Assembly (NCBI GenBank): GCA_007130885.1
Contig: SLRQ01000005.1
Location: forward strand, 5,542 to 69,541
DNA from: Deltaproteobacteria bacterium
GTDB lineage: Bacteria > Myxococcota > Myxococcia > SLRQ01
Direction: 5' to 3'
DNA: 64,000 bases
The position numbers and the translations under genes are program-made. The notes beneath the pieces were generated by a model that ran no database searches, was not told where the DNA came from, and worked only from the letters and a program-made list of their open reading frames with translations. This document shows, piece by piece, positions 1-64,000 of the stretch (its first letter is position 1; every line of letters starts with the position of its first letter).

Positions 1-2
1 TG

Positions 3-755
3 GAAGAAGCGGTTGAGTCAGGGATCGAATATGTCGTGCTCGTCACCGGTAGGGGGAAAGGCGCAATCGAGGATCACTTCGATATTGCCTACGAGCTGGA
101 GCACACCCTCGAGATGCGCGGAAAGACGGATCTTCTATCAAAAATGCGTGCTATCGCGGAGAGAGGGTCACTGATAAGCATCCGCCAAAAGCAGGCCTTG
201 GGGCTCGGCCACGCGGTGCTTACCGCCCGGGGTGTAGTGGATGACGAGGAGAGCTTCGCGGTACTCCTCGGTGACGATATATACGATGCCGAGGTGCCGG
301 CCACCCGCCAGCTCATGGATGCTCACGAAAAGACCGGCCGCGGAGCCATATCCCTCATGGAGGTTCCAAGGGAGCAGACCAACAAGTACGGCATAGTATC
401 CGGACGCAAGCGAGAGGATGGTGTTTTTGAGATAGAAGCGCTCGTTGAAAAGCCCGACCCCAAGAACGCTCCCAGCAACCTCGCGATCGTTGGACGCTAC
501 GTGCTTCCGGGCAAGGTGTTCAAGCTGATAGCGGAGACCCCGCCCGGTCATGGAGGAGAGATACAGCTGACCGATGCCTTGCAGGGGCTAGCGGATGATG
601 AAGGGCTCGTCGGCGTGGTATGTAAAGGCGTTCGGCACGATGCGGGCGACAAGCTGGGGTGGCTTCGCGCAAATCTGGTTTATGCTCTAAAAGACGAGGA
701 GCTGAAGGAACCTTTGCTCTCCACCATGCGAGAGATGTTGGAAGAACACAAATGA
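3..755 (+). CDS. galU: UTP--glucose-1-phosphate uridylyltransferase, 5'-truncated at window edge
   Basis: The frame is open from nt 3. Translation EEAVESGIEYVVLVTGRGKGAIEDHFD ... VGRYVLPGKVFKLI matches the GalU signature. No start codon in window. Confidence 0.85.
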   Translation, partial: EEAVESGIEYVVLVTGRGKGAIEDHFDIAYELEHTLEMRGKTDLLSKMRAIAERGSLISIRQKQALGLGHAVLTARGVVDDEESFAVLLGDDIYDAEVPATRQLMDAHEKTGRGAISLMEVPREQTNKYGIVSGRKREDGVFEIEALVEKPDPKNAPSNLAIVGRYVLPGKVFKLIAETPPGHGGEIQLTDALQGLADDEGLVGVVCKGVRHDAGDKLGWLRANLVYALKDEELKEPLLSTMREMLEEHK

Positions 756-1492
756 TGAAAAAAGTCCCTAGGCCGACAGCCGTTGCGATTACAGTCGTTG
801 CCGCTTCGCTACTTCTCTTTCCAGCGGCTGCGTACATCTTGCCGTTCGATCCATTGCTGGAGCAGCTAGGTGAAAAGCGCAAGGAAGAGGAGGAGATCGG
901 CCGCGTCTTCCGTGGGAAGCTGACCTTTCACGACGTGGATGGCGTGGAGGTGGCCGTGCCCGCGACCCGTGCTGTTCGTGCCGACGGGCATTGCCGTATC
1001 GAGCTGAATTTAGAGCCCGATCATGAACTCGAGGGGGCCTATGTCAACTGGGATGGTAGGCGCGCCGCCGGCTCGGGGGAGGCGGTTTTAGAGCCGCTGA
1101 TGATGCTGGAGACGTTGGCCTGTCCGCTCTTCGCGCTTGGCACCCACGCCGAGCCCTTGATACGCGGGCAGGTTGATCTGCTGGGCGTGGACGTGGAGCA
1201 AGTCGGCTACGGCAGGCTCGAAGGAAAGGTGGCGTACGTCATCGGAGGACGATCGTGGGAGACACACCTCCCTCAGGTCTGGCTGCACAAGGAGACGCTG
1301 GTTCCCCTGCGCGCGCTGGGTGAGATCGACGGAAGGGCAGCGGATGTGCGAATGATGGGCCGGGAGGACCGCGAGTCGGGTGAGTGGCACCCTACAAGGA
1401 TCGAGCTTTATCTCGACGGTATGCTTGCTGTCACGTTCGATGCTCGGGAGGTAGACCACGACGTCGATCTTCCGGCGAGCCTTTTTCGATAA
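752..1492 (+). CDS. hypothetical secreted protein with N-terminal signal peptide
   Basis: The ATG at 752 overlaps the galU stop (ATGA). The product starts MMKKVPRPTAVAITVVAASLLLFPAAA, a signal-peptide-like sequence. The ORF track's upstream extension to 659 overlaps galU in another frame and is unlikely. Confidence 0.5.
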   Translation: MMKKVPRPTAVAITVVAASLLLFPAAAYILPFDPLLEQLGEKRKEEEEIGRVFRGKLTFHDVDGVEVAVPATRAVRADGHCRIELNLEPDHELEGAYVNWDGRRAAGSGEAVLEPLMMLETLACPLFALGTHAEPLIRGQVDLLGVDVEQVGYGRLEGKVAYVIGGRSWETHLPQVWLHKETLVPLRALGEIDGRAADVRMMGREDRESGEWHPTRIELYLDGMLAVTFDAREVDHDVDLPASLFR

Positions 1493-1522
1493 CGTCTGCG
1501 CGTTTGCCCATGAGGTACACAA

Positions 1523-4000
1523 GTGTCCGACTCGCGGCCGCGTCAGCGTGACGGAGAGTTGATCGAGGTTGCGGTCGCGCTCCCCGTGGCGAGCAGCTTC
1601 GTCTATGCGGCTTGTGACGGAGAGGCGCCACCGCGGCCGGGCTGTCGCGTTCTCGTTCCGTTCGGCAAAAGAAGGGTCACCGGCTACGTGCTTGGCGCCG
1701 CCGAGGCGCCCCCGTCCGGCGTCTCCGTCAGGAAGATAGCCGGATGCTTGGACAGCTCTCCAATGCTCACTCCGGAGGTGATTTCGCTTTGCAGGTGGGC
1801 GGCGGAATACTACATGCACCCGCTTGGAGAGGTTTTGAGCACCGCGCTTCCTCCTGGACTTCAAGTCTCGAGCGAGCGTTGGGCTACCATCACCGAGGCC
1901 GGAAAGAGCGCGGAGAGCTCGGATCCCGAAATCAAGGAGGCTCTATCTTGCCTGCGTGAACGTAGCTCCGGAGTGAGGGTGGGAGGTAGGCGAGGCCACC
2001 TACCCCTAAATATCGTCCAGCGGCTCGTTCGCCGAGGCTGGGTGAGCATCGACGAGAGAATGGGTTCTTCCCGGACAGGTCACCGCACCACGAGGCTAAT
2101 CTCCCCATTGGTTGACCGGGACACGGCGGGCGAGATGCTTCCCGCCGGGGCTCCTGTTCAGGCTGCCGTAATGGAGTGGCTTGCCGTTCACGGCCCCGTA
2201 ACGAGCGAGGAGCTGCGAGCGGCTTTCCCGAAGGCTGGGAATGCCTTGCGCCGGCTCTCCGAACGTGGGCTCGTCTCGGTGGAGGAGGTGCATGCCGTCA
2301 GGCATGTATGCACCCATGACGACGAGGCACTGGCTGGTGAGTCAACGCCCCACCGGCCTACGTCGGATCAGAAAGCCGTTCTGAACCACCTGATCGGGGC
2401 TCTCGGGCCCCCTGGGCAGGCTGGGAAGTTCTCGCCGTTTCTTCTGGAAGGAGTGACGGGAAGTGGAAAGACCGAGGTGTATCTTCGGCTCATAGAGGAG
2501 ATCTTGCCAAGAGGGAGGGGCGCGCTGGTACTAGTGCCCGAGATAGCACTGACGCCACAGCTTGCAGGGAGATTTCGGGCTAGGCTTGGCGATCTCGTGG
2601 CGGTACTTCACTCCGGGCTTTCAGCGGGTGAGCGCCATGACGAATGGTGGCGGCTGCGTAGAGGAGAGGCTCGAGTAGCCGTGGGGGTGCGTTCGGCTGT
2701 TTTCGCTCCGGTTGCGGATCTGGGTCTCGTCGTGGTCGACGAGGAGCACGAAACCTCTTTCAAGCAGGAGGAGGGGTTTCGGTATCACGCCCGCGATCTG
2801 GCACTGGTTCGCGGCAGCAAAGCGGGCGCGGTGGTACTACTCGGCTCCGCGACCCCTTCGATGGAATCGCTGGAGAATGCTCGGAGAGGGCGGTACGGTC
2901 ACCTTCGTCTTCCTGAACGGGTAATGGGCCGAAGGCTGCCCGATGTAACGGTCGTCGATCTTCGGCGGGAACTTCCGCGTTCCGGTACGAGGGTGAATGC
3001 GGGCGGGGCGCTGCTGTCCGACAAGCTTCTTTCGACGCTTGCGGATACCGTTTCCTCCGGCAAGCAGGCCATAGTTTTTCTCAACCGGCGCGGGCACGCC
3101 CCATCGGTCGTGTGCGTGGATTGCGGTGAGGTCGCGCGCTGTCCAGGATGCGAGGTGAGCCTTACTCTGCACGTGAGGCCGCGCAGGATGCTTTGTCATT
3201 ACTGCGGACATGAGTGCCTACCCTCCGAAATCTGTGCCGCATGCGAGGGGCGCCTTCGACCGATCGGTGCTGGGACGCAGGCCGTGGAGGATGAGATCTT
3301 GCATCGACTTCCCTCATTGCGCGTGAGCAGGCTCGATAGGGATACGACCTCGCGAAGAGGAGCGGTCTCGAGGATTCTCTCTCATTTTGCCGGGGGGAGA
3401 AGCGACGTTCTCCTGGGAACGCAGATGGTCGCCAAGGGCCACGACTTTCCCGGAGTCACGTTGGTGGGAGTGGTTCTCGCGGATACCGGCCTACTGATGC
3501 CTGACTTTCGGGCCGCCGAGCGTACGTTCCAGATCCTATCCCAGGTGGCCGGCCGTGCCGGGCGTGGGGACGAGCCCGGGAAAGTCTTGGTTCAAACCTG
3601 GCGCCCGGAGCAACCGTCCGTTTGTCTTGCCTCGGCCGCCGACTACAAAGGTTTTTCGTCAATGGAGCTGGAACGAAGACGAGCGGGTCGGTGGCCGCCG
3701 TTTTGTCGCCTCTTGATGGTGCGAGTGGAAGGGGAAGACGCGGAAGCCGTCGCCAGCTCCGCCGCTGCAATCGCCACTACGGCCGAGGCGGCGGCTGTGG
3801 CCTACCCCGAGGCGGATCTCGAGGTTCTGGGGCCGGCGCCGGCTCCCCTCACCAAGCTGCGGGGCCGTTACCGCTTTCAGGTGTTGCTAAAGGCTCCTTC
3901 GCCGTGGATGATACGATGGATCAGCGGCGCGTTGTCGTCCGTGGAACCCGCAACGGGGGTCGATGTAGCTTTGGACGTCGATCCCGTCGGGATGTTATAG
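1523..4000 (+). CDS. priA: primosomal protein N' (replication restart helicase PriA)
   Basis: Walker A GVTGSGKTEVYL and DEEHE motif. Cys-rich zinc-binding region CVDCGEVARCPGC...CHYCGHEC...CAACEG. GTG start preceded by GAGGT. Confidence 0.9.
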   Translation: MSDSRPRQRDGELIEVAVALPVASSFVYAACDGEAPPRPGCRVLVPFGKRRVTGYVLGAAEAPPSGVSVRKIAGCLDSSPMLTPEVISLCRWAAEYYMHPLGEVLSTALPPGLQVSSERWATITEAGKSAESSDPEIKEALSCLRERSSGVRVGGRRGHLPLNIVQRLVRRGWVSIDERMGSSRTGHRTTRLISPLVDRDTAGEMLPAGAPVQAAVMEWLAVHGPVTSEELRAAFPKAGNALRRLSERGLVSVEEVHAVRHVCTHDDEALAGESTPHRPTSDQKAVLNHLIGALGPPGQAGKFSPFLLEGVTGSGKTEVYLRLIEEILPRGRGALVLVPEIALTPQLAGRFRARLGDLVAVLHSGLSAGERHDEWWRLRRGEARVAVGVRSAVFAPVADLGLVVVDEEHETSFKQEEGFRYHARDLALVRGSKAGAVVLLGSATPSMESLENARRGRYGHLRLPERVMGRRLPDVTVVDLRRELPRSGTRVNAGGALLSDKLLSTLADTVSSGKQAIVFLNRRGHAPSVVCVDCGEVARCPGCEVSLTLHVRPRRMLCHYCGHECLPSEICAACEGRLRPIGAGTQAVEDEILHRLPSLRVSRLDRDTTSRRGAVSRILSHFAGGRSDVLLGTQMVAKGHDFPGVTLVGVVLADTGLLMPDFRAAERTFQILSQVAGRAGRGDEPGKVLVQTWRPEQPSVCLASAADYKGFSSMELERRRAGRWPPFCRLLMVRVEGEDAEAVASSAAAIATTAEAAAVAYPEADLEVLGPAPAPLTKLRGRYRFQVLLKAPSPWMIRWISGALSSVEPATGVDVALDVDPVGML

Positions 4001-4028
4001 CCTTACGTGTCGGTCAGCGGCTGGCGAG

Positions 4029-6197
4029 GTGTCAATGTCAAGACGAGTTCTCATCATCGATGACGATTTAGCCACGGTGTCCGCGGCGCGGCGTTCGTTG
4101 AAGGCCGTAGGGTATCAGCCGATGGTGGCCGCGAGCCGTGCGGACGCGGAAGCCGCGCTCGAGGACGGCATCGTTGATCTCGTAGTGATGTCACTTGGCG
4201 TCGAAGATGGAAGCGGTCTCGATAGATTCGAGGAGCTAAGGCGGCGCCCCGACATGCTGGTGCTACCAGTCTTGTTGATAGGCGATGGTACCGGGAATGT
4301 GTGCGATGAGGATTCCGCGGTCGAGTACGGTGCTGATGGTTACGCGGGCAGTCCGGTTGATTGGAAGGCTCTCGCAGAGGGTTTAGGCTCGTATTTCGGT
4401 GAGGGCGATCAAGATACTGCCCAGGAAGAGCATGACCTGGGGTTTTCGCTCGGCGGCCATGACGATCTCCAGAGCGGTGTTGCGGCACAGGCTGGGGCGG
4501 CCGGTAAGTCCGGCGACTGGGGAGCTAAGGTCTTGGAGGCCGACTGGCGCACCGTCAAGTGCAGCACGCCCAAGGAGAATCGGCTTGGCGGCGGATGGGG
4601 GAGCCAGGGCCTCGATGGAGAGATCGAGCTGGCTGCGCAAGAGCAAGAAGGTTTCTCTCCAAGAGCTGGGCGCCTCCCTGACGTAGTCGATGAGGAGGTG
4701 GGCCGCACAGTGGTGAGCGTGGGCGGAGCTGGTAGGGAGGCGACGGAGCGGGATCCGATCGAGGACACCGCGCTCGAGGATCCATCGATGGAGGACACCG
4801 TGCTCGAGGATCCATCGATGGAGGACACCGTGCTCGAGGATCCATCGATGGAAAACGAACTCGACACTTCGGTGGAGGACGAGACCGACTTCGGTGACCT
4901 CATGCTGGGCGAAGATGAAGATGTACCCTCTAAAACCATGACCGGCGAGGAACAGGCATCTCCCGTGGGGGCCGCGGAGCCGCAAGGCGCTTCGGAGAGC
5001 ATGGCGGAGGACGAGACGGACTTTGGTGATCTCTTCTCGGACGAGGAATACGTCGAGGCTGGTGATTCTCCAGAGGAGCGCGTGGCATCTCCGAAACCCG
5101 GTGAGGTCGGCGTTCCCAGCCGGGTCGGCCAAGCTCCGTCGATGCCCGCCATGCCCCCCGAAGGCGATCTCTCGAATATGGATGTCCCGCATCTTCTCGC
5201 CAAGGCCTGGCGGTGCAGGGCGACCGGAGCACTTCAACTGGAGAGCCCGGCCGGAAGGAGGCAGGTGCACTTCGAGAACGGGCGCCCCGTGGCTTTCATG
5301 ACCGAGGTAGGTGAAGAGCAGCTATACGAGGTGGCTTTGCGCCTGGGGATAGTGACACCCGAGCAGGCCGAGAAGGTGGCCGGCGGGTCTCGCTCCGCCA
5401 GAGAGCAGGCAGGCAAGCTGGTTGAGCTTGGAGCAATGAAGCCGGGCGAGGTCTTCGATACGGTGCGTGCCGCGGCGCATGCCGCTCTGTTTGGGGCTTT
5501 TTCGGACCAGGCGGGAAGCTGGGTGTGGTCCGAGGGCGAGAAATGCCCGGCCGAGCTACGGGTAGAACTTCCCGAACACCCGTATGCGCTGATAGCCGAA
5601 GGCGTTCGAAGGAAGCTGTCTCTCGACGCAGTGTCGTCTCGTCTAGGCGGGCCCTCCGCGATACTCGAGACCTCGGAGGACATGGAACTCGAGTTGCTCG
5701 AGCTTGGCTCCAGGGAACGAAGATTGGCGAAGAAGATCGACGGAAACACCAAGGCCGGGGATCTTGTCTTCGAATCGGGGCTGGGAGAGGAGGGGACTTA
5801 CCAGACCTTGTATAGTTTGGTTGCCTCGGGGCAGGCGGTGGTCAGGGAGCACGATTCCGCTACCCAAGGACGGCGGCCAGCTAACGATGAGCGCCTGGCG
5901 GACGTGGCCATTGATCGAAACAGGGCACTGGAGAAGTTCAAGCAGGTGCTTGGAGGTAACCATTTCGAGATTCTCGGTGTTCACCCGCGGGCGACGTCCT
6001 ACGAGGTTCATGTGGCCTATGACCGACTGTCTCGGCTCTTCGGTTGGGACACTTACGGTAGTGACGAGTTCAAGGATCTTTGGGACAAAGTAGAGGAGAT
6101 TCGCGCCGCCTTGGATGACGCGCGCGACGTGATTGGCTCCGACAGCTCTCGGGCGGACTACCTAGAGGAGCTACGGGCAAGAAAGACGGGCCTCTGA
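4029..6197 (+). CDS. response-regulator receiver - DUF4388/PATAN - C-terminal J-like domain protein with acidic repeat linker
   Basis: N-terminus RVLIIDDDLATVSAARRSLKAVGYQPMVAASRADAEAALEDGIVDLVVMSL is a CheY-like receiver. The middle MDVPHLLAKAWRCRATGALQLESPAGRRQVHFENGRPV matches DUF4388. The C-terminus HFEILGVHPRATSYEVHVAYDRLSRLFGWD resembles a J-domain helix II/III, but no HPD tripeptide is visible. A long D/E-rich repeat region lies in between. Confidence 0.75.
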   Translation: MSMSRRVLIIDDDLATVSAARRSLKAVGYQPMVAASRADAEAALEDGIVDLVVMSLGVEDGSGLDRFEELRRRPDMLVLPVLLIGDGTGNVCDEDSAVEYGADGYAGSPVDWKALAEGLGSYFGEGDQDTAQEEHDLGFSLGGHDDLQSGVAAQAGAAGKSGDWGAKVLEADWRTVKCSTPKENRLGGGWGSQGLDGEIELAAQEQEGFSPRAGRLPDVVDEEVGRTVVSVGGAGREATERDPIEDTALEDPSMEDTVLEDPSMEDTVLEDPSMENELDTSVEDETDFGDLMLGEDEDVPSKTMTGEEQASPVGAAEPQGASESMAEDETDFGDLFSDEEYVEAGDSPEERVASPKPGEVGVPSRVGQAPSMPAMPPEGDLSNMDVPHLLAKAWRCRATGALQLESPAGRRQVHFENGRPVAFMTEVGEEQLYEVALRLGIVTPEQAEKVAGGSRSAREQAGKLVELGAMKPGEVFDTVRAAAHAALFGAFSDQAGSWVWSEGEKCPAELRVELPEHPYALIAEGVRRKLSLDAVSSRLGGPSAILETSEDMELELLELGSRERRLAKKIDGNTKAGDLVFESGLGEEGTYQTLYSLVASGQAVVREHDSATQGRRPANDERLADVAIDRNRALEKFKQVLGGNHFEILGVHPRATSYEVHVAYDRLSRLFGWDTYGSDEFKDLWDKVEEIRAALDDARDVIGSDSSRADYLEELRARKTGL
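4761..4850 (+). repeat. 3 x 30-bp perfect/near-perfect tandem repeat inside CDS (encodes EDT[A/V]LEDPSM x3)
   Basis: gaggacaccg[c/t]gctcgaggatccatcgatg is repeated head-to-tail three times. It is in frame with the 4029..6197 CDS. Confidence 0.9.
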
Positions 6198-6365
6198 TCG
6201 GCTCGCTCCCCGCGGCGGGCTAGCGCCCGCATGCGGATAGTCAGGAGGGCGTACCGGAACTTACGGAGGAGAGGGGTCGGTTTCAAACCGGCGCGCCGGC
6301 TTTGCACGTCTTGGCCAGGTTCCTATACTGTCGCGGTTCCTCTCGCTTTTTCGGGGATTATTCCC

Positions 6366-6878
6366 ATGGCCGTTAGAGACATAGTCATTTGGCCGGACAA
6401 GTGCCTCAAGGACAAGGCGGAGCCGGTATCCGTCTTCGATGAGTCCTTGCAAGATCTGCTCGACGACATGCTTGATACAATGTACGCGGCTGACGGCATC
6501 GGCCTTGCGGCTCCCCAGATAGGAGTGAGCCTACGGGCCTTTGTTGTCGATCCGGGTGCCAGGGAGGGTCCCGCCGAGCCTCGTTTCTTCATCAACCCCG
6601 AGGTCGTGGAGGCGGAAGGAGAGATATGGTTCGAGGAGGGCTGTCTCTCGGTTCCCGGCGAGGTCGTCGAGGTGAAGCGATATACGAGCGTCAAGATGCG
6701 GGCTCTCGGCGGAGACGGAGAGCCTTTCGAGATAACAGCGAACGATCTGCTTGCCATTGCTCTCCAACACGAGCTGGACCATATCGACGGCATGCTGATC
6801 GTGGACAGGCTTTCGACAATAAAGCGAACTCTCGTAAAGAAGAGGATGCGGGATCTGAAAGAGGGCCGGCAAGCATGA
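6366..6878 (+). CDS. def: peptide deformylase
   Basis: GIGLAAPQIG, EGCLSVPG and HELDHIDG metal-binding motifs. ATG at 6366 preceded by GGGGA; the ORF-track start at 6231 is an extension. Confidence 0.85.
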   Translation: MAVRDIVIWPDKCLKDKAEPVSVFDESLQDLLDDMLDTMYAADGIGLAAPQIGVSLRAFVVDPGAREGPAEPRFFINPEVVEAEGEIWFEEGCLSVPGEVVEVKRYTSVKMRALGGDGEPFEITANDLLAIALQHELDHIDGMLIVDRLSTIKRTLVKKRMRDLKEGRQA

Positions 6879-6940
6879 GCCGGTAGGGCTCGTGTTAGGC
6901 TTTGGCCTTCTTGCCCACCCCCCGGGAAGGTTGGACCGAA

Positions 6941-8161
6941 ATGACGATGAAAGGGCACTCATACTCTCGAGCCATTGCCGCTATGGGTGTCTTCTTCATC
7001 GCGGGAAGCTTTCTCGCATGTCGCGACGATGACAGTGGGGGGCAAGGCGGGATGGGGATGGGACGGGGAGGTCCCCAGGCCACCGTCGTGCGGGTGGCGA
7101 AGGTAGCCGCCGGGTCCATAGACGCCCGTAGCACCTACGTGGCCGAGACTCGTCCAGGAGCGGACGTTCGCCTGTCGGCGGAGGTGTCGGGTATCCTAGA
7201 AGCGGTTTACGTGGACCTTGGAGACGAGGTCGAAAGAGGTCAGATCCTTGCTCGGGTCAGGAGCGGAACATTTAGTCAAGCAGTGGGCGAGGCACGAGCA
7301 TCGGTCGGTCAGGCCGAGGCCGCCGTGCTTCGAGCGGGCGTTGATCTGGATCTTGCGGAAAAGGAGCTTCATAGAGCCGGGAAGCTCCACGAACGTGGAG
7401 CCATCACCGGATCGGAGATGGAGACGATCGAAGGTCGTCATCGCTCCGCGAGAGCGGCTCTAGAGCTTGCGAGAGCCGACGAGAGAGCCCGCCGGGCTAG
7501 GCTCGAGCGGGCTCGGATAGACATGGCCAACACCAAAATCGCGGCGCCTTTTTCCGGAGCCATCGCCGAGCGCAGCGTTGACCCTGGCGCGCTGGTCAGT
7601 CCCGGGACGCAGCTCTTCAGGATAATAGACACGGGTCAGATCGTGGCGCGGTTCGCGGCGCCGTCGGCTGATGTAGCGCGCATGGCCGTTGGAAAGGACG
7701 TCGAGGTGTCGTTCGATGCTCTCGGAGGCCCTCCGATCAGAGGCATGATCGACAGGGTTTCGCCGTTGGTCGACCAGCAGACCCGCACAACCGCCGTGGA
7801 GGTGATCCTGGATGGCGGAGACGGAGTTCGACCCGGAATGTTCGCGAGGGTTACGGCCGTACTCGAGTCTCGCGAGGACGTACCGCTGGCTCCTGTTCCG
7901 GCGCTGGTGAGCCGGCAGGTTTCCGACGTGGATCAGGCGCGGGATGGGGTCTTTGTCGTTCGCGGTGAGACTGCTCATTTCACCGTTATCGAGCAGGGCG
8001 TGCGGGGCCGCGACTACGTCGAGGTTCTAGGAGGCTTGGAGGTCGGGGACAGCATCGTTGTGGCTGGACACTCGCAGCTTCGGGATGGAGGAGCCGTGCG
8101 CTTGTTCGAGGAGCGGGAAGACCGAGCGGCGGCCTCCGGCAATGAGCGGGAAGGTTCATGA
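6941..8161 (+). CDS. efflux RND transporter periplasmic adaptor (membrane fusion protein) lipoprotein
   Basis: Lipoprotein signal with FLAC lipobox. The sequence matches the HlyD/AcrA-like alpha-hairpin and beta-barrel region. The stop overlaps the downstream RND pump start (ATGA). RBS GGGAAGG upstream of ATG 6941. Confidence 0.8.
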   Translation: MTMKGHSYSRAIAAMGVFFIAGSFLACRDDDSGGQGGMGMGRGGPQATVVRVAKVAAGSIDARSTYVAETRPGADVRLSAEVSGILEAVYVDLGDEVERGQILARVRSGTFSQAVGEARASVGQAEAAVLRAGVDLDLAEKELHRAGKLHERGAITGSEMETIEGRHRSARAALELARADERARRARLERARIDMANTKIAAPFSGAIAERSVDPGALVSPGTQLFRIIDTGQIVARFAAPSADVARMAVGKDVEVSFDALGGPPIRGMIDRVSPLVDQQTRTTAVEVILDGGDGVRPGMFARVTAVLESREDVPLAPVPALVSRQVSDVDQARDGVFVVRGETAHFTVIEQGVRGRDYVEVLGGLEVGDSIVVAGHSQLRDGGAVRLFEEREDRAAASGNEREGS

Positions 8162-11100
8162 ACGAGAGGGATCCCCTGCAACCGGACGCGGGCCGTGGCG
8201 GCATGCTGCCTCGTTTCGCGGTGCGACGACCGGTTACCACGGCCATGATCTTCGTGGCCATAGTCACCATGGGCGCGGTGGGGTTTACGAGGCTGGCGGT
8301 GGACCTCTTGCCCTCGGTGGACATGCCCAGGTTGACGATAGTAACCGGCTACGACGGCGTTGGAGCCGAGGAGATCGAGACGCTGATAACGAGGCCCATC
8401 GAGGAGGCTTTGGCAACGATCCAAAACGTCGAGAGGATCGAGGGGGTCTCGATGGAGGGCACCTCCCGCGTCGTTCTCCAGTTTTCGTGGGACACCGACC
8501 TCGATAGCGCCCTCGGAGACGTTCGGGCCAACCTCGAACGAGTGAGGCACCGCCTTCCCGACGATGCCTCGCAGCCCATTGCTTACAAGTTCGATCTGGG
8601 CGCGATGCCGGTCATGTTTCTCTCTCTATCGAGCGAGGGCATGGATCCTCGTCAGCTTCGCATGCTGGCGGATGACAGGCTCAAGGTCGCTTTGGAGAGA
8701 GTGGAGGGCGTCGCCAGGGTCGATGTACGGGGCGGCCTTCAAAGGCAGATACACGTCGACCTCATCTCCGAGCGGCTGGCCGCTTATGGCGTCTCTCCGC
8801 AAACAGTCGTCTCGGCGCTTCGACGAGAGAACCAAGACGTGCCCGGCGGCAGCGTGCACGATGGAGACCGCGAGCTCATCTTGAAGACCTCGGGTGAGCT
8901 TCGAAGTCTGGAACAGCTTTCGTCCGTGATCGTGACCTACCGGCCGGAGGGGCCGGTCAGGCTGTCGGATCTCGCAAGCGTTCGTGACGCCGCGGAGGAG
9001 AGGAGAAACGTCGTCTGGATTGACCAGGCCGAGGGGATTCGACTCTCGGTCAGCAAGCTCGATGGCGCGAACACCGTTGACGTGGCCAGGCGGCTACGCT
9101 CCGAGGTGGAGCGGCTGGACAAGTCGATGGACGACGTATCGCTGCGAATCCTCGTTGACACAGCCGAGTTCATAGAGGCCTCGGTCACAAGCGTGCAGCA
9201 GGCCGCCGCCGTGGGCGGAGTGCTCGCGGTCATTATCTTGCTGCTTTTCCTGCGGGACATTCGAGCGACTCTGATCATAGCCGCGGCTATACCCATCTCG
9301 GTGATCGGTACCTTCGCATTGATGGATATAGCCGGCGTGACGTTGAACGTCATATCTTTCGGTGGCCTGGCGCTGGGGATAGGGATGCTCGTCGACAGCG
9401 CCATAGTCATATTGGAGAACATCGTCCGTCACCGCGACGACCTTGCTCGCAGGGTCGATGAGGACAGCCGCGATGAGCCTTGGGGCTCATCCGCCGGCGG
9501 CGCTGAAAGGAGTCTCGATCCCCGGGAGGCCGCGGTGGAGGGGAGCCGCGAGGTGGCCTCCGCCGTTACCGCATCCACGTTCACAACGCTTACCGTGTTC
9601 GTGCCGGTGGTTTTCTTGGGCGGATTCGTGGCTATCTTTTTCGGCCAGCTCGCCATGGTGGTGGTCTTCTCGCTCGCCTGCGCGCTCCTTGTGGCTCTCA
9701 CGCTCGTTCCCATGCTGGCGAGCAGGCTTCCTCCCAGGAAGCCCGGCTCCACTCTTGGAAGCGGTCCTATCATGCTGCGGATCGAGAGGCTGTACCGCCG
9801 CTTCATAGCCTGGCTGCTGCGGCGAAAGTGGGTGGCTCTGCTCGTCGCATTGTTCATGCTCGGTGGAGCCTTTGGAATGGTCGCCTTTGGGCTTGTGGCA
9901 ACCGAGCTTGCACCGGATACGGACGAGGGCGATGTTCGAGTGAATGTCGAGCTTCCTCCGGGAACGCGTCTCGAGGTGACAGAGGTCGTCATGAGAGGCA
10001 TTGAGGCCCGGGTCCGAGCCGCCGTACCGGAAGCGGAGGCCATCTTCACTACGATAGGACCCAGAGGCGGATGGGCGGCCGGGAGCAACGTGGCCTCTCT
10101 TCGCGTTCGGATGGTGGATCAGTCGGAGCGAAGCAGGTCGAGCGCGCAGGTAGCGGCCGAGCTTCGGCCCTTGCTCGCGGGTTACCCGGACGCACGAGTT
10201 CGCGTGCGCCCCGGGGGGGGCCTTTGGATTTTTCGAGTTCTTCGCGGAGGTGGAGATCGCCTTCAGGTCGACATCACCGGGTACGACCTGGAGACAGGAG
10301 CGGACTTGGCACGGCAAGTGGCGGACATCATGCGAGGCCTGGAGGAGGTGGCCGACGCGCGAGTTTCGAGGGAGTATGGCGCCTCCGAGCTTGGGATGAA
10401 CGTGGACTGGGAGAGAGCTGCCGCAATGGGCTTGTCTCCATCGGCGGTGGGAGACGCGGTTCGAAGCTACGTGTTGGGCAGCGTGGCGACGCATCTGCGG
10501 GAGGGTGGTGACGAGTACAGGGTGATCGTGCGCCTCGCCGAGGACGACCGACGCCATATCGAGCAGGTCATGGACCTGCCGCTGTTCCCGCCGGGAGGTG
10601 GACAGGTTCCAATCCGCTCCGTGGCTTCGGTCACGGAGCAGCCCGGCACGGTGGCGATTCAGCGGAGGGCCCAGGAACGGATCATCTATGTGACCGGCAC
10701 GCTGGCTGATCCCGATACCGACCTCGGGTCCGTGGCAAGGGAGGTAGAGCGCAGGATCCGATCCGAAGTGGTTGTACCCGAAGGTTTTCACCTGTCGATG
10801 GGAGGCGAGCGCCGCGAACAGGACGAGACCTTCGGAGGCTTGATGCTGGGGCTCATACTCGCCATGGCGCTGGTCTACATGGTGATGGCGGCGCAGTTCG
10901 AGAGCCTGGTGCAGCCGTTCATCATCATGTTCGCCGTTCCCCTGGCGTCGCTGGGTGTGGTGTTGAGTCTCGTCATAACCGGGACCAGCTTCAACATGTA
11001 CAGCTTTCTGGGCGCGATAGTGCTGGTTGGGATCGTCGTGAATAACGCCATCGTGCTGGTCGACTACACGAACATGTTGCGCCGGGAAAAAGGCTATGGA

Positions 11101-11376
11101 GTTGTCGACGCGGTCCTCGAGGGCACCAGAAGGCGCTTGAGGCCCATCATTATGACCACGGCTACCACCAGCCTGGCTCTGGTACCGGTGGCAATGGGGA
11201 TTGGCGAGGGAGGAGATCTCAACGCTCCGCTTGCCAGAGTGGTGGTCGGAGGGCTCCTTTCGGCGAGTCTTGTTACGCTGGTCGTGATACCGGCGGCTTA
11301 CGCTTTCATCGAGGAACGTCGGGAGCGTAGGGCTCTTCGAAGGGCGGCACGCGGCCAGGCGCGATCGCAAGCGTAG
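8158..11376 (+). CDS. efflux RND transporter permease subunit (AcrB/CzcA family)
   Basis: 1072 aa with 12-TM RND architecture and two large periplasmic loops. Translationally coupled to the adaptor. Confidence 0.9.
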   Translation: MNERDPLQPDAGRGGMLPRFAVRRPVTTAMIFVAIVTMGAVGFTRLAVDLLPSVDMPRLTIVTGYDGVGAEEIETLITRPIEEALATIQNVERIEGVSMEGTSRVVLQFSWDTDLDSALGDVRANLERVRHRLPDDASQPIAYKFDLGAMPVMFLSLSSEGMDPRQLRMLADDRLKVALERVEGVARVDVRGGLQRQIHVDLISERLAAYGVSPQTVVSALRRENQDVPGGSVHDGDRELILKTSGELRSLEQLSSVIVTYRPEGPVRLSDLASVRDAAEERRNVVWIDQAEGIRLSVSKLDGANTVDVARRLRSEVERLDKSMDDVSLRILVDTAEFIEASVTSVQQAAAVGGVLAVIILLLFLRDIRATLIIAAAIPISVIGTFALMDIAGVTLNVISFGGLALGIGMLVDSAIVILENIVRHRDDLARRVDEDSRDEPWGSSAGGAERSLDPREAAVEGSREVASAVTASTFTTLTVFVPVVFLGGFVAIFFGQLAMVVVFSLACALLVALTLVPMLASRLPPRKPGSTLGSGPIMLRIERLYRRFIAWLLRRKWVALLVALFMLGGAFGMVAFGLVATELAPDTDEGDVRVNVELPPGTRLEVTEVVMRGIEARVRAAVPEAEAIFTTIGPRGGWAAGSNVASLRVRMVDQSERSRSSAQVAAELRPLLAGYPDARVRVRPGGGLWIFRVLRGGGDRLQVDITGYDLETGADLARQVADIMRGLEEVADARVSREYGASELGMNVDWERAAAMGLSPSAVGDAVRSYVLGSVATHLREGGDEYRVIVRLAEDDRRHIEQVMDLPLFPPGGGQVPIRSVASVTEQPGTVAIQRRAQERIIYVTGTLADPDTDLGSVAREVERRIRSEVVVPEGFHLSMGGERREQDETFGGLMLGLILAMALVYMVMAAQFESLVQPFIIMFAVPLASLGVVLSLVITGTSFNMYSFLGAIVLVGIVVNNAIVLVDYTNMLRREKGYGVVDAVLEGTRRRLRPIIMTTATTSLALVPVAMGIGEGGDLNAPLARVVVGGLLSASLVTLVVIPAAYAFIEERRERRALRRAARGQARSQA

Positions 11377-11381
11377 ACGCG

Positions 11382-12860
11382 TTACTCTTCTTGACTTCGT
11401 CCAAGGAGGAGCTGGATGAAAGGCAGGTGCTCCTTGCGGTAGAAGACGTAGAGGTGGTCGCCCGGCCGCAGCATGGTGTCGCCTCGTGGTGCCTTGAGCT
11501 TTTTGCCTCGGACAATGAGAAGCGCCAGCGAGCCCTTCGGGAATGGGAGGTCGCCTATGCGGGCGAAACAGGCGGCTGAAGCTTCGTCGATGTAGTAGCT
11601 GGTTATCTCGCCGTCTAGGATCTGCGTCGATTGAATTTCCAGGACGGCCGGAGGTGGAGGCGGCTCCGCGCTGATGAGGCCAAGCTTTTCAGTGAGCCAC
11701 CGAACCGTGGCGCCCGGCACTATGGTGCTGACAATGACCATTGCGCAGACGATATGGAAGATCTCTTCGCCGCCGGGCACCCCGAGCAGAACCGGAATCG
11801 TCGCGAGAATGATCGGCACCGCTCCGCGAAGCCCCACCCAGCTTATGTAGGTAACTTCCCGCCACGGGTATCTGAATGGAAGAAGCGAGAGCACGACCAC
11901 TAGAGGACGAGCGAGCACTGCAAGCACCAATGCGAGCACGATGCCGATCCAGGCGACCTCCAGGAGGATGGACGGGGTTATGAGAAGGCCCAGGACCAAG
12001 AACATCGTGATCTGGCTCATCCAGGCGACCGAGTCGTGCACCCGAAGAAGGCCGCTCCTATAGGGGATAGGACCGTTTCCCATGATGACGCCGGCGATAT
12101 AGACGGCAAGAAAGCCGCTGCCGAGGAAAAGGGTGGGAACTCCAAAGGCCACCAGGGCAAGCGCAATGGTAAGTACGGGGTACAGCCCGCCGGTCTCCAG
12201 CCTGGCCCACCCGAGCAGCCACCTTCCGCCGAAGCCGAACACGAACCCCAGAGCCGCTCCGACTGTGAGCTGCACGAGGACCTCCACGGCGACGACCCAT
12301 GAAAGGTCTCCGCCGCCCACCAGCGCCGAAGCAAGGGCCATGGTCAGTATGAGGGCCATCGGGTCGTTCGATCCCGACTCGATCTCCAGGGTGACGCTCA
12401 CCCTGCGCTTGAGATGGAGGCCGCTGCCGCGAAGCACCGCGAATACAGCCGCGGCGTCGGTGGATGAGACGATCGCGCCCAGAAGCAGCGCCACACCCCA
12501 AGAGAAGCCAAGCAAGTGCGCGGCCACGGCGACCAGACCCGCTGTGGCGATTACTCCCAGGGTGGCCAGGATGGCCGCGGGCCTCACGCCTTGGCGCACC
12601 GAAACCATGGGGGTGTTGAGCCCGCCGTCGAACAAGATCAGCACCAGCGCCGCCATCCCTATTCGAAAGGCGAAGCCGTAGTCCTCGAAGCGCAGGCCGG
12701 TCAGTCTCTCGGTTCCCGCGATCATACCGATGACCAAAAAAACGAGCACCACGGGAATCCCGGCGCGCTGGGCAGTCCGGCTGAAAAGCGCGGACAGCGC
12801 CATCAGGACGCCGAACACGACGAACAGTAGCGCTGTCGGGGCGGGTTCTTGCTCGAACAT
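11382..12860 (-). CDS. K+/H+ antiporter (CPA1 NhaP2/CvrA-like) with C-terminal TrkA-C/RCK_C domain
   Basis: Polytopic membrane core containing TLEIESGSNDPMALIL. The C-terminal soluble domain GDLPFPKGSLALLIVRGKKLKAPRGDTMLRPGDHLYVF is RCK_C-like. Confidence 0.75.
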   Translation of the reverse strand: MFEQEPAPTALLFVVFGVLMALSALFSRTAQRAGIPVVLVFLVIGMIAGTERLTGLRFEDYGFAFRIGMAALVLILFDGGLNTPMVSVRQGVRPAAILATLGVIATAGLVAVAAHLLGFSWGVALLLGAIVSSTDAAAVFAVLRGSGLHLKRRVSVTLEIESGSNDPMALILTMALASALVGGGDLSWVVAVEVLVQLTVGAALGFVFGFGGRWLLGWARLETGGLYPVLTIALALVAFGVPTLFLGSGFLAVYIAGVIMGNGPIPYRSGLLRVHDSVAWMSQITMFLVLGLLITPSILLEVAWIGIVLALVLAVLARPLVVVLSLLPFRYPWREVTYISWVGLRGAVPIILATIPVLLGVPGGEEIFHIVCAMVIVSTIVPGATVRWLTEKLGLISAEPPPPPAVLEIQSTQILDGEITSYYIDEASAACFARIGDLPFPKGSLALLIVRGKKLKAPRGDTMLRPGDHLYVFYRKEHLPFIQLLLGRSQEE

Positions 12861-12973
12861 TCCGCTTGAGTTCTAACGCCCCCTCACTCTTTAGTCACGA
12901 AGTGTGTTCATCGAAGCACACATCCACGGCTGATGGCAAGGCTCGTCACCTCGAAGACCCAACGGGGCGAAGG

Positions 12974-14329
12974 CTAATATACCGCCTCCAGCTCGACGTG
13001 GGGTATGGCGCGTCGCTGGAGCGGGCGCAGGCACTCGCCGGCGGCGCCGTCGGACTCTATCTCGCATCCGGCCATGGGCATTGGCGGCACGACCACGAAC
13101 CGCGTTCTAAAGGCCCACACCGATTCGATTCTCTCTGATCCGAGCCCGAAACCCTTTCCGGCGCGCTCGGGAGGGCGCATTCTCGAAAGAGCGCCTTGTA
13201 CGGTTGATCGCGCCAGCTCATCGTAGCCGGGCTTTCCGGAGGAACGTTCGATCTCTACACGGATCAGCCCGCCGTTGGGTGCCTGTACCACGCGAAGGAG
13301 CGCCACCAGCTCCACGCCTCCCGCGCGTCCGCTTGCCATGTCCCTGAACAGGGTGTGCTGCATCGCCGCACGGGCCATGTCCACGCGGCTGTCGTCGCGG
13401 GCGAGCGTTCCCGATGGCGCAATAGGCTTTGCCAATAGATGATGAGAGCCAAGCGAGGAGCTCTCGCCCTCTCGGTAAGGACTGCCGGTCTCTCCGTAGC
13501 GTTCCAAAGTCTTCTGATAGTCGCGCAGCCAGGCGCCGAGGTCCGCGATGAGCCCTTCCTTCGCTTGCTCGTCGAGGTGCTCCCACCCTGGATCCATATC
13601 TTCCTCGAAGCTCTCTCGAAGGCGCACGAAGTATGGGTCGACAAGACCGGTCTTCACCCGGTGCCTGGCCTTGTCGTCACGCACCATGCCCGCCAGCCGT
13701 TCCTCGGCCAGGGCCGCTCGCTCCTCGGGCGGCTCACTTGGAAGTGCTTGGAAGGTCTCGCCGGGATCGGGGCCATCCAACGTCTCGGCCTCCGTCTCGG
13801 CCGCAAGCTCCGAGAGCACGCTTGAAGGGAAGGGATCGATTGGCTGCTCCGGCGATTCCGGCGCATCGCTTGCGAGAGGAGGTGTGCCCTCTTCGGCATC
13901 ACGCTCCGGCGCCAAGGCGGGTTCCTTCTCGTCGATGGAGCGGTCTTCAGCGCGTTCCTCGGGCTGCTTGCCGGCGAGAGGGCGCTCTTCCGGTCTTTCC
14001 TTCCGGGGCGATCTTTCGTCTCTCTTCACTGCCCCTGCCGCTCCTGATCGCCCTGCTTTCTTCTCCGCCGTCTCGAGATGGGGCTCATCCTCGCTGGAGC
14101 GATCCTTCATGGGCTCCAGCCCCTCGGGTGATGTATCCCGAGGGTGCTCCTCCAGGTATATGGTGGCTATCGTTTGGTCCTCGGCCTCTGTCTTGCGGGT
14201 CTCTCCAATGGGGACGAGAAGCAGCAACCCATGGAGCGCGACGGATGCAAGGACGGCCATGACTATCCACCGGCCGCGTTGCTGTGCGGTTTTGCGAGCG
14301 CCCATGATCTTCTCTAGCTCCCGCCCCAA
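12974..14329 (-). CDS. TonB-family energy transducer-like protein (N-terminal anchor, E/P/R-rich spacer, TonB_C-like domain)
   Basis: N-terminal TM helix WIVMAVLASVALHGLLLLVPI, a long charged Pro/Glu/Arg-rich linker, and a C-terminal LIRVEIERSSGKPGYDELARSTVQGALS resembling the TonB C-terminal domain. No exbB/exbD adjacent. Confidence 0.45.
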   Translation of the reverse strand: MGRELEKIMGARKTAQQRGRWIVMAVLASVALHGLLLLVPIGETRKTEAEDQTIATIYLEEHPRDTSPEGLEPMKDRSSEDEPHLETAEKKAGRSGAAGAVKRDERSPRKERPEERPLAGKQPEERAEDRSIDEKEPALAPERDAEEGTPPLASDAPESPEQPIDPFPSSVLSELAAETEAETLDGPDPGETFQALPSEPPEERAALAEERLAGMVRDDKARHRVKTGLVDPYFVRLRESFEEDMDPGWEHLDEQAKEGLIADLGAWLRDYQKTLERYGETGSPYREGESSSLGSHHLLAKPIAPSGTLARDDSRVDMARAAMQHTLFRDMASGRAGGVELVALLRVVQAPNGGLIRVEIERSSGKPGYDELARSTVQGALSRMRPPERAGKGFGLGSERIESVWAFRTRFVVVPPMPMAGCEIESDGAAGECLRPLQRRAIPHVELEAVY

Positions 14330-14433
14330 ACTTAGCCTGCTTTTGCGTCCGCGTCACCTGCTGTACCGCCCGCCCGCGGGTACTCACGGTTCATGATCCT
14401 ACCTCCCGGCCTTGTTTGTTCGTCTCTTGTCCG

Positions 14434-14837
14434 TGAAGTTACGAGTGGACCCGGCCGGTGGTGTCGGTCTCGATCCGCGGGCTCCGCACTTCGCCACCGC
14501 CAGGTATGCCTACTCGGCATCCGCCGGTTGACGGTGGGCTCGTGGGTGCGCCTCGCGTCTCGAGACCGACGACCCCCGGCCTACTCGGTCATCTCGTGCC
14601 TTTGAGGTTACAGGTAGACCCGGCCGGTGGTGTCGGTCTCGATCCGCGGGCTCCGCACTTCGCCACCGCCAGGTATGCCTACTCGGCATCCGCCGGTTGA
14701 CGGTGGGCTCGTGGGTGCGCTTCGCGTCTCGAGACCGACGACCCCCGGCCTACTCGGTCATCTCGGGTCCTTGAAGTTACCGGTTTGACCCGGCCGGTGG
14801 TGTCGGTCTCGATCCGCGGGCTCCGCACTTCGCTGTC
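14434..14837. repeat. tandem array, 2.3 copies of a ~169-170-bp unit; each unit an extended imperfect hairpin
   Basis: GACCCGGCCGGTGG anchors at 14448, 14617 and 14787 give a period of 169/170. Copies 1 and 2 are ~98% identical; copy 3 is ~50 bp and then diverges. Within a unit, GTCGGTCTCGA near the 5' end pairs with TCGAGACCGAC near the 3' end, and a small central hairpin ATGCC-tactc-GGCAT is present. The period is not a multiple of 3. Confidence 0.85.
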
Positions 14838-14839
14838 CC

Positions 14840-14884
14840 ACGAAAAAGCCCCCGGCACGAGCGGCCCGAAGGCGCCGTGCCGGA
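14840..14884 (-). terminator. rho-independent terminator downstream of the 14909..18256 lipoprotein gene
   Basis: Minus strand reads CCGGCACGgcgccttcgggccgctCGTGCCGGGGGCTTTTTCG, a 9-bp GC stem followed by a T5 tract. A second perfect mini-hairpin CGTAAGtgcgCTTACG lies at 14897-14912. Confidence 0.55.
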
Positions 14885-14908
14885 GGCGGTGACTACTCGT
14901 AAGTGCGC

Positions 14909-17900
14909 TTACGGATCTTCCGGTGCCGGAGCGAAGTTCACGCTTGGGTCACTGCCCGTCCAGATACTGATATCCAGGCTGCTCTGGTAGATGCCGGCCG
15001 GTGGATCATCCCAGAACGGGTTGAAATGGGCTAAGGTGCACACCATGAACTGCACGTGGCTGCCGGCAAGGGCGTTATAGTTATGCGCTGCCATCAACCG
15101 ATTGTGGCTGTTCCAGTATGGCGTGTCGTCCCAGGTCCTATTCGTCACATCTCGGCAGACGCCGTCCTCGTTACAGAACATGCTCCACCACTCCATTTGG
15201 TTTTGCGTCTCCGCCCAAATGTCGAACCTTGTCCTGAGACTCGATCCGCTTTCCGGCAGGTAGAACCATGGCGTGGTAAGGCAGCTCCCCTCGTTTGCAT
15301 AGGCATAGCCTCCGAGGTGAGTGCCCCAGGCCCTGCTGTTGAATTTTCCGGTAACGCCCGACGGGCCGTAGGTGGGCGTGCCCCACTCCCAGCTACTGCT
15401 TCGGCCGTCGAAGGGGGTATCCGGAGTCATGCCGCCGTCGTTTCCTTGGAAGTCGGCTTGATACAGCGGCTGCGTGCCGCCGAAGCCCTCGAAGGAAAGG
15501 CCGGTGTTGTCGGTGTCGCGAGCCGTGAACCGGGTTTGTGAGAAGGTGTCGGTCGTCAGCTCGACGACCACGCGCCCGTACTCGGTCTCGACGTAGACTA
15601 TTCTGGCACCCTCACCCTCGATGATGCTTCCCTCGACGGCCGCGGTGAAGCGAGCTCGGTCCCATGTTTCCTCGAGTGTGAAACGGACCGGATCGGAGTC
15701 CTCCACCAGGTGGCCGAAGGCATCCTGGAGCTCGATCTCCAGCTCCACCGTCTCGTCTCCCGCCTCGGGCTGGTCGATAGGAAGCAGCACCAGCCTTGCA
15801 GGCACGGATGGTTCCGCGGAGGCCACGAACTCGACGGGATCCAGCTCGAAGTCGCAGCCGGTACTCAGCTCGGCCTCGAGCATGTTGTTGTCATCCCCGG
15901 CATCCGGGCCGAGCCGCCACCAATTGACGAAAGCCTCTCCATTCTGGTTCGTGTTCGACCATCGCCCCCAACCGGGGTGGCCTTCGACCTCACCGCCGCC
16001 CTCTTCGACACTCCATTCAACCCAGAGGCCCGGTATCGGCAGGCCGTCTTCATCCTCGACCCTGACTCCCACCGTCTCGGGCAGATCCTGACCTGCCACG
16101 CCGGCGAGCGGACCGTCATTCAGCGCCACGAAGGAGACGGGGTCGCCTGTGAACCGGCGAGCCGTCGTCGCGGAGTCGTCGAGGCCGACGCTCTCATCCT
16201 CGAGCGATAGGGTGACCAGCTCCGCGTTCTCGTTGGTCATTCTAACCTCGGCGCCGAAGTACCACTGCCCTCTCTTGCTGAAGAAGGTGCCTTCCATGAA
16301 GATCGAGGGGAGGCCTCCTCCTCCTCCGACGACGATTCCCCTCTCGCCCGTTCTATCGATTAACTCTGGCGTATCTTCGCCGTCACCTTCGGCGTGTATC
16401 CAGAACCGCGGCTTGTCCGGGCCGTCGGGATAAGCCGCGTTGCCAAGCTCGTCGCGCATGACGACGAGGACATCGATGTTTCCGCCGCGCTTTGAGTCCT
16501 TGTGCGCGTTGCCGCCACCGGCCCCCTCGAGCAGGCGAAGGAAAGCAAGCTCCACAGGAGGACCGGGGTTGAAGTCCACCGTTACGTCGTCCCACCTGGC
16601 CTGCATCGGTCCGGGGAAGCCTTCGATCTCGAGCCCTATCAGGCCGTCGATCATGATCTCACCCGAGAGTTCGGTCGCCAGCTCGATCTCGGCCAGGCCG
16701 CCGGAGACCTGCAACACCACTTCGGTTGTTCCGCCGCCGTCTATCACCGTGCCGGTCTCGGCCTCCTCGGCAAATGTGGCGGGACTGTGGCCGATGAGCG
16801 TCACCTCCATCTCGTCTTCCCAGCTTACGATGTTGCCGTACTGATCGTGAACGAACGCCGTCAACATGAAAGGCTCGAGCACGCTTGCTTCCTCGAGATC
16901 TTCATGGTCGAAGCGAATGCCGGCGATTCCTTCGGCGATGGCGGTTGCGGAAAACTCGATCTCGGCTATGGACCAGTTCTCGAAGTCCCACTCGCCGAGT
17001 TCGGTCGTATCCAGCAGGGCGCCAAGCAAGATGTCTCTCGGGCCGGCCACGTCGTTGAACCTTATGGAAGCAAACGCCAGGCCGTTCTCGTTGGTATGGT
17101 CATCCTCGAACAATATGTCGTCGTCCCAGGGGTGATCCTCGTCGTATGGCCCGGACACCATCATGGGGCCGACGGGAACTCCGGGGATGGCTTGCCCGGC
17201 CGAGTTGACGGCTCTGAACACCATGGGCTGCTCAGTCCGCCGTGTTACGGGCGCTTCCTGGTCGTTGCCCGCGACAAGCTCCAGCTCGTGCGCGCCTTCA
17301 GCGGTGACCATCACCGTGTCGGGCCTGCCGCAGATCTCGAAGTCGCAAGGATAAGCGGCGATCTCGTACTCCCCTTCCTTGTCGATGCGCAAGGTCGGCG
17401 TCATTTGTTGGTTTCCGTCGAGCCAAGTATTGGACCCTTCGGGTGCGGACAGTATTACCCACTCGAGCCAGAAGGGCCCGCCTTCCGGGTGGAAGGAGCC
17501 GGTGCCGTCGAGCTGGACTGTCGTTTGGTTCCAGAACATGCCGGGGGCGGGAGCCATCATGTCGTCGCCGGCGTCCGCGACGGGGTTTCTGGTGAAGGTT
17601 GTGGGATCGCCATCCGCTTGCACTCGCACGCGGTCGCGGGCGGCGCCGACCTCGTTGGTCGCGGTAAGCTCGATCAAGTACTCGCCGGCCCTGTCGGCCA
17701 GGAACCAGGGAGTCAGGGAGGTGGCCGCCGACAGCTCTGCCTTGCTGCCCTCGGGCACCGATACGAAGTGCCACGCCACGGTGAAGCCGTTTTCGGAAGG
17801 ATCGGTCACGTCGCCGACTAGCTGCGCGATCTCGTTGGTTTCGACGCTCTGGTCCTCACCCGCGTCCGCGGTGGGCAGCATGGCCATCTCAATGTGCTCG

Positions 17901-18256
17901 CCGGCCGCGGTGACCGTCACGTCGGCCTTGCCGATGCGCTCGTCTTGCTCGACCTCGAGCTCGAGTACGTAGTCGCCCTCCGTATCGGCGACGAACCAAG
18001 GGGTGAGAGTGTCGGCTGCGGTGAGCTCGGCCAGGCTGCCGGCTGGAGCCTGTACGATGCGCCAACCGATGGTTATTGGATCGTCCTGGTGCAAATTGAC
18101 GGAGCCTTCAAGTCCCACTAACTCGCCGGTGACGACCTCTTGGTCTTCACCGGCGTCTACTTCCGGTGCTTTGGCGCAGCCGCCGAGTGCCAATAAAGCG
18201 GTTAGCGCAATGGTAAGCGCTCCAAAACCGACACGCTTGGTAAACATGCATTTCAT
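14909..18256 (-). CDS. large cell-surface lipoprotein with multiple PKD-like repeats and an uncharacterised Cys/Trp-rich C-terminal domain
   Basis: ATG at 18256 preceded by GGGAGGGAG. Signal MKCMFTKRVGFGALTIALTALLALGGCAK with lipobox. Repeated ADAG[E/D]DQ.V......L.G....P....W..V..P.GS modules typical of PKD domains. The C-terminal ~250 aa (…GYAYANEGSCLTTPWFYLPESG…FCNEDGVCRDV…) has no obvious family. The 18257-18616 extension in the ORF track is unlikely to be translated. Confidence 0.7.
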   Translation of the reverse strand: MKCMFTKRVGFGALTIALTALLALGGCAKAPEVDAGEDQEVVTGELVGLEGSVNLHQDDPITIGWRIVQAPAGSLAELTAADTLTPWFVADTEGDYVLELEVEQDERIGKADVTVTAAGEHIEMAMLPTADAGEDQSVETNEIAQLVGDVTDPSENGFTVAWHFVSVPEGSKAELSAATSLTPWFLADRAGEYLIELTATNEVGAARDRVRVQADGDPTTFTRNPVADAGDDMMAPAPGMFWNQTTVQLDGTGSFHPEGGPFWLEWVILSAPEGSNTWLDGNQQMTPTLRIDKEGEYEIAAYPCDFEICGRPDTVMVTAEGAHELELVAGNDQEAPVTRRTEQPMVFRAVNSAGQAIPGVPVGPMMVSGPYDEDHPWDDDILFEDDHTNENGLAFASIRFNDVAGPRDILLGALLDTTELGEWDFENWSIAEIEFSATAIAEGIAGIRFDHEDLEEASVLEPFMLTAFVHDQYGNIVSWEDEMEVTLIGHSPATFAEEAETGTVIDGGGTTEVVLQVSGGLAEIELATELSGEIMIDGLIGLEIEGFPGPMQARWDDVTVDFNPGPPVELAFLRLLEGAGGGNAHKDSKRGGNIDVLVVMRDELGNAAYPDGPDKPRFWIHAEGDGEDTPELIDRTGERGIVVGGGGGLPSIFMEGTFFSKRGQWYFGAEVRMTNENAELVTLSLEDESVGLDDSATTARRFTGDPVSFVALNDGPLAGVAGQDLPETVGVRVEDEDGLPIPGLWVEWSVEEGGGEVEGHPGWGRWSNTNQNGEAFVNWWRLGPDAGDDNNMLEAELSTGCDFELDPVEFVASAEPSVPARLVLLPIDQPEAGDETVELEIELQDAFGHLVEDSDPVRFTLEETWDRARFTAAVEGSIIEGEGARIVYVETEYGRVVVELTTDTFSQTRFTARDTDNTGLSFEGFGGTQPLYQADFQGNDGGMTPDTPFDGRSSSWEWGTPTYGPSGVTGKFNSRAWGTHLGGYAYANEGSCLTTPWFYLPESGSSLRTRFDIWAETQNQMEWWSMFCNEDGVCRDVTNRTWDDTPYWNSHNRLMAAHNYNALAGSHVQFMVCTLAHFNPFWDDPPAGIYQSSLDISIWTGSDPSVNFAPAPEDP

Positions 18257-18468
18257 GAAGATCTCCCTCCCAATAAGGTAGATGAATCGAGGCCGAGGGA
18301 TCTCGGCCAGCGCACTATAGCGGCCACAAGGACGGGTAGCAACTTGAATTTCAGTGACCAGCACTGGTGGTGCGCAATTTATGCGGCATGTTTGGGACTT
18401 GCCACTGATCCGGGGCTCCCTACATCTAGCTAACCCACGGCGTGAACAGCGGCCCGGAGTGCCCGCGC

Positions 18469-21180
18469 ATGATCGATAAGGTCCCGACAAAGCCATGGCA
18501 TGCAGCATCAAGCACCGATGTGCTCGGTCAGCTGAGCGCGGATTTGGAAGGATTGTCGGAGGAGGAAGCACAGCGACGATTGGAGCGGTTCGGAGAGAAC
18601 CGCGTGGAGCAAGCACTAGGCAGCACCGCTTGGGAGCGCCTGAAAGGGCAGCTTACCAACATCCTCATCATATTATTGATCGCCTCCGCCATACTCGCCG
18701 CGCTGGTTGGAGCCTTACTTGACGCGGTCGTGATCCTGGCGGTGGTGGTCGTGAATACCGTCATAGGATTCGTGCAAGAAGGAAAGGCCGAACGGGCAAT
18801 CGAGAGCATCAAGAGAATGCTCTCACCCAAGGCCAGGGTCTTGCGCAAAGGGGTCCGGCACGAAATCGACGCGGAAAGGGTCGTGCCGGGGGACATAGTA
18901 GTCCTGAAGGCTGGGGATAGGGTTCCGGCCGATCTCCGCCTGCTGGAAGTCGATGCGCTAAGTGCCGATGAGGCGGTGCTTACGGGGGAGTCGGTCTCTT
19001 CGAGCAAGCAGGTCGAGCCCGTGGACGAGGAAGCAGAGCTCGGGGACCGCCTCTGCATGGCTTACTCGAGCACGGTGATCACCAGCGGAGGCGGGAAGGG
19101 TGTGGTGATCGCCACGGGAACCGAGACGGAGGTTGGGCGAATCTCCAGCATGCTCGCCCACGTCAGGAAAATTCGCACGCCGCTTTTGCGGAAGATGGAC
19201 CAGTTCGGCAAGCTGCTCAGCATAATCATAGTAGCCGTCGCCGCGCTTACCTTCGTGATTGGTTATCTGCTGCGAGACTACGGCCTTCTGGAGATGTTCT
19301 TGGCTTCGCTGAGCCTGGCCGTGGCGGCAATCCCTGAAGGCCTGCCCGCGATAATGACCATTACGCTCGCCATGGGCGTTCGCCGCATGGCGGCTCGCAA
19401 GGCCATTATCCGTCGCTTGCCGGCCGTGGAAACGCTCGGTTCCGTCACGGTGATCTGCTCCGACAAGACCGGCACGTTGACGCGAAACGAGATGACCTTG
19501 AAAACAGTGGTCACGAGGGATGCCGAGTACCACGTGGAGGGAGTAGGGTATGTGCCGAAAGGGCGGTTTCGTCGCGGCGAGCGTGTAGTATCTTTGCTGG
19601 AGCAGCAAGACTTGCTTCAAGTATTGAGGGCGGGCTTGCTTTGTGGAGATGCCTTGCTTCACTGGCGCGACGGCAAGTGGCTCATCGAGGGAGATCCCAC
19701 GGAGGGGGCCTTGGTCGTCGGCGCCGTCAAGGCCGGCCTCGAGCGGGTGCGGGAGAGCAAGGCCAATCCTCGCCGAGGCGTCATCCCTTTCGACTCCAGG
19801 CACAAGTTCATGGCGACCCGGCACGATACTTCGCGTGGAGACGGAATCATCTACGTGAAGGGGGCTCCCGATACCTTGTTGGATATGTGCGATCTTCAGC
19901 AGCAGGGGGAAGAGCTGGAAAAGATAGATGTGGACTGGTGGCATGCGAAAGTAAAGGAGGTCGCTTCAAGGGGACAAAGGACTCTTGGCATCGCCTACCG
20001 AAAAGTTTCACCAGGTCGAAAGGGGCTGACATTCGACGACCTCGAGAGCGGGGTGGTGTTTTTGGGGCTCGTCGGAATGATCGATCCTCCAAGAGAGGAA
20101 GCGATTCAGGCGGTGGATGCGTGTCACTCGGCCGGGATCAACGTGAAAATGATTACAGGAGATCACGCCGTGACGGCGCAGTCGGTGGCCCGGCAGATGC
20201 ACATCGAAAAAGGCGGCGTCATGACAGGCCGGGAGATAGAGCACGCTTCCGAAGAAGATCTAGCAAGTCGTGCCCTGGAGGTGAACGTCTTCGCAAGAAG
20301 CAGTCCCGAGCACAAGCTGCGCTTGGTACGGGGGCTTCAACAGCGGCGTGAGGTGGTCGCGATGACAGGGGACGGTGTCAACGACGCCCCGTCGCTGAAA
20401 CAAGCGGACATCGGCATAGCGATGGGTCAGAAAGGAACCGATGCGGCAAGAGAGGTCTCGGAGATGGTGCTTGCCGACGACAACTTCGCTTCCATAGCAA
20501 ACGCGGTCGAGGAGGGCCGTGGCGTATACGATAATCTGCGCAAGACCCTCATATTCATCCTTCCGACGAACGGAGGGCAGGCTCTTACCATCGTTGCCGC
20601 TATCGCGCTCGGTCTTGCGCTTCCTCTTCGTCCCGTGCACGTGCTCTGGGTCAACATGGTGGTTGCCGTGACGTTGGCGTTGGCTCTGGCATTCGAGCCG
20701 ATAGAGCGGGATGTAATGCAGCGAAGGCCGCGACACCCGGATACGCCGCTCATCACGACTTTTCTGATGTGGCGAATCGGGTTCATGTCCGCTCTGCTGC
20801 TGATCGGAACTCTTGGCCACTTCTCGCTGGAGCTGTTCGTCTCGGGTCGGGGTCTCGACTATGCTCGCACGGCCGCGATCAACACGCTGGTGATGGGCCA
20901 GGTCTTCTACCTTTTCAACAGCCGCTACATGGTGAGAGCCACCGCGAACAAGGAAGGCATTTTCGGCAGCCGGGCTGTGTGGCTCGCCGTCGGGGTGCTC
21001 TTGTTGCTGCAAGCTGCCTTCAATTTCTTGGAGCCCATGCAGGTGGTCTTCGGCACGGTGGAGCTCGAGTGGCTGGCTTGGGCTCGGATTCTGGGGTTCG
21101 GTATAGCGGTCTATGTACTGGTCGAGGTGGAAAAAGCGGTCTTGCGATGGAAATGGGGGTGCAGCGAGGCGGTGCGTTAG
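18469..21180 (+). CDS. cation-transporting P-type ATPase (P2-type, Ca2+/Mg2+-ATPase-like)
   Basis: DKTGTLT phosphorylation motif and TGDGVNDAPSLK hinge motif. 10 TM segments. The N-terminal cation ATPase domain starts MIDKVPTKPWHA. Confidence 0.85.
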   Translation: MIDKVPTKPWHAASSTDVLGQLSADLEGLSEEEAQRRLERFGENRVEQALGSTAWERLKGQLTNILIILLIASAILAALVGALLDAVVILAVVVVNTVIGFVQEGKAERAIESIKRMLSPKARVLRKGVRHEIDAERVVPGDIVVLKAGDRVPADLRLLEVDALSADEAVLTGESVSSSKQVEPVDEEAELGDRLCMAYSSTVITSGGGKGVVIATGTETEVGRISSMLAHVRKIRTPLLRKMDQFGKLLSIIIVAVAALTFVIGYLLRDYGLLEMFLASLSLAVAAIPEGLPAIMTITLAMGVRRMAARKAIIRRLPAVETLGSVTVICSDKTGTLTRNEMTLKTVVTRDAEYHVEGVGYVPKGRFRRGERVVSLLEQQDLLQVLRAGLLCGDALLHWRDGKWLIEGDPTEGALVVGAVKAGLERVRESKANPRRGVIPFDSRHKFMATRHDTSRGDGIIYVKGAPDTLLDMCDLQQQGEELEKIDVDWWHAKVKEVASRGQRTLGIAYRKVSPGRKGLTFDDLESGVVFLGLVGMIDPPREEAIQAVDACHSAGINVKMITGDHAVTAQSVARQMHIEKGGVMTGREIEHASEEDLASRALEVNVFARSSPEHKLRLVRGLQQRREVVAMTGDGVNDAPSLKQADIGIAMGQKGTDAAREVSEMVLADDNFASIANAVEEGRGVYDNLRKTLIFILPTNGGQALTIVAAIALGLALPLRPVHVLWVNMVVAVTLALALAFEPIERDVMQRRPRHPDTPLITTFLMWRIGFMSALLLIGTLGHFSLELFVSGRGLDYARTAAINTLVMGQVFYLFNSRYMVRATANKEGIFGSRAVWLAVGVLLLLQAAFNFLEPMQVVFGTVELEWLAWARILGFGIAVYVLVEVEKAVLRWKWGCSEAVR

Positions 21181-21185
21181 CGCTG

Positions 21186-22016
21186 TCAGCCCAGAACATA
21201 AGGCCGCCCGGTTTCGGGCTCGGTTCCGGCAACCAGTGGAGTTTGATAGACCTCTTCGAGAACGTCCGGGCGCAGGACGGACAAAGGTGGTCCTTCGGCG
21301 GCTATTGCTCCCTCGTTCAACAGCAGAAGCCGATCGCAGGTGCTCGCCGCGAGGTTGAGATCGTGCAAGACCACCAGCACCGCGATTCCTCGCTCCTCGA
21401 CGCGCTTGCGTAGCGCTTCGAACAGTCGCCGGCGGTGGCGCAGGTCCAGATGAGCGGTCGGCTCGTCGCAGAGCAGGATTCGGGGGTCCTGCGCCAGTGC
21501 GCGCGCTATGAAAGCTCTTTGCCTCTCGCCGCCTGACAAGCGGTCGACAGGCCGGGTCGCCAGATCCTCCAGATCCATCTCTGAAAGAATCTCTCGCACA
21601 AGCGCGATGTCGCCGGCCCCTTCCAAACCGAGACGTCCCAGGTGAGGAGCCCGGCCCATCAACGCCAGCTCTTCCACGGTGAACGAGAAGGGAACGCTCA
21701 GGTCCTGCGGAACCAGAGCTGTTTTTCGCGCTAGTTCTTTGCGGGACCAGCTTGCGAGGCTCCTGCCCGACACGAGACACTCTCCTTCATCGGCCGTCAG
21801 CAGGCCGGCGCAGACTCTCAACAGTGTTGACTTGCCCGCGCCGTTTGGGCCAACGATTCCGACCATCTCTCCCCCGGCGATTGCGGCACTGACGGTGTCC
21901 AACACCAGGTCGCCTCCGCGGGTCCAGCGAAAACAGACTTCGCGAAGCTCGAGGACGGTTTCGCCGGGGGCTCCGCGGGGCTTCTCGACCGGTGCCGCTT
22001 CCGTTCCCTCTCTCAT
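21186..22016 (-). CDS. btuD: ABC transporter ATP-binding protein of the cobalamin/iron-chelate uptake family
   Basis: Walker A GPNGAGKSTLLR, LSGGERQR signature, Walker B ILLCDEP. Last gene of the riboswitch-controlled operon. A 4-bp overlap with the upstream permease gives translational coupling. Confidence 0.8.
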   Translation of the reverse strand: MREGTEAAPVEKPRGAPGETVLELREVCFRWTRGGDLVLDTVSAAIAGGEMVGIVGPNGAGKSTLLRVCAGLLTADEGECLVSGRSLASWSRKELARKTALVPQDLSVPFSFTVEELALMGRAPHLGRLGLEGAGDIALVREILSEMDLEDLATRPVDRLSGGERQRAFIARALAQDPRILLCDEPTAHLDLRHRRRLFEALRKRVEERGIAVLVVLHDLNLAASTCDRLLLLNEGAIAAEGPPLSVLRPDVLEEVYQTPLVAGTEPETGRPYVLG

Positions 22017-23206
22017 CGCGCCCTCCTACTGGACCCTCGACGAAGCAGGACCAGGAAAAGGGGCGCCCCAATCAAAGCGGTGACCGCTCCAACGGGAGGC
22101 TCCGTGCCCACGGGGATGAAGGCGAGCCTTGCGGCGAGATCACAGCAGGCGAGGAATGCGGCTCCGCCCAGGATGGAGGCCGGCAGCAGCAGCCTGTGAT
22201 CGGGTCCAAGCACGAGGCGGAGCATGTGCGGCACCACAAGGCCCACGAAACCGACCAGTCCCGCCAAGCTGACCGTTGCCCCTATCATCAAGGAAATGAC
22301 CACGACCAGCTCCAGGCGCGTCCTGTCCACGTCCACGCCCAGGCTGGCCGCGCTCTCCTCTCCAAGGGAAAGGAAGTTGAGCTTGGACGCGTTTGCCACC
22401 AAGAACCCGATGCCGGCAATTACGATGACCGCACCAACCGCGATGTGTGACCAGGGTTTGTGCGCCAGGGTTCCCACCAGCCAGGGCAGAAGAGCGTGAG
22501 CTTGCTCGGGTGTCACCAGCGTGCGCAGGAACAATATGACCGCGGCGGCGAACGCGTTGAAAACGACGCCCGCCAGGAGCAGAGCGTGCGGGTCTAGACG
22601 CCCGGCCGGACGAGCTATCCAGAGCATCAGCATCGTGGTCGTAAGTGCTCCGACGGCGGCGGCCAATGATATGGGAACCGCTCTGTACCACCCGCCCGCC
22701 TCGGCGGATTCGCCGATCGCTAGAGTATCCGCGCCGGTCAGCACTTGCCCCAGAGCCGTTGTGGACAGAAGGGTTGCGGCCAGGATGGCAAGCGTTGCGC
22801 CGAGGGCCGCTCCTCCGCTGACGCCCAGAACGAAGGGATCGGCGAGTGGATTCCTCAGTATTGCCTGGAGCGTGGCGCCGGCGCCTCCCAGCGCACCGCC
22901 GACCAGCAGACCAAGAACGAGCCTGGGCAAGCGAACTCCGGCGACGATGGTGTGGTCAAGTGAGCCCGATGTGAGAACCATTCCAAGCCGTACGGGCCGG
23001 ACGCCGAGTAACAGGGCCAGCGACGCCACCGCCAAGACCACGACACCGAGAGCGAGAAGACAAAAAGCCCACTTGCGGGGCGTAAGCCTCGTTCTTTCTC
23101 GAGAGGTCCTCTTTCCGGCTTGCATGTCTTTTTTCGGAACGTCTTTGCTCCGATAATCCTGATCGGCCGGCCGCGTGGCATTCGGCTGGGAGTGGCGGGG
23201 GGTCAT
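22013..23206 (-). CDS. btuC: FecCD-family ABC permease (cobalamin/iron-siderophore type)
   Basis: Polytopic membrane protein of FecCD/BtuC family length. Translationally coupled on both sides. Confidence 0.75.
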   Translation of the reverse strand: MTPRHSQPNATRPADQDYRSKDVPKKDMQAGKRTSRERTRLTPRKWAFCLLALGVVVLAVASLALLLGVRPVRLGMVLTSGSLDHTIVAGVRLPRLVLGLLVGGALGGAGATLQAILRNPLADPFVLGVSGGAALGATLAILAATLLSTTALGQVLTGADTLAIGESAEAGGWYRAVPISLAAAVGALTTTMLMLWIARPAGRLDPHALLLAGVVFNAFAAAVILFLRTLVTPEQAHALLPWLVGTLAHKPWSHIAVGAVIVIAGIGFLVANASKLNFLSLGEESAASLGVDVDRTRLELVVVISLMIGATVSLAGLVGFVGLVVPHMLRLVLGPDHRLLLPASILGGAAFLACCDLAARLAFIPVGTEPPVGAVTALIGAPLFLVLLRRGSSRRAR

Positions 23207-24309
23207 TCCTTGATGGCTCGGCCTCTGTCCCAGGCTAGGGTAGCGGCTAGGATTTCCTCTCTTGCCTCCGGATGCAATGCCGTGAGCACCTGGAGGGCGG
23301 AGGCCGGAATGGCGGGGCCGGGACGGAGCAGGGCATTGCCGGGTATTTTGGTGTGTCTGGTGCCCTCCATCCGAGGCAAGGCCTCCGCCTTTCCGTCCGC
23401 CAGCATGGCGGCCTCGATGATTACATCCGGTTGCTGCGATATCAAAAGCTCGAGAGGGTAAGCAGGGTAAGGCGTACCAGCGCTCCTTGCTATGTTCTCG
23501 CCACCGGCCAGCGAGAGCAGCTCGTCGCCGAAAGAGCCCGGCCCGGCAAGAACGAGAGGATCCCTTCCGTAGATAATGGCTGCTCTCGGTGGGTCCCTGT
23601 CCGATGCCGCCTCCTTGATTGTTTCCAGAGCCGCGTCGAAAGAGGCTACGAGCGCTCTTGCTTCATCATGACGTCCGATCCTCGAGCCGACCGCGGAAAT
23701 CGCGGTTCTGGCGCCGGCCACGCCGCCGTGTGGCACCACCAGCACCGGAATGCCCAGCTCTGCCAGGCGTTTCACCGATTCTCGATTGCCTGGGCTTGGC
23801 TCGGCGATGACGAGATTGGGCCTTGTCGCCAAGACCGCTTCCAGGCTCGGGTCGAGAAAGCCCCCTATGCGCGGCACCGACCGGGCGCTGGGGTGATCAC
23901 AAAAGCGGGTTACGCCAACTAGAAGCTCGGATGCTTCCAGGGCCGCCACGATGTCCGTCATCGCAGGGGAGAGGGTGACTACCCGGGAAGGGTTGGCTTC
24001 AGGCGACGGACCCATCATGTAGGGCTCGGCGCTAGATGGTCGCTCGTCCTTGGGTTCCGGCTTGGAGTGTTCGTGCTTCCAGTTTACGGCATTCTCGTCA
24101 AGCGACGTCGCGGCTTCTTGGTCCAGGCATGAAATCGAAAGGGTCGCCGGCAACATCGCCACAAGCAAGATATGAAGAGCGAGCCGGCGCCTTCGGTGAG
24201 AGGCTCCGCGAGCGAATATAGGCTCGCTCGACGCGCGCTTGCACCTTGCAAGGCGGATGAGTGCCTTGCATCTAGGCGCGCCCATTAGCGCCATGGGGCC
24301 ATTGTTCAT
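23203..24309 (-). CDS. btuF: periplasmic substrate-binding protein, cluster A (BtuF/TroA-like) cobalamin-binding
   Basis: VVTLSPAMTDIVAALEASELLVGVTRFCDHP is typical of BtuF-like class III SBPs. N-terminal signal/anchor. Confidence 0.7.
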   Translation of the reverse strand: MNNGPMALMGAPRCKALIRLARCKRASSEPIFARGASHRRRRLALHILLVAMLPATLSISCLDQEAATSLDENAVNWKHEHSKPEPKDERPSSAEPYMMGPSPEANPSRVVTLSPAMTDIVAALEASELLVGVTRFCDHPSARSVPRIGGFLDPSLEAVLATRPNLVIAEPSPGNRESVKRLAELGIPVLVVPHGGVAGARTAISAVGSRIGRHDEARALVASFDAALETIKEAASDRDPPRAAIIYGRDPLVLAGPGSFGDELLSLAGGENIARSAGTPYPAYPLELLISQQPDVIIEAAMLADGKAEALPRMEGTRHTKIPGNALLRPGPAIPASALQVLTALHPEAREEILAATLAWDRGRAIKE

Positions 24310-25499
24310 GGGCTCTCCGCCTCAATCTCGATGATCGCCACGATGCCGTGCCCCGCGGGCTGCATGTCTTCGTCCATATTGTTCAAAGCGACGAGCGCCC
24401 GGCCGTCGCCCGTCAATGCGACTCCTTGAGGAAGAGCGCTGGGCTTCATTTCGCCCAGCGGCAGCAGATCCTCGCCGGACGGCAGACCGGCGCGGGCGAC
24501 GATCCCTCCGGCGTCGAGATCGACCAATACAAGCTCATTCATAAGCCACAAGGTCACGAGGACCTCGTTCCTCGACAGCAGGGCGAGGCTCATTGGGTTG
24601 GTGCCGTTGCCGAGGAAAACCTCATGGGTCGTGGCGGCGGATGGATCCGCGTTGAGGTCGAGCACCTGCAGGGTTTGCGATGTCGAGTTCACGACAAGAG
24701 CCCTGTCCTCGTCGATGATTATGTCGTTTGGAGTCTCGCCTAGCTGCCAGTGAAAGGGGGTGGCCTCCATGTCGCCCTCGAGATCCACCAAGCTCGCGGT
24801 GCCTGCGAGCCCGTCGAGCACGATGGCTTTCTCCTCACCCCATCTAGCGAGAGAGCCGGCTCCGTCTCCCGCGGTTACTCGGCTGGAGATTACCGCGTTG
24901 CGCGCATCGTCCTCCTCCGCGCCCGGCTCGAGACGGAAGCGGACCACTTCGGAGCTCGAGAAACACGAGGCCAGTATCTCATCTTCCGGAGATTCGGCCA
25001 GACCGGCTATGGACTGGAAAAGATTCTCTTCGAAGTTCGAGGGGCATAGAACGACAGGGTCCTCGTGATCGTGAATTATGTCTCCGAGAAGGTCTGTTAC
25101 GAACACCCGGCCGTCCGAGCCATCCGCTATCACCAGTACTTCTTCGAAGACCTTCATGGCTCCGGGCATGCCGCCAAGATGCGTGGACTCCGCGATGGAC
25201 ATATCCGACAGATCTATGATGACTAGGCGACCCTCATTTTCGCCCCATGTTCCGCCGCAAGTGACGTAGGCCATGTCTTGATAAACGGTGATGTAACCGG
25301 GAACCAGGCAGTCCGGCCCAAGATCAATCACCTGCGTCAGCTCCATTGTCCTTGCGAGCTCTTCTTCGTCGTTACCGTTCGCCGCAGGCTCGCCGCAGCC
25401 CAGGACGAAGAAGAGTGCGGTCGAAGCGGCCACGGCCGCCGCGACCCAGCGGCGGCTAATTGAAACGAGAAAGTGAGGAGCGGTCAATTCGAAGTTCAT
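24306..25499 (-). CDS. YVTN-type beta-propeller lipoprotein embedded in the B12 uptake operon (BtuG-like candidate)
   Basis: Lipoprotein signal ...ALFFVLGCGEP. Six or more repeats of the hydrophobic-strand pattern (YVTCGG..GRLVIIDLSD; LVIADGSDGRVFVTDL; AIVLDGLAGTASLVDLEG; ALVVNSTSQTLQVLDLNA; VLVTLWLMNELVLVDLDAG; ALVALNNMDE), characteristic of a beta-propeller. 4-bp overlap with btuF. Confidence 0.55.
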   Translation of the reverse strand: MNFELTAPHFLVSISRRWVAAAVAASTALFFVLGCGEPAANGNDEEELARTMELTQVIDLGPDCLVPGYITVYQDMAYVTCGGTWGENEGRLVIIDLSDMSIAESTHLGGMPGAMKVFEEVLVIADGSDGRVFVTDLLGDIIHDHEDPVVLCPSNFEENLFQSIAGLAESPEDEILASCFSSSEVVRFRLEPGAEEDDARNAVISSRVTAGDGAGSLARWGEEKAIVLDGLAGTASLVDLEGDMEATPFHWQLGETPNDIIIDEDRALVVNSTSQTLQVLDLNADPSAATTHEVFLGNGTNPMSLALLSRNEVLVTLWLMNELVLVDLDAGGIVARAGLPSGEDLLPLGEMKPSALPQGVALTGDGRALVALNNMDEDMQPAGHGIVAIIEIEAESP

Positions 25500-25536
25500 G
25501 TGAGTCTCCGGGGGAAAGTTGAGTAGGGAAGGCGGG

Positions 25537-27749
25537 TCAGCCTTGCAGATTGACAACGAAAAAAGCGGTTCTTCCGGGCAGTGGGTATCCGTAAAGATCT
25601 TCCAGACGGCGATCGTTCAAGAGATTCGCAACGTGAAGCCCGACGGATAGGTTTCGCCGGATTCCTACTTCGGCGCCTGCTCCGAACAGGGTTCGGCCGG
25701 GTATGGAACGTGTGTTTGCCCTGTTTCTTGGGGCGGAGGACTGGACCTCGAGATCACTGTTGATATCGAGCCTCCCGATGCTCGCGGTCACTCCGGCGAA
25801 GCCTCGATGTCTCGGCCGGTACGGAAGCGTTTGCCCGTGGACGTTGGGCTTCGGCGATAGGTTGACGGCATCGGTCAGGGTATAGGCGCACGATGCCGAC
25901 AGCCAATCGGTGGGTCGCCATTTCGCCTCCGCCTCGAGACCTCTAGTCAACGCTTCTCCCACGTTGAACGGCCGCAGACGCAGAGGAGGGAAGAGTTCAT
26001 AGGTTATTAGGTCTCGATATCGGCTGTGCCATCCCATCACTCGCAAATGAACCTGGTCTTGCGCAAGCTCGACTCCTCCGTCGAACGTGACGGCCGACTC
26101 CGGCTGGAGCTCATCGTTGTTGGCGATGAGCGCCGTTGATCCATGAAGCTCGAAAAGGGTGGGCATGCGCACGCCTCTGCCCACGTTGGCTGACAGCACA
26201 ATGGATGCGGGAAGGGTGATATTCGCGCCGAATCGTGGAGAGAGTGTCGCAGGGTGGCCGCCGAAGGCGTCGAGCCTGATGCCGCCGTGCAGTGTCAAAA
26301 GGTCGTTTGCGAGAAAAGCCGTGTCGGAGACGAGCAGTGAGGCCGCCGGCCGAGTGGTTGCCGCCCCAGTGCCCGATAGCATTTCCATGCTGGCTTCACC
26401 GGAGATCTGGAGAGCCGTGCCGGCCACCAGGGCTTCCGCGGAGCTTCGCAAACCGATTACTCGGCGAGAGTTGGTAAAGGGGCTGCCCAGGCCGGGCGCG
26501 GGGTTCTCGCCCGGCTCATACTCATAGCCGTCGCCGGACATCCACGTAGCGGCGCTCCAACGGACGGACCTGTTGCCCACGGGATCGGAAGTGAAAATGC
26601 CGCCAAGAAGCGACCGTGTCGTGTCGCTGGTCGCCCCCGGTGATGGAAAGCCGACCATGCCGGCAACATCTCTTCGGTTCTTGTGTCCGAAGGCCGTAAT
26701 CTGAAGATGGCCGCCGCTCGCCGGTACCGAAGTCGACAGGATGCCGGAGCCCGAGAGCAGATTGTTGTTATCGCGTTCTTGGGTGGACCAGCTTGCGTCC
26801 GGTATGTTCGGGGTCAACAATCTTTCATACTCGAAGGTACCGCGAGAGGCATAAAGATCGATGCCGGCCGCCGCTCGGACGTTGCCGTCGGTTCCCCTCC
26901 AACCGGCAGCGGTACCGACGCTCTCGAGGCTGTCGCCCCGCGCGGTCAAGGAGCGTTTCGGCTCGAGATCATGGGATGCGCCGGGCGTCAAGGGATTCAG
27001 ATGCAACACTCCGCCCAGAGCTCCCGCTCCGTGTATTGCCGCCTCGGTGCCTCTTGTCACCACCATGCTCTCCAGAAGACTGGGTGGTACGGCGGACAGA
27101 TCGACCGCGCCTCCCCCCGGCGGAGTGATCGGGAGACCGGCCAAGGTTACGACCACCTGATCCGCCGCGGAGCCTCGAATGGAAGCAGTGATCGGTGATC
27201 CGGGCGCTCCACTTCGCCTGAGCGTTACACCGGGGGAACGAGAAATGGCCCTGCCGATGTCTATGGTGGCCCTGTCGGCCCCGCCGATCTCGATCTTGGT
27301 TGCGGCCGATGTTGGCGAGGCTTTATCGGCGGTGTCTCGGTGCACGCCGGCCGCGGTAACGTCTATCGTGGGAGCTTCCAGGACCGTCGTGCCCGAGCGC
27401 TCCCCGCGTTCATCGTCACCGGAAGTCTCATCATCGCTTTCCGTAACGTCGTTGTCATTCTCGCTTGCAGGATCGACAGGCTCGATGCTCGCTGCTTCGG
27501 AAGACTTCTCTTCATGCGCCGCGTCGTCCGCCTTCAGCGGCGAAGCAGTGCCGAGAAGTAATGACGCTGCCGCCAGGAGGGCAAGACGAGCGGAAAGCGA
27601 GGCTGGAAGATCTTCTAGCCGGCCTGCAGACGCTGGAATAGGTAAAGGCCCCGGTCCGGCTTCCTCATGGCTCCATTCCGGCCTACGCCGGAATGACAAT
27701 AGGGGCGCTGTTGCCGCCTTGCCTCGTGTCCCGCTGAACCGGATTTCCA
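25537..27749 (-). CDS. btuB: TonB-dependent outer-membrane receptor, cobalamin-type
   Basis: Plug domain (…GAPGSPITASIRGSAADQVVVTLAGLPI…) and a C-terminal beta-barrel. Immediately downstream, in transcript sense, of a cobalamin riboswitch. The start is ambiguous: the signal-like h-region LALLAAASLLLGTASPLKA lies ~50 aa after the first RBS-supported ATG at 27749. Confidence 0.8.
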
Positions 27750-27814
27750 TTTTTGGCTGCCTCTTTCGACCGAAGAGTCGAGCCACGACGCCCGTGAGGA
27801 TGTCGTCGCACATG

Positions 27815-28005
27815 GCTTGCAGGCAGGTTTCCTGGCTTCCGGGTTCGGATGCTGGTTTGCATCTTGCGCAATCTTCCGCCTTCCCCGCTTACGAGGCGAG
27901 TGGCGCATGGACGATCGCTCCCCGGCTACAGTGGCGGGACCGCGCCGGCTTTTGACCGGTCTTCCCTTTCAACCCCGAGTCCTTTTCGTATCAATCGGGA
28001 CTTGG
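27815..28005 (-). promoter_or_regulatory. cobalamin (AdoCbl) riboswitch in the 5' leader of btuB
   Basis: Minus strand contains AAAGGGAAGACCGGTCAAAAGCCGG (GGGAA/GGTGaAA core), CCCGCCACTG (B12 box) and a 3' CAGCATCC...GCCAGGAAACCTGCC element, in the canonical order. It sits directly upstream of the TonB-dependent receptor. Confidence 0.8.
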
Positions 28006-28135
28006 AGCACCTGCAGCCTCTATTCGAATTGCGGGCACCGTAAATGAAGGTATCTTCGGATGTCAACACCTTCAGTGAATCCCAAATCGTCGGGTGTCTG
28101 TCTCGAGTGGCGTAGGCGGTATGCGGTGAGCGGCG

Positions 28136-28162
28136 GTGCGGGCCGCGCACCGCGGCCCGCAC
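28136..28162. terminator. perfect GC-rich hairpin between comEA 3' end and the btuB riboswitch (possible terminator/insulator)
   Basis: GTGCGGGCCGCG-cacc-CGCGGCCCGCAC, an 11-12-bp perfect stem. No clear U-tract. Confidence 0.35.
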
Positions 28163-28189
28163 TATTGGCTCCTAATTCCGTTCATCCGG

Positions 28190-28525
28190 CTACGGCTGCT
28201 TTGTCGTGATATACGGCAGCAGCTTTTGCAAAGTAGCCTCTCCGATTCCGTTTACGCGAACCAGCTCGTGAGGCAGCCGGAAAGGTCGGACATTTCGTGA
28301 TGCGATGATGCGTTCCGCCAGCACCGGCCCAATCCCCGGAATCGACATGAGCTCCTCCAAGGAGGCGGAGTTGATGTCGACCCGGTGTTGCCCGGCCTCC
28401 ACTCGGGACTGCTCCCGCGATGGCGCCTCCTGTGCCATCGACGGAAGGGCGAGAGTGAAGGCCAGAGCGAAGACAATCAGTGCAATTGTGCTCTTCGTGA
28501 ACGCGACGATCTTTTGTGAGTACAT
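28190..28525 (-). CDS. comEA: ComEA-family helix-hairpin-helix DNA-binding protein
   Basis: Signal/anchor then INSASLEELMSIPGIGPVLAERII...VNGIGEATLQKL, a tandem HhH motif. RBS GGGGAG. Confidence 0.75.
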   Translation of the reverse strand: MYSQKIVAFTKSTIALIVFALAFTLALPSMAQEAPSREQSRVEAGQHRVDINSASLEELMSIPGIGPVLAERIIASRNVRPFRLPHELVRVNGIGEATLQKLLPYITTKQP

Positions 28526-28613
28526 GTGTTCTCCCCGTTTTTTTTTTCGGATAGGTCACCTGGAACCTTCCGAGTAGGCGATTCAGTCAAAGACGATCGA
28601 TCTGCGAATGAAG

Positions 28614-28862
28614 CTACGAGGGCCGGCCCGCGGGTGAGCTAGCTTCATGTCCCGTGGCGGTGCCGGCGCGGTCGACGCCGTTTCTCTGGCCGACCTCCGT
28701 CCGCTTGCGTATTTGGAGCTTCCCCTCGATAGGTAGTACGTCCAAGAGCACGTTTATCGAGCCGTCTTGATTTATGAATGCTCGCCCGGCGTGCTTCCAG
28801 AACGATTTGGTGTTTCTGTCGATGGGGTCGCGTATGGACCAAACCTCCAATGGATCACTCAT
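28614..28862 (-). CDS. hypothetical small protein
   Basis: ATG at 28862 preceded by GGAGGAGG. 83-aa product MSDPLEVWSIRDPIDRNTKSFWKHAGRAF... No recognisable family. Confidence 0.4.
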   Translation of the reverse strand: MSDPLEVWSIRDPIDRNTKSFWKHAGRAFINQDGSINVLLDVLPIEGKLQIRKRTEVGQRNGVDRAGTATGHEASSPAGRPS

Positions 28863-29023
28863 GACCTCCTCCTTGTGAGAGTGTGCCGGGCCCGCGTCGG
28901 CTGATACGGAGCCCGACACGGGCAAGAGCAAGGCAGGTGCCAGGTCGCCAAGTCCCCGAATAAAGGGCGACCGGCCTCTCGATAGGAGTGGGCGCCGGAC
29001 CGGATCTTGGACGAGCGGTCCGA

Positions 29024-29485
29024 CTATCCGTCGATGCCGGTTTCTCCGAGGAGGGTCACGGTGCGCTCTATGCGCCTGGCCCTGGTTTCCGGGCGTTTGG
29101 CCTCCGCAACCCAGTCCAGGTACTCCTTTTTGTGGGAGTGAGAGAGGTCTTGGAAGGCGGACCTGGCCCGATCGTTGTCGGCCAGGGCCTTCGAGAGATC
29201 CCCCGGCACCTCTAGAGTGCCCATCCTGGGGTCGACCGATATCACTACCTGTGCATTATCCCCCGCTTCGAGACTGGCACCCTTGCGCATCTCTCGATTA
29301 AGCATGAGGTAATGACCACCATCACCATCGGGGAACACCGATGTGTCTATCGGAAAGCCATTTATGAGGCCAGCCACCGGAACGCGACCGTTGCTGCCCA
29401 GCTGCCGGCTGGCTGCCGCAGGCAGGTCGAGGCAGGTGAATCTCCCCCTTCGTATTACGGTCGCGTTGAACTTGATCCGGGCCAT
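29024..29485 (-). CDS. DUF1905/YdeI-like domain protein
   Basis: MARIKFNATVIRRGRFTCLDLPAAASRQLGSNGRVPVAGLINGFPIDTSVFPDGDGGHYLMLN is the DUF1905 pattern. AGGAGG RBS before ATG 29485. Confidence 0.55.
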   Translation of the reverse strand: MARIKFNATVIRRGRFTCLDLPAAASRQLGSNGRVPVAGLINGFPIDTSVFPDGDGGHYLMLNREMRKGASLEAGDNAQVVISVDPRMGTLEVPGDLSKALADNDRARSAFQDLSHSHKKEYLDWVAEAKRPETRARRIERTVTLLGETGIDG

Positions 29486-29607
29486 GCGGGAACTACCTCC
29501 TGAATCCATGATACCTCGTACCGCGCCTCTTTGCGCACAAAGAAGTCCTTTATCGTGGATCGTTTCGATGGACGCCTCCCGAATGAAGTGCTAACCGTCC
29601 CGGTTCT

Positions 29608-30522
29608 ATGGTCCCAATGGAAAAGATTTCGCCCAAAAAGGCAACGCGTGCTCCTCGGCTCTCCCCAGGGAATGGCGGCCGCGGGTTGGTTTCCTTGCTG
29701 TCGCTTTCGCTTCTAGCGGTGTGGATTTGCTTGGCTTGCGCCACCGGGCGTCCCGAGCCGATACCGGAGCCTGGTACGCCTTCGTACAAGGAGGCGGCCG
29801 AGGCAGCGTTCGACTCAGCCCAAACGGCTTATGACAGGCGTGATTACACCTTGGCGGTCGAGCGCTTCGAGAGGGTTCGGAACAGATACCCGCACTCACC
29901 GTACGCCGCGCTCGCCGAGCTTGGGATCTCCGATGCCTTGTTCGCGCAGGACAGATTCCTGGAAGCGGCTGACGCATATAGTACTTTCGTCAGCCTTCGC
30001 CCCGCCCACCCCCAGGCCCATTACGCGGCATGGCGGGAGGCCTTGTCGCTTATGCGACAGGCCCCGTCGGATCTGTGGATACTGCCGCCGGCTCACGAAA
30101 AGGACCTCACGCACGTGAGGGAGGTAATCGACGTGCTCGAGAGGTTCATGTTCGAGTACCCGGAGAGCGAGCATGTGGATGAGGCGCGAGAGTTGCTGGA
30201 CGATGCGTTATCGAGGCTTGCCAGGCACGAGCTTTACGTGGCTGACTTCTACAAGCGCCGCGGCCAGTGGCGGGCGGTGGTGTTCCGCTTGGAGAATGTG
30301 CTGGACAGCTACGGTGGCCTCGGTTTCGACGAGCTGGCAAAGACGGGGCTTGCCGAGGCGTATCTGAAACTCGATGATCCTCGTCCGTCCGATGCCGTTC
30401 GGATCTTGAAGGAGGTGCTGTCCGGCGATGATCTCGATTCCGATATCGAGGCGCGGGCCGAGCGACTCCTATCGGAAGCCGTTCACCTGGCGGAGGAGCA
30501 GAGCCGACAGGGGGAGGACTGA
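29608..30522 (+). CDS. bamD: outer membrane protein assembly factor BamD-like TPR lipoprotein
   Basis: Lipoprotein signal ...AVWICLACATG. TPR-like helices (AQTAYDRRDYTLAVERFERVRNRYPHSPYAALAELGISDALFAQDRFLEAADAY) typical of BamD/YfiO. Confidence 0.65.
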   Translation: MVPMEKISPKKATRAPRLSPGNGGRGLVSLLSLSLLAVWICLACATGRPEPIPEPGTPSYKEAAEAAFDSAQTAYDRRDYTLAVERFERVRNRYPHSPYAALAELGISDALFAQDRFLEAADAYSTFVSLRPAHPQAHYAAWREALSLMRQAPSDLWILPPAHEKDLTHVREVIDVLERFMFEYPESEHVDEARELLDDALSRLARHELYVADFYKRRGQWRAVVFRLENVLDSYGGLGFDELAKTGLAEAYLKLDDPRPSDAVRILKEVLSGDDLDSDIEARAERLLSEAVHLAEEQSRQGED

Positions 30523-31220
30523 TGGGCTATGGGTCGACGGTGAGCGACCGGTCGGCTCTATATCTGCTGGCAGGCGTGATTTGTGCCGGCGCGGTGGGAT
30601 GCGAACTCATCATCGGTCCTAGCTGGGCCATCAACCGCGCTCTTGACGAGATCTCAGAAGCCGGCATCCAAGATAAGGCTGAAGGCACCGATCTCCAGTT
30701 TCGCTTCGTCAGCAGAACTATGGAAGTCGAAGGCGATGAGGCTACTGTTTTTGCGCGAGGAGAGGCTTCCGGCTTCTTGCAAGGAGTAAGGACCGAGTGC
30801 ATTTGCGTGGAGGCCATTCCTTTTGTGCGAGCCGAGGGAGGCTGGAGTGTAGACGGCTTCCCCCTGGCTCGACTGGCGGCGGTGTCCGCGGCGCTCGATG
30901 CGCGTCACAAAGCGTTCGAGAATAGGGATGTGGATGCCTACAGGGCTCTTGCTCACGCCGACTACGGCGATGATCCGGATTCCTTGCGGGATCTGAGGGC
31001 CCGCCTCGAGACCGTTCTCGCGGATGTGGGAGATGAGCCCGTAAGGCAAGAGATTCTAGCCCGCACCATGAGGGTTGAACGTAACGAAGCGATCGTGACC
31101 GAACGATGGAGACTCTCATTCGGTGAGGATGACGCCGGAGAGGAAGCGGTGGAGGGGCGGGCACGTTACGTCTTGGTGCCGACGGATGATGGCTGGCGCT
31201 TTACCTCCGGCCTGATGTAG
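30522..31220 (+). CDS. hypothetical lipoprotein (NTF2/SnoaL-like fold suspected)
   Basis: Start overlaps the bamD stop (ATGA). N-terminal [14 protein letters not shown] lipobox. No confident family assignment. Confidence 0.45.
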
Positions 31221-31230
31221 CTTCTATGGT

Positions 31231-31941
31231 ATGGACGAACGAGTGAAGCAGCTCCTGTCGTTGGGAAAGAGCCACTACTTGCGCGGGGAGTATGAGCAGG
31301 CCGAACGCTGCCTCGCCGAGGTCGTCGAGCATGGCCAGGCCTTCGCCGATGTGTACAACATGCTCGGGGTCATCTATCACGACTGGGAGGAGGTCGAGGA
31401 GGCGAGAGCCGCATTCGAGGAAGCCTTGAACCTGAACCCGGGCTACACCGAGGCGGCGCTGAATCTCGCCGTCATTTACAACGACGAGGGTCGTTACGAA
31501 GAAGCGAAGGATCTCTACCGGCGGGCAAGGGAGAAGAACTACGCTACCAAGGGGAACATGGATCACTTCGTTCTCGGTAAGGTCGCCAATATGTACGCCG
31601 AGATAGGAGATGTTTTCGCCAGCAGCGGTGTTTGGGACAAGGCGATCCGCGAGTACCGAAATGCGCTGGAGCTGTGCCCTGATTTCGTGGACATACGGAT
31701 GCGGCTCGCCGGGGCGCTTCGAGACAAAGGCGAGAAGGATTCGGCGGTAAGTGAGCTGGAGTCGGCCGTTGCGAGCAGGCCCGAACACCTGCCGGCGCGA
31801 GTAGCGCTGGGTGTCGCGCTGTTCTCGGCGGGACGGACCGACGATGCCATGGCATGCTGGGAGCACGTGTTGCGAGAGAATCCCGACGACCGAACCGCGA
31901 ACATGTACTTGCGGCTCGTTCGGGGAACCGGAACGTCTTGA
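31231..31941 (+). CDS. tetratricopeptide-repeat protein
   Basis: Repeated TPR helices (…[69 protein letters not shown]…). Confidence 0.65.
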
Positions 31942-32006
31942 GCAACGCGGGACCGGCTAGCCATGGGACGAATATGTTGATATTTACCGGCCTACACTAG
32001 GCGGGG

Positions 32007-32975
32007 TTGTCTTTAGAGGGTTCATCAGTGGAAGCCAAGGACAAAAGAACGGAAGAGAAAGAGCACGAGGGCTTCGCTCTCAAGTTTCTTAGCGGAAAAC
32101 ATCAGGGTACCGAGTTTCCGCTTCAAAACGGCAGCGAGATCATCATAGGACGCGCAAGTGACATACCGGGCAGCATGGTCCTCGATGAGGAGAAGGTCTC
32201 TCGCAAGCACGCAAGGCTCCTCTGCGCGGGCAGCAATCTGGTGCTTCAGGATCTTGGAAGCACCAACGGTACGTTTGTCAACGGGGAGAGGATCAACGCC
32301 GCGCGACTCGAGGAGGGGGACCGGATTCTTATAGGAAGCAGCATACTCAAGCTCATCGTAAGAACCGGCGACGAAGACACCCACGAAGCCCACGCCCAAT
32401 CGCGGATGGCAAGAAAGGCGGAACGGAACCAAGGGTTCAGCATGTCCGGCCGGCTCGAGGACGTCCCGATGCCCGACGTACTCCAACTCATCGGGAGCAG
32501 CAGACAAAGCGGGGTGTTGAAGATAAGTGCCGGGAGAAGCGGCCGAGTCTATATTCGCGAGGGTCAGATTTTTCACGCGGAAATCGACGGAGAAGAGCAT
32601 TTGGGCCCGCGGAAAGCGCTCAGCAGGCTGGTGGGCTGGGAGGAAGGCGCGTTCGAGTTGGGACCGCCTGCGGGTGATGAGATTGAAACAACGCTCTGCG
32701 AGCAGACCGAAGCGCTCATTATGGACGCGCTCCGTCAGCTTGACGAGCTTCGGCTGATACAGTCCGATCTGCCTTCCAGCGATGCGACTGTAACGCTGCA
32801 ACAGGAACTCGAGAGTCCTTTGCGCGACCTGTCACCGGAAAAGCTCGACCTTCTTCAACTGGCTCACAACTGTAAAACGGTGCAGGAAGTCCTCGACGCC
32901 TCCAGCCTTTCCGATGTGGACGCCGCGGGGCACCTCTTGTTCCTAATAAACAAGGGCTACGTTTACTCGAGGTAG
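32007..32975 (+). CDS. FHA domain - DUF4388/PATAN domain protein
   Basis: N-terminal FHA (IIIGRASDIPGSMVLDEEKVSRKHARLLCAGSNLVLQDLGSTNGTFVNGERI). C-terminal DUF4388 (MPDVLQLIGSSRQSGVLKISAGRSGRVYIREGQIFHAEIDGEEHLGPRKAL). Confidence 0.7.
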   Translation: MSLEGSSVEAKDKRTEEKEHEGFALKFLSGKHQGTEFPLQNGSEIIIGRASDIPGSMVLDEEKVSRKHARLLCAGSNLVLQDLGSTNGTFVNGERINAARLEEGDRILIGSSILKLIVRTGDEDTHEAHAQSRMARKAERNQGFSMSGRLEDVPMPDVLQLIGSSRQSGVLKISAGRSGRVYIREGQIFHAEIDGEEHLGPRKALSRLVGWEEGAFELGPPAGDEIETTLCEQTEALIMDALRQLDELRLIQSDLPSSDATVTLQQELESPLRDLSPEKLDLLQLAHNCKTVQEVLDASSLSDVDAAGHLLFLINKGYVYSR

Positions 32976-34399
32976 CCCATTGGAAGCTCGTGACCATCGA
33001 GCTTCTCGGTAACCCTGGTGCGCTCTCCGGGGAATGGATGCCGGCTTATCTCAACCGCGCCCAGGCTCCACGGCTGCGGAGGATCGGGCTCTTCCGGATC
33101 GATCGTTCGATCATTGTGTATGCGAAAGCGGTAGGTCAACCCGCCTTGAAGATAACCGGTGCGGCTCTCTCCCGCCTGTATCATGCCGGTCAGCGGGTGG
33201 AAGGAGAGGCCCATGGTGTCTTCGACGAGACCTTGCTCGGAGGGCCTGACAATTCCGCGAGGGTGCTCACCGGAAAGCTCGACCGTGTCGGGTGAGGCTC
33301 GAGGGTGCGATGCGATCGGATTGAGGTTCTCGTCGACCAGCATAAGTCCAATAGAGACGTAGTGCTGGTGAGGAACGCTGATGTTCTGGCGGTGGTGGTC
33401 GCCGGTGTCCCATAGCTCGATGTCGTCGGTCTGTTCCGGGGCCACCTCGCTCACGGGACCGGTGACCATTATCTTGTACCATCGCCAGATGCGGCGGGGC
33501 CCGGTGTCTCCGGTTGGCCCGTCGTATCGTCCCGTACCGTCCGCGTCGTAGTAAGGCTCCTGCCGCCCTTCCGGCTGAACGACCTCGTTCCACTCGCCGC
33601 TGTCGTTGGTGTCGACGAACGGGTCTCCGTAGAGCGGGTCCATCTGGCCCGTGGGCATGCCGTGAGTGTGCACTACCAGCGTCGCGATCCCGTCTCGAGG
33701 GTTCCGTATCAGGCCCGCATTTTGATCGAACCAGCGGGGTTCGCCATCGTATGGGTCGCCGAGCGGTTCGACTCGCCACGGTCGCTCTCCCGGCGAGAGC
33801 ACCCACTCCAGGTTGCCGTCGCGGTCGAACTCGAACCTGCCGCACTCGGCTAGAAACCCGAAGCGCACATCGTCAACCGGCACATCGTTGCCTTCGATGT
33901 CCTGTGCTTCCACGGTGCAGGGGATGCGAACGGGCGCGTCCTGGGATCGAGGGCGCCTGGTGTTCTGAGCGGCGCACCAGAACCTGAACGATGCTCCATC
34001 CACCGGTGGAGGATCCGTCACGAAAAGGACGAGCCTGTCTTCTTGCTGCATTTTGTACGGATCGCTGTACGAAGCAGTGATCTCCACCTCCCCGTTGTAG
34101 GGGTACGGAGGTTTCCAGTGTACGGAGGCCTCTCCACCCGTTGTCTGGATGGTGGTCTCTGTCCGGTTCCTGTCCTGGAACTCACCGGTGGTGGTGGAGA
34201 GGTTGATTCGGGTGCCGTCATCGACGTGCTCGCCCCGGAACGATGCCGAAACGGTGATCCTCGCGGTTGTTCGACCATCCGAGGGGACGGTTTCGCTGTC
34301 CACCTTTATGGCCAGTATGGATTCGCTTTCGCCGCACCCGGCGGCAAGCGAGCCCGCGAGGAAGAGACAAACTGTACGGGAGCAGATCTTCATGAGCAC
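32963..34399 (-). CDS. hypothetical cell-surface lipoprotein
   Basis: Signal MLMKICSRTVCLFLAGSLAAGCGE (lipobox). Ig-like N-terminal region. No recognisable catalytic motifs. Confidence 0.5.
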   Translation of the reverse strand: MLMKICSRTVCLFLAGSLAAGCGESESILAIKVDSETVPSDGRTTARITVSASFRGEHVDDGTRINLSTTTGEFQDRNRTETTIQTTGGEASVHWKPPYPYNGEVEITASYSDPYKMQQEDRLVLFVTDPPPVDGASFRFWCAAQNTRRPRSQDAPVRIPCTVEAQDIEGNDVPVDDVRFGFLAECGRFEFDRDGNLEWVLSPGERPWRVEPLGDPYDGEPRWFDQNAGLIRNPRDGIATLVVHTHGMPTGQMDPLYGDPFVDTNDSGEWNEVVQPEGRQEPYYDADGTGRYDGPTGDTGPRRIWRWYKIMVTGPVSEVAPEQTDDIELWDTGDHHRQNISVPHQHYVSIGLMLVDENLNPIASHPRASPDTVELSGEHPRGIVRPSEQGLVEDTMGLSFHPLTGMIQAGESRTGYLQGGLTYRFRIHNDRTIDPEEPDPPQPWSLGAVEISRHPFPGERTRVTEKLDGHELPMGYLE

Positions 34400-34433
34400 A
34401 TGATAACCTACCCCTCCGGGTTGGAGCGAGTCC

Positions 34434-35597
34434 TTACCGGGTTGCCTGCGATGGCTCCCTTACCTGGCCGAAGGCCCACTCCAGCCACGGGAGCAATGCT
34501 TCTATGTCCGAGGACTCGACCGTAGCGCCTCCCCAGATCCTTATGCCTGGGGGGGCATCCTTGTATGAGCCTATGTCGTGCGCGACCCCTTCCGAGTCGA
34601 GCAGCGCGGCGATCTTCTTGGCTGTTGAGGCCCGGTCGGCGGGGGATAGCGCCGTGAACCAGGGGTCGACGATCTGCAGGCATATGGAGGTGCTGCTATG
34701 GGTAGCCGGGTCGGCCGCGAGGAAATCGATCCAGGAAGTTTTCTCTACCCAGCGGGAGATGACGGCGAGATTGGCCTCGGATCTCTCGATGAGACCCTCG
34801 AGACCACCAACCGACTCCGCCCATCGAAGTGCATCCAATGCATCCTCCGTGGCGAGCATCGATGGGGTGTTGATGGTCGAGCCTTCGAAGATGCCGGAGA
34901 TGAGCTTGCCGCCTTTCACTAAACGGAAGATCTTCGGCAGAGGCCTGTCCGTCGAGAAAGACTCCAGTCGCTCCACCGCTCTGGGCGAGAGAGCAAGCAT
35001 TCCGTGGGCCGCTTCGCCGCCCAGGACCTTTTGCCAAGACCAGGTGACTACATCCAGCTTGTCCCAAGGTACGTCCATGGCGAATACGCCGCTTGTGGCA
35101 TCGCAGAATGTCAGCCCCTCGCGATCTTCGGCGATCCAGTCGCCGCTCGGCACCTTGACCCCGGAGGTGGTCCCGTTCCAGGTGAAGACCACATCGCGCG
35201 AGAAGTCCGCCTTGGAGAGGTCTGGAAGCTCTCCGTAGTCCGCGGTGAATACCCGGGCGTCGGGTAGGCGAAGCTGCTTCTGGATGTCCGTTACCCAGCC
35301 CATTCCGAAGCTCTCCCAGGCGAACACGTCCACGCCGCGCGGGCCGAGCATGGACCACATGGCCATCTCGACGGCGCCCGTGTCGGATGCCGGCACTATG
35401 CCCAGCACGTAGTCCTCGGGCATCTTCAGAAGGGCCTTACTACGGGTGATCACCTCCTGGAGCTTTGCCTTGCCTACCTTCGAGCGGTGGGACCTGCCGG
35501 CGGGAAAGCCGGAAAGGGCATCTAGGGACCAGCCGGGGCGCTTTGCGCACGGGCCTGAGGAGAAACAGGGGTTGTTTGGTTTCTTTGTCGGCTTCAT
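34434..35597 (-). CDS. serC: phosphoserine aminotransferase (long, actinobacterial-type SerC)
   Basis: [49 protein letters not shown]... matches the ~375-aa SerC class. Confidence 0.8.
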
Positions 35598-35731
35598 GGC
35601 CAGGTCGAATAGCGACCCGAGAAGCTAAAGGCAAGCCTTCTTTTCGCTGCCTATCCGCTCGACCGTCCAAAAAGCTCGTGACAGGCTCGACTCTACACAA
35701 AACCTTTGGCAATGATTTGAAGGAATCCACG

Positions 35732-36166
35732 ATGGCAAAATTGGAATTCGAGCACATCATGCCTTGCCGTCTCGACCAGCCCTCGCTTTGCAGGTGGCTG
35801 ATCGAGGCTGTTCATGACACCGACGAGGTGCCCATTTGGCCTCACAGCCTCAATCGAGTTCGGATACCACGATTGGAGCCGGGCCAACCCTTCGAAGCGG
35901 AGTACAGGTTGCCCTTTCGTTCGATGAAGCTGCCTTATCTCGTTTCGGAATACCTGCCTGGTGAGGGATTCTCATATACGCCGGCATCCGGCCATCCCTT
36001 TCGCGGGTCGGTGCACGTCCGGGCGGTGCGGCATGAAGTCGGCTCCGCCTTGACGTGGTTCGGTGCTTATCAGGCTCGTTATTGGAGGCCGGAGCGTGCG
36101 TTCTTCCGCTTCTACTTCGAGCCTCGGTTCTTCGGTGCCCTGGGCCGAGGTCTCTCGAGGCTCTGA
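35732..36166 (+). CDS. hypothetical protein, SRPBCC/polyketide-cyclase-like fold suspected
   Basis: ATG at 35732 with AAGGAA RBS. The ORF-track start at 35465 would overlap serC on the opposite strand. Weak family signal. Confidence 0.4.
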   Translation: MAKLEFEHIMPCRLDQPSLCRWLIEAVHDTDEVPIWPHSLNRVRIPRLEPGQPFEAEYRLPFRSMKLPYLVSEYLPGEGFSYTPASGHPFRGSVHVRAVRHEVGSALTWFGAYQARYWRPERAFFRFYFEPRFFGALGRGLSRL

Positions 36167-36242
36167 TGCCAAACCGCGTACGCCAAACGCGCTCGTTCCT
36201 CGCAGTCCAGGTTTCATCACGGAGCGTTGAGGGGCACGGGCC

Positions 36243-37256
36243 GTGGCCGAAGACGAGTTCCTGCCCTTCTTGCAAGACGCGTCCCGGAATTGTGAATACA
36301 CTGCGCCCATGGAAAAGGTCCTCCTCCATCTTCTCGGTCTCCTCCCCACCAACGCTCTCTCGCGTGGCGTCGGCGGCATCCTTCGCGCTCCGTGGCCTCG
36401 TTCGGTACACCAGGCCGCCATCGGGGCCTTCGTCCACGCGCTCGAGGTGAACGTCGAGGAGGCCGAGCGCGATCTGTCCGACTACGATACCTTCACCGAC
36501 TTCTTCACCCGGCGCCTACGAGACGGCGCAAGACCGATCGATCGCTCCTCCGACTTCATCGTGTCTCCCTGCGACGGAACACTCGGAACCTGCGGCCGGG
36601 TGACCGACGGCATGCTCCTGCAGGCAAAGGGGCGGCCGTACTCGCTCGCCGATCTCCTCGGCGGCGTCGCATCTTCCAGACGATATGAGGGCGGTGACTA
36701 CCTCACCATCTACCTCGCGCCCTCCGACTATCACCGGGTTCACTTCCCGGTGGACGGTGAGGTGACCGAATCTCATCACCTGCCCGGCCGGCTCTGGCCG
36801 GTCAATCCACCGGCGGTGGAGCATGTATCCGACCTCTTCGCCGTGAACGAGAGGCTTGTCACTCACATGGACACGGCCGCCGGTTCCGTCGCCGTGGTCA
36901 TGGTCGGTGCAACTTGCGTGGGGCGAATCCGCATGCTTTACGACGAGGGCGTGACGAACCTAGGTGCGGATCTCGGTCGCAAAGACTACAGGCCTCCGAT
37001 AACCGTCGCCAAGGGCGATGAGCTGGGCGTCTTCGAGATGGGCTCCACCGTCATACTCGTCACCGGCCCTGGGGGCTGTGAGTTCGACGAATCTATCGGC
37101 GCCTCCGGTACCGGCGGGACCGAGCCCACGGGCAAGCGCCGGCCCTCGGACAGCCCCGAAGGATGGAGCGCCCGGATTGGGCTGCGTTCCTCCCGCGAGC
37201 CGGGCGGCAAGCTCCGAATGGGCATGCCCATCGCGCGTATGAACGAGGGATCCTGA
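36243..37256 (+). CDS. psd: phosphatidylserine decarboxylase proenzyme (short PSD type) with ~60-aa C-terminal low-complexity extension
   Basis: YLTIYLAPSDYHRVHFPVDGEV and the self-cleavage site context FEMGSTVILV (GST). Start uncertain; ATG at 36309 is possible. Confidence 0.75.
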   Translation: MAEDEFLPFLQDASRNCEYTAPMEKVLLHLLGLLPTNALSRGVGGILRAPWPRSVHQAAIGAFVHALEVNVEEAERDLSDYDTFTDFFTRRLRDGARPIDRSSDFIVSPCDGTLGTCGRVTDGMLLQAKGRPYSLADLLGGVASSRRYEGGDYLTIYLAPSDYHRVHFPVDGEVTESHHLPGRLWPVNPPAVEHVSDLFAVNERLVTHMDTAAGSVAVVMVGATCVGRIRMLYDEGVTNLGADLGRKDYRPPITVAKGDELGVFEMGSTVILVTGPGGCEFDESIGASGTGGTEPTGKRRPSDSPEGWSARIGLRSSREPGGKLRMGMPIARMNEGS

Positions 37257-37387
37257 TTCGGCGGTTGGAGATGCCAAGCAACTCATAAGTCGAAAGCTCG
37301 AACCTGGGGCATGAGCCCGTTTCGTTGACGGCTGGGGAGGCGTATGATAGCCGCCCGTCTTTTCAGTGAATTTGGGACATTACGCCA

Positions 37388-40033
37388 ATGAACACTCATC
37401 TGCCGACTCTCGGCACCGCTGACGTGCGGTTGCGCTTCCTTCGCTTCTTCGAGGAGCGGGGGCACACAGTGGTCCGTTCATCCTCTCTCGTTCCAGCCGG
37501 CGATCCGACGCTCCTTTTCACAAACGCCGGTATGAACCAGTTCAAGGACGTATTCCTTGGTAGGGAGCGGCGCGATTACCGCCGCGCGGTGAGCACGCAG
37601 AAGTGCCTCCGGGCGGGGGGAAAGCACAACGATCTAGAGGTGGTCGGCTTCACTGGCCGGCATCATACTTTCTTCGAGATGCTGGGAAACTTCTCCTTCG
37701 GCGACTACTTCAAGACGGAGGCGATCACGTTCGCCTGGCAGTTCCTCACAGAGGATCTGGGACTTCCGCCGGAGCGTCTTTGGGTCTCGGTCTTTCGCGA
37801 GGACGACGAGGCGGAGAGGATATGGCTGGAAGAGATCGGTGTGGCTCCCGAGCGCGTTGTGCGTCTCGGAGAGAAGGACAACTTCTGGCAGATGGGGGAG
37901 ACGGGCCCCTGCGGACCTTGCTCGGAGATCCATTACGATCAAAGCGATAAAGTCCAGTGTGAAATGGAGAAGTGCGCCGGCATCGAGTGCGAATGCGACA
38001 GGATTGTGGAGATCTGGAACCTGGTGTTCATGCAGTTCGATCGTGACGAGAGCGGTGTGATGCATCCCTTGCCCGCGCCCTCCATCGATACCGGAATGGG
38101 TCTGGAGAGGCTCGCTGCCGTGCTGCAAGGTAAGACGAGCAACTATGAGATAGACCTTTTTCGAGAGATCATCGCCACCATAGAGAATCTCACGGGGAAG
38201 GCCTACGATAGCGCCTCCAGTGATGACCGCATGTCCATGCGTGTAATCGCCGACCATTCGCGCGCGGCTTCATTTCTCGTGGCCGACGGCGTGCTCCCGG
38301 CCTCCGACGGGCGCGGCTACGTGCTGCGGCGGATAATGCGCCGGGCCATTCGGCACGGTAAGCGTCTAGGCCTCGAGGACCTGTTTCTTGGCCGGGTGTG
38401 CTCCATCGTCATCGACGCCATGGGAGATGCCTATCCGGAGCTTGTTGAGCAGCAGTCTCTCGTTCTCAAGGTGGCCGAGCAGGAAGAGGTTGCTTTCAGG
38501 CGGACCCTAGATAGGGGCTTGCGGCTGCTCGATGATGCATTGAGGGGTTTTTCGCCGGGCGATGTGCTTTCCGGCGAGGTCGTATTCAAGCTCTATGACA
38601 CCTATGGCTTCCCGCTGGATCTGACGCAGGTCATTTGCGGCGAGAGAGGTTGCTCTGTCGATTCCGAAGGCTTCGAGAGGTGCCTGCGGCGCCAGAGGGA
38701 GTCTAGTGCGTGGAGAGGCTCCGGAGCCGAGGTGGTGGGGAAGGCATACGAGACCTTGGCCGACGAGCATGGTGAGTCTCTTTTCGTGGGTCATGAGACT
38801 CTCGAGAGCCAAGCCAAGGTGCTTGCGTTGCTTCGCGATGGTGAGCCGGTGCAGCGGGCCGACAAAGGGCGCGTGGAGGTAGTGCTGGACAGGACGCCGT
38901 TCTACGCGGAAAGCGGAGGGCAGGTGGGGGATGCCGGCTTACTTGTGGATGGTCCCCTTCGGATGAAGGTCACCGCCACGAAGAAGAACGCGGGTCTTCA
39001 CGTTCACGTGGCCGAGCTGGAGGAAGGCGAGGTGTTCTCCGGACAGCGACTGACCGCGATCGTCGACGCCGAGCGTAGGCGCGCTATAGAGGCGAACCAC
39101 TCCGCCACGCACATTCTCCATAAAGCCTTGAGGGACGTGCTCGGCGATCATGTCAAACAAGCCGGCTCGCTTGTTTCCCCCGATCTTCTACGGTTCGATT
39201 ACACGACCTTCGAGCCGCCTTCGATTGGTGAGCTGGAGGAGGTCGAGCGGCGAGTAAATGCCTCGATCGTCGTTAATGAGCCGACCAGCGTCGATCTGCT
39301 CTCCTTCGACGAAGCTCGCCGGCGGGGCGCGATAGCGATCTTCGGCGAGAAGTACGCTGAATCAGTGCGCACCGTGGGGGTCGGGGGGGAATCGCTCGAG
39401 CTGTGCGGAGGCACCCACGTAGAGAGAAGCGGCGACATCGGGCTGTTTAGGATCATGAGCGATTCCGCCGTGGCGTCCGGGGTGCGGCGGATCGTGGCTC
39501 GAACCGGCCAGGCCGCGTTACGCCAATGCCAGGAGGAGGCCCGCCTGCTCCGGGAGATCGCGGGTGTCCTGAAGGTTTCTCCGAAGGAGGCCGGGCAAAA
39601 AGCCGAGCAGATGCAGCTGCGTTTGCGCGAGCTGGAGAAAGAGATTGACGCGCTCGAGAAGCGGCTGGCCACCTCTCGTAGCTCCGATGTCATGGAGGGG
39701 GTTCGCGAGGTTGCGGGGGTAAAGGTCTTGACTGTCCGTTCAGAGGTGGGCGACCCGAAGACTTTGCGGGATCTCGCCGATCGACTTCGAGACCGGCTGG
39801 GAGAAGGGGTGGTCGCCTTGGGCGCCGAAAGGGACGGAAAGGCGGTCCTCTTGGTGGCTGTCACAAAGGGGCTGGTCGCCAGAGTGAGGGCATCCGATAT
39901 CGTAAAGGAGATAGCCCCCATCGTAAGTGGCCGCGGGGGAGGTAAGCCCGACATGGCGCAGGCCGGGGGTGATGCTCCAGAATCGCTAGACGCGGCGCTA
40001 GCCCGGGTTTACGAGATCATACCGCCAGGATAG
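37388..40033 (+). CDS. alaS: alanine--tRNA ligase
   Basis: Class II motifs: FTNAGMNQFK, the WQMGETGPCGPCSEIHYD zinc/editing region, and C-terminal DHHA1. 881 aa. Confidence 0.95.
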   Translation: MNTHLPTLGTADVRLRFLRFFEERGHTVVRSSSLVPAGDPTLLFTNAGMNQFKDVFLGRERRDYRRAVSTQKCLRAGGKHNDLEVVGFTGRHHTFFEMLGNFSFGDYFKTEAITFAWQFLTEDLGLPPERLWVSVFREDDEAERIWLEEIGVAPERVVRLGEKDNFWQMGETGPCGPCSEIHYDQSDKVQCEMEKCAGIECECDRIVEIWNLVFMQFDRDESGVMHPLPAPSIDTGMGLERLAAVLQGKTSNYEIDLFREIIATIENLTGKAYDSASSDDRMSMRVIADHSRAASFLVADGVLPASDGRGYVLRRIMRRAIRHGKRLGLEDLFLGRVCSIVIDAMGDAYPELVEQQSLVLKVAEQEEVAFRRTLDRGLRLLDDALRGFSPGDVLSGEVVFKLYDTYGFPLDLTQVICGERGCSVDSEGFERCLRRQRESSAWRGSGAEVVGKAYETLADEHGESLFVGHETLESQAKVLALLRDGEPVQRADKGRVEVVLDRTPFYAESGGQVGDAGLLVDGPLRMKVTATKKNAGLHVHVAELEEGEVFSGQRLTAIVDAERRRAIEANHSATHILHKALRDVLGDHVKQAGSLVSPDLLRFDYTTFEPPSIGELEEVERRVNASIVVNEPTSVDLLSFDEARRRGAIAIFGEKYAESVRTVGVGGESLELCGGTHVERSGDIGLFRIMSDSAVASGVRRIVARTGQAALRQCQEEARLLREIAGVLKVSPKEAGQKAEQMQLRLRELEKEIDALEKRLATSRSSDVMEGVREVAGVKVLTVRSEVGDPKTLRDLADRLRDRLGEGVVALGAERDGKAVLLVAVTKGLVARVRASDIVKEIAPIVSGRGGGKPDMAQAGGDAPESLDAALARVYEIIPPG

Positions 40034-40038
40034 TAGCG

Positions 40039-40554
40039 CTATTCTTCTTGGAGGAGCTCCTCCATGGCTCGTCTTCGCTCATGTGGCACAGCCTCCATGA
40101 CGCGTTGGCATTCCTCGTGGTTATCCATCGCGTAAGCTATGTCCATGCACCTTTGAGCATCTTGTGGGAGTTGCTCGCATGCCTGGATGAAACGCTCGCG
40201 TGAGGGTAAATCCTGTGCGGCTTCCTCGCCGAGGCTGTCGACCAGTGAGTCGCGCATTGCCACCATGGAGTTGTATGAACGCTCGCACGGTGAGTCTCCC
40301 ACCGACGCGGCTATGGCGGCGGCCAGCGCCTGGTCCAGCGCCGCATGCAGCTCCTCCTCGGTCAGTGTCTCCAAAGAAGGCTCGGATTCGGACGTCTTTC
40401 GCATGGGGGTGGACGGTTCCTCTGTCTCTAAAGACCGAGGATTGCTTGCAATTTCAGTCTCTTGCCCGACGTCGTTTCTTTTGTCTCCGTGTGCGCAGGC
40501 TGCCGCGGAAACGACGGCGAGAGCGAGGACAAACAAGAACATGGAATTCCTCAT
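40039..40554 (-). CDS. hypothetical secreted Cys-containing protein
   Basis: Signal MRNSMFLFVLALAVVSAAACA. Acidic with 6 Cys. No family recognised. Confidence 0.4.
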   Translation of the reverse strand: MRNSMFLFVLALAVVSAAACAHGDKRNDVGQETEIASNPRSLETEEPSTPMRKTSESEPSLETLTEEELHAALDQALAAAIAASVGDSPCERSYNSMVAMRDSLVDSLGEEAAQDLPSRERFIQACEQLPQDAQRCMDIAYAMDNHEECQRVMEAVPHERRRAMEELLQEE

Positions 40555-40851
40555 ATCAGTAGGCTCCCCGGGCCGCGGAGAACTCGCAGTCCTGCTTTTA
40601 GAGCGTCCCCCCTCGACGGCCCCGCTAAGAGTTCCTCGAATTGCTTCGGGCCTCTCTTTCGAGCATGCGCACGAGAACGCTGGAAGTCAGTAGGTAGCCT
40701 GACCCCGGTGTTCCGTGCTTCCGCGCACGGAATTAGCCGCACGGGGCACTAGAGCTTCGAGTCGACGAGCCGACCGGTGGCTTGACACCGCTTTCTCTTG
40801 GGGCTTTGGTAACGGGTAGGGAATGTGAGTGACCGCAACCGATAGGACACG

Positions 40852-41322
40852 ATGAAGAGCTCTTCCGTAGAAAGACAAATGGGGCCGATTGACGTCGACT
40901 TCATGATGGATCGGTTCGTGACTGCTTGCCGAGAGCGGGGTTTTTCCGTTACCCCTCAACGGCTGGCTCTTTATCGGGCGCTATTGGGAAACAGAGGCCA
41001 CCCCACTCCGGAGATGCTGTTCGCCGAGGTAAGGGAGCAGATGCCCACTCTCTCGCTGGCCACCGTCTACAAAGCTATTGATACCTTCAAGGAGATGGAC
41101 CTCATAAGAGAGCTTCGCGTGCCGGAGGATCACCGAATGCGGCTTGATGCGGACATGAGGCGTCATCACCATCTTGTCTGTGTGCGGTGCCGCGAGGTGA
41201 TGGATCTACATCTGGACCTGGCTGGAGATCTTTCCTTTCCACCGGACTCCGTCTCGGGCTTCGAGGTGCACTCATTTACTGTGCAGCTCTCGGGAGTCTG
41301 CTCGGAGTGTAAGAGCGACTAA
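40852..41322 (+). CDS. Fur-family transcriptional regulator (Fur/Zur/PerR)
   Basis: Winged helix followed by HHHLVCVRCREV....CSEC metal-binding Cys/His pairs. Confidence 0.8.
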   Translation: MKSSSVERQMGPIDVDFMMDRFVTACRERGFSVTPQRLALYRALLGNRGHPTPEMLFAEVREQMPTLSLATVYKAIDTFKEMDLIRELRVPEDHRMRLDADMRRHHHLVCVRCREVMDLHLDLAGDLSFPPDSVSGFEVHSFTVQLSGVCSECKSD

Positions 41323-41338
41323 ACGACCTATGGACCGT

Positions 41339-42187
41339 TTAGGAGCTCTTCTTGGAGGGGAATGACAGGGTCATGCCCTCTCGAGCGGCGATGGTGCTGC
41401 TTAGTTCGTCTTTCGCCGCTTTTTCGATTAGCGCCAAGTCCTGGTCGCTCCGCTCGGGAAGATGGTGGAACAGGATTAGCTTGCCAACCCCGGCTTTCTT
41501 GGCAATGGACGAGCCGACCTGCCATGTCGAGTGGCCCCATCCCACATGGTCTTCATACTCTTTGTCCGTATACGTCGCGTCGTACACTAGGGCGTCGGCG
41601 CCCATGGCCAGCTCCGCAAGCTGTGCGTCGAGTGCCGGATCCGGCTCGGTGTCCGTTGCATAAACCAAGGATCTCCCCCCGTAGTCCAGCCGGTAGGCCA
41701 GTGCATTACCAGGATGGTTGAGGCGACAGGCAGTCACCTCGACGCCTCCTACCTCGGTCGTTTGGCCCGGAGAGAACGGTTGAACCGAGGTCGTGGCCTT
41801 TCCATGGGTTTTGATGCTGACAGGGAAGTAGGGTTGAATGGTTTGATTCGAGAGGATCTCAAGTACATCCTTCCCGTTTCTCGATTCCCCGTAGATGTGA
41901 ATCTTGTTGTCGGGCAGGTAGATGGGGGCGAAGAAAGGCAGCCCCATGATGTGGTCCCAGTGGTAGTGGGACAAAAGCAGGTGCGCCTCTATGGGCTGCC
42001 GCTTCTTCAAGTGGTTTCCGAGGGCCCGCAGTCCGCTGCCGGCATCGAGGATCAAGAGCTTGTCGCCGGCCCATACCTCGACGCACGAGGTGTTTCCTCC
42101 GTGAAGGGAGGTCTCCGCCCCCGGGGAAGGTAGGGAGCCGCGCGTGCCCCAGAAGCGAATAGTGAGGTCGGCGTTCTTGGTGGTCAT
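41339..42187 (-). CDS. MBL-fold metallo-hydrolase
   Basis: HYHWDH metal-binding motif, plus downstream His/Asp residues. Confidence 0.7.
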   Translation of the reverse strand: MTTKNADLTIRFWGTRGSLPSPGAETSLHGGNTSCVEVWAGDKLLILDAGSGLRALGNHLKKRQPIEAHLLLSHYHWDHIMGLPFFAPIYLPDNKIHIYGESRNGKDVLEILSNQTIQPYFPVSIKTHGKATTSVQPFSPGQTTEVGGVEVTACRLNHPGNALAYRLDYGGRSLVYATDTEPDPALDAQLAELAMGADALVYDATYTDKEYEDHVGWGHSTWQVGSSIAKKAGVGKLILFHHLPERSDQDLALIEKAAKDELSSTIAAREGMTLSFPSKKSS

Positions 42188-42673
42188 GCAGGGCCTTGCC
42201 TGTGTCTGCTCGGTTAATGCTCACCCCAGTGAAAGCACTTGGGTGGCCTGATGGGACGCGCGGCCACGGTTACCGCGAGCATTGGCGGTAAACCTGGATT
42301 TCGGCTTACCGACGCACTGGCCCCGGTAGGACAAAAAGCCGTTATGGCGAAGGAATGATATGGCACGTCTCAAGTGTAAACGCTTGGTGGGTAACGGTAC
42401 AAAAAAGAAGTCGCTTTTTATTTTGGGCGGCAGCGCCAAAGCACTTCATTTCGTTCACGGTTTTCCGCGTCGTTCCGTGACGTGGATCACATCGGCACGC
42501 GCGAAATGCCCCCTCGGACATCGTCGATGAGCGTCGCCGATCCGGGTGTGCCGGGCCTGGACTCGAAATTTTTATGGGGGCCAACGCGCATAATCTGGGA
42601 ATAGTCTCCCCGGCGAACCGTTCTCCATTGTGGAGAGCGAGACAAACACTCACCCCTCGCGCCTTCCTTCATC

Positions 42674-43573
42674 ATGAGCACGCCACTAAGTGAAGATCGA
42701 GATTATCTCCGTTATATCAAGGAGATACAAAGATACGAGCTCCTCACTCCAGAGCAAGAGCGGGAACTGGCGGAAAAAGCCGGAAAAGGTGACGAGCGCG
42801 CTTTCGACACCTTGGTAACCGCCAATCTGCGTTTTGTCGTAAAGGTTGCACTCCAATATAGGGGTTACGGGTTCAAACCACTCGACCTGATTCAGGAAGG
42901 CAACCTAGGTCTGATGCAGGCGGTGAAGAAGTTCGATCCCGAGCGAGGTTTTAGGCTGGTTACCTACGCGGTACATTGGATTCGAGCTTATATTCGCGCG
43001 TATATACTGCGTCACTGGAGCATGGTTAGGGTCGGTACTACCCACGCGGAGAGGCGCCTGTTTTATAGAATACCCAAAGCAAGGCGCGAGCTTGCCGCCA
43101 AGGCGCAGGCAGGTGATCCGCAGGAGGTCCTGGAGGCTCTTGCCCGTCATCTGAAGGCTACCGAGGAGGAGGTCGCCAGCGCCGAGCGCCGCATCTACGG
43201 TAGGGACGTCTCGCTAGCCACACCGCTGGCTTCGGCGGAGGGTGAGAGAACCCTTGAAGAGGTCATTCCCGACGAGAGCGTCGAGCCTCACGACGTGCGC
43301 ATAATGGACGAGCTCGAGCAGGTGGCTGTTCGCGCCGCTGTCGATCGCGCCCTGGAAGAGCTTGGTGGGCGAGAGCAGTACATCATCCGCCGCCGCTTTC
43401 TGAATCATGAGAAAGTAACCCTCCAGGAGATAGGGGATGAGCTGGGCTTGTCTAGAGAGCGAGTTCGCCAGTTGGAGTCGGTCGCAAAGGAGCGGCTCGA
43501 GCGCAAGCTTCGTGAAGACGATGCTCGACTTCTGGAGGACACCCTCGAGACGAGCCTCGAGATGCCTTCTTGA
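42674..43573 (+). CDS. RNA polymerase sigma-70 family factor, RpoH-like
   Basis: Region 2 DLIQEGNLGLMQAVKKFDPERGF. An RpoH-box-like HAERRLFYRIPKAR. Region 4 HTH LQEIGDELGLSRERVRQLE. Confidence 0.7.
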   Translation: MSTPLSEDRDYLRYIKEIQRYELLTPEQERELAEKAGKGDERAFDTLVTANLRFVVKVALQYRGYGFKPLDLIQEGNLGLMQAVKKFDPERGFRLVTYAVHWIRAYIRAYILRHWSMVRVGTTHAERRLFYRIPKARRELAAKAQAGDPQEVLEALARHLKATEEEVASAERRIYGRDVSLATPLASAEGERTLEEVIPDESVEPHDVRIMDELEQVAVRAAVDRALEELGGREQYIIRRRFLNHEKVTLQEIGDELGLSRERVRQLESVAKERLERKLREDDARLLEDTLETSLEMPS

Positions 43574-43822
43574 CGATCTCCACTCATTTCCGGCCACATC
43601 CAGTTCGGCGGCATCGATGCCGGCAAGGTTCCAAAGCGCATCGCCCAGCAACTCCTCGACAGGCAAGAGGTGGCACTCCATAAGGACATCTACAAGTGCT
43701 CAAGGGACGGACATCTATGAGCGCTCGTCACAATTCGTGCTGAAGATTCGTGCTGAAGAGCTTGTCACGGCGCCGGCAAGGTGCGACCGTGCCGGATGAA
43801 GGCGTTGTGCCAAGGAGTCGTC

Positions 43823-44266
43823 ATGGAAGGTCAACGAATCTTTTCGGTAGAGGAGGCAAACGAGCTCGTGCCGTTGCTGTCCTTGGAGTTCGAGCGCATT
43901 CACCGGTTGCGCCGGCTCGTGGGGGACCACTTCGAGATACTTCAAGCTCATGGAATCGAACTGGATCCTGCTCAGCCGCTGGATGTTCAGGAAGTTCCCA
44001 AGGAGTGCCGCGCTCAGGCGGCCCGATTAGTGCAAATGGTGAGGCAGATAGGCAGCTCTATCGAGCGCATGAATGAAGCCGGCTGCCTGGTAAAGGATCT
44101 CGATGTGGGTCTCGTGGACTTCTACTCCGTGGTCGATGGAGAACCGGTCTTCCTTTGCTGGCAGTATGGCGAGCCCGATGTAAGTCATTTCCATGGCTTG
44201 AATGAGGGGTTTCGTGCTCGCAAGAAGCTCGAGGGCGAAAAGCGGAGTGGTGTCGTGTATAATTAG
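43823..44266 (+). CDS. DUF2203-like hypothetical protein
   Basis: MEGQRIFSVEEANELVPLLSLEFERIHRL... 18 bp upstream of ribA. Confidence 0.45.
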   Translation: MEGQRIFSVEEANELVPLLSLEFERIHRLRRLVGDHFEILQAHGIELDPAQPLDVQEVPKECRAQAARLVQMVRQIGSSIERMNEAGCLVKDLDVGLVDFYSVVDGEPVFLCWQYGEPDVSHFHGLNEGFRARKKLEGEKRSGVVYN

Positions 44267-44284
44267 GGGTTCCCGCGAATCGCC

Positions 44285-44956
44285 ATGACCAATCGTGTCG
44301 AAATTCTTGCCGAGACTCCGCTGCCCACGGCACGCGGCGAGTTCAATTGCATCGCCTTCCGGTACATCGAGGACCCGGATAGCGTTCATATCGCGCTCGT
44401 CTTCGGCGAGCCGGCCGAACATAGAGGCGTGCCCGTAAGGGTGCACTCCGAGTGCTTCACGGGAGAGGTTTTGCACTCGGCGAAATGTGACTGTCGTCAC
44501 CAGCTGCTTGCGGCGCTAGAGCACGTCTCGGAGCACGGCTTTGGAATCGTCGTCTACTTGCGGCAGGAGGGGCGAGGTATCGGCCTCGTGGACAAGCTGC
44601 GTGCTTACGCAGTTCAGCAGTCCGAGGGTCTGGATACGGTAGACGCGAATCGCCGGTTGGGTCTCCCCGATGACGCAAGATCCTATGATGCCGCGGCCGC
44701 CATTCTACTCAATCTCGGGGTTACGTCCGTGGTGCTTCTTACCAACAACCCCGATAAAGTCGAAGGGCTCGAACGCGCCGGCATCGAAGTTATGGGCCGC
44801 GTGCCGGTAGTTGCCGCATCGACCGAGCAGGCGCGCTTCTATCTTGCCACCAAGGTAGCGAGGATGGGGCACTTGGTCGAGTCCACCACCCCTGAGACGG
44901 CAGACGAGCCTGTGGCCGAGGTTGATGAGGACTCACCCGGAGAATCGGTCGCCTGA
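44285..44956 (+). CDS. ribA: GTP cyclohydrolase II
   Basis: VRVHSECFTGEVLHSAKCDCRHQL (zinc Cys triad) and LRQEGRGIGLVDKLRAY. Confidence 0.85.
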   Translation: MTNRVEILAETPLPTARGEFNCIAFRYIEDPDSVHIALVFGEPAEHRGVPVRVHSECFTGEVLHSAKCDCRHQLLAALEHVSEHGFGIVVYLRQEGRGIGLVDKLRAYAVQQSEGLDTVDANRRLGLPDDARSYDAAAAILLNLGVTSVVLLTNNPDKVEGLERAGIEVMGRVPVVAASTEQARFYLATKVARMGHLVESTTPETADEPVAEVDEDSPGESVA

Positions 44957-45009
44957 CCCGAGTGGGGTGGGGTTTCGCCGCGGCTTTCGCTTCAAGGCTA
45001 GGCGGAAGA

Positions 45010-46431
45010 TTACGGCAGGAAAATCTTGCCCGGGTTCAGGAGATCTTCAGGGTCAAAGAGATTCTTCAGGCCGCGTTGAAGGGCTATCAAGGGAGAGGAC
45101 TGTTCCCAGGGAAGATAATCGCGCTTGATGAGCCCGATCCCATGCTCGCTTGTTATGGTCCCCCCAAGGCTGACGGCGTCCCTGTAGACGCCCTCCGCGG
45201 CCTTTGTGACCGCCGGCCATGCGCTCTCATCGTTGAAGAGCAGGTTCACGTGGAGGCTGCCATCGCCGGCGTGACCGTACGTGGAGCATGCTATCTCGGA
45301 CTGTTCGGCTCGCCTGTGAACGAGCTCGACCAACCTCGGAACATGGTCCAGGGGAACGGCGACGTCCTCCGCGTACTTCATTCCCCACTTCTCGCGGAGC
45401 GAAGGAGACATTACACGCCGGCTTTCCCAGAGGTCTCTTCGCTCGCTGTTGTTCTTTGCGACGAGCACCAACGATGCACCAAGACGTGCCTGAGCCATCT
45501 CACCGATCTCCGCCAGCTCGGAGAAGACCGCTTCCCTGTCCGTCCCGTCCAGCTCCAAAATGACGGCATTCTGATTGCCTTCCGGGAAGCGAAACGGTGC
45601 CGCCCCTCTCACCGCGTCGACGGCGACATGGTCCATCATTTCCAACGCACGAGGATTGTGTCCCGCCCGCATGATGGCGACTACCGCTCGGCTTGCTAGG
45701 TCCACGCCGGGGAACAGCATCAGCGCCGTCTCGACATGGGGTGGGCGCGGCAAAAGCCGAACGGTAATCTGGGTCATGATCGCGAGGGTGCCTTCGCTGC
45801 CACAGATGAGGGAGGTCAGATCGTAGCCGGCTACTCCCTTGAGCGAGCGTCCCCCGGTGCGGAGCAGCCGCCCGCTGGGCAGCACCATCTCGAGGCCTAG
45901 CACCTGATTTCGCGTGCAACCATACTTCGGGTTGCGTGCTCCGGAGGCATTGGTGGCAACGTTGCCGCCAATGTGGCAGGAGTCGAGAGAACTCGGGTCT
46001 GGAGGGTAAAAGAGTCCCTCGGCCTCCACGGCTTCATGGAGGTCCCCTGTAATCACACCGGGTTCGACCGTGGCGGTCATGCTTCCGGGGTCCACCGACA
46101 AAATGCGATTCATGGACTCCAGCGAAAGCACCAGACCACCCTCTATGGCCAGGCAGCCGCCGGCTCTTCCCGTTCCCCCTCCACGCGGCACCACCGGTAC
46201 ACCGCAACGCATGGCGGCTTCCAAGGTGGTCGAAACGTGCTGGGTAGACAGAGGTCTTACCAGGAGCTGAGGAGGGTAGGATCCCGCTCCGGACTCGTCC
46301 TGGGCGTAGCTCTCCAGAATGTCGGAGTCCCGAATCACGCGACCCGAAGGAAGTGCTTTGGCGAGCTCGTCGTAAAGCTTCCCTACGGCCTCGCGCGAGG
46401 CTCTAAGTCTTTGAGGGGGTGGGTTGAACAT
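45010..46431 (-). CDS. FAD-linked oxidase (GlcD/D-lactate dehydrogenase family)
   Basis: FAD_binding_4 region PRGGGTGRAGG...EPGVITGDL with a C-terminal FAD-oxidase_C domain. 473 aa. Confidence 0.8.
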   Translation of the reverse strand: MFNPPPQRLRASREAVGKLYDELAKALPSGRVIRDSDILESYAQDESGAGSYPPQLLVRPLSTQHVSTTLEAAMRCGVPVVPRGGGTGRAGGCLAIEGGLVLSLESMNRILSVDPGSMTATVEPGVITGDLHEAVEAEGLFYPPDPSSLDSCHIGGNVATNASGARNPKYGCTRNQVLGLEMVLPSGRLLRTGGRSLKGVAGYDLTSLICGSEGTLAIMTQITVRLLPRPPHVETALMLFPGVDLASRAVVAIMRAGHNPRALEMMDHVAVDAVRGAAPFRFPEGNQNAVILELDGTDREAVFSELAEIGEMAQARLGASLVLVAKNNSERRDLWESRRVMSPSLREKWGMKYAEDVAVPLDHVPRLVELVHRRAEQSEIACSTYGHAGDGSLHVNLLFNDESAWPAVTKAAEGVYRDAVSLGGTITSEHGIGLIKRDYLPWEQSSPLIALQRGLKNLFDPEDLLNPGKIFLP

Positions 46432-46444
46432 CGAGGTTGCTGGT

Positions 46445-47599
46445 TTATGAGCCGGCCTGTAGGCGGCTACCGTCGGTCTGGTGAGATACGGCTCTTTCCT
46501 CTTCCTGTCGAGCGACTTCCAACTCGAAGCCGATCAGGCCGCGGGTGTTTCGTAGCTCCTCGAATATTTCAACATCCATCTTGAGAAAAACTTCGACCAC
46601 GGTCGGGTCGAACTGGGTGCCGGAGCATCTTTGGATCTCTGCTCTGGCCTCCTTGAAGGTTCGGGCGGGGCGATAGCATCGTTCCGACAGTATTGCGTCC
46701 AAAGTGTCGGCCACCGAGAAGATTCTGGAACCGAGCGGGATCTGGCAACCGCACAGGCCGTTTGGGTAGCCGCTGCCGTCGAACATCTCCTGGTGAGTCA
46801 GAATGATCTCGGCCGGCACCTTCAGGTACGGGATGTCTTTCACGATGTCGTAGCCGATCTCGGGATGACGCCACATCTGAACCCACTCTTCGTGGGACAG
46901 CTTCCCCGGCTTGAGCAATATGCTGTCCGAGACCCCTATCTTGCCGATGTCGTGAAGCAAGGCGCCTCTTGCAAAGTCCATTAGCATGGTGCCGCGGATT
47001 CCAAGGCGAGCGGCAATGGCCGCCGTATAGCGCATCACTCTTTGCGAGTGCTCTCCCGTGTCCTGCTCTCGAGCGTCCAGGGCCGCGGCCAAGGACTCGA
47101 GGGTGTGCTGATAAGCCGAGTCCAATGCCTTGAGGGCGCCTGAAAGCTGCTCCGACTTCAGCGCCACCTCTTTCTCGAGCCCTACTCTGTAGGACCGGTC
47201 CCTTACGAGGTCGACTCGGCGGCGAAGGGCGCGCTCGACGGCGTCGAAGAGCTCCCCAGCTCGGAATGGTTTGGACAGGAAGTCATAAGCGCCCAAACGA
47301 AGGCATTCGACCGCCATCTCGGTTTCAGCGAAACCCGAGATTGCTACCACCGCCGTGTCCGGAACTTCCTCCAGAACCCGGTTTATGAGCCAGGTGCCGT
47401 CATGACCCGGCATCTTGAGATCCGTCAAGACTAGCGGGAAATCACCTTGCTGGAAGCGCGCGAGGCCGCTCTCGGCGTCCTCGGCGACAGTGCACTCGTA
47501 ACCTCTCGGTTCGAGCAAGTCGACCATTACCTCTCGTATTGCGGGATCGTCGTCGACGACCAGCAGCTTCTTGCCGCGAGCCGCGGGTTCGTTGTCCAT
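46445..47599 (-). CDS. response regulator with HD-GYP phosphodiesterase domain
   Basis: Receiver KLLVVDDDPAIREVMVDLLEPRGYECTVAE...LVLTDLKMPGHDG. Then HD ...LLHDIGKIGV and HQEMFDGSGYP, which are the HD-GYP signature. Confidence 0.8.
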   Translation of the reverse strand: MDNEPAARGKKLLVVDDDPAIREVMVDLLEPRGYECTVAEDAESGLARFQQGDFPLVLTDLKMPGHDGTWLINRVLEEVPDTAVVAISGFAETEMAVECLRLGAYDFLSKPFRAGELFDAVERALRRRVDLVRDRSYRVGLEKEVALKSEQLSGALKALDSAYQHTLESLAAALDAREQDTGEHSQRVMRYTAAIAARLGIRGTMLMDFARGALLHDIGKIGVSDSILLKPGKLSHEEWVQMWRHPEIGYDIVKDIPYLKVPAEIILTHQEMFDGSGYPNGLCGCQIPLGSRIFSVADTLDAILSERCYRPARTFKEARAEIQRCSGTQFDPTVVEVFLKMDVEIFEELRNTRGLIGFELEVARQEEERAVSHQTDGSRLQAGS

Positions 47600-47665
47600 G
47601 GTATCCCCTCTGGCTCCCTTTCAGGGCGAGGACACCCCCGAGCCCCTATTTTGACTTATGTCCTA

Positions 47666-48301
47666 TCACAAACTGGGTCTCTTGTCGAACGAAGATTGCT
47701 CACTTGAACTTAGGGATGATTCCATGAACCGTCGTGACGGCGATTCGGGATCCTTCAGCTCCCCGGCCCACGCCGTGGTCGTGGCATGCACCTCTGGTTG
47801 CCGCACCCCCCGTAGGCCGACACAGCCGTGCCTGGCCCCTATCACGCAACCCGCGCCCTTCGCGCCCAATACAGATACGAGGATCCCCGCTATGTCACGA
47901 GCAAGGTCCTCCTGAAGGATTAGTCTTGCTCCGAGCGCTCGCACCAGCCTGACTAGACTCCCAAAGCCGGCTACGCGCTCGCCGGGCACGTAGGCAATTC
48001 GGGCTGTGCCTTCGTAAGGAAGCAAATGGTGGGGGCAAACTCCGACGAAGGAGATCCCCGACAACAGCACGGGCTCATTGTGGGTAGCAGGCGATGTTTC
48101 GGCGAGTATCTCGTGCGGATCGGCGTGATGGCCTGCTAGGAACTCATCAGCCCAAGTATCGGCCACGCGGCGCGGCGTATCCTGTAGGTCGTTCGAATCC
48201 AGATCCAGTCCGGCCGCGCGCAAAAAAGTGGCCACGGCCCCCGCCATGGCCTCACGGTCCACTGGTTCCACCAGCAGTTTTGCTCGAGGGTCAGACATCA
48301 T
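47666..48301 (-). CDS. folE: GTP cyclohydrolase I
   Basis: GVCPHHLLPYEGTARIAYVPGERVAGFGSLVRLV is the FolE active-site region. Start placed at MMSDPRAK; the upstream in-frame extension would overlap queD. Confidence 0.8.
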   Translation of the reverse strand: MMSDPRAKLLVEPVDREAMAGAVATFLRAAGLDLDSNDLQDTPRRVADTWADEFLAGHHADPHEILAETSPATHNEPVLLSGISFVGVCPHHLLPYEGTARIAYVPGERVAGFGSLVRLVRALGARLILQEDLARDIAGILVSVLGAKGAGCVIGARHGCVGLRGVRQPEVHATTTAWAGELKDPESPSRRFMESSLSSSEQSSFDKRPSL

Positions 48302-48665
48302 TGGGCTCCTGTTCCGGGCCCCGGAAGGTGACGAAGCAATCATCCACCTCCCAGAGTGTGAGCTCATGCAGGCCGGGCAGCTTAGGCGCTAGGCGGTTCC
48401 AGATCCAGCCCACTATGAGCTCGGCCGTCGGATTCTCGAGGATCTCGTTTAGGTCTCGGTGGTCGAGCAGGGACAGAACGTGTTCTTCGACAATCTCCTG
48501 AAGAGAGTAGAAATCAATGATCATCCCTGTCTTGGGATCCGGTTTTCCGGTCAGGGTAACTCGCAGCTTGTAGTTGTGGCCGTGCCTTCTCTTGCACCTT
48601 TGGTTGCTCTCCGGAAGCTGGTGCGCCGCGCAGAATCCGAAATCCATGGATAGCAAGGTCGTCAT
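48291..48665 (-). CDS. queD: 6-carboxytetrahydropterin / 6-pyruvoyl-tetrahydropterin synthase
   Basis: FGFCAAHQLPESNQRCKRRHGHNYKLRVTLTG has the Cys-x-x-His and His-x-His zinc motif of the PTPS/QueD family. Confidence 0.8.
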   Translation of the reverse strand: MTTLLSMDFGFCAAHQLPESNQRCKRRHGHNYKLRVTLTGKPDPKTGMIIDFYSLQEIVEEHVLSLLDHRDLNEILENPTAELIVGWIWNRLAPKLPGLHELTLWEVDDCFVTFRGPEQEPNDV

Positions 48666-48698
48666 TGGGTCTCCGAAGAATGCAAGGGGGGTGCGAAA

Positions 48699-50036
48699 CT
48701 AGTACCGGTAGTAGTCCGGCTTGAAGGGCCCGGTTCGCGGCACTCCGAGGTAATCCGCCTGCTCGTCGGTCAGCTCCGTGAGCTTGGCTCCAAGCTTCCC
48801 AAGGTGAAGCATAGCTACTTTCTCGTCTAGATCCTTGGGTAGGACGTACACCTTCCGCTCGTTGTATCGCTCGGGCTCGTTCCAAAGGGAGACATGAGCG
48901 ATTACCTGATTTGAAAAAGAGTTGCTCATAACGAACGAGGGGTGTCCAGTGGCGCAGCCGAGGTTCACCAACCTGCCTCTAGCCAGCAATATGAGCCGCC
49001 TGCCGTCATCGAAGGCGCAGTGATCCACCTGTGGCTTGATCTCCTCGATTCTGGTGTTCTCCTCGAGCCATCTGACGTCGATCTCGCTGTCGAAGTGGCC
49101 GATGTTGCAAACTATGGCCTCGTTTTTCATTCGTGCGAGGTGCTCACCTCGTATGACATCGCAGCACCCGGTAGCGGTGATGAAAATGTCGCCCACCGCG
49201 GCGGCGTCCTCCATGGTCACAACCTGGAAGCCCTCCATCGAAGCTTGTAGAGCGCAGATGGGGTCGATCTCGGTGACGAGCACCCTTGCCCCAAGACCCG
49301 CCAGGGCCTGGACGCAACCTTTGCCCACGTCGCCATAGCCCGCGACCACCGCTACCTTGCCGGCGATCATCACGTCCGTGGCTCTCTTTATGCCGTCCAT
49401 CAGCGATTCCCTGCATCCGTACAGGTTGTCGAACTTGGACTTCGTCACCGAGTCATTCACATTGATCGCGGGGCACTCGAGGGTGCCCTTCCTTGCCATT
49501 TCGTAGAGGCGGTGAACTCCGGTGGTCGTCTCCTCCGACAGTCCTCGCACACCTTCAGGACCGAAAAGGTGAGGGTGCTTTTGATGTAGCACCAACGTGA
49601 GGTCCCCTCCGTCGTCGAGCACTAGGTTCGGGTTCTTCCCGCCCGTGAATGCGTGGAGCTGTTGCTCTATGCACCACCAGTACTCCTCTTCGGTCTCGCC
49701 CTTCCAGGCGAAGACCGGGACTCCACGCTCCACCATGGCGGCGGCGGCGTGATCCTGGGTGGAGTAAATGTTGCAGCTCGTCCAGGTCACCTCGGCTCCA
49801 AGCTCGAGAAGCGTCTCTATTAGCACCGCCGTTTGTATGGTCATGTGAAGGCAGCCCGCTATCCGTGCCCCCTTCAAGGGTTTTTGTGGCCCGTACTCCT
49901 TCCTCAAAGCCATAAGCCCCGGCATCTCGGTCTCTGCTATCTCGATCTCCTTGCGGCCGAAGTCGGCAAGTGAGAGGTCGGCTATCTTGTGGGGCTGGGA
50001 AGGTTCTCTTGTCATCGTAGCTGCCGGTTGTGTCAT
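48699..50036 (-). CDS. ahcY: adenosylhomocysteinase
   Basis: [22 protein letters not shown], an NAD-binding GYGDVGKGC region, and C-terminal PDYYRY. 445 aa. Confidence 0.9.
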
Positions 50037-50282
50037 GGGGGAACACCAGTTGGTCGTTGAACGTTTACTTAAAATCCTCGCACCCGGGTCTATACGCCCA
50101 AGGCGCGGCGGTCAACGGCCGAGGGTCTGACAAATCCTCTTTATCGTCCGTGCGGCTTGGTATTGAAATCCTGGGCCATACCGATCACTTGGACGTCAAG
50201 ATGGAGAAGAGACAAGGTGGGATATAGTTTGTGAGGGGACGAGGGCTTGCGAAGGCCGGCGCAAAGGACAATCATTACCTGC

Positions 50283-50684
50283 ATGAAGTCTTGGGATTCC
50301 AATAACAACACCCGCGTGCCCGCGATTGCCGAAAGATACCGGGAATTCGTTCTCGGTGCGGGTCGTCCCCGAGACCCGGTCGTGGGTGAACCCGGCGAGG
50401 ACGTAGTCGCCGAGGAGAAGACCAAGACGAAGAAGCCCAGGCGTTTCAAGGTTCTCCTGCATAACGATGACTACACGACCATGGAGTTCGTGGTCCATCT
50501 ATTGGTGACTTTCTTCAGGAAAAGCCACGCGGAGGCAACCCACCTAATGTTGACGGTGCACCACAAGGGCTCCGCGGTGTGCGGGGTATATCCGAGGGAG
50601 GTTGCCGAGACGAAGGTGGACGAAGTCATCCGTTATGCACGTGAGAACGGGCATCCACTCCTGTGCACCATGGAAGCTGAGTGA
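50283..50684 (+). CDS. clpS: ATP-dependent Clp protease adaptor ClpS
   Basis: [56 protein letters not shown]. The ORF-track TTG start at 50247 is less likely than ATG 50283. Confidence 0.8.
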
Positions 50685-50691
50685 GGACGAC

Positions 50692-52929
50692 GTGAAGCTG
50701 AAACCGGAACTCGAGGTTGTAATACACGTTGCCATGAGCGAGGCGGGCCGGCGAGGACATGAGCACGCCGGGCTGGAGCACCTGGTTTTCGCCTTGTGTC
50801 ATGATCCGGAAACCGTGGAGGTGTTGCGCCACACGGGTGCCGACATCGAAGACTTGAAGGACAAGCTCGATTCCTTCATGGAGAGCGAGATGGATGCGGT
50901 TCCCGTAAACGGAGAGCCACGTCCCACCCTGGCGTTTCAGCGAGTCATCCAGCGGGCCGCCCTCCATTGCCGCAGCGCGGGCAAGGAGGTCGTCGGCGGA
51001 CCCAACGTACTGGTGGCCATCTTCTCCGAGCCGGATTGCGAAGCGGTAGCCTTGCTGGAGGAGCTCGGCGTCACGAGATTGGATGTGGTCAGCTATATCT
51101 CCCATGGAGTGAGCAAGCTCCACGAAACAGAGCCCCGGCTCCCAGCTACGGAAAGAGTGGGAGAGGGATCGGAGGAGCAGTCAGGCGCACCGGCGCGGGA
51201 TCCGCTCTCGGCTTACTGCGTGAATCTGAATGAGCAGGCTGCCGCTGGGAGGATAGATCCTCTCATCGGGCGTAAGCGCGAGGTGGACAGAACGGTTCAT
51301 GTTCTCGCCCGCCGCCGAAAGAACAACCCTCTTTTCGTCGGCGACTCCGGCGTGGGAAAGACAGCGATAGTCGAGGGGCTCGCGCTTCGAGTCGTGGAGA
51401 AGAGCGTGCCGAGCTCCTTGGAGAAGGTGGAAATATTCAACTTGGATATGGGTCTTCTGCTTGCCGGTACGCGCTATCGTGGCGACTTCGAGGATCGGGT
51501 CAAAGGCGTGCTGAAGGCGCTCGAGGACAGACCGGGCGCCATCTTGTTCATAGACGAGATTCACACGGTAATCGGCGCGGGGTCGGCCAGCGGCTCTTCG
51601 ATGGATGCATCCAACCTATTGAAGCCCGTCCTGGCCGCCGGGGTTTTGCGGTGTATTGGGTCCACGACTTGGGAGGAGTATCAAAACCACTTCGAGAAGG
51701 ACCGGGCCTTGGCAAGGCGTTTTCAAAAGATCGAGGTCGGTGAGACATCGGTCGATGACACCATCAAGATTCTCGAGGGTCTGAAGAGCAGGTACGAGGA
51801 TTATCACGGGGTTACTTACACGAACACAGCTCTAGAGGAGGCAGTGCGACTCTCCGACCGCTATCTTCAGGACCGGAGGCTGCCGGACAAGGCCATAGAT
51901 GTCCTGGACGAAGCCGGAGCGGCGATAAAGCTGAAGCCCGGCAGGAAGCAGGTCGGTAGGCGCGAGGTCGAGGAGGTCTTGGCTACCATGGCCCGGATTC
52001 CTCCTAGACGTGTAAGCAAGACCGACAAGGATAGGCTGGCCTCGTTGGACGTCGACCTCAAGACCAAGGTGTTCGGCCAGGACGAGGCGATTGGAAGGTT
52101 GGTATCGGCGATCAAGCTGTCACGGGCAGGACTCCGGGAGCCCCAAAAGCCGATAGGCAGCTTTTTGTTCACCGGGCCGACCGGCGTGGGGAAGACCGAG
52201 GTGGCGAGGCAGGTCGCCGCCACCATGGGAATCGCCTTTCATCGGTTCGACATGTCGGAGTACATGGAGCGGCACACGGTGAGCCGGCTTATCGGTGCGC
52301 CGCCCGGGTATGTCGGTTTCGACCAGGCCGGTCTGCTGACCGATGCGGTTTGCAAGACGCCGCACACCGTGGTCTTGCTGGACGAAGTAGAGAAGGCTCA
52401 CCCGGACGTATTCAACATCCTCTTGCAGGTGATGGATCACGGCACACTCACGGATCACAACGGCAGGAAAGCCGATTTCCGCCACGCGGTCCTGATCATG
52501 ACCAGCAACGTGGGTGCGCGCGAGCTTGCCTCTCGAAGGGTCGGGTTTGGGGATAGGTCGAGTATCGGAGAGGACGATGCAGCCTACCGCAACGCCTTCA
52601 GCCCCGAGTTCCGCAACCGCCTCGACGCGAGGATCTCCTTCAAGTCGCTGGACCCAAAGGTGATGGCTCTCATAGTGGACAAGTTCATGGAAGAACTCCG
52701 AGGGCAGGTGGCCGATCGCAAGGTAACGGTGGCAATGACAGACGCTGTTCGGGATTACCTTGCGCGAGAGGGCTTCGACCCGACAATGGGCGCACGTCCG
52801 TTGGCCCGGGTTATCCAGGAGCAGGTCAAGACGCCTCTTGGCGACGAGATCCTGTTCGGGCGTCTAGAGAAAGGTGGCCACGTTCGGTTGAGGCTTGCGG
52901 ATGGCGCAATCGAGTTCGATATCTCGTGA
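50692..52929 (+). CDS. clpA: ATP-dependent Clp protease ATP-binding subunit ClpA
   Basis: GTG at 50692 after GAGGA, immediately following the clpS stop. Two AAA+ modules ([13 protein letters not shown]; [11 protein letters not shown]) plus an N-terminal Clp_N domain. Confidence 0.9.
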
Positions 52930-52969
52930 AGCACCGCCCGTCCTCGTAAAGACAGCCCGCGGGGGTGAT

Positions 52970-53977
52970 TCAGGCACTTTTGGTCCGGGTCTCGTCCTCG
53001 CGCTCGGCCAGCTCCAGGTCGTGAGCTACCATGCGCTGTACGAGATCCTGGAAGCCCACTTTCGGAGTCCATCCGAGCTGCTCATGCGCCTTGGAGGCGT
53101 CGGCGCACAAGAGCTCGACGTCGGCGGGGCGCGTGAGCGCCGAGTCGCTACGAACGTAATCGCGCCAATCCAGGCCGGCCGCTGAAAAAGCCGCCTGGCA
53201 AAAATCGCTGACCGATCTCGTCTCGCCGGTGCCTATGACGTAATCCTCGGGCTCGTCGGCCTCCAACATGAGCCACATCGCTCGAACGTAATCCTCGGCG
53301 TGACCCCAGTCGCGCATGGCGTCGAGGTTGCCGAGAAACAACTCCTTTTGGAGGCCCAGCTTGATCCGGCCCACCGCGCGCGTGATCTTCCGCGTGACGA
53401 ACGCCTCCCCACGGCGTTCACTTTCATGGTTGAACAAGATGCCGTTGACGGCGAACATCCCGTAGGCCTGTGCGTACGTCCGAGTAATGTAGCAGGCGTA
53501 GGCCTTTGCCGCCGCGTAAGGACTCCGCGGGCGAAACGGTGTTTGCTCGTTTTGGGGAGACTCCGTAACCTCGCCGAAAAGCTCGCTGGTGCTGGCTTGA
53601 TAGAAGCGGCAGTCGATTCCCGCCTTTCTTATGGCTTCCAGCATGCGGAGGGTTCCAAGACCCGTGATCTCCCCAGTGTGGTCGGGATTTCGAAAAGACT
53701 CACCCACGTGGCTTTGCGCCGCCAAGTTGTACACCTGGTTTGGCCGAATCTCGGTAACGAGCCTCTCGAGGCAGGGGCCGTCCGCTATGTCGCCGTAATG
53801 CAGATGTAGGCGATCGCCGCCCTTGGAGGCGGCATGGGCGAGGTTTGGAGACTGAAGAGCTCGTATTAGGGTCGACTGCCGGACCACCCCATGTACTTCG
53901 TACCCTTTGTCGAGCAATAGCTCGGCGAGATAGGAACCATCCTGCCCCGTAATCCCAGTTATCATGGCGCGCTTCAT
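52970..53977 (-). CDS. gmd: GDP-mannose 4,6-dehydratase
   Basis: MKRAMITGITGQDGSYLAELLLDKGYEVHG... Rossmann fold plus a Y..K catalytic region. ATG at 53977 preceded by GAGAGG. The long in-frame upstream extension to 55483 in the ORF track is not part of this gene. Confidence 0.85.
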   Translation of the reverse strand: MKRAMITGITGQDGSYLAELLLDKGYEVHGVVRQSTLIRALQSPNLAHAASKGGDRLHLHYGDIADGPCLERLVTEIRPNQVYNLAAQSHVGESFRNPDHTGEITGLGTLRMLEAIRKAGIDCRFYQASTSELFGEVTESPQNEQTPFRPRSPYAAAKAYACYITRTYAQAYGMFAVNGILFNHESERRGEAFVTRKITRAVGRIKLGLQKELFLGNLDAMRDWGHAEDYVRAMWLMLEADEPEDYVIGTGETRSVSDFCQAAFSAAGLDWRDYVRSDSALTRPADVELLCADASKAHEQLGWTPKVGFQDLVQRMVAHDLELAEREDETRTKSA

Positions 53978-54079
53978 AGCTGAACCTCTCGACGCCTCGC
54001 CCGGGAGAAGCGATGCGAGCAGTGCCGTGGTAGTCAATGTTGCGATTCCACAGCTGACGTTACGAAGGCGAACTCGAGT

Positions 54080-55621
54080 GTGGAAGGCGGGCAAAATGCC
54101 CCGGAAAAGAAGGCTACGGGCTTTTTCCTGTTGACCATCCAAGTTCCATGGGCCAGATCTCCACCCATGAGCAGACAAGGCAAGGAGTTTGGTACCGATA
54201 GAGCGGGCAGGGATGGCGGCCGTAGAGCCGATGATCGCGGGAGAGGATCTCCGGGATCGGGTAGGCGAGATGGGCCGGGAGAAGGTGGACGTGGACGGGA
54301 CGCTCGAGGCCGTGGCGGTCGCGGGGACGGCAGGCGCCGTGGAGCCGGACGGGACGAGCGACGGGGCCGCGGAGGAAGACCCGGAGACAAGAGCGCATGG
54401 GAGCGGGAACGCAGGGTGGAGACGATCAAGGAGCTTATTCCCTCGGTGGATCGACCCATGGTCAAGGGAGACTTCGCCGGCCAGATGGGCCCTCTCGACA
54501 AGCTTCGAGAAGCCGTCTGCGCGGTTCGTCCGAAATCGATGGACGATTTCGGGACAGACCTGAAGGGCAGATTGCTGACGCTGTTGCTTCGGGTCGGCCG
54601 GCAGAGCAAGAAACAGGAGGACGAGGAAAAGGAGGCGGCCCGTATCAAGGTGCTCGAGGGATTGGCTCGCGTCTGGCTGGCGCTCGGTGACAATAGGCGC
54701 GCGGCGGGAGCGCTGCAAACCGCGGGTAAGGACGAGGCCGCCGCGGCTCTTCTCGATGAGAGTGGAGAGTGGAGGGCCAAGGTTGCGCTGCACCGTGCTA
54801 CCGGCGAGCCCGGCAAGGCGGCAAGGATTCTCGAGGAAAAGGGGGAGCTGGCCGATGCCGTGGAAGCCTATGCGGAAGCCGGCGACGGGGAAGGACGCTT
54901 GAGGGTGCTCGTGAAGCTTGGTGATGAGGCGAAAGTAATCGAGGCCCTCGACGCGATGCCCAAGGAGAAAGCCGAGGATGCGGCGATAAGGCATGGCGTG
55001 CTGGATGCTTGGGCCAAGGTCCTTACCGAGAGACAGGACTGGGATGGAGTCGCAAGGTTGTACCAGAAGCACGGGCGACAGGACATCGCGGCAAGAGCAT
55101 GGGAAGAAGCCGGTGATTTTCGCAAGGCAATGAAGGCGTACCGGGTCGCTGGTGACGCCGAGGGCCATGACCGTTGCCTGGATGCAATAGTGGAACAGCA
55201 CACGCGGAAGAACGATCTGTTGGGCGCCGCCAAGATTCTGGCCGGTGCGGGTTTGCTCGATCGAGCGGCGGAGGTAGCCGCGGAAAAGCATCCCGAGGAA
55301 GCCCACGAGTGGTTCATCGAGGGCGGCTACAAGGACAAGGCTCTCGATCTTGCGAGGCGAGAAGCCCGTAAAGCCGAGGGGCATCAGGACTACCGCCTTC
55401 GAGCCGTCTGGCTGGAACGGGCCAAGGACTTCGTGTCGGCAGCCACGCTTTGGGAAGGTTTGGACGACCTGGAGAAAGCCCAAAAGCTATATGAAGAAGC
55501 TCGTGCCTGGGAGCCTGCGGCGCGATGCGCGGAAAGTCGAAAGAGGTTCGACGAGGCCGTCGAACTCTACTACAGAGCCAATCTTCCGGAGAAGGCCGAG
55601 CGCGCAAAGCTTCTTGGATAG
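54080..55621 (+). CDS. hypothetical protein: N-terminal Arg/Gly-rich (RGG-like) disordered region + C-terminal alpha-helical repeat (TPR/HEAT-like) array
   Basis: Residues ~40-110 are almost exclusively R/G/D (GRDGGRRADDRGRGSPGSGRRDGPGEGGRGRDARGRGGRGDGRRRGAGRDERRGRGG). These are followed by ~34-aa periodic helical repeats carrying recurring EAGD/VAGD and KA.KAY elements. GTG start with GAAGG upstream; alternative ATG at 54167. Opposite-strand ORF judged non-coding. Confidence 0.5.
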   Translation: MEGGQNAPEKKATGFFLLTIQVPWARSPPMSRQGKEFGTDRAGRDGGRRADDRGRGSPGSGRRDGPGEGGRGRDARGRGGRGDGRRRGAGRDERRGRGGRPGDKSAWERERRVETIKELIPSVDRPMVKGDFAGQMGPLDKLREAVCAVRPKSMDDFGTDLKGRLLTLLLRVGRQSKKQEDEEKEAARIKVLEGLARVWLALGDNRRAAGALQTAGKDEAAAALLDESGEWRAKVALHRATGEPGKAARILEEKGELADAVEAYAEAGDGEGRLRVLVKLGDEAKVIEALDAMPKEKAEDAAIRHGVLDAWAKVLTERQDWDGVARLYQKHGRQDIAARAWEEAGDFRKAMKAYRVAGDAEGHDRCLDAIVEQHTRKNDLLGAAKILAGAGLLDRAAEVAAEKHPEEAHEWFIEGGYKDKALDLARREARKAEGHQDYRLRAVWLERAKDFVSAATLWEGLDDLEKAQKLYEEARAWEPAARCAESRKRFDEAVELYYRANLPEKAERAKLLG

Positions 55622-55671
55622 ACGGAAGTTAGGCGCCAAATCGGCCTAAGTGCTGGCTGCCCGGCCGGTCT

Positions 55672-58668
55672 TTGGTAGACTCTTGCGCTCGGCGCCGTAG
55701 GGTGCCACTTCAGGCGAGTCCTCGAATGACGATCGGAGCGGCTACAGCAAGAGACTTCAAGCAGCCTCCACTGGGTAGAGGCGGTGATGCCCGAGGGCTG
55801 ACGGCTCTGCTGGAGGGGGAAAGCGTAGTTGCCTTGGTAGCGGGTCGGGGTTTCGGTAAAACGAAATTGCTGCAGTGGGCGGCCGCTTCAAACGGCGTCA
55901 ACCTCCATAGCGGCAGCGCTCCCGGGACTTGCTCCCAAGGCGAGCTGGTGGTGATCGATGATGCGGATGATCTGCCAGTAAGGTCGCGTCAAGCTCTGGT
56001 TCGACGCGTTCGCAAGGCTCGGGGTCGTCTTTTGATGGCTTTTCGCGGCCTCGAGAAGGTCCCCTCCGGTTGGACAGTGAGAAAGCTCGGGTGTATCGAA
56101 CGCGTGGATGCCGTTTCGTTGCTCGAGTCGGAGCTCCGAAGCCTCAAAAAGAACATACCTGTCGAGGACATTTGCGATCGTTTGGGAGGCCACCCAGGCC
56201 TGCTTGCCACCGCCATTGAAATCGGCCGAGGGAAAAAGCAGGCGAAGACTTTCTTCTGTGACCTAGGAAGCCGTCTTCGCGCTCAATGGGTCGAACCTCT
56301 TTCGCCGGCCATGCGCCGGGCCTCCGCCATGCTTGCCGCCGCGGGAGGCTGGCTTCCGCTCACCTTGGATGTGAAAGGCTTTCAGAGGGCCGCATCCGAT
56401 TTGGTGAGAGACGGCCTTGCGGACCTCGATGATGGAGCGGTGGTGGTCTCTCCGCTTCTTCTTGCCGCAAAGAACGATCAGCTTGGTCGCGCTGTCTTGA
56501 TTTCAATGGTGGAGGCGCTGCGAGGTCAGAAGCCCATCGAACCTTCCGGCGTCAGACTTGCCGAGGCGAACCTGTTGCAACGGCTCGGTGAAGACGACTT
56601 GGCACTGAGTTCTCTGCGAGGTGCTTACCGATTTATGCGAGGCACACCTCGAAAGGGATGGTTTGAACGCAGTATAATGTGGCTTCAGTCCGAGGAGCCC
56701 AGCGCGCTTGGAGATGCGGCTCGGTTGGCATGGGAGGTTAGGCGAACCGGGTTGTATGGACAGCCGGAGGCCTCCGCCGAGAAGGTACGAAAGCTCTTGG
56801 AGAGGGGCTCGCTGGAGAGCGAGGAAGTCCTCGAGGCCCGTGCCTTTCTGGCATTCCTCAAGATGCGGAAGGGCGAGGGAGAGGAGGCCTTTCAGGATCT
56901 GGAAGGAGTAGTCGAGGATGCTGTCCGCTTGGGTGATCCACACGGCGAGGCGCAGGCGCTCCTATGGCAGGCGCTCCTCTGTTGCATCGGCGATGAACAG
57001 AGGCTGGCGGGCGCCAAGGCCAGCCGTGCGATGAGAGTGGCTCGCCGCACCGGAGTTCCCGCTTTGCATGCGCGAGCCCTCTTTTTTATGGGACGCTGTG
57101 ACCTTCTGGAGGGTGACTGGGAGGCCGCGTCCCGGCGCCTGGAGCAGTCACTTCGTCTTTGTAGGCGCCATAGGCTGGAGGACGATCAAGTGGTTGTGCT
57201 CGATGCGCTTGCAGGTCTTGCCAGCCACATCGGGCGCCCCAGCGAGGCAGCCGAGCACTTGGCCTTGGCGGATGTATTGGCGGGGCGAAGCGGGGTGCCT
57301 TCCAGAAGGGCCGAGCTTGCGGTCACGCGGGCCGAGGTAGCCTTGAAGCGCGGACACGTGACTGAATCCCGCGAGATTTTGGAAGCCGCCGACCGCATTC
57401 TACTCTCCCAGGTCGGAGACGTTTGGAGAAGGGATCTCGTAGCTGCCGAGGCAGCATTGGCCGCCGATGACATTGCCGGCGCCAAGCGAGAGCTGGCCGA
57501 GATGACTCCGCCTCCGGCTATCTCGAAGTCCTGGAGGCGTCGAAAGGCGTTCGTGGCGGCGTGCTTGCTCGAGGAGGGCGTGAAACCGGAGGTGGATCTC
57601 GAGGAGTGTCTCGAAGACCCCTTGGCCGAGCTTTGTCTGCGGCGGGCCGGCGGTGACAGGGAAGGGGCCCTTCGTGCCATCCTCGAGGTCGAAAAGGGGC
57701 TTTCGGATGACGACCTCGAGGGGTGGGTCTTTTTGAGATCGGAGTCCAGCCGTCTTCGGTTCATGGATGGACGTATCGAGGAGGGGACCTCGGATCTACG
57801 GGACCTTCGGCAAAGGCTGGTGCGTGGCAGCCCACCGACCTCCGTAGTCTTGTTCATAGAAGCCATAGAGCATCTGGCACGCGGTGAGTTACTTGCCGCC
57901 GCGAGATGTTCCGCCGCTTCGCTGCGGTTCGCCAGGCGTCTTGGTTACAAGCGAATGGCCGCCTACGCGCTCGAGTGTTTGCTGCTATCCCATTTGATAG
58001 AAGGTCGCTCCCGAGGAGTGCGCTCCCTGCTGGCAAGAGGGCAGCGTATGGTGGCTGAATGCGGCTCGCCGGCCAGAGCCGCGAGGTTCGCGACTTACAA
58101 GGTCGTCTCCGCAATTCGCTTCGGGGAGTCCCCAGAGCCAAAGGACGTCCTGGCGGCGCGGCGGTCGAAGGATCCTCTCGTCGTGGAGCTTGCCGACCTC
58201 GTTTTGGGCAAGCCGCGAGAGCGTGGCCGAAGCGGCGAGGCTGGACCGGGTAGATCTCTTGCCGTTTGGTTCAGGTCCATGGCTCTGACCGGGGCATCCG
58301 AGACGGCATCTCTCGGCGGGATGGAAGGTCCCGCGACCGAGCTGCGTATCGATGGTGAGCGACGGGAGGTCGTGCTGGCCGGTGGGAAGAGGATTTCCTT
58401 CGCCCGGCGCCGGGTTCTATGGAGGCTGCTTTGGAAGCTCTTGGAGGCGAAGGGTAGAGCAACGGATCCCTCTTCCTTGTATTGTTACGCCTGGGAACTA
58501 CCCTTCAACGCCAGTCGGCTGAACTCTCTTTATGTGGGAGTGCGGCGCTTGAGGCTGTTGGTCGAGCCGGATCCCAGCTCTCCCAGGATCATATTGGCCG
58601 CGGAGGGAGGGGGTTACGCCATGGATATAAGAAGAGTGGAGGTTGTGGGACACTCTCCACTGGGTTAG
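55672..58668 (+). CDS. STAND-class P-loop NTPase - TPR-like repeats - C-terminal OmpR/PhoB-type winged-helix (Trans_reg_C) putative regulator
   Basis: Walker A VALVAGRGFGKTKLL, Walker B ELVVIDDADD, and a GxP-like LGGHPGLLATA motif. ~600 aa of helical repeats follow. The C-terminal RRRVLWRLLWKLLEAKGRATDPSSLYCYAWELPFNASRLNSLYVGVRRLRLLVEPDPSSPRIILAAEGGGYAMD fits the Trans_reg_C wHTH pattern (…RLR..L……I.TV.G.GY). Confidence 0.65.
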   Translation: MVDSCARRRRVPLQASPRMTIGAATARDFKQPPLGRGGDARGLTALLEGESVVALVAGRGFGKTKLLQWAAASNGVNLHSGSAPGTCSQGELVVIDDADDLPVRSRQALVRRVRKARGRLLMAFRGLEKVPSGWTVRKLGCIERVDAVSLLESELRSLKKNIPVEDICDRLGGHPGLLATAIEIGRGKKQAKTFFCDLGSRLRAQWVEPLSPAMRRASAMLAAAGGWLPLTLDVKGFQRAASDLVRDGLADLDDGAVVVSPLLLAAKNDQLGRAVLISMVEALRGQKPIEPSGVRLAEANLLQRLGEDDLALSSLRGAYRFMRGTPRKGWFERSIMWLQSEEPSALGDAARLAWEVRRTGLYGQPEASAEKVRKLLERGSLESEEVLEARAFLAFLKMRKGEGEEAFQDLEGVVEDAVRLGDPHGEAQALLWQALLCCIGDEQRLAGAKASRAMRVARRTGVPALHARALFFMGRCDLLEGDWEAASRRLEQSLRLCRRHRLEDDQVVVLDALAGLASHIGRPSEAAEHLALADVLAGRSGVPSRRAELAVTRAEVALKRGHVTESREILEAADRILLSQVGDVWRRDLVAAEAALAADDIAGAKRELAEMTPPPAISKSWRRRKAFVAACLLEEGVKPEVDLEECLEDPLAELCLRRAGGDREGALRAILEVEKGLSDDDLEGWVFLRSESSRLRFMDGRIEEGTSDLRDLRQRLVRGSPPTSVVLFIEAIEHLARGELLAAARCSAASLRFARRLGYKRMAAYALECLLLSHLIEGRSRGVRSLLARGQRMVAECGSPARAARFATYKVVSAIRFGESPEPKDVLAARRSKDPLVVELADLVLGKPRERGRSGEAGPGRSLAVWFRSMALTGASETASLGGMEGPATELRIDGERREVVLAGGKRISFARRRVLWRLLWKLLEAKGRATDPSSLYCYAWELPFNASRLNSLYVGVRRLRLLVEPDPSSPRIILAAEGGGYAMDIRRVEVVGHSPLG

Positions 58669-58683
58669 CCGAGACGTCTTCGG

Positions 58684-59235
58684 CTAGGCCCGGCTGGGTG
58701 CCTCTCTCTCGATCGGGATGGCTTCTTTGTATTGCAGGCGTGCGGCGAGATAGAGGCCGAGAGGCACACCGAAGAAGAGGATGTGCGTGATGGCCTGGAT
58801 GAGCTGGTTCATCTCGAGGAACCATGGGTAAAAGCCTCGTGCGACGAGCTGGAAAGCCACGACCCAGATCAGTAGTCCATAGATGCCGGCTGCCGCGGAG
58901 TGACTCCCGAGGTTATCCCGTACTCCCTTGGGTACGCCCGATGCAACGAAGCCCCAAATAAGCCCAAAGACCGCGGCCATAACGAAGTGGACTCCGATGC
59001 CCACCAGGACGACCCCCGCGGTGATTTGCTCGAAAGCGGCGGCGCCCAGGAGCACCGACGCAAATAACTGCCACGTGTACCCGATTCCCATCCCAGCGGA
59101 AACCGCCCCTATCATCTGGGCGATGGCGAAGACCACACCGCCAATGAGGCCGGCGACTACCGCGTTTCCAAGAATGGTTTGTCGACTTGCCTCGGCGTTC
59201 GCCCGCCTAGCTTTTCTTTCCTTTTCGTTCGACAT
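58684..59235 (-). CDS. hypothetical integral membrane protein (4-5 TM)
   Basis: ATG at 59235 with AAGGAG RBS. Hydrophobic segments VVAGLIGGVVFAIAQMIGAV, VLLGAAAFEQITAGVVLVGIGVHFVMAAVFGLIWGFV, AAAGIYGLLIWVVAFQLV, ITHILFFGVPLGLYLAA. Confidence 0.5.
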   Translation of the reverse strand: MSNEKERKARRANAEASRQTILGNAVVAGLIGGVVFAIAQMIGAVSAGMGIGYTWQLFASVLLGAAAFEQITAGVVLVGIGVHFVMAAVFGLIWGFVASGVPKGVRDNLGSHSAAAGIYGLLIWVVAFQLVARGFYPWFLEMNQLIQAITHILFFGVPLGLYLAARLQYKEAIPIEREAPSRA

Positions 59236-59378
59236 GAGATGCGCTCCTTGAGTCGGACCGCCCAATTAATGCAGCGGTAGCATAAGTTGACCTCTCAAGA
59301 GCAACATCGAAACTACAGAGACACCTTGCAAGGTGGCTTTTTGCCCGAGGGGCGTATACCCGTCGCGACCTAAAAGAA

Positions 59379-60764
59379 TCAGCCGAGCTTTCGTCTTACA
59401 AGTGTCTTCGCTAGGGTTTCCACGAAATCGATGGAGAACACTACCTTGTCGATGTCGAGGTTGTCCGGTGTGTCGCTTGGCAAATGATAGTGCCTTGGCG
59501 GTCCGTAATCGGGATCCAGGCAGGTGAGTCCAACGGCATTCCACCCATGGGCCTGGAAGGCCGCGGCGTCCGATGCACCGACCGGAACCTCGTACCCCTT
59601 GACCTCGGCGAATCGACTATCGGATGCGGCGGCTTCCTGAATGATGCCGGAAAGCCAGGAGGGAATCTTTCGGGGACGTACTTCGCCCTCGGTTTCGAGG
59701 AAATGCAGGTCTCCGAGGGATATACTATCGAGAGCTACGAAAATGGTGCGGTCCTTATCCCATGTTCCTTCCATTTCCCGGGCGAGAGCGTCAGCGCCTC
59801 CCAGACTGGCTTCCTCGCAGCCTGTTACGCAAAAGACGTATTCTACGTCAGGCTGTTTCGATGGAGCTAAACGCTTTGCCAGCACGGGCAAGGCGGCGGA
59901 ACCGCTGAGATTGTCGTTTGCCCCGGGCACTATTTCGTCGTTTATTACCACATGGGCGTTTAGAACCAAGGCGATGGCGGACGGCAGGGTGAGCAGATAC
60001 TCCAGCGGACGCAGAGGCAGCGTGAGAGGACCAAACATGACCCTCATTGCGTCGATCCCCGCCAGCATCAGCTGAGTTACTACCATCAGTTGGACCCCGC
60101 GCCGTAGTGGCTTGAGAATCCCTGGACCCTCCTTGGCGGAGAGAGAAACAAGGGAGGGCCAGAAGGTCATGCCCGTGAAGGCCGCATCCGCGTGACCGAC
60201 AAATACAATCCGAAGCGCCGGCTCGCCTTCCGCCGGCAACACTCCCATGACATTCCTCGATGGCTTGAAGGGAAAGCAGCGTCGTAAAATGTAAGCTTTT
60301 CGTGTTGAGTCGGCCCAATAAGACCCGGCCGCAAGTAAATGCATCGCCAGACCGGCCAGAGGGGCGGCGCCCGAAACGGCCGTGCCGGCCACACCCAGGC
60401 CCGCGTGGAGAACGATATTCTTGTATAAACTATCGTTAAAACGAAAAGAGTGCTCGGAGGTCTCTAGCCCGGTTCTCTCGAACTCCTCGAGGAATATGTC
60501 CAGCGCCCTAGCCTCGTCTTCGCTAGTCGGTTGGCGGCGAGGACACTTATCCACGACCCGACGGACCAACTCATCGATGTACTTTTTTTCCTTTGGGCGG
60601 TTCGGTAGACTCTCGACCGCCTCCTCGGGCTTTAGCTCTCGAACCTTCGCTGATTCGTGTCTCATGACCTTCTTCTTCTTCTTGCTGCTCGGTCTTCTGA
60701 AGGTGCGGCTCGGGGCGGCACCTTTTGTTTCGCTCTTTTTCGTCTTTGTTGCTTTCCTGGGCAT
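59379..60764 (-). CDS. M28-family zinc peptidase-like protein with Lys-rich N-terminal tail and internal hydrophobic region
   Basis: GANDNLSGSAALPVLA is the M28 metal-ligand motif; C-terminal HYHLPSDT. The N-terminus is K-rich (KTKKSETK...SSKKKKK). Hydrophobic stretches in the middle. Confidence 0.6.
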   Translation of the reverse strand: MPRKATKTKKSETKGAAPSRTFRRPSSKKKKKVMRHESAKVRELKPEEAVESLPNRPKEKKYIDELVRRVVDKCPRRQPTSEDEARALDIFLEEFERTGLETSEHSFRFNDSLYKNIVLHAGLGVAGTAVSGAAPLAGLAMHLLAAGSYWADSTRKAYILRRCFPFKPSRNVMGVLPAEGEPALRIVFVGHADAAFTGMTFWPSLVSLSAKEGPGILKPLRRGVQLMVVTQLMLAGIDAMRVMFGPLTLPLRPLEYLLTLPSAIALVLNAHVVINDEIVPGANDNLSGSAALPVLAKRLAPSKQPDVEYVFCVTGCEEASLGGADALAREMEGTWDKDRTIFVALDSISLGDLHFLETEGEVRPRKIPSWLSGIIQEAAASDSRFAEVKGYEVPVGASDAAAFQAHGWNAVGLTCLDPDYGPPRHYHLPSDTPDNLDIDKVVFSIDFVETLAKTLVRRKLG

Positions 60765-60778
60765 TTGCCCTCCTAGCT

Positions 60779-62020
60779 CTAACTGCCGAACTCTTTTTTG
60801 ATAATGCGGAAGCAGGTGTCGGCCACATCCAAGGTGTCCTGAATATCCGCTTCACCGTGCTCTAGCATTATGAACCAGTTGTGATGTGGATGGAGAAGCA
60901 CTCCTCGCTTGGCTGCCTCACCCGAGAAACGTTGACTTCTCCGGAAGTTGTCCTCGTTGGCGAATGTCATGAACGGCAGTGTGGGCGGGCCGCTTAGGGT
61001 TACCTCCAGACCGTTATTTTCCGCTGCTGTGTGGAGGCCCTCCATCAGCATGCGTCCCATCTTCATCATGTGAGATACGGCGTCGGTTCTTTCGAGCTCG
61101 GCAAGGCAGGCCAGCGCGGCAGCTTGTTCCGGTGCGCTGGTATAGTAGGTGCCGGTAAAAAAGACCTTGGATGCGGCGTTCTTCAAATCCTGCGTGCCTA
61201 GGCAAGCCGAGATAGCATATCCATTGGCCATGGCCTTGCAGTAGCAAGTGATGTCGGGCTCGAAGTCGAAGTACTCGTGCGATCCCCTAAGATCCAGGCG
61301 AAATCCCGCCCGGATGTCGTCCGATATCAGCACGACACCGTGACGTTTGCAGAGTCGTTGGAGATCGGACAAGAAACCGTCCGCCGGCATGACCTGATCA
61401 CCAAAAGCCGGATGGTGATAAGGAGTTATGATTATGCATGCCACGTCGCCTTCGTGCTCCAAGAGGAGGTCCTCGGCCTCGGTGGCGTCGTTCCAAGAAA
61501 AGTCCAAAACATGCTCGTAGTCGGACTCGATGAGTCCGCCGATGCCATGGCGACACCAAGACTGTGAGCCGTGGTAGGCGCCTCTCACTTTTATTATCTT
61601 CCGGCGCTGGGTGTGCTCCCTGGCGGCTTGTACCGCGTAGGCGGTGACGTCCGAGCCGTTCTTGCCGAAGGCGCACCAGTCCATGCCGGAAATGGTGGCT
61701 ACCAGCTTCTCCGCCAACTCGACGGCGCGTTCGGTGGGATGGTTGAAGGTTGTGCCCGTTCGACGTTGCTCCGCGGCCGCGGACTCGACTACCGGGTTCT
61801 TGTAGCCGAGCACTATGGGGCCGAAAGCGGCCAAATAATCTATGTAGACGTTTCCATCCACGTCTCGGTAGCGGCATCCTTCGCCTGATTCGGCAAAGTA
61901 GGGAAAAGAACCGGGCACCGCGAAGGCGGGGTTCTTGTTTCCTGATATACCGCTTGGAATTACTCTCGCGGCTCGCTCGAACAGTGCTAGTGATTTGTCG
62001 AAGCAATAGAGCTTCTTCAT
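60779..62020 (-). CDS. class-III (PLP-dependent) aminotransferase, glutamate-1-semialdehyde aminomutase-like
   Basis: ARVIPSGISGNKNPAF...YIDYLAAFGPIVLGYKNPVVESAAAEQ is the class-III AT fold. 413 aa. Confidence 0.75.
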   Translation of the reverse strand: MKKLYCFDKSLALFERAARVIPSGISGNKNPAFAVPGSFPYFAESGEGCRYRDVDGNVYIDYLAAFGPIVLGYKNPVVESAAAEQRRTGTTFNHPTERAVELAEKLVATISGMDWCAFGKNGSDVTAYAVQAAREHTQRRKIIKVRGAYHGSQSWCRHGIGGLIESDYEHVLDFSWNDATEAEDLLLEHEGDVACIIITPYHHPAFGDQVMPADGFLSDLQRLCKRHGVVLISDDIRAGFRLDLRGSHEYFDFEPDITCYCKAMANGYAISACLGTQDLKNAASKVFFTGTYYTSAPEQAAALACLAELERTDAVSHMMKMGRMLMEGLHTAAENNGLEVTLSGPPTLPFMTFANEDNFRRSQRFSGEAAKRGVLLHPHHNWFIMLEHGEADIQDTLDVADTCFRIIKKEFGS

Positions 62021-62041
62021 GATTCATCTCCAAGAAAGCTG

Positions 62042-62875
62042 CTACTGGAGGTAGTGTCCAACTCGATCGAATAAGGTGTTGAACTCGTCGGCCAAGACCA
62101 GGGACCCCGATGCCTTTATGGCTCCGGAACCGTTAGCGGCGAATGTGTCCACCTCGCCCTTGATGAGCGAGACCGCCAAGTCGATGTCCTGAATCTCTAT
62201 TGTAGTGGTGGGATCGGCGATGGTACCACTACGTGCTTCGATGAGGCCGTCTTCCAAAACCACGTGGCAGGCCGGGCCGTCGAGGATGATGTATTGGATG
62301 GTTCCATTGGGCAGATGATTCGCGATTCTCTCGGCGCGCGGATCTTGTAAAGCGATCTGTTGCGTTGCCGATAGGCCTACCAGAAGAGACATCTCCACAT
62401 GGCTCTCTCTGAAACGAGGACTTTGCATGTCCGTGTCCGACGGCTTCAGGTACCGCGTCAATATTTCCGTAAGACGTGTCAGGCGGCTAAGCTCCCCTGC
62501 CTTATGCAGCCCCTTGAAAGGGATCGGTAGCACTTTCCGGCCATCGAACATGTTGTTGAGCTGTGCGCATGATGTAAAAAGCAGACCCAAGTCGGATTTT
62601 CCTTCGCTGCGCGTTTTGATCCGGCCATCGGCGAAGCTCAAAACCACACGTGGGCCGTTCAGCACTCGAAACTCGATGGAGACGCGCATCTTATCCGCAA
62701 TCCGACGGCCCTCCTCGTCGTGGCGGACCACATCCGTGAGTCGCGGCAGCACCGCGAAGAGATGCATTCCAGCCCTGATTCTGTCGTGAATGGAGGGGCT
62801 CGGATCGAGGCCCATCCACTGGAGAACGGGCGATGCAATACCAAATGCTCTTCCTTGCGATGTCATGGAAATCAC
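62042..62875 (-). CDS. hypothetical protein with SCP2-like (sterol-carrier/lipid-binding) C-terminal domain
   Basis: The C-terminus DLAVSLIKGEVDTFAANGSGAIKASGSLVLADEFNTLFD matches the SCP2 consensus pattern. Paralogous to the upstream gene. Confidence 0.45.
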   Translation of the reverse strand: MISMTSQGRAFGIASPVLQWMGLDPSPSIHDRIRAGMHLFAVLPRLTDVVRHDEEGRRIADKMRVSIEFRVLNGPRVVLSFADGRIKTRSEGKSDLGLLFTSCAQLNNMFDGRKVLPIPFKGLHKAGELSRLTRLTEILTRYLKPSDTDMQSPRFRESHVEMSLLVGLSATQQIALQDPRAERIANHLPNGTIQYIILDGPACHVVLEDGLIEARSGTIADPTTTIEIQDIDLAVSLIKGEVDTFAANGSGAIKASGSLVLADEFNTLFDRVGHYLQ

Positions 62876-62901
62876 GATGCTGTTCCTCCGCCGGCCAGGC
62901 C

Positions 62902-63672
62902 TTATCCCATGGTCAGGTTATCCAGTCGTTGCATGAATATGCCTATGTCCTTTCCGCCTTCCATTGCTCCATCCATGCGCACGTAACCTCGCCTGACGGC
63001 TTCGACGGTGCCCACCCGCTGTGTTAGGACCTCGAACGCGCCGTCGATATCCGAGAACACCATGTGCACATACGGTCGTCTTCGTTTGTATGTTCCCAGT
63101 CCGGCCTTGGACTTGCCGGCCTTCATTCGAAGGTACACGGCAGGCCCCCCATCCACGGTTAGCTGAAATACCCTGTCCGGGCTCTTTTCCGCATAAGGGG
63201 TAAGGACCGCGTCTCCACCTTTTATGAGCTGGGACAGACCGCTGGCGATCATCTGCAGCAGCATTTTGACTTTCAGCGTTTTTTCTTCCGGGTCGTCAGG
63301 CATGGCCGAAGGCAATAGGATTTTCAGCTTCAGCAAAAAGGGTAGCAGCCTCGCCAGAGTCGGTATCCCCCAGCGTCCTCTCACGGAGGGCAAGGCGAGG
63401 CCTCCGGCGAAGAAGTTGTTTAGATCCTCGACGGTCTTGAACGTTACGGTCGTCGATGGCTGTGGGTGTCTTCCCGGCTCTACCTCGATGCCTTCGGAGT
63501 GCAGCCTCACCCAAGCTGCCTGCTCACTGTCTCCGGCGGCGAACTGAACTACGCCGTCGGCGCCGTGGAGCAGGTGACGATAAAGGGGCCTCTCCTGCAG
63601 TACCAGCTTCACCAGAGGAAGCGCGGACCGAAGGAAGACCCTTGCTCGTAGTTCTTGAATTGGACGCCCCAT
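62902..63672 (-). CDS. hypothetical SCP2-like protein, paralog of 62042..62875
   Basis: Shares the block ...TFKTVEDLNNFFAGGLALPSVRGRWGIPTLARLLPFL... with ...LLFTSCAQLNNMFDGRKVLPIPFKGLHKAGELSRLTRLTEIL... of the neighbour. Confidence 0.45.
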   Translation of the reverse strand: MGRPIQELRARVFLRSALPLVKLVLQERPLYRHLLHGADGVVQFAAGDSEQAAWVRLHSEGIEVEPGRHPQPSTTVTFKTVEDLNNFFAGGLALPSVRGRWGIPTLARLLPFLLKLKILLPSAMPDDPEEKTLKVKMLLQMIASGLSQLIKGGDAVLTPYAEKSPDRVFQLTVDGGPAVYLRMKAGKSKAGLGTYKRRRPYVHMVFSDIDGAFEVLTQRVGTVEAVRRGYVRMDGAMEGGKDIGIFMQRLDNLTMG

Positions 63673-63673
63673 T

Positions 63674-64000
63674 TCAGATCTCGTCCTCCCAGTCCTCGTC
63701 TGTCTCGAAGTCCTGCTTCAGGACATCGGAGATGGCTCCCATGATTCCGTCGGCGTCGAGTCCATAGCGGTGCAGGAGATCCTCCGGATAGCCTACTATG
63801 GAGAACTCGTCCTGGAAGCCCAGCTTACGGACGGCGCAGCCTTTGCCGCTTTTAGCTATCACGTCGCTCACCGCCGAGCCGAGGCCCCCTATGACATTGT
63901 GATCTTCCACGGTGATGATGCGGCGGGTGTCCATGACCGCCTCCAGAACCGCCTCCTCGTCCAGCGGTTTCAAGGTGTGCATGTCGAGGACGCGCACCGA
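63674..64000 (-). CDS. transketolase-family C-terminal subunit (split transketolase / E1-beta-like), 5' end beyond window
   Basis: …VLDMHTLKPLDEEAVLEAVMDTRRIITVEDHNVIGGLGSAVSDVIA… is the transketolase C-terminal domain. The ORF continues past nt 64000. Confidence 0.7.
   Translation of the reverse strand, partial: SVRVLDMHTLKPLDEEAVLEAVMDTRRIITVEDHNVIGGLGSAVSDVIAKSGKGCAVRKLGFQDEFSIVGYPEDLLHRYGLDADGIMGAISDVLKQDFETDEDWEDEI

What the first reader, a model, noticed from the sequence alone, without database searches (positions are those of the whole stretch)
55672..58668. Compact STAND-type NTPase with TPR array and an unusual C-terminal OmpR-type winged helix
The N-terminus has a tight P-loop (GRGFGKTKLL), a Walker B only ~35 aa downstream (VVIDDADD) and a GxP motif (GGHPGLL). 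These are hallmarks of STAND/MalT-like signal-transduction ATPases, and the region is followed by ~600 aa of TPR-like helices. Known relatives carry the DNA-binding domain as LuxR-HTH at the C-terminus (MalT/LAL) or as an OmpR-wHTH at the N-terminus (SARP/AfsR). Here a Trans_reg_C-like wHTH (…VGVRRLRLLVEPDPSSPRIILAAEGGGYAMD) sits at the extreme C-terminus, the reverse of the SARP layout. It is co-directional with, and 50 bp downstream of, an RG-rich alpha-repeat protein. It may be an uncharacterised ATP-dependent transcriptional switch, or a STAND sensor of the kind also used in antiviral Avs-like systems, but no effector domain is visible.
Basis: partly seen in the sequence, partly recalled or inferred. 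Interest (0 to 1): 0.7.

Follow-up and report, generated by a model that had tools for sequence, protein, structure and literature searches.

The report
Degenerate STAND–TPR regulator with C-terminal wHTH
This gene encodes a 980-residue probable transcription regulator (shrunken NLR-like ATPase module, long helical-repeat sensor, OmpR-type DNA-binding domain at the tail) that belongs to an uncharacterised family of Myxococcota-type bacteria and has lost several residues that normally drive the ATP switch.

Summary
The gene is real, but its start is ATG 55726 (980 aa), not TTG 55672. The Walker A, Walker B and GxP motifs are present. About 580 aa of helical repeats follow, and a complete OmpR/PhoB winged helix sits at aa 871-968 (Pfam Trans_reg_C 29.6 bits, cut-off 26.2).

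The layout is not unique. At least 65 uncharacterised ~950-aa Myxococcota proteins share the same N-to-C order and are full-length homologues. The window protein belongs to a tiny divergent branch of about 6 lineages, all from metagenomes.

- About 45 aa are missing between Walker A and Walker B.
- The MHD-like His is gone in 0/6 members (sister family: 62/65).
- The Walker A Lys is kept in only 3/6 (sister family: 65/65).
- The wHTH is by far the most conserved part (73 % against 28-49 %).

It is most likely a one-component transcription regulator whose NOD is becoming nucleotide-independent. There is no defence signature, and the RG-rich neighbour is not a conserved partner. I rate it a new variant of a known kind, of moderate interest.

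The parts
55726..58668 (+). Complete gene: 980-aa STAND-like NOD, TPR-like solenoid and OmpR-type wHTH regulator (stop codon included)
   Evidence: The ORF is listed. The ATG start matches the orthologue alignment and an identical 980-aa public gene call.
55673..55681 (+). Conserved extended -10-like promoter element, TGGTAGACT (TGnTAnnnT)
   Evidence: It occurs once in the 64-kb window. TGGTAGACT, TGGTAGGCT or CGGTAGACT lies roughly 33-45 nt upstream of the start in four of five orthologous lineages, and L009 has TGCTACGAT. The promoter role is inferred, not shown.
55813..56091 (+). Reduced P-loop nucleotide-binding domain (aa 30-122), about 45 aa shorter than in canonical relatives between the Walker A helix and Walker B
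   Evidence: AF2 model with pLDDT 81 shows beta1-P-loop-alpha1-beta2-beta3-alpha-beta4-beta5. HMM and hhalign matches to canonical STAND NBDs come in two colinear pieces.
55840..55863 (+). Walker A (A39-G-R-G-F-G-K45-T46)
   Evidence: Read directly from the sequence. The Lys is K/K/R/V/R/K in six orthologues.
55945..55962 (+). Walker B (L74-V-V-I-D78-D79)
   Evidence: D78, D79 and A80 are invariant in all six orthologues.
56092..56295 (+). Helical domain 1 (aa 123-190) with the invariant G155-H156-P157 (GxP) motif
   Evidence: It aligns to the G-S-P motif of canonical relatives.
56296..56475 (+). Winged-helix domain of the NOD (aa 191-250). S242-P243 stand where relatives have the MHD-like His-Asp
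   Evidence: AF2 secondary structure shows H194-205, E209-211, H219-228, E232-235 and E238-241. The hhalign alignments are, and the residue counts.
56476..58215 (+). Helical-repeat (TPR-like) solenoid, aa 251-830; presumed sensor or interaction domain
   Evidence: The AF2 model shows about 27 helices with pLDDT 70-90. Pfam gives TPR_12 at 30.4 bits and TPR_MalT at 24.6 bits. Foldseek matches TPR proteins and the STAND-TPR protein PH0952, 6mfv.
58336..58629 (+). OmpR/PhoB-type winged-helix DNA-binding domain (aa 871-968), the most conserved part of the protein
   Evidence: Pfam Trans_reg_C scores 29.6 bits against a cut-off of 26.2. The PDB profile search finds 6cqg, 5za3 and RpaA at E = 7e-5 to 5e-4. 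Mean pairwise identity is 73 % against 28-49 % elsewhere.

Best explanation
The gene encodes a cytoplasmic one-component transcription regulator of a Myxococcota-type lineage. It has three parts in N-to-C order.

- A reduced STAND NOD (NBD-HD1-WHD, aa ~30-250).
- A ~580-aa TPR-like solenoid.
- A complete OmpR/PhoB winged-helix domain (aa 871-968).

It is a small, divergent branch of a larger uncharacterised family with the same order.

Shown here:
- the domain identities;
- full-length homology to that family;
- very strong constraint on the DNA-binding domain;
- relaxed constraint on nucleotide-handling residues across the branch.

Inferred, by analogy with MalT and AfsR:
- The solenoid receives the signal, which could be a small ligand, a partner protein or Ser/Thr phosphorylation.
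- The NOD then mediates release of auto-inhibition or self-association.
- That brings wHTH domains together on direct repeats near promoters, where they act on RNA polymerase.

In this branch the NOD appears to be turning into a nucleotide-independent, or binding-only, scaffold. Loss of the His-Asp switch motif may make it less dependent on nucleotide exchange. The window copy still has K45/T46, D78/D79 and R107, so it may still bind ATP.
For: - wHTH: Pfam Trans_reg_C is above its cut-off, and the family profile matches solved OmpR/PhoB-type domains. It is the most conserved region, at 73 % mean pairwise identity.
- Homology of the NOD to canonical NODs: hhalign 99.4 %, E = 6e-21.
- Full-length homology to 14 canonical Myxococcota STAND-helical-Trans_reg_C proteins: 99.9 %, E = 1.8e-32, 823 columns.
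- Relaxed catalytic residues: Walker A Lys 3/6, sensor-1 Arg 2/6 and MHD-like His 0/6, against 65/65, 59/65 and 62/65 in the sister family.
- Context: core chromosomal genes (PriA, AlaRS, ClpS/ClpA, SAHH, GTP cyclohydrolase) and lineage synteny. The gene has its own conserved promoter-like element.
- Literature analogies: in AfsR the NOD and TPR inhibit the wHTH and ATP binding relieves this (PMC10936776). Mutating the AfsR His-Asp motif gives a constitutively active regulator (bioRxiv 10.64898/2026.09.02.748808). Inactive STANDs have precedent (PMC7159879).
Against: - There is no experimental data for any member of either family. DNA targets, signal and oligomeric state are all unknown.
- The wHTH was modelled at low confidence in the full-length AF2 run, which used only 3 sequences.
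- The subfamily sample is small (6 sequences, one truncated), so the 3/6 and 0/6 counts rest on few lineages.
- The window protein itself keeps an intact GKT, DD and a candidate sensor-1 Arg, so it may still be a working ATP switch.
- No Pfam STAND model hits the protein directly.
Confidence: 0.6

Rival explanations
1. It is a canonical ATP-dependent STAND switch. ATP binding and hydrolysis in the NOD are essential. Ligand binding to the TPR array triggers nucleotide exchange and oligomerisation, and the C-terminal wHTH then activates transcription, exactly as in MalT or AfsR.
For: The window copy has an intact Walker A (GKT), Walker B (DD), a candidate sensor-1 Arg (R107) and GHP. The Walker B DD and GHP are invariant in all six orthologues. 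The sister family is fully canonical.
Against: Orthologues at 38-45 % identity carry R or V in place of the Walker A Lys. They remain full-length, with a near-identical wHTH. The MHD-like His is absent in all six, and about 45 aa of the NBD are deleted.
Confidence: 0.25
2. It is an Avs-like antiviral STAND sensor. The TPR array would recognise a phage protein, with the wHTH or an unseen partner acting as the effector.
For: Its general architecture (STAND plus a large C-terminal repeat sensor) resembles that of Avs proteins. Defence and non-defence STAND clades are interspersed (PMC13581612).
Against: There is no PADLOC hit, no nuclease, protease, TIR or SIR2 effector, and no defence-island context. 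The neighbours are housekeeping genes, and synteny is conserved vertically within the lineage. The most conserved part is the DNA-binding domain, whereas an arms-race sensor would be expected to diversify.
Confidence: 0.03
3. It is a scaffold or adaptor protein in which the wHTH no longer binds DNA. For example, the wHTH could bind protein or RNA polymerase only, and the protein would work through TPR-mediated protein interactions.
For: TPR solenoids are typical protein-interaction modules. No target site has been identified. In the upstream region, only a single -10-like element is conserved across orthologues.
Against: The recognition-helix region (NSLYVG[VI]RRLRLLVEPDP) aligns to the DNA-reading helix of solved OmpR/PhoB-type domains with the RRLR core retained. 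It is nearly invariant across orthologues, as expected for a conserved DNA target.
Confidence: 0.07

Closest known systems
Unnamed Myxococcota family of ~950-aa nSTAND1/AAA_16/NB-ARC, helical-repeat and C-terminal Trans_reg_C proteins (e.g. P0068, P0194 of Polyangium spumosum; labelled 'hypothetical protein' or 'OmpR/PhoB-type domain-containing protein')
   Same: They share the same N-to-C domain order and a similar length. They are full-length homologues (hhalign 99.9 %, 823 aligned columns). They share the N-terminal 'GR..' motif, Walker B, G-x-P, and the C-terminal wHTH with its RRLR/RKLR recognition helix.
   Different: The sister family has a canonical NOD: Walker A Lys 65/65, sensor-1 Arg 59/65 and LHD-type His 62/65. 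It is recognised by the Pfam STAND models. The window branch lacks about 45 aa between Walker A and B, lacks the His, and varies the Lys and Arg. Neither group has been characterised experimentally, as far as the literature searches show.
AfsR / large SARP regulators (Streptomyces)
   Same: Both are STAND NOD plus TPR transcription regulators that use an OmpR-type wHTH. In AfsR the NOD and TPR auto-inhibit the DNA-binding domain and ATP binding relieves this (PMC10936776). A His-Asp motif acts as the activation switch (bioRxiv 10.64898/2026.09.02.748808).
   Different: In AfsR the wHTH is N-terminal and is followed by a BTAD domain. Here the wHTH is C-terminal and no BTAD was found. The His-Asp motif is absent here. 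The phylum is different.
MalT / LAL regulators
   Same: The order is the same: NTPase, helical/TPR sensor, C-terminal DNA-binding domain. The solenoid gives sub-threshold TPR_MalT matches.
   Different: From my own knowledge, MalT carries a LuxR/GerE-type HTH at its C-terminus and a full-size NOD. Here the DNA-binding domain is OmpR/PhoB-type and the NOD is reduced. TPR_MalT is below its cut-off (24.6 against 45 bits).
OmpR/PhoB response regulators
   Same: The C-terminal effector domain is of the same fold and family, in its usual C-terminal position.
   Different: There is no receiver (REC) domain. A ~870-aa STAND-TPR module takes the place of the phospho-acceptor input.
Inactive STAND (iSTAND) NTPases of MoxR-vWA ternary systems
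   Same: They are a precedent for STAND modules that have lost catalytic residues and act as non-enzymatic modules (PMC7159879).
   Different: iSTANDs belong to conflict systems with MoxR and vWA partners. No such partners or effectors are found here.

Membership tests
STAND class of P-loop NTPases | P-loop NBD with Walker A (GK[ST]) and Walker B (hhhhDD) | tested here: met
   The window protein has A39-GRGFGKT46 and L74-VVIDD79. The Walker A Lys is not conserved in the subfamily (K/K/R/V/R/K).
STAND class of P-loop NTPases | NBD followed by a helical domain with a GxP motif and then a winged-helix domain (the NOD tripartite core) | tested here: met
STAND class of P-loop NTPases | Conserved His (MHD/LHD-type) in the winged-helix domain and a sensor-1 Arg after beta4 | tested here: not met
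   The His is absent in 6/6 members, with S242-P243 at or next to that position in the alignments. The sensor-1 Arg is present in only 2/6 (the window copy has R107). The sister family has 62/65 and 59/65.
STAND class of P-loop NTPases | Significant match to a curated STAND model (NB-ARC, NACHT, AAA_16, nSTAND) | tested here: not met
   No Pfam or NCBIfam hit covers aa 1-330. Homology is seen only by profile-profile comparison with canonical members (99.4 %) and by weak colinear HMM hits.
OmpR/PhoB winged-helix effector domain (Pfam Trans_reg_C, PF00486) | Score above the Pfam gathering threshold, covering the recognition helix and wing | tested here: met
   29.6 bits against a cut-off of 26.2, over aa 899-965 and model positions 11-76 of 77. 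P0004 scores 31.1 bits. The PDB profile search hits OmpR/PhoB-type domains at E = 7e-5.
TPR repeat proteins | Curated TPR model above threshold and an alpha-solenoid fold | tested here: met
   TPR_12 scores 30.4 bits against a cut-off of 30.1, which is marginal. The AF2 solenoid has pLDDT 70-90. Foldseek matches TPR proteins at E about 1e-5 to 1e-6. Most repeats are too divergent for Pfam.
SARP / AfsR family | N-terminal OmpR-type wHTH followed by a BTAD domain | tested here: not met
   The wHTH is C-terminal and there is no BTAD hit at E <= 1.
MalT / LAL family | C-terminal LuxR/GerE-type HTH and a MalT-type TPR region | tested here: not met
   There is no GerE/LuxR hit, and TPR_MalT scores 24.6 bits against a cut-off of 45.
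OmpR-family response regulators | N-terminal receiver (REC) domain with a phospho-acceptor Asp | tested here: not met
   There is no Response_reg hit. The NCBIfam response-regulator models match only the C-terminal ~95 residues, far below their cut-offs.
Avs / defence-associated STANDs | Match to known defence models, an effector domain, and a defence-island context | tested here: not met
   PADLOC gives 0 families, there is no effector domain, and the neighbours are housekeeping genes.
Unnamed Myxococcota STAND-helical-Trans_reg_C family (P0068-like) | Colinear full-length homology with the same domain order | tested here: met
   hhalign gives 99.9 %, E = 1.8e-32, over query 16-966 and template 22-957. 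The window branch is a divergent offshoot with a reduced NOD.

The most novel reading that the evidence does not exclude
This branch may be a naturally 'unlocked' STAND transcription factor. It has lost the His-Asp (MHD-type) switch motif, and in half of its lineages the Walker A Lys as well. The NOD may therefore no longer cycle nucleotide and may act as a permanent oligomerisation or scaffold module. Control would have moved entirely to the TPR sensor or to Ser/Thr phosphorylation. That would make it a natural counterpart of the engineered auto-active AfsR mutants, and an evolutionary intermediate between an NTP switch and a pseudo-NTPase regulator.
Probability: 0.3. Interest if true: 0.55.

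Novelty: new variant of a known kind. Interest (0 to 1): 0.4.

Why it matters
STAND/NLR proteins are studied as nucleotide-driven switches. The bacterial transcription regulators of this class cited in a 2026 survey are MalT, GutR and AfsR (PMC13581612).

This locus points to a fourth, uncharacterised layout, with an OmpR-type wHTH at the C-terminus. The layout is recurrent in Myxococcota, a phylum with very large regulatory repertoires.

Within it, this branch has switch residues (P-loop Lys, sensor-1 Arg, MHD His) that are decaying while the DNA-binding domain stays almost invariant. If confirmed, it would be a natural test case for how much of NLR-type regulation really needs the nucleotide cycle. 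It would also add a family of regulators to annotate in Myxococcota genomes.

The finding is not a new principle. No target genes or signals can be named from sequence alone.

Tried and rejected
- Operon link with the upstream RG-rich alpha-repeat gene: rejected. Its 71 %-identical homologue lies 9.5 kb upstream in L001/L003 and 3.7 kb upstream in L008. In L002 the gene directly upstream is unrelated (only ~0.8 kb held), and in L009 none of the three upstream genes held (3.5 kb) carries its Pfam signature. The target gene also has its own conserved -10-like element.
- Intergenic terminator between the two genes: no evidence. The hairpin z-score is -0.06, and the terminator scan found nothing there.
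- Defence system: PADLOC found nothing.
- Direct Pfam or NCBIfam recognition of the N-terminal NTPase: none. NCBIfam gave only far-sub-threshold response-regulator matches to the wHTH.
- afdb50 fold search: the library was unavailable.
- Ser/Thr kinase linkage: Pkinase genes lie within about 7 kb in 4 of 8 distinct loci of the two families. They are adjacent in L002 and L005, but absent near the window gene. Kinases are abundant in these genomes, so this is only a weak hint.
- Rfam: no RNA element near the gene. The only hit is a cobalamin riboswitch far upstream in the window.
- Second copy in the window: none. tblastn with sister-family proteins hits only the wHTH of this gene.
- Literature searches for a characterised STAND regulator with a C-terminal OmpR wHTH: none found.
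Full report
**The observation**

The gene is real.
- Full-length homologues at 54 % (P0002) and 45 % (P0003) identity were found among 5.8 billion proteins.
- An exhaustive HMM search of 1.84 billion cluster representatives added P0004, P0005, P0006 and some fragments.
- Exactly this 980-aa product is a public gene call on a 145-kb metagenomic contig.

The true start is ATG 55726. All orthologues align from that Met. The intergenic gap is therefore 104 bp, not 50 bp.

**Domains**

The protein is numbered from ATG 55726.
- *C-terminal wHTH.* Pfam finds Trans_reg_C at aa 899-965 (29.6 bits, cut-off 26.2). A three-sequence family profile hits solved OmpR/PhoB-type DNA-binding domains (6cqg, 5za3, RpaA 9dvt; E = 7e-5 to 5e-4). 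The recognition helix NSLYVGVRRLR aligns to RTVDVTVRRLR. The N-terminal beta-sheet of the domain is also present, so the complete domain spans about aa 871-968.
- *Helical repeats.* TPR_12 is just above its cut-off (30.4 against 30.1). TPR_MalT is below its cut-off. A full-length AF2 model shows a confident alpha-solenoid from about aa 330 to 830. Foldseek matches TPR proteins and the STAND-TPR protein PH0952, 6mfv.
- *N-terminus.* No Pfam, NCBIfam or PADLOC model recognises it.

**Is the N-terminus a STAND module?**

Three lines of evidence say yes.
1. An HMM of aa 1-330 from six orthologues hits the NTPase domains of canonical STAND proteins (P0069, P0029, P0068, P0090). Pfam assigns those domains to NB-ARC, AAA_16 or nSTAND1. 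The hits come in two colinear pieces. Together they cover the 'GR..' N-terminal motif with Walker A, and then Walker B through GxP.
2. hhalign of the six-sequence NOD against four canonical NODs gives 99.4 % probability, E = 6e-21, over 275 columns. It exposes a deletion of about 45 residues between the Walker A helix and the Walker B strand.
3. An AF2 model of aa 1-330 (pLDDT 81, pTM 0.78) shows beta1/P-loop/alpha1/beta2/beta3/alpha/beta4/beta5. A four-helix domain carrying GHP follows, and then a winged helix.
   - Classical AAA+ proteins align over shorter stretches.

**The architecture is not unique**

Several ~900-aa proteins in the representative search have a canonical STAND domain at the N-terminus and Trans_reg_C at the C-terminus (P0056, P0068, P0069).
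- A search with P0068 returned 67 clusters at 90 % identity, almost all 900-1000 aa, with nSTAND1/AAA_22/AAA_16/NB-ARC plus Trans_reg_C.
- The few that carry names are called 'hypothetical protein [Polyangium spumosum]', 'OmpR/PhoB-type domain-containing protein', 'AAA family ATPase [Deltaproteobacteria bacterium]' or 'helix-turn-helix domain-containing protein [Myxococcota bacterium]'.
- A profile of 14 of them aligns to the window family over 823 columns, 16-966 against 22-957, at 99.9 % and E = 1.8e-32.
- Shorter TPR plus C-terminal Trans_reg_C proteins of about 370 aa also exist.

So the N-to-C order NTPase, helical repeats, OmpR wHTH is a recurrent but uncharacterised Myxococcota theme. 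The window protein belongs to a small divergent branch of it. That branch has about six lineages, all from metagenomes. Only one of the 185,579 species genomes scanned carries it, an 'uncultured delta proteobacterium' MAG.

**What distinguishes the window branch**

| Residue | Sister family (65 full-length) | Window branch (6 orthologues) |
|---|---|---|
| Walker A Lys | 65/65 | 3/6 (K, K, R, V, R, K) |
| Sensor-1 Arg | 59/65 | 2/6 (window R107 and P0003) |
| LHD-type His of the winged helix | 62/65 | 0/6 |

- S-P, S-E or S-A occupies or flanks the His position in both hhalign alignments.
- Walker B DD and GHP remain invariant in the branch.
- Mean pairwise identity by region is 43 % (NBD), 30 % (HD1), 45 % (WHD), 41-49 % (solenoid) and 28 % (linker), against 73 % for the wHTH.
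- Selection therefore acts most strongly on DNA recognition and is relaxed on nucleotide chemistry.
- The window copy keeps GKT, DD and R107, so it may still bind ATP.

**Context**

The 64-kb window is ordinary core chromosome. It contains:
- PriA, AcrB, a P-type ATPase and AlaRS;
- a cobalamin riboswitch with a TonB-dependent receptor;
- an REC-HD protein, GTP cyclohydrolase I, SAHH and ClpS/ClpA;
- GDP-mannose dehydratase, an M28 peptidase and an aminotransferase.

The upstream alpha-repeat gene has a 71 %-identical homologue in L001/L003, but there it is 9.5 kb away with about ten genes in between. In L008 it is 3.7 kb away. In L002 the gene directly upstream (only ~0.8 kb is held) is unrelated, and none of the three genes held upstream in L009 (3.5 kb) carries its Pfam signature. 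This is lineage synteny, not a conserved gene pair.

Upstream of the start codon, the only conserved non-coding block is a short -10-like element.
- It reads TGGTAGACT in the window (55673-55681) and in L002, TGGTAGGCT in L001/L003 and CGGTAGACT in L008. L009 has TGCTACGAT.
- It lies roughly 33-45 nt upstream of the start. It occurs once in the window.
- It fits an extended -10 element (TGnTAnnnT). This suggests the gene has its own promoter, which is an inference.
- No terminator is evident between the two genes.

Ser/Thr kinase genes lie nearby in 4 of 8 loci of the two families, but not near the window gene. This is a weak hint only.

**Mechanism**

A 2026 survey names MalT, GutR and AfsR as the STAND transcription regulators (PMC13581612).
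- In AfsR the NOD and TPR inhibit the wHTH, and ATP binding relieves the inhibition (PMC10936776).
- Mutating AfsR's His-Asp motif makes it constitutively active (bioRxiv 10.64898/2026.09.02.748808).
- Catalytically inactive STANDs are known in other systems (PMC7159879).

By analogy I propose the following, all of it inferred. The solenoid senses a ligand, a partner protein or a phosphorylation state. The NOD mediates release of auto-inhibition or self-association. The juxtaposed wHTH domains then bind direct repeats. In this branch the nucleotide cycle is dispensable or reduced to binding only. Nothing here is shown experimentally, and the targets and the signal are unknown.

**Verdict**

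- The domain assignment is correct, and the layout differs from the characterised STAND regulators.
- The layout recurs in dozens of uncharacterised Myxococcota proteins.
- The ATP-switch assumption is doubtful for this branch.
- The Avs-like idea and the link to the RG-rich neighbour are not supported.

I rate it a new variant of a known kind, with moderate interest (0.4).

Noticed in passing
window 27805-28029 (-), with ORF 25537-27813 (-): There is a cobalamin riboswitch (Rfam RF00174, 100.5 bits) directly upstream of a TonB-dependent receptor gene (Plug plus beta-barrel). This is a standard B12-regulated uptake arrangement.
   Followed up: partly
window 54080-55621 (+): This is the upstream 'RG-rich alpha-repeat' ORF. 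The public gene call starts only at 54458 (387 aa) and omits the Arg/Gly/Asp-rich first ~126 codons. The L001 homologue is called at 509 aa and the L008 homologue at 394 aa. Whether the RG-rich N-terminus is translated is unresolved. The helical part gives only sub-threshold matches to IFT122/IFT140/IFT172-type TPR models.
   Followed up: partly
window 52970-55483 (-): The 837-aa minus-strand ORF is an artefactual extension. Only its last ~330 residues are a GDP-mannose 4,6-dehydratase (gene call 52970-53977). The remainder overlaps the alpha-repeat gene on the opposite strand.
   Followed up: yes
window 58684-59265 (-): A conserved hypothetical protein (193-aa ORF; public aa) lies convergent to the regulator gene and has no Pfam hit. 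A 66 %-identical homologue sits in L002 (7274-7777), but there two Ser/Thr kinase genes separate it from the regulator gene.
   Followed up: partly
L001 ~9935, L002 ~684, L008 ~7750 (upstream of the orthologous genes): A GATTCCA heptamer occurs 6-24 nt upstream of the -10-like element in three of five orthologous loci, at variable spacing. It is not present in the window. In L002 it overlaps the upstream gene's stop codon. It may be chance.
   Followed up: no
window 4029-6197 (+): There is a 722-aa protein with an N-terminal receiver domain and a DUF4388 domain. I recall this combination as typical of Myxococcota-type signalling proteins, which would fit the inferred lineage, but I did not test that.
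   Followed up: no
L005 5428-6978 and 7001-9796: In one sister-family locus, a Ser/Thr kinase (Pkinase plus PEGA) ends 22 bp before the co-directional STAND-wHTH gene. This suggests co-transcription in that lineage and recalls the AfsK-AfsR pairing. It is not general.
   Followed up: no
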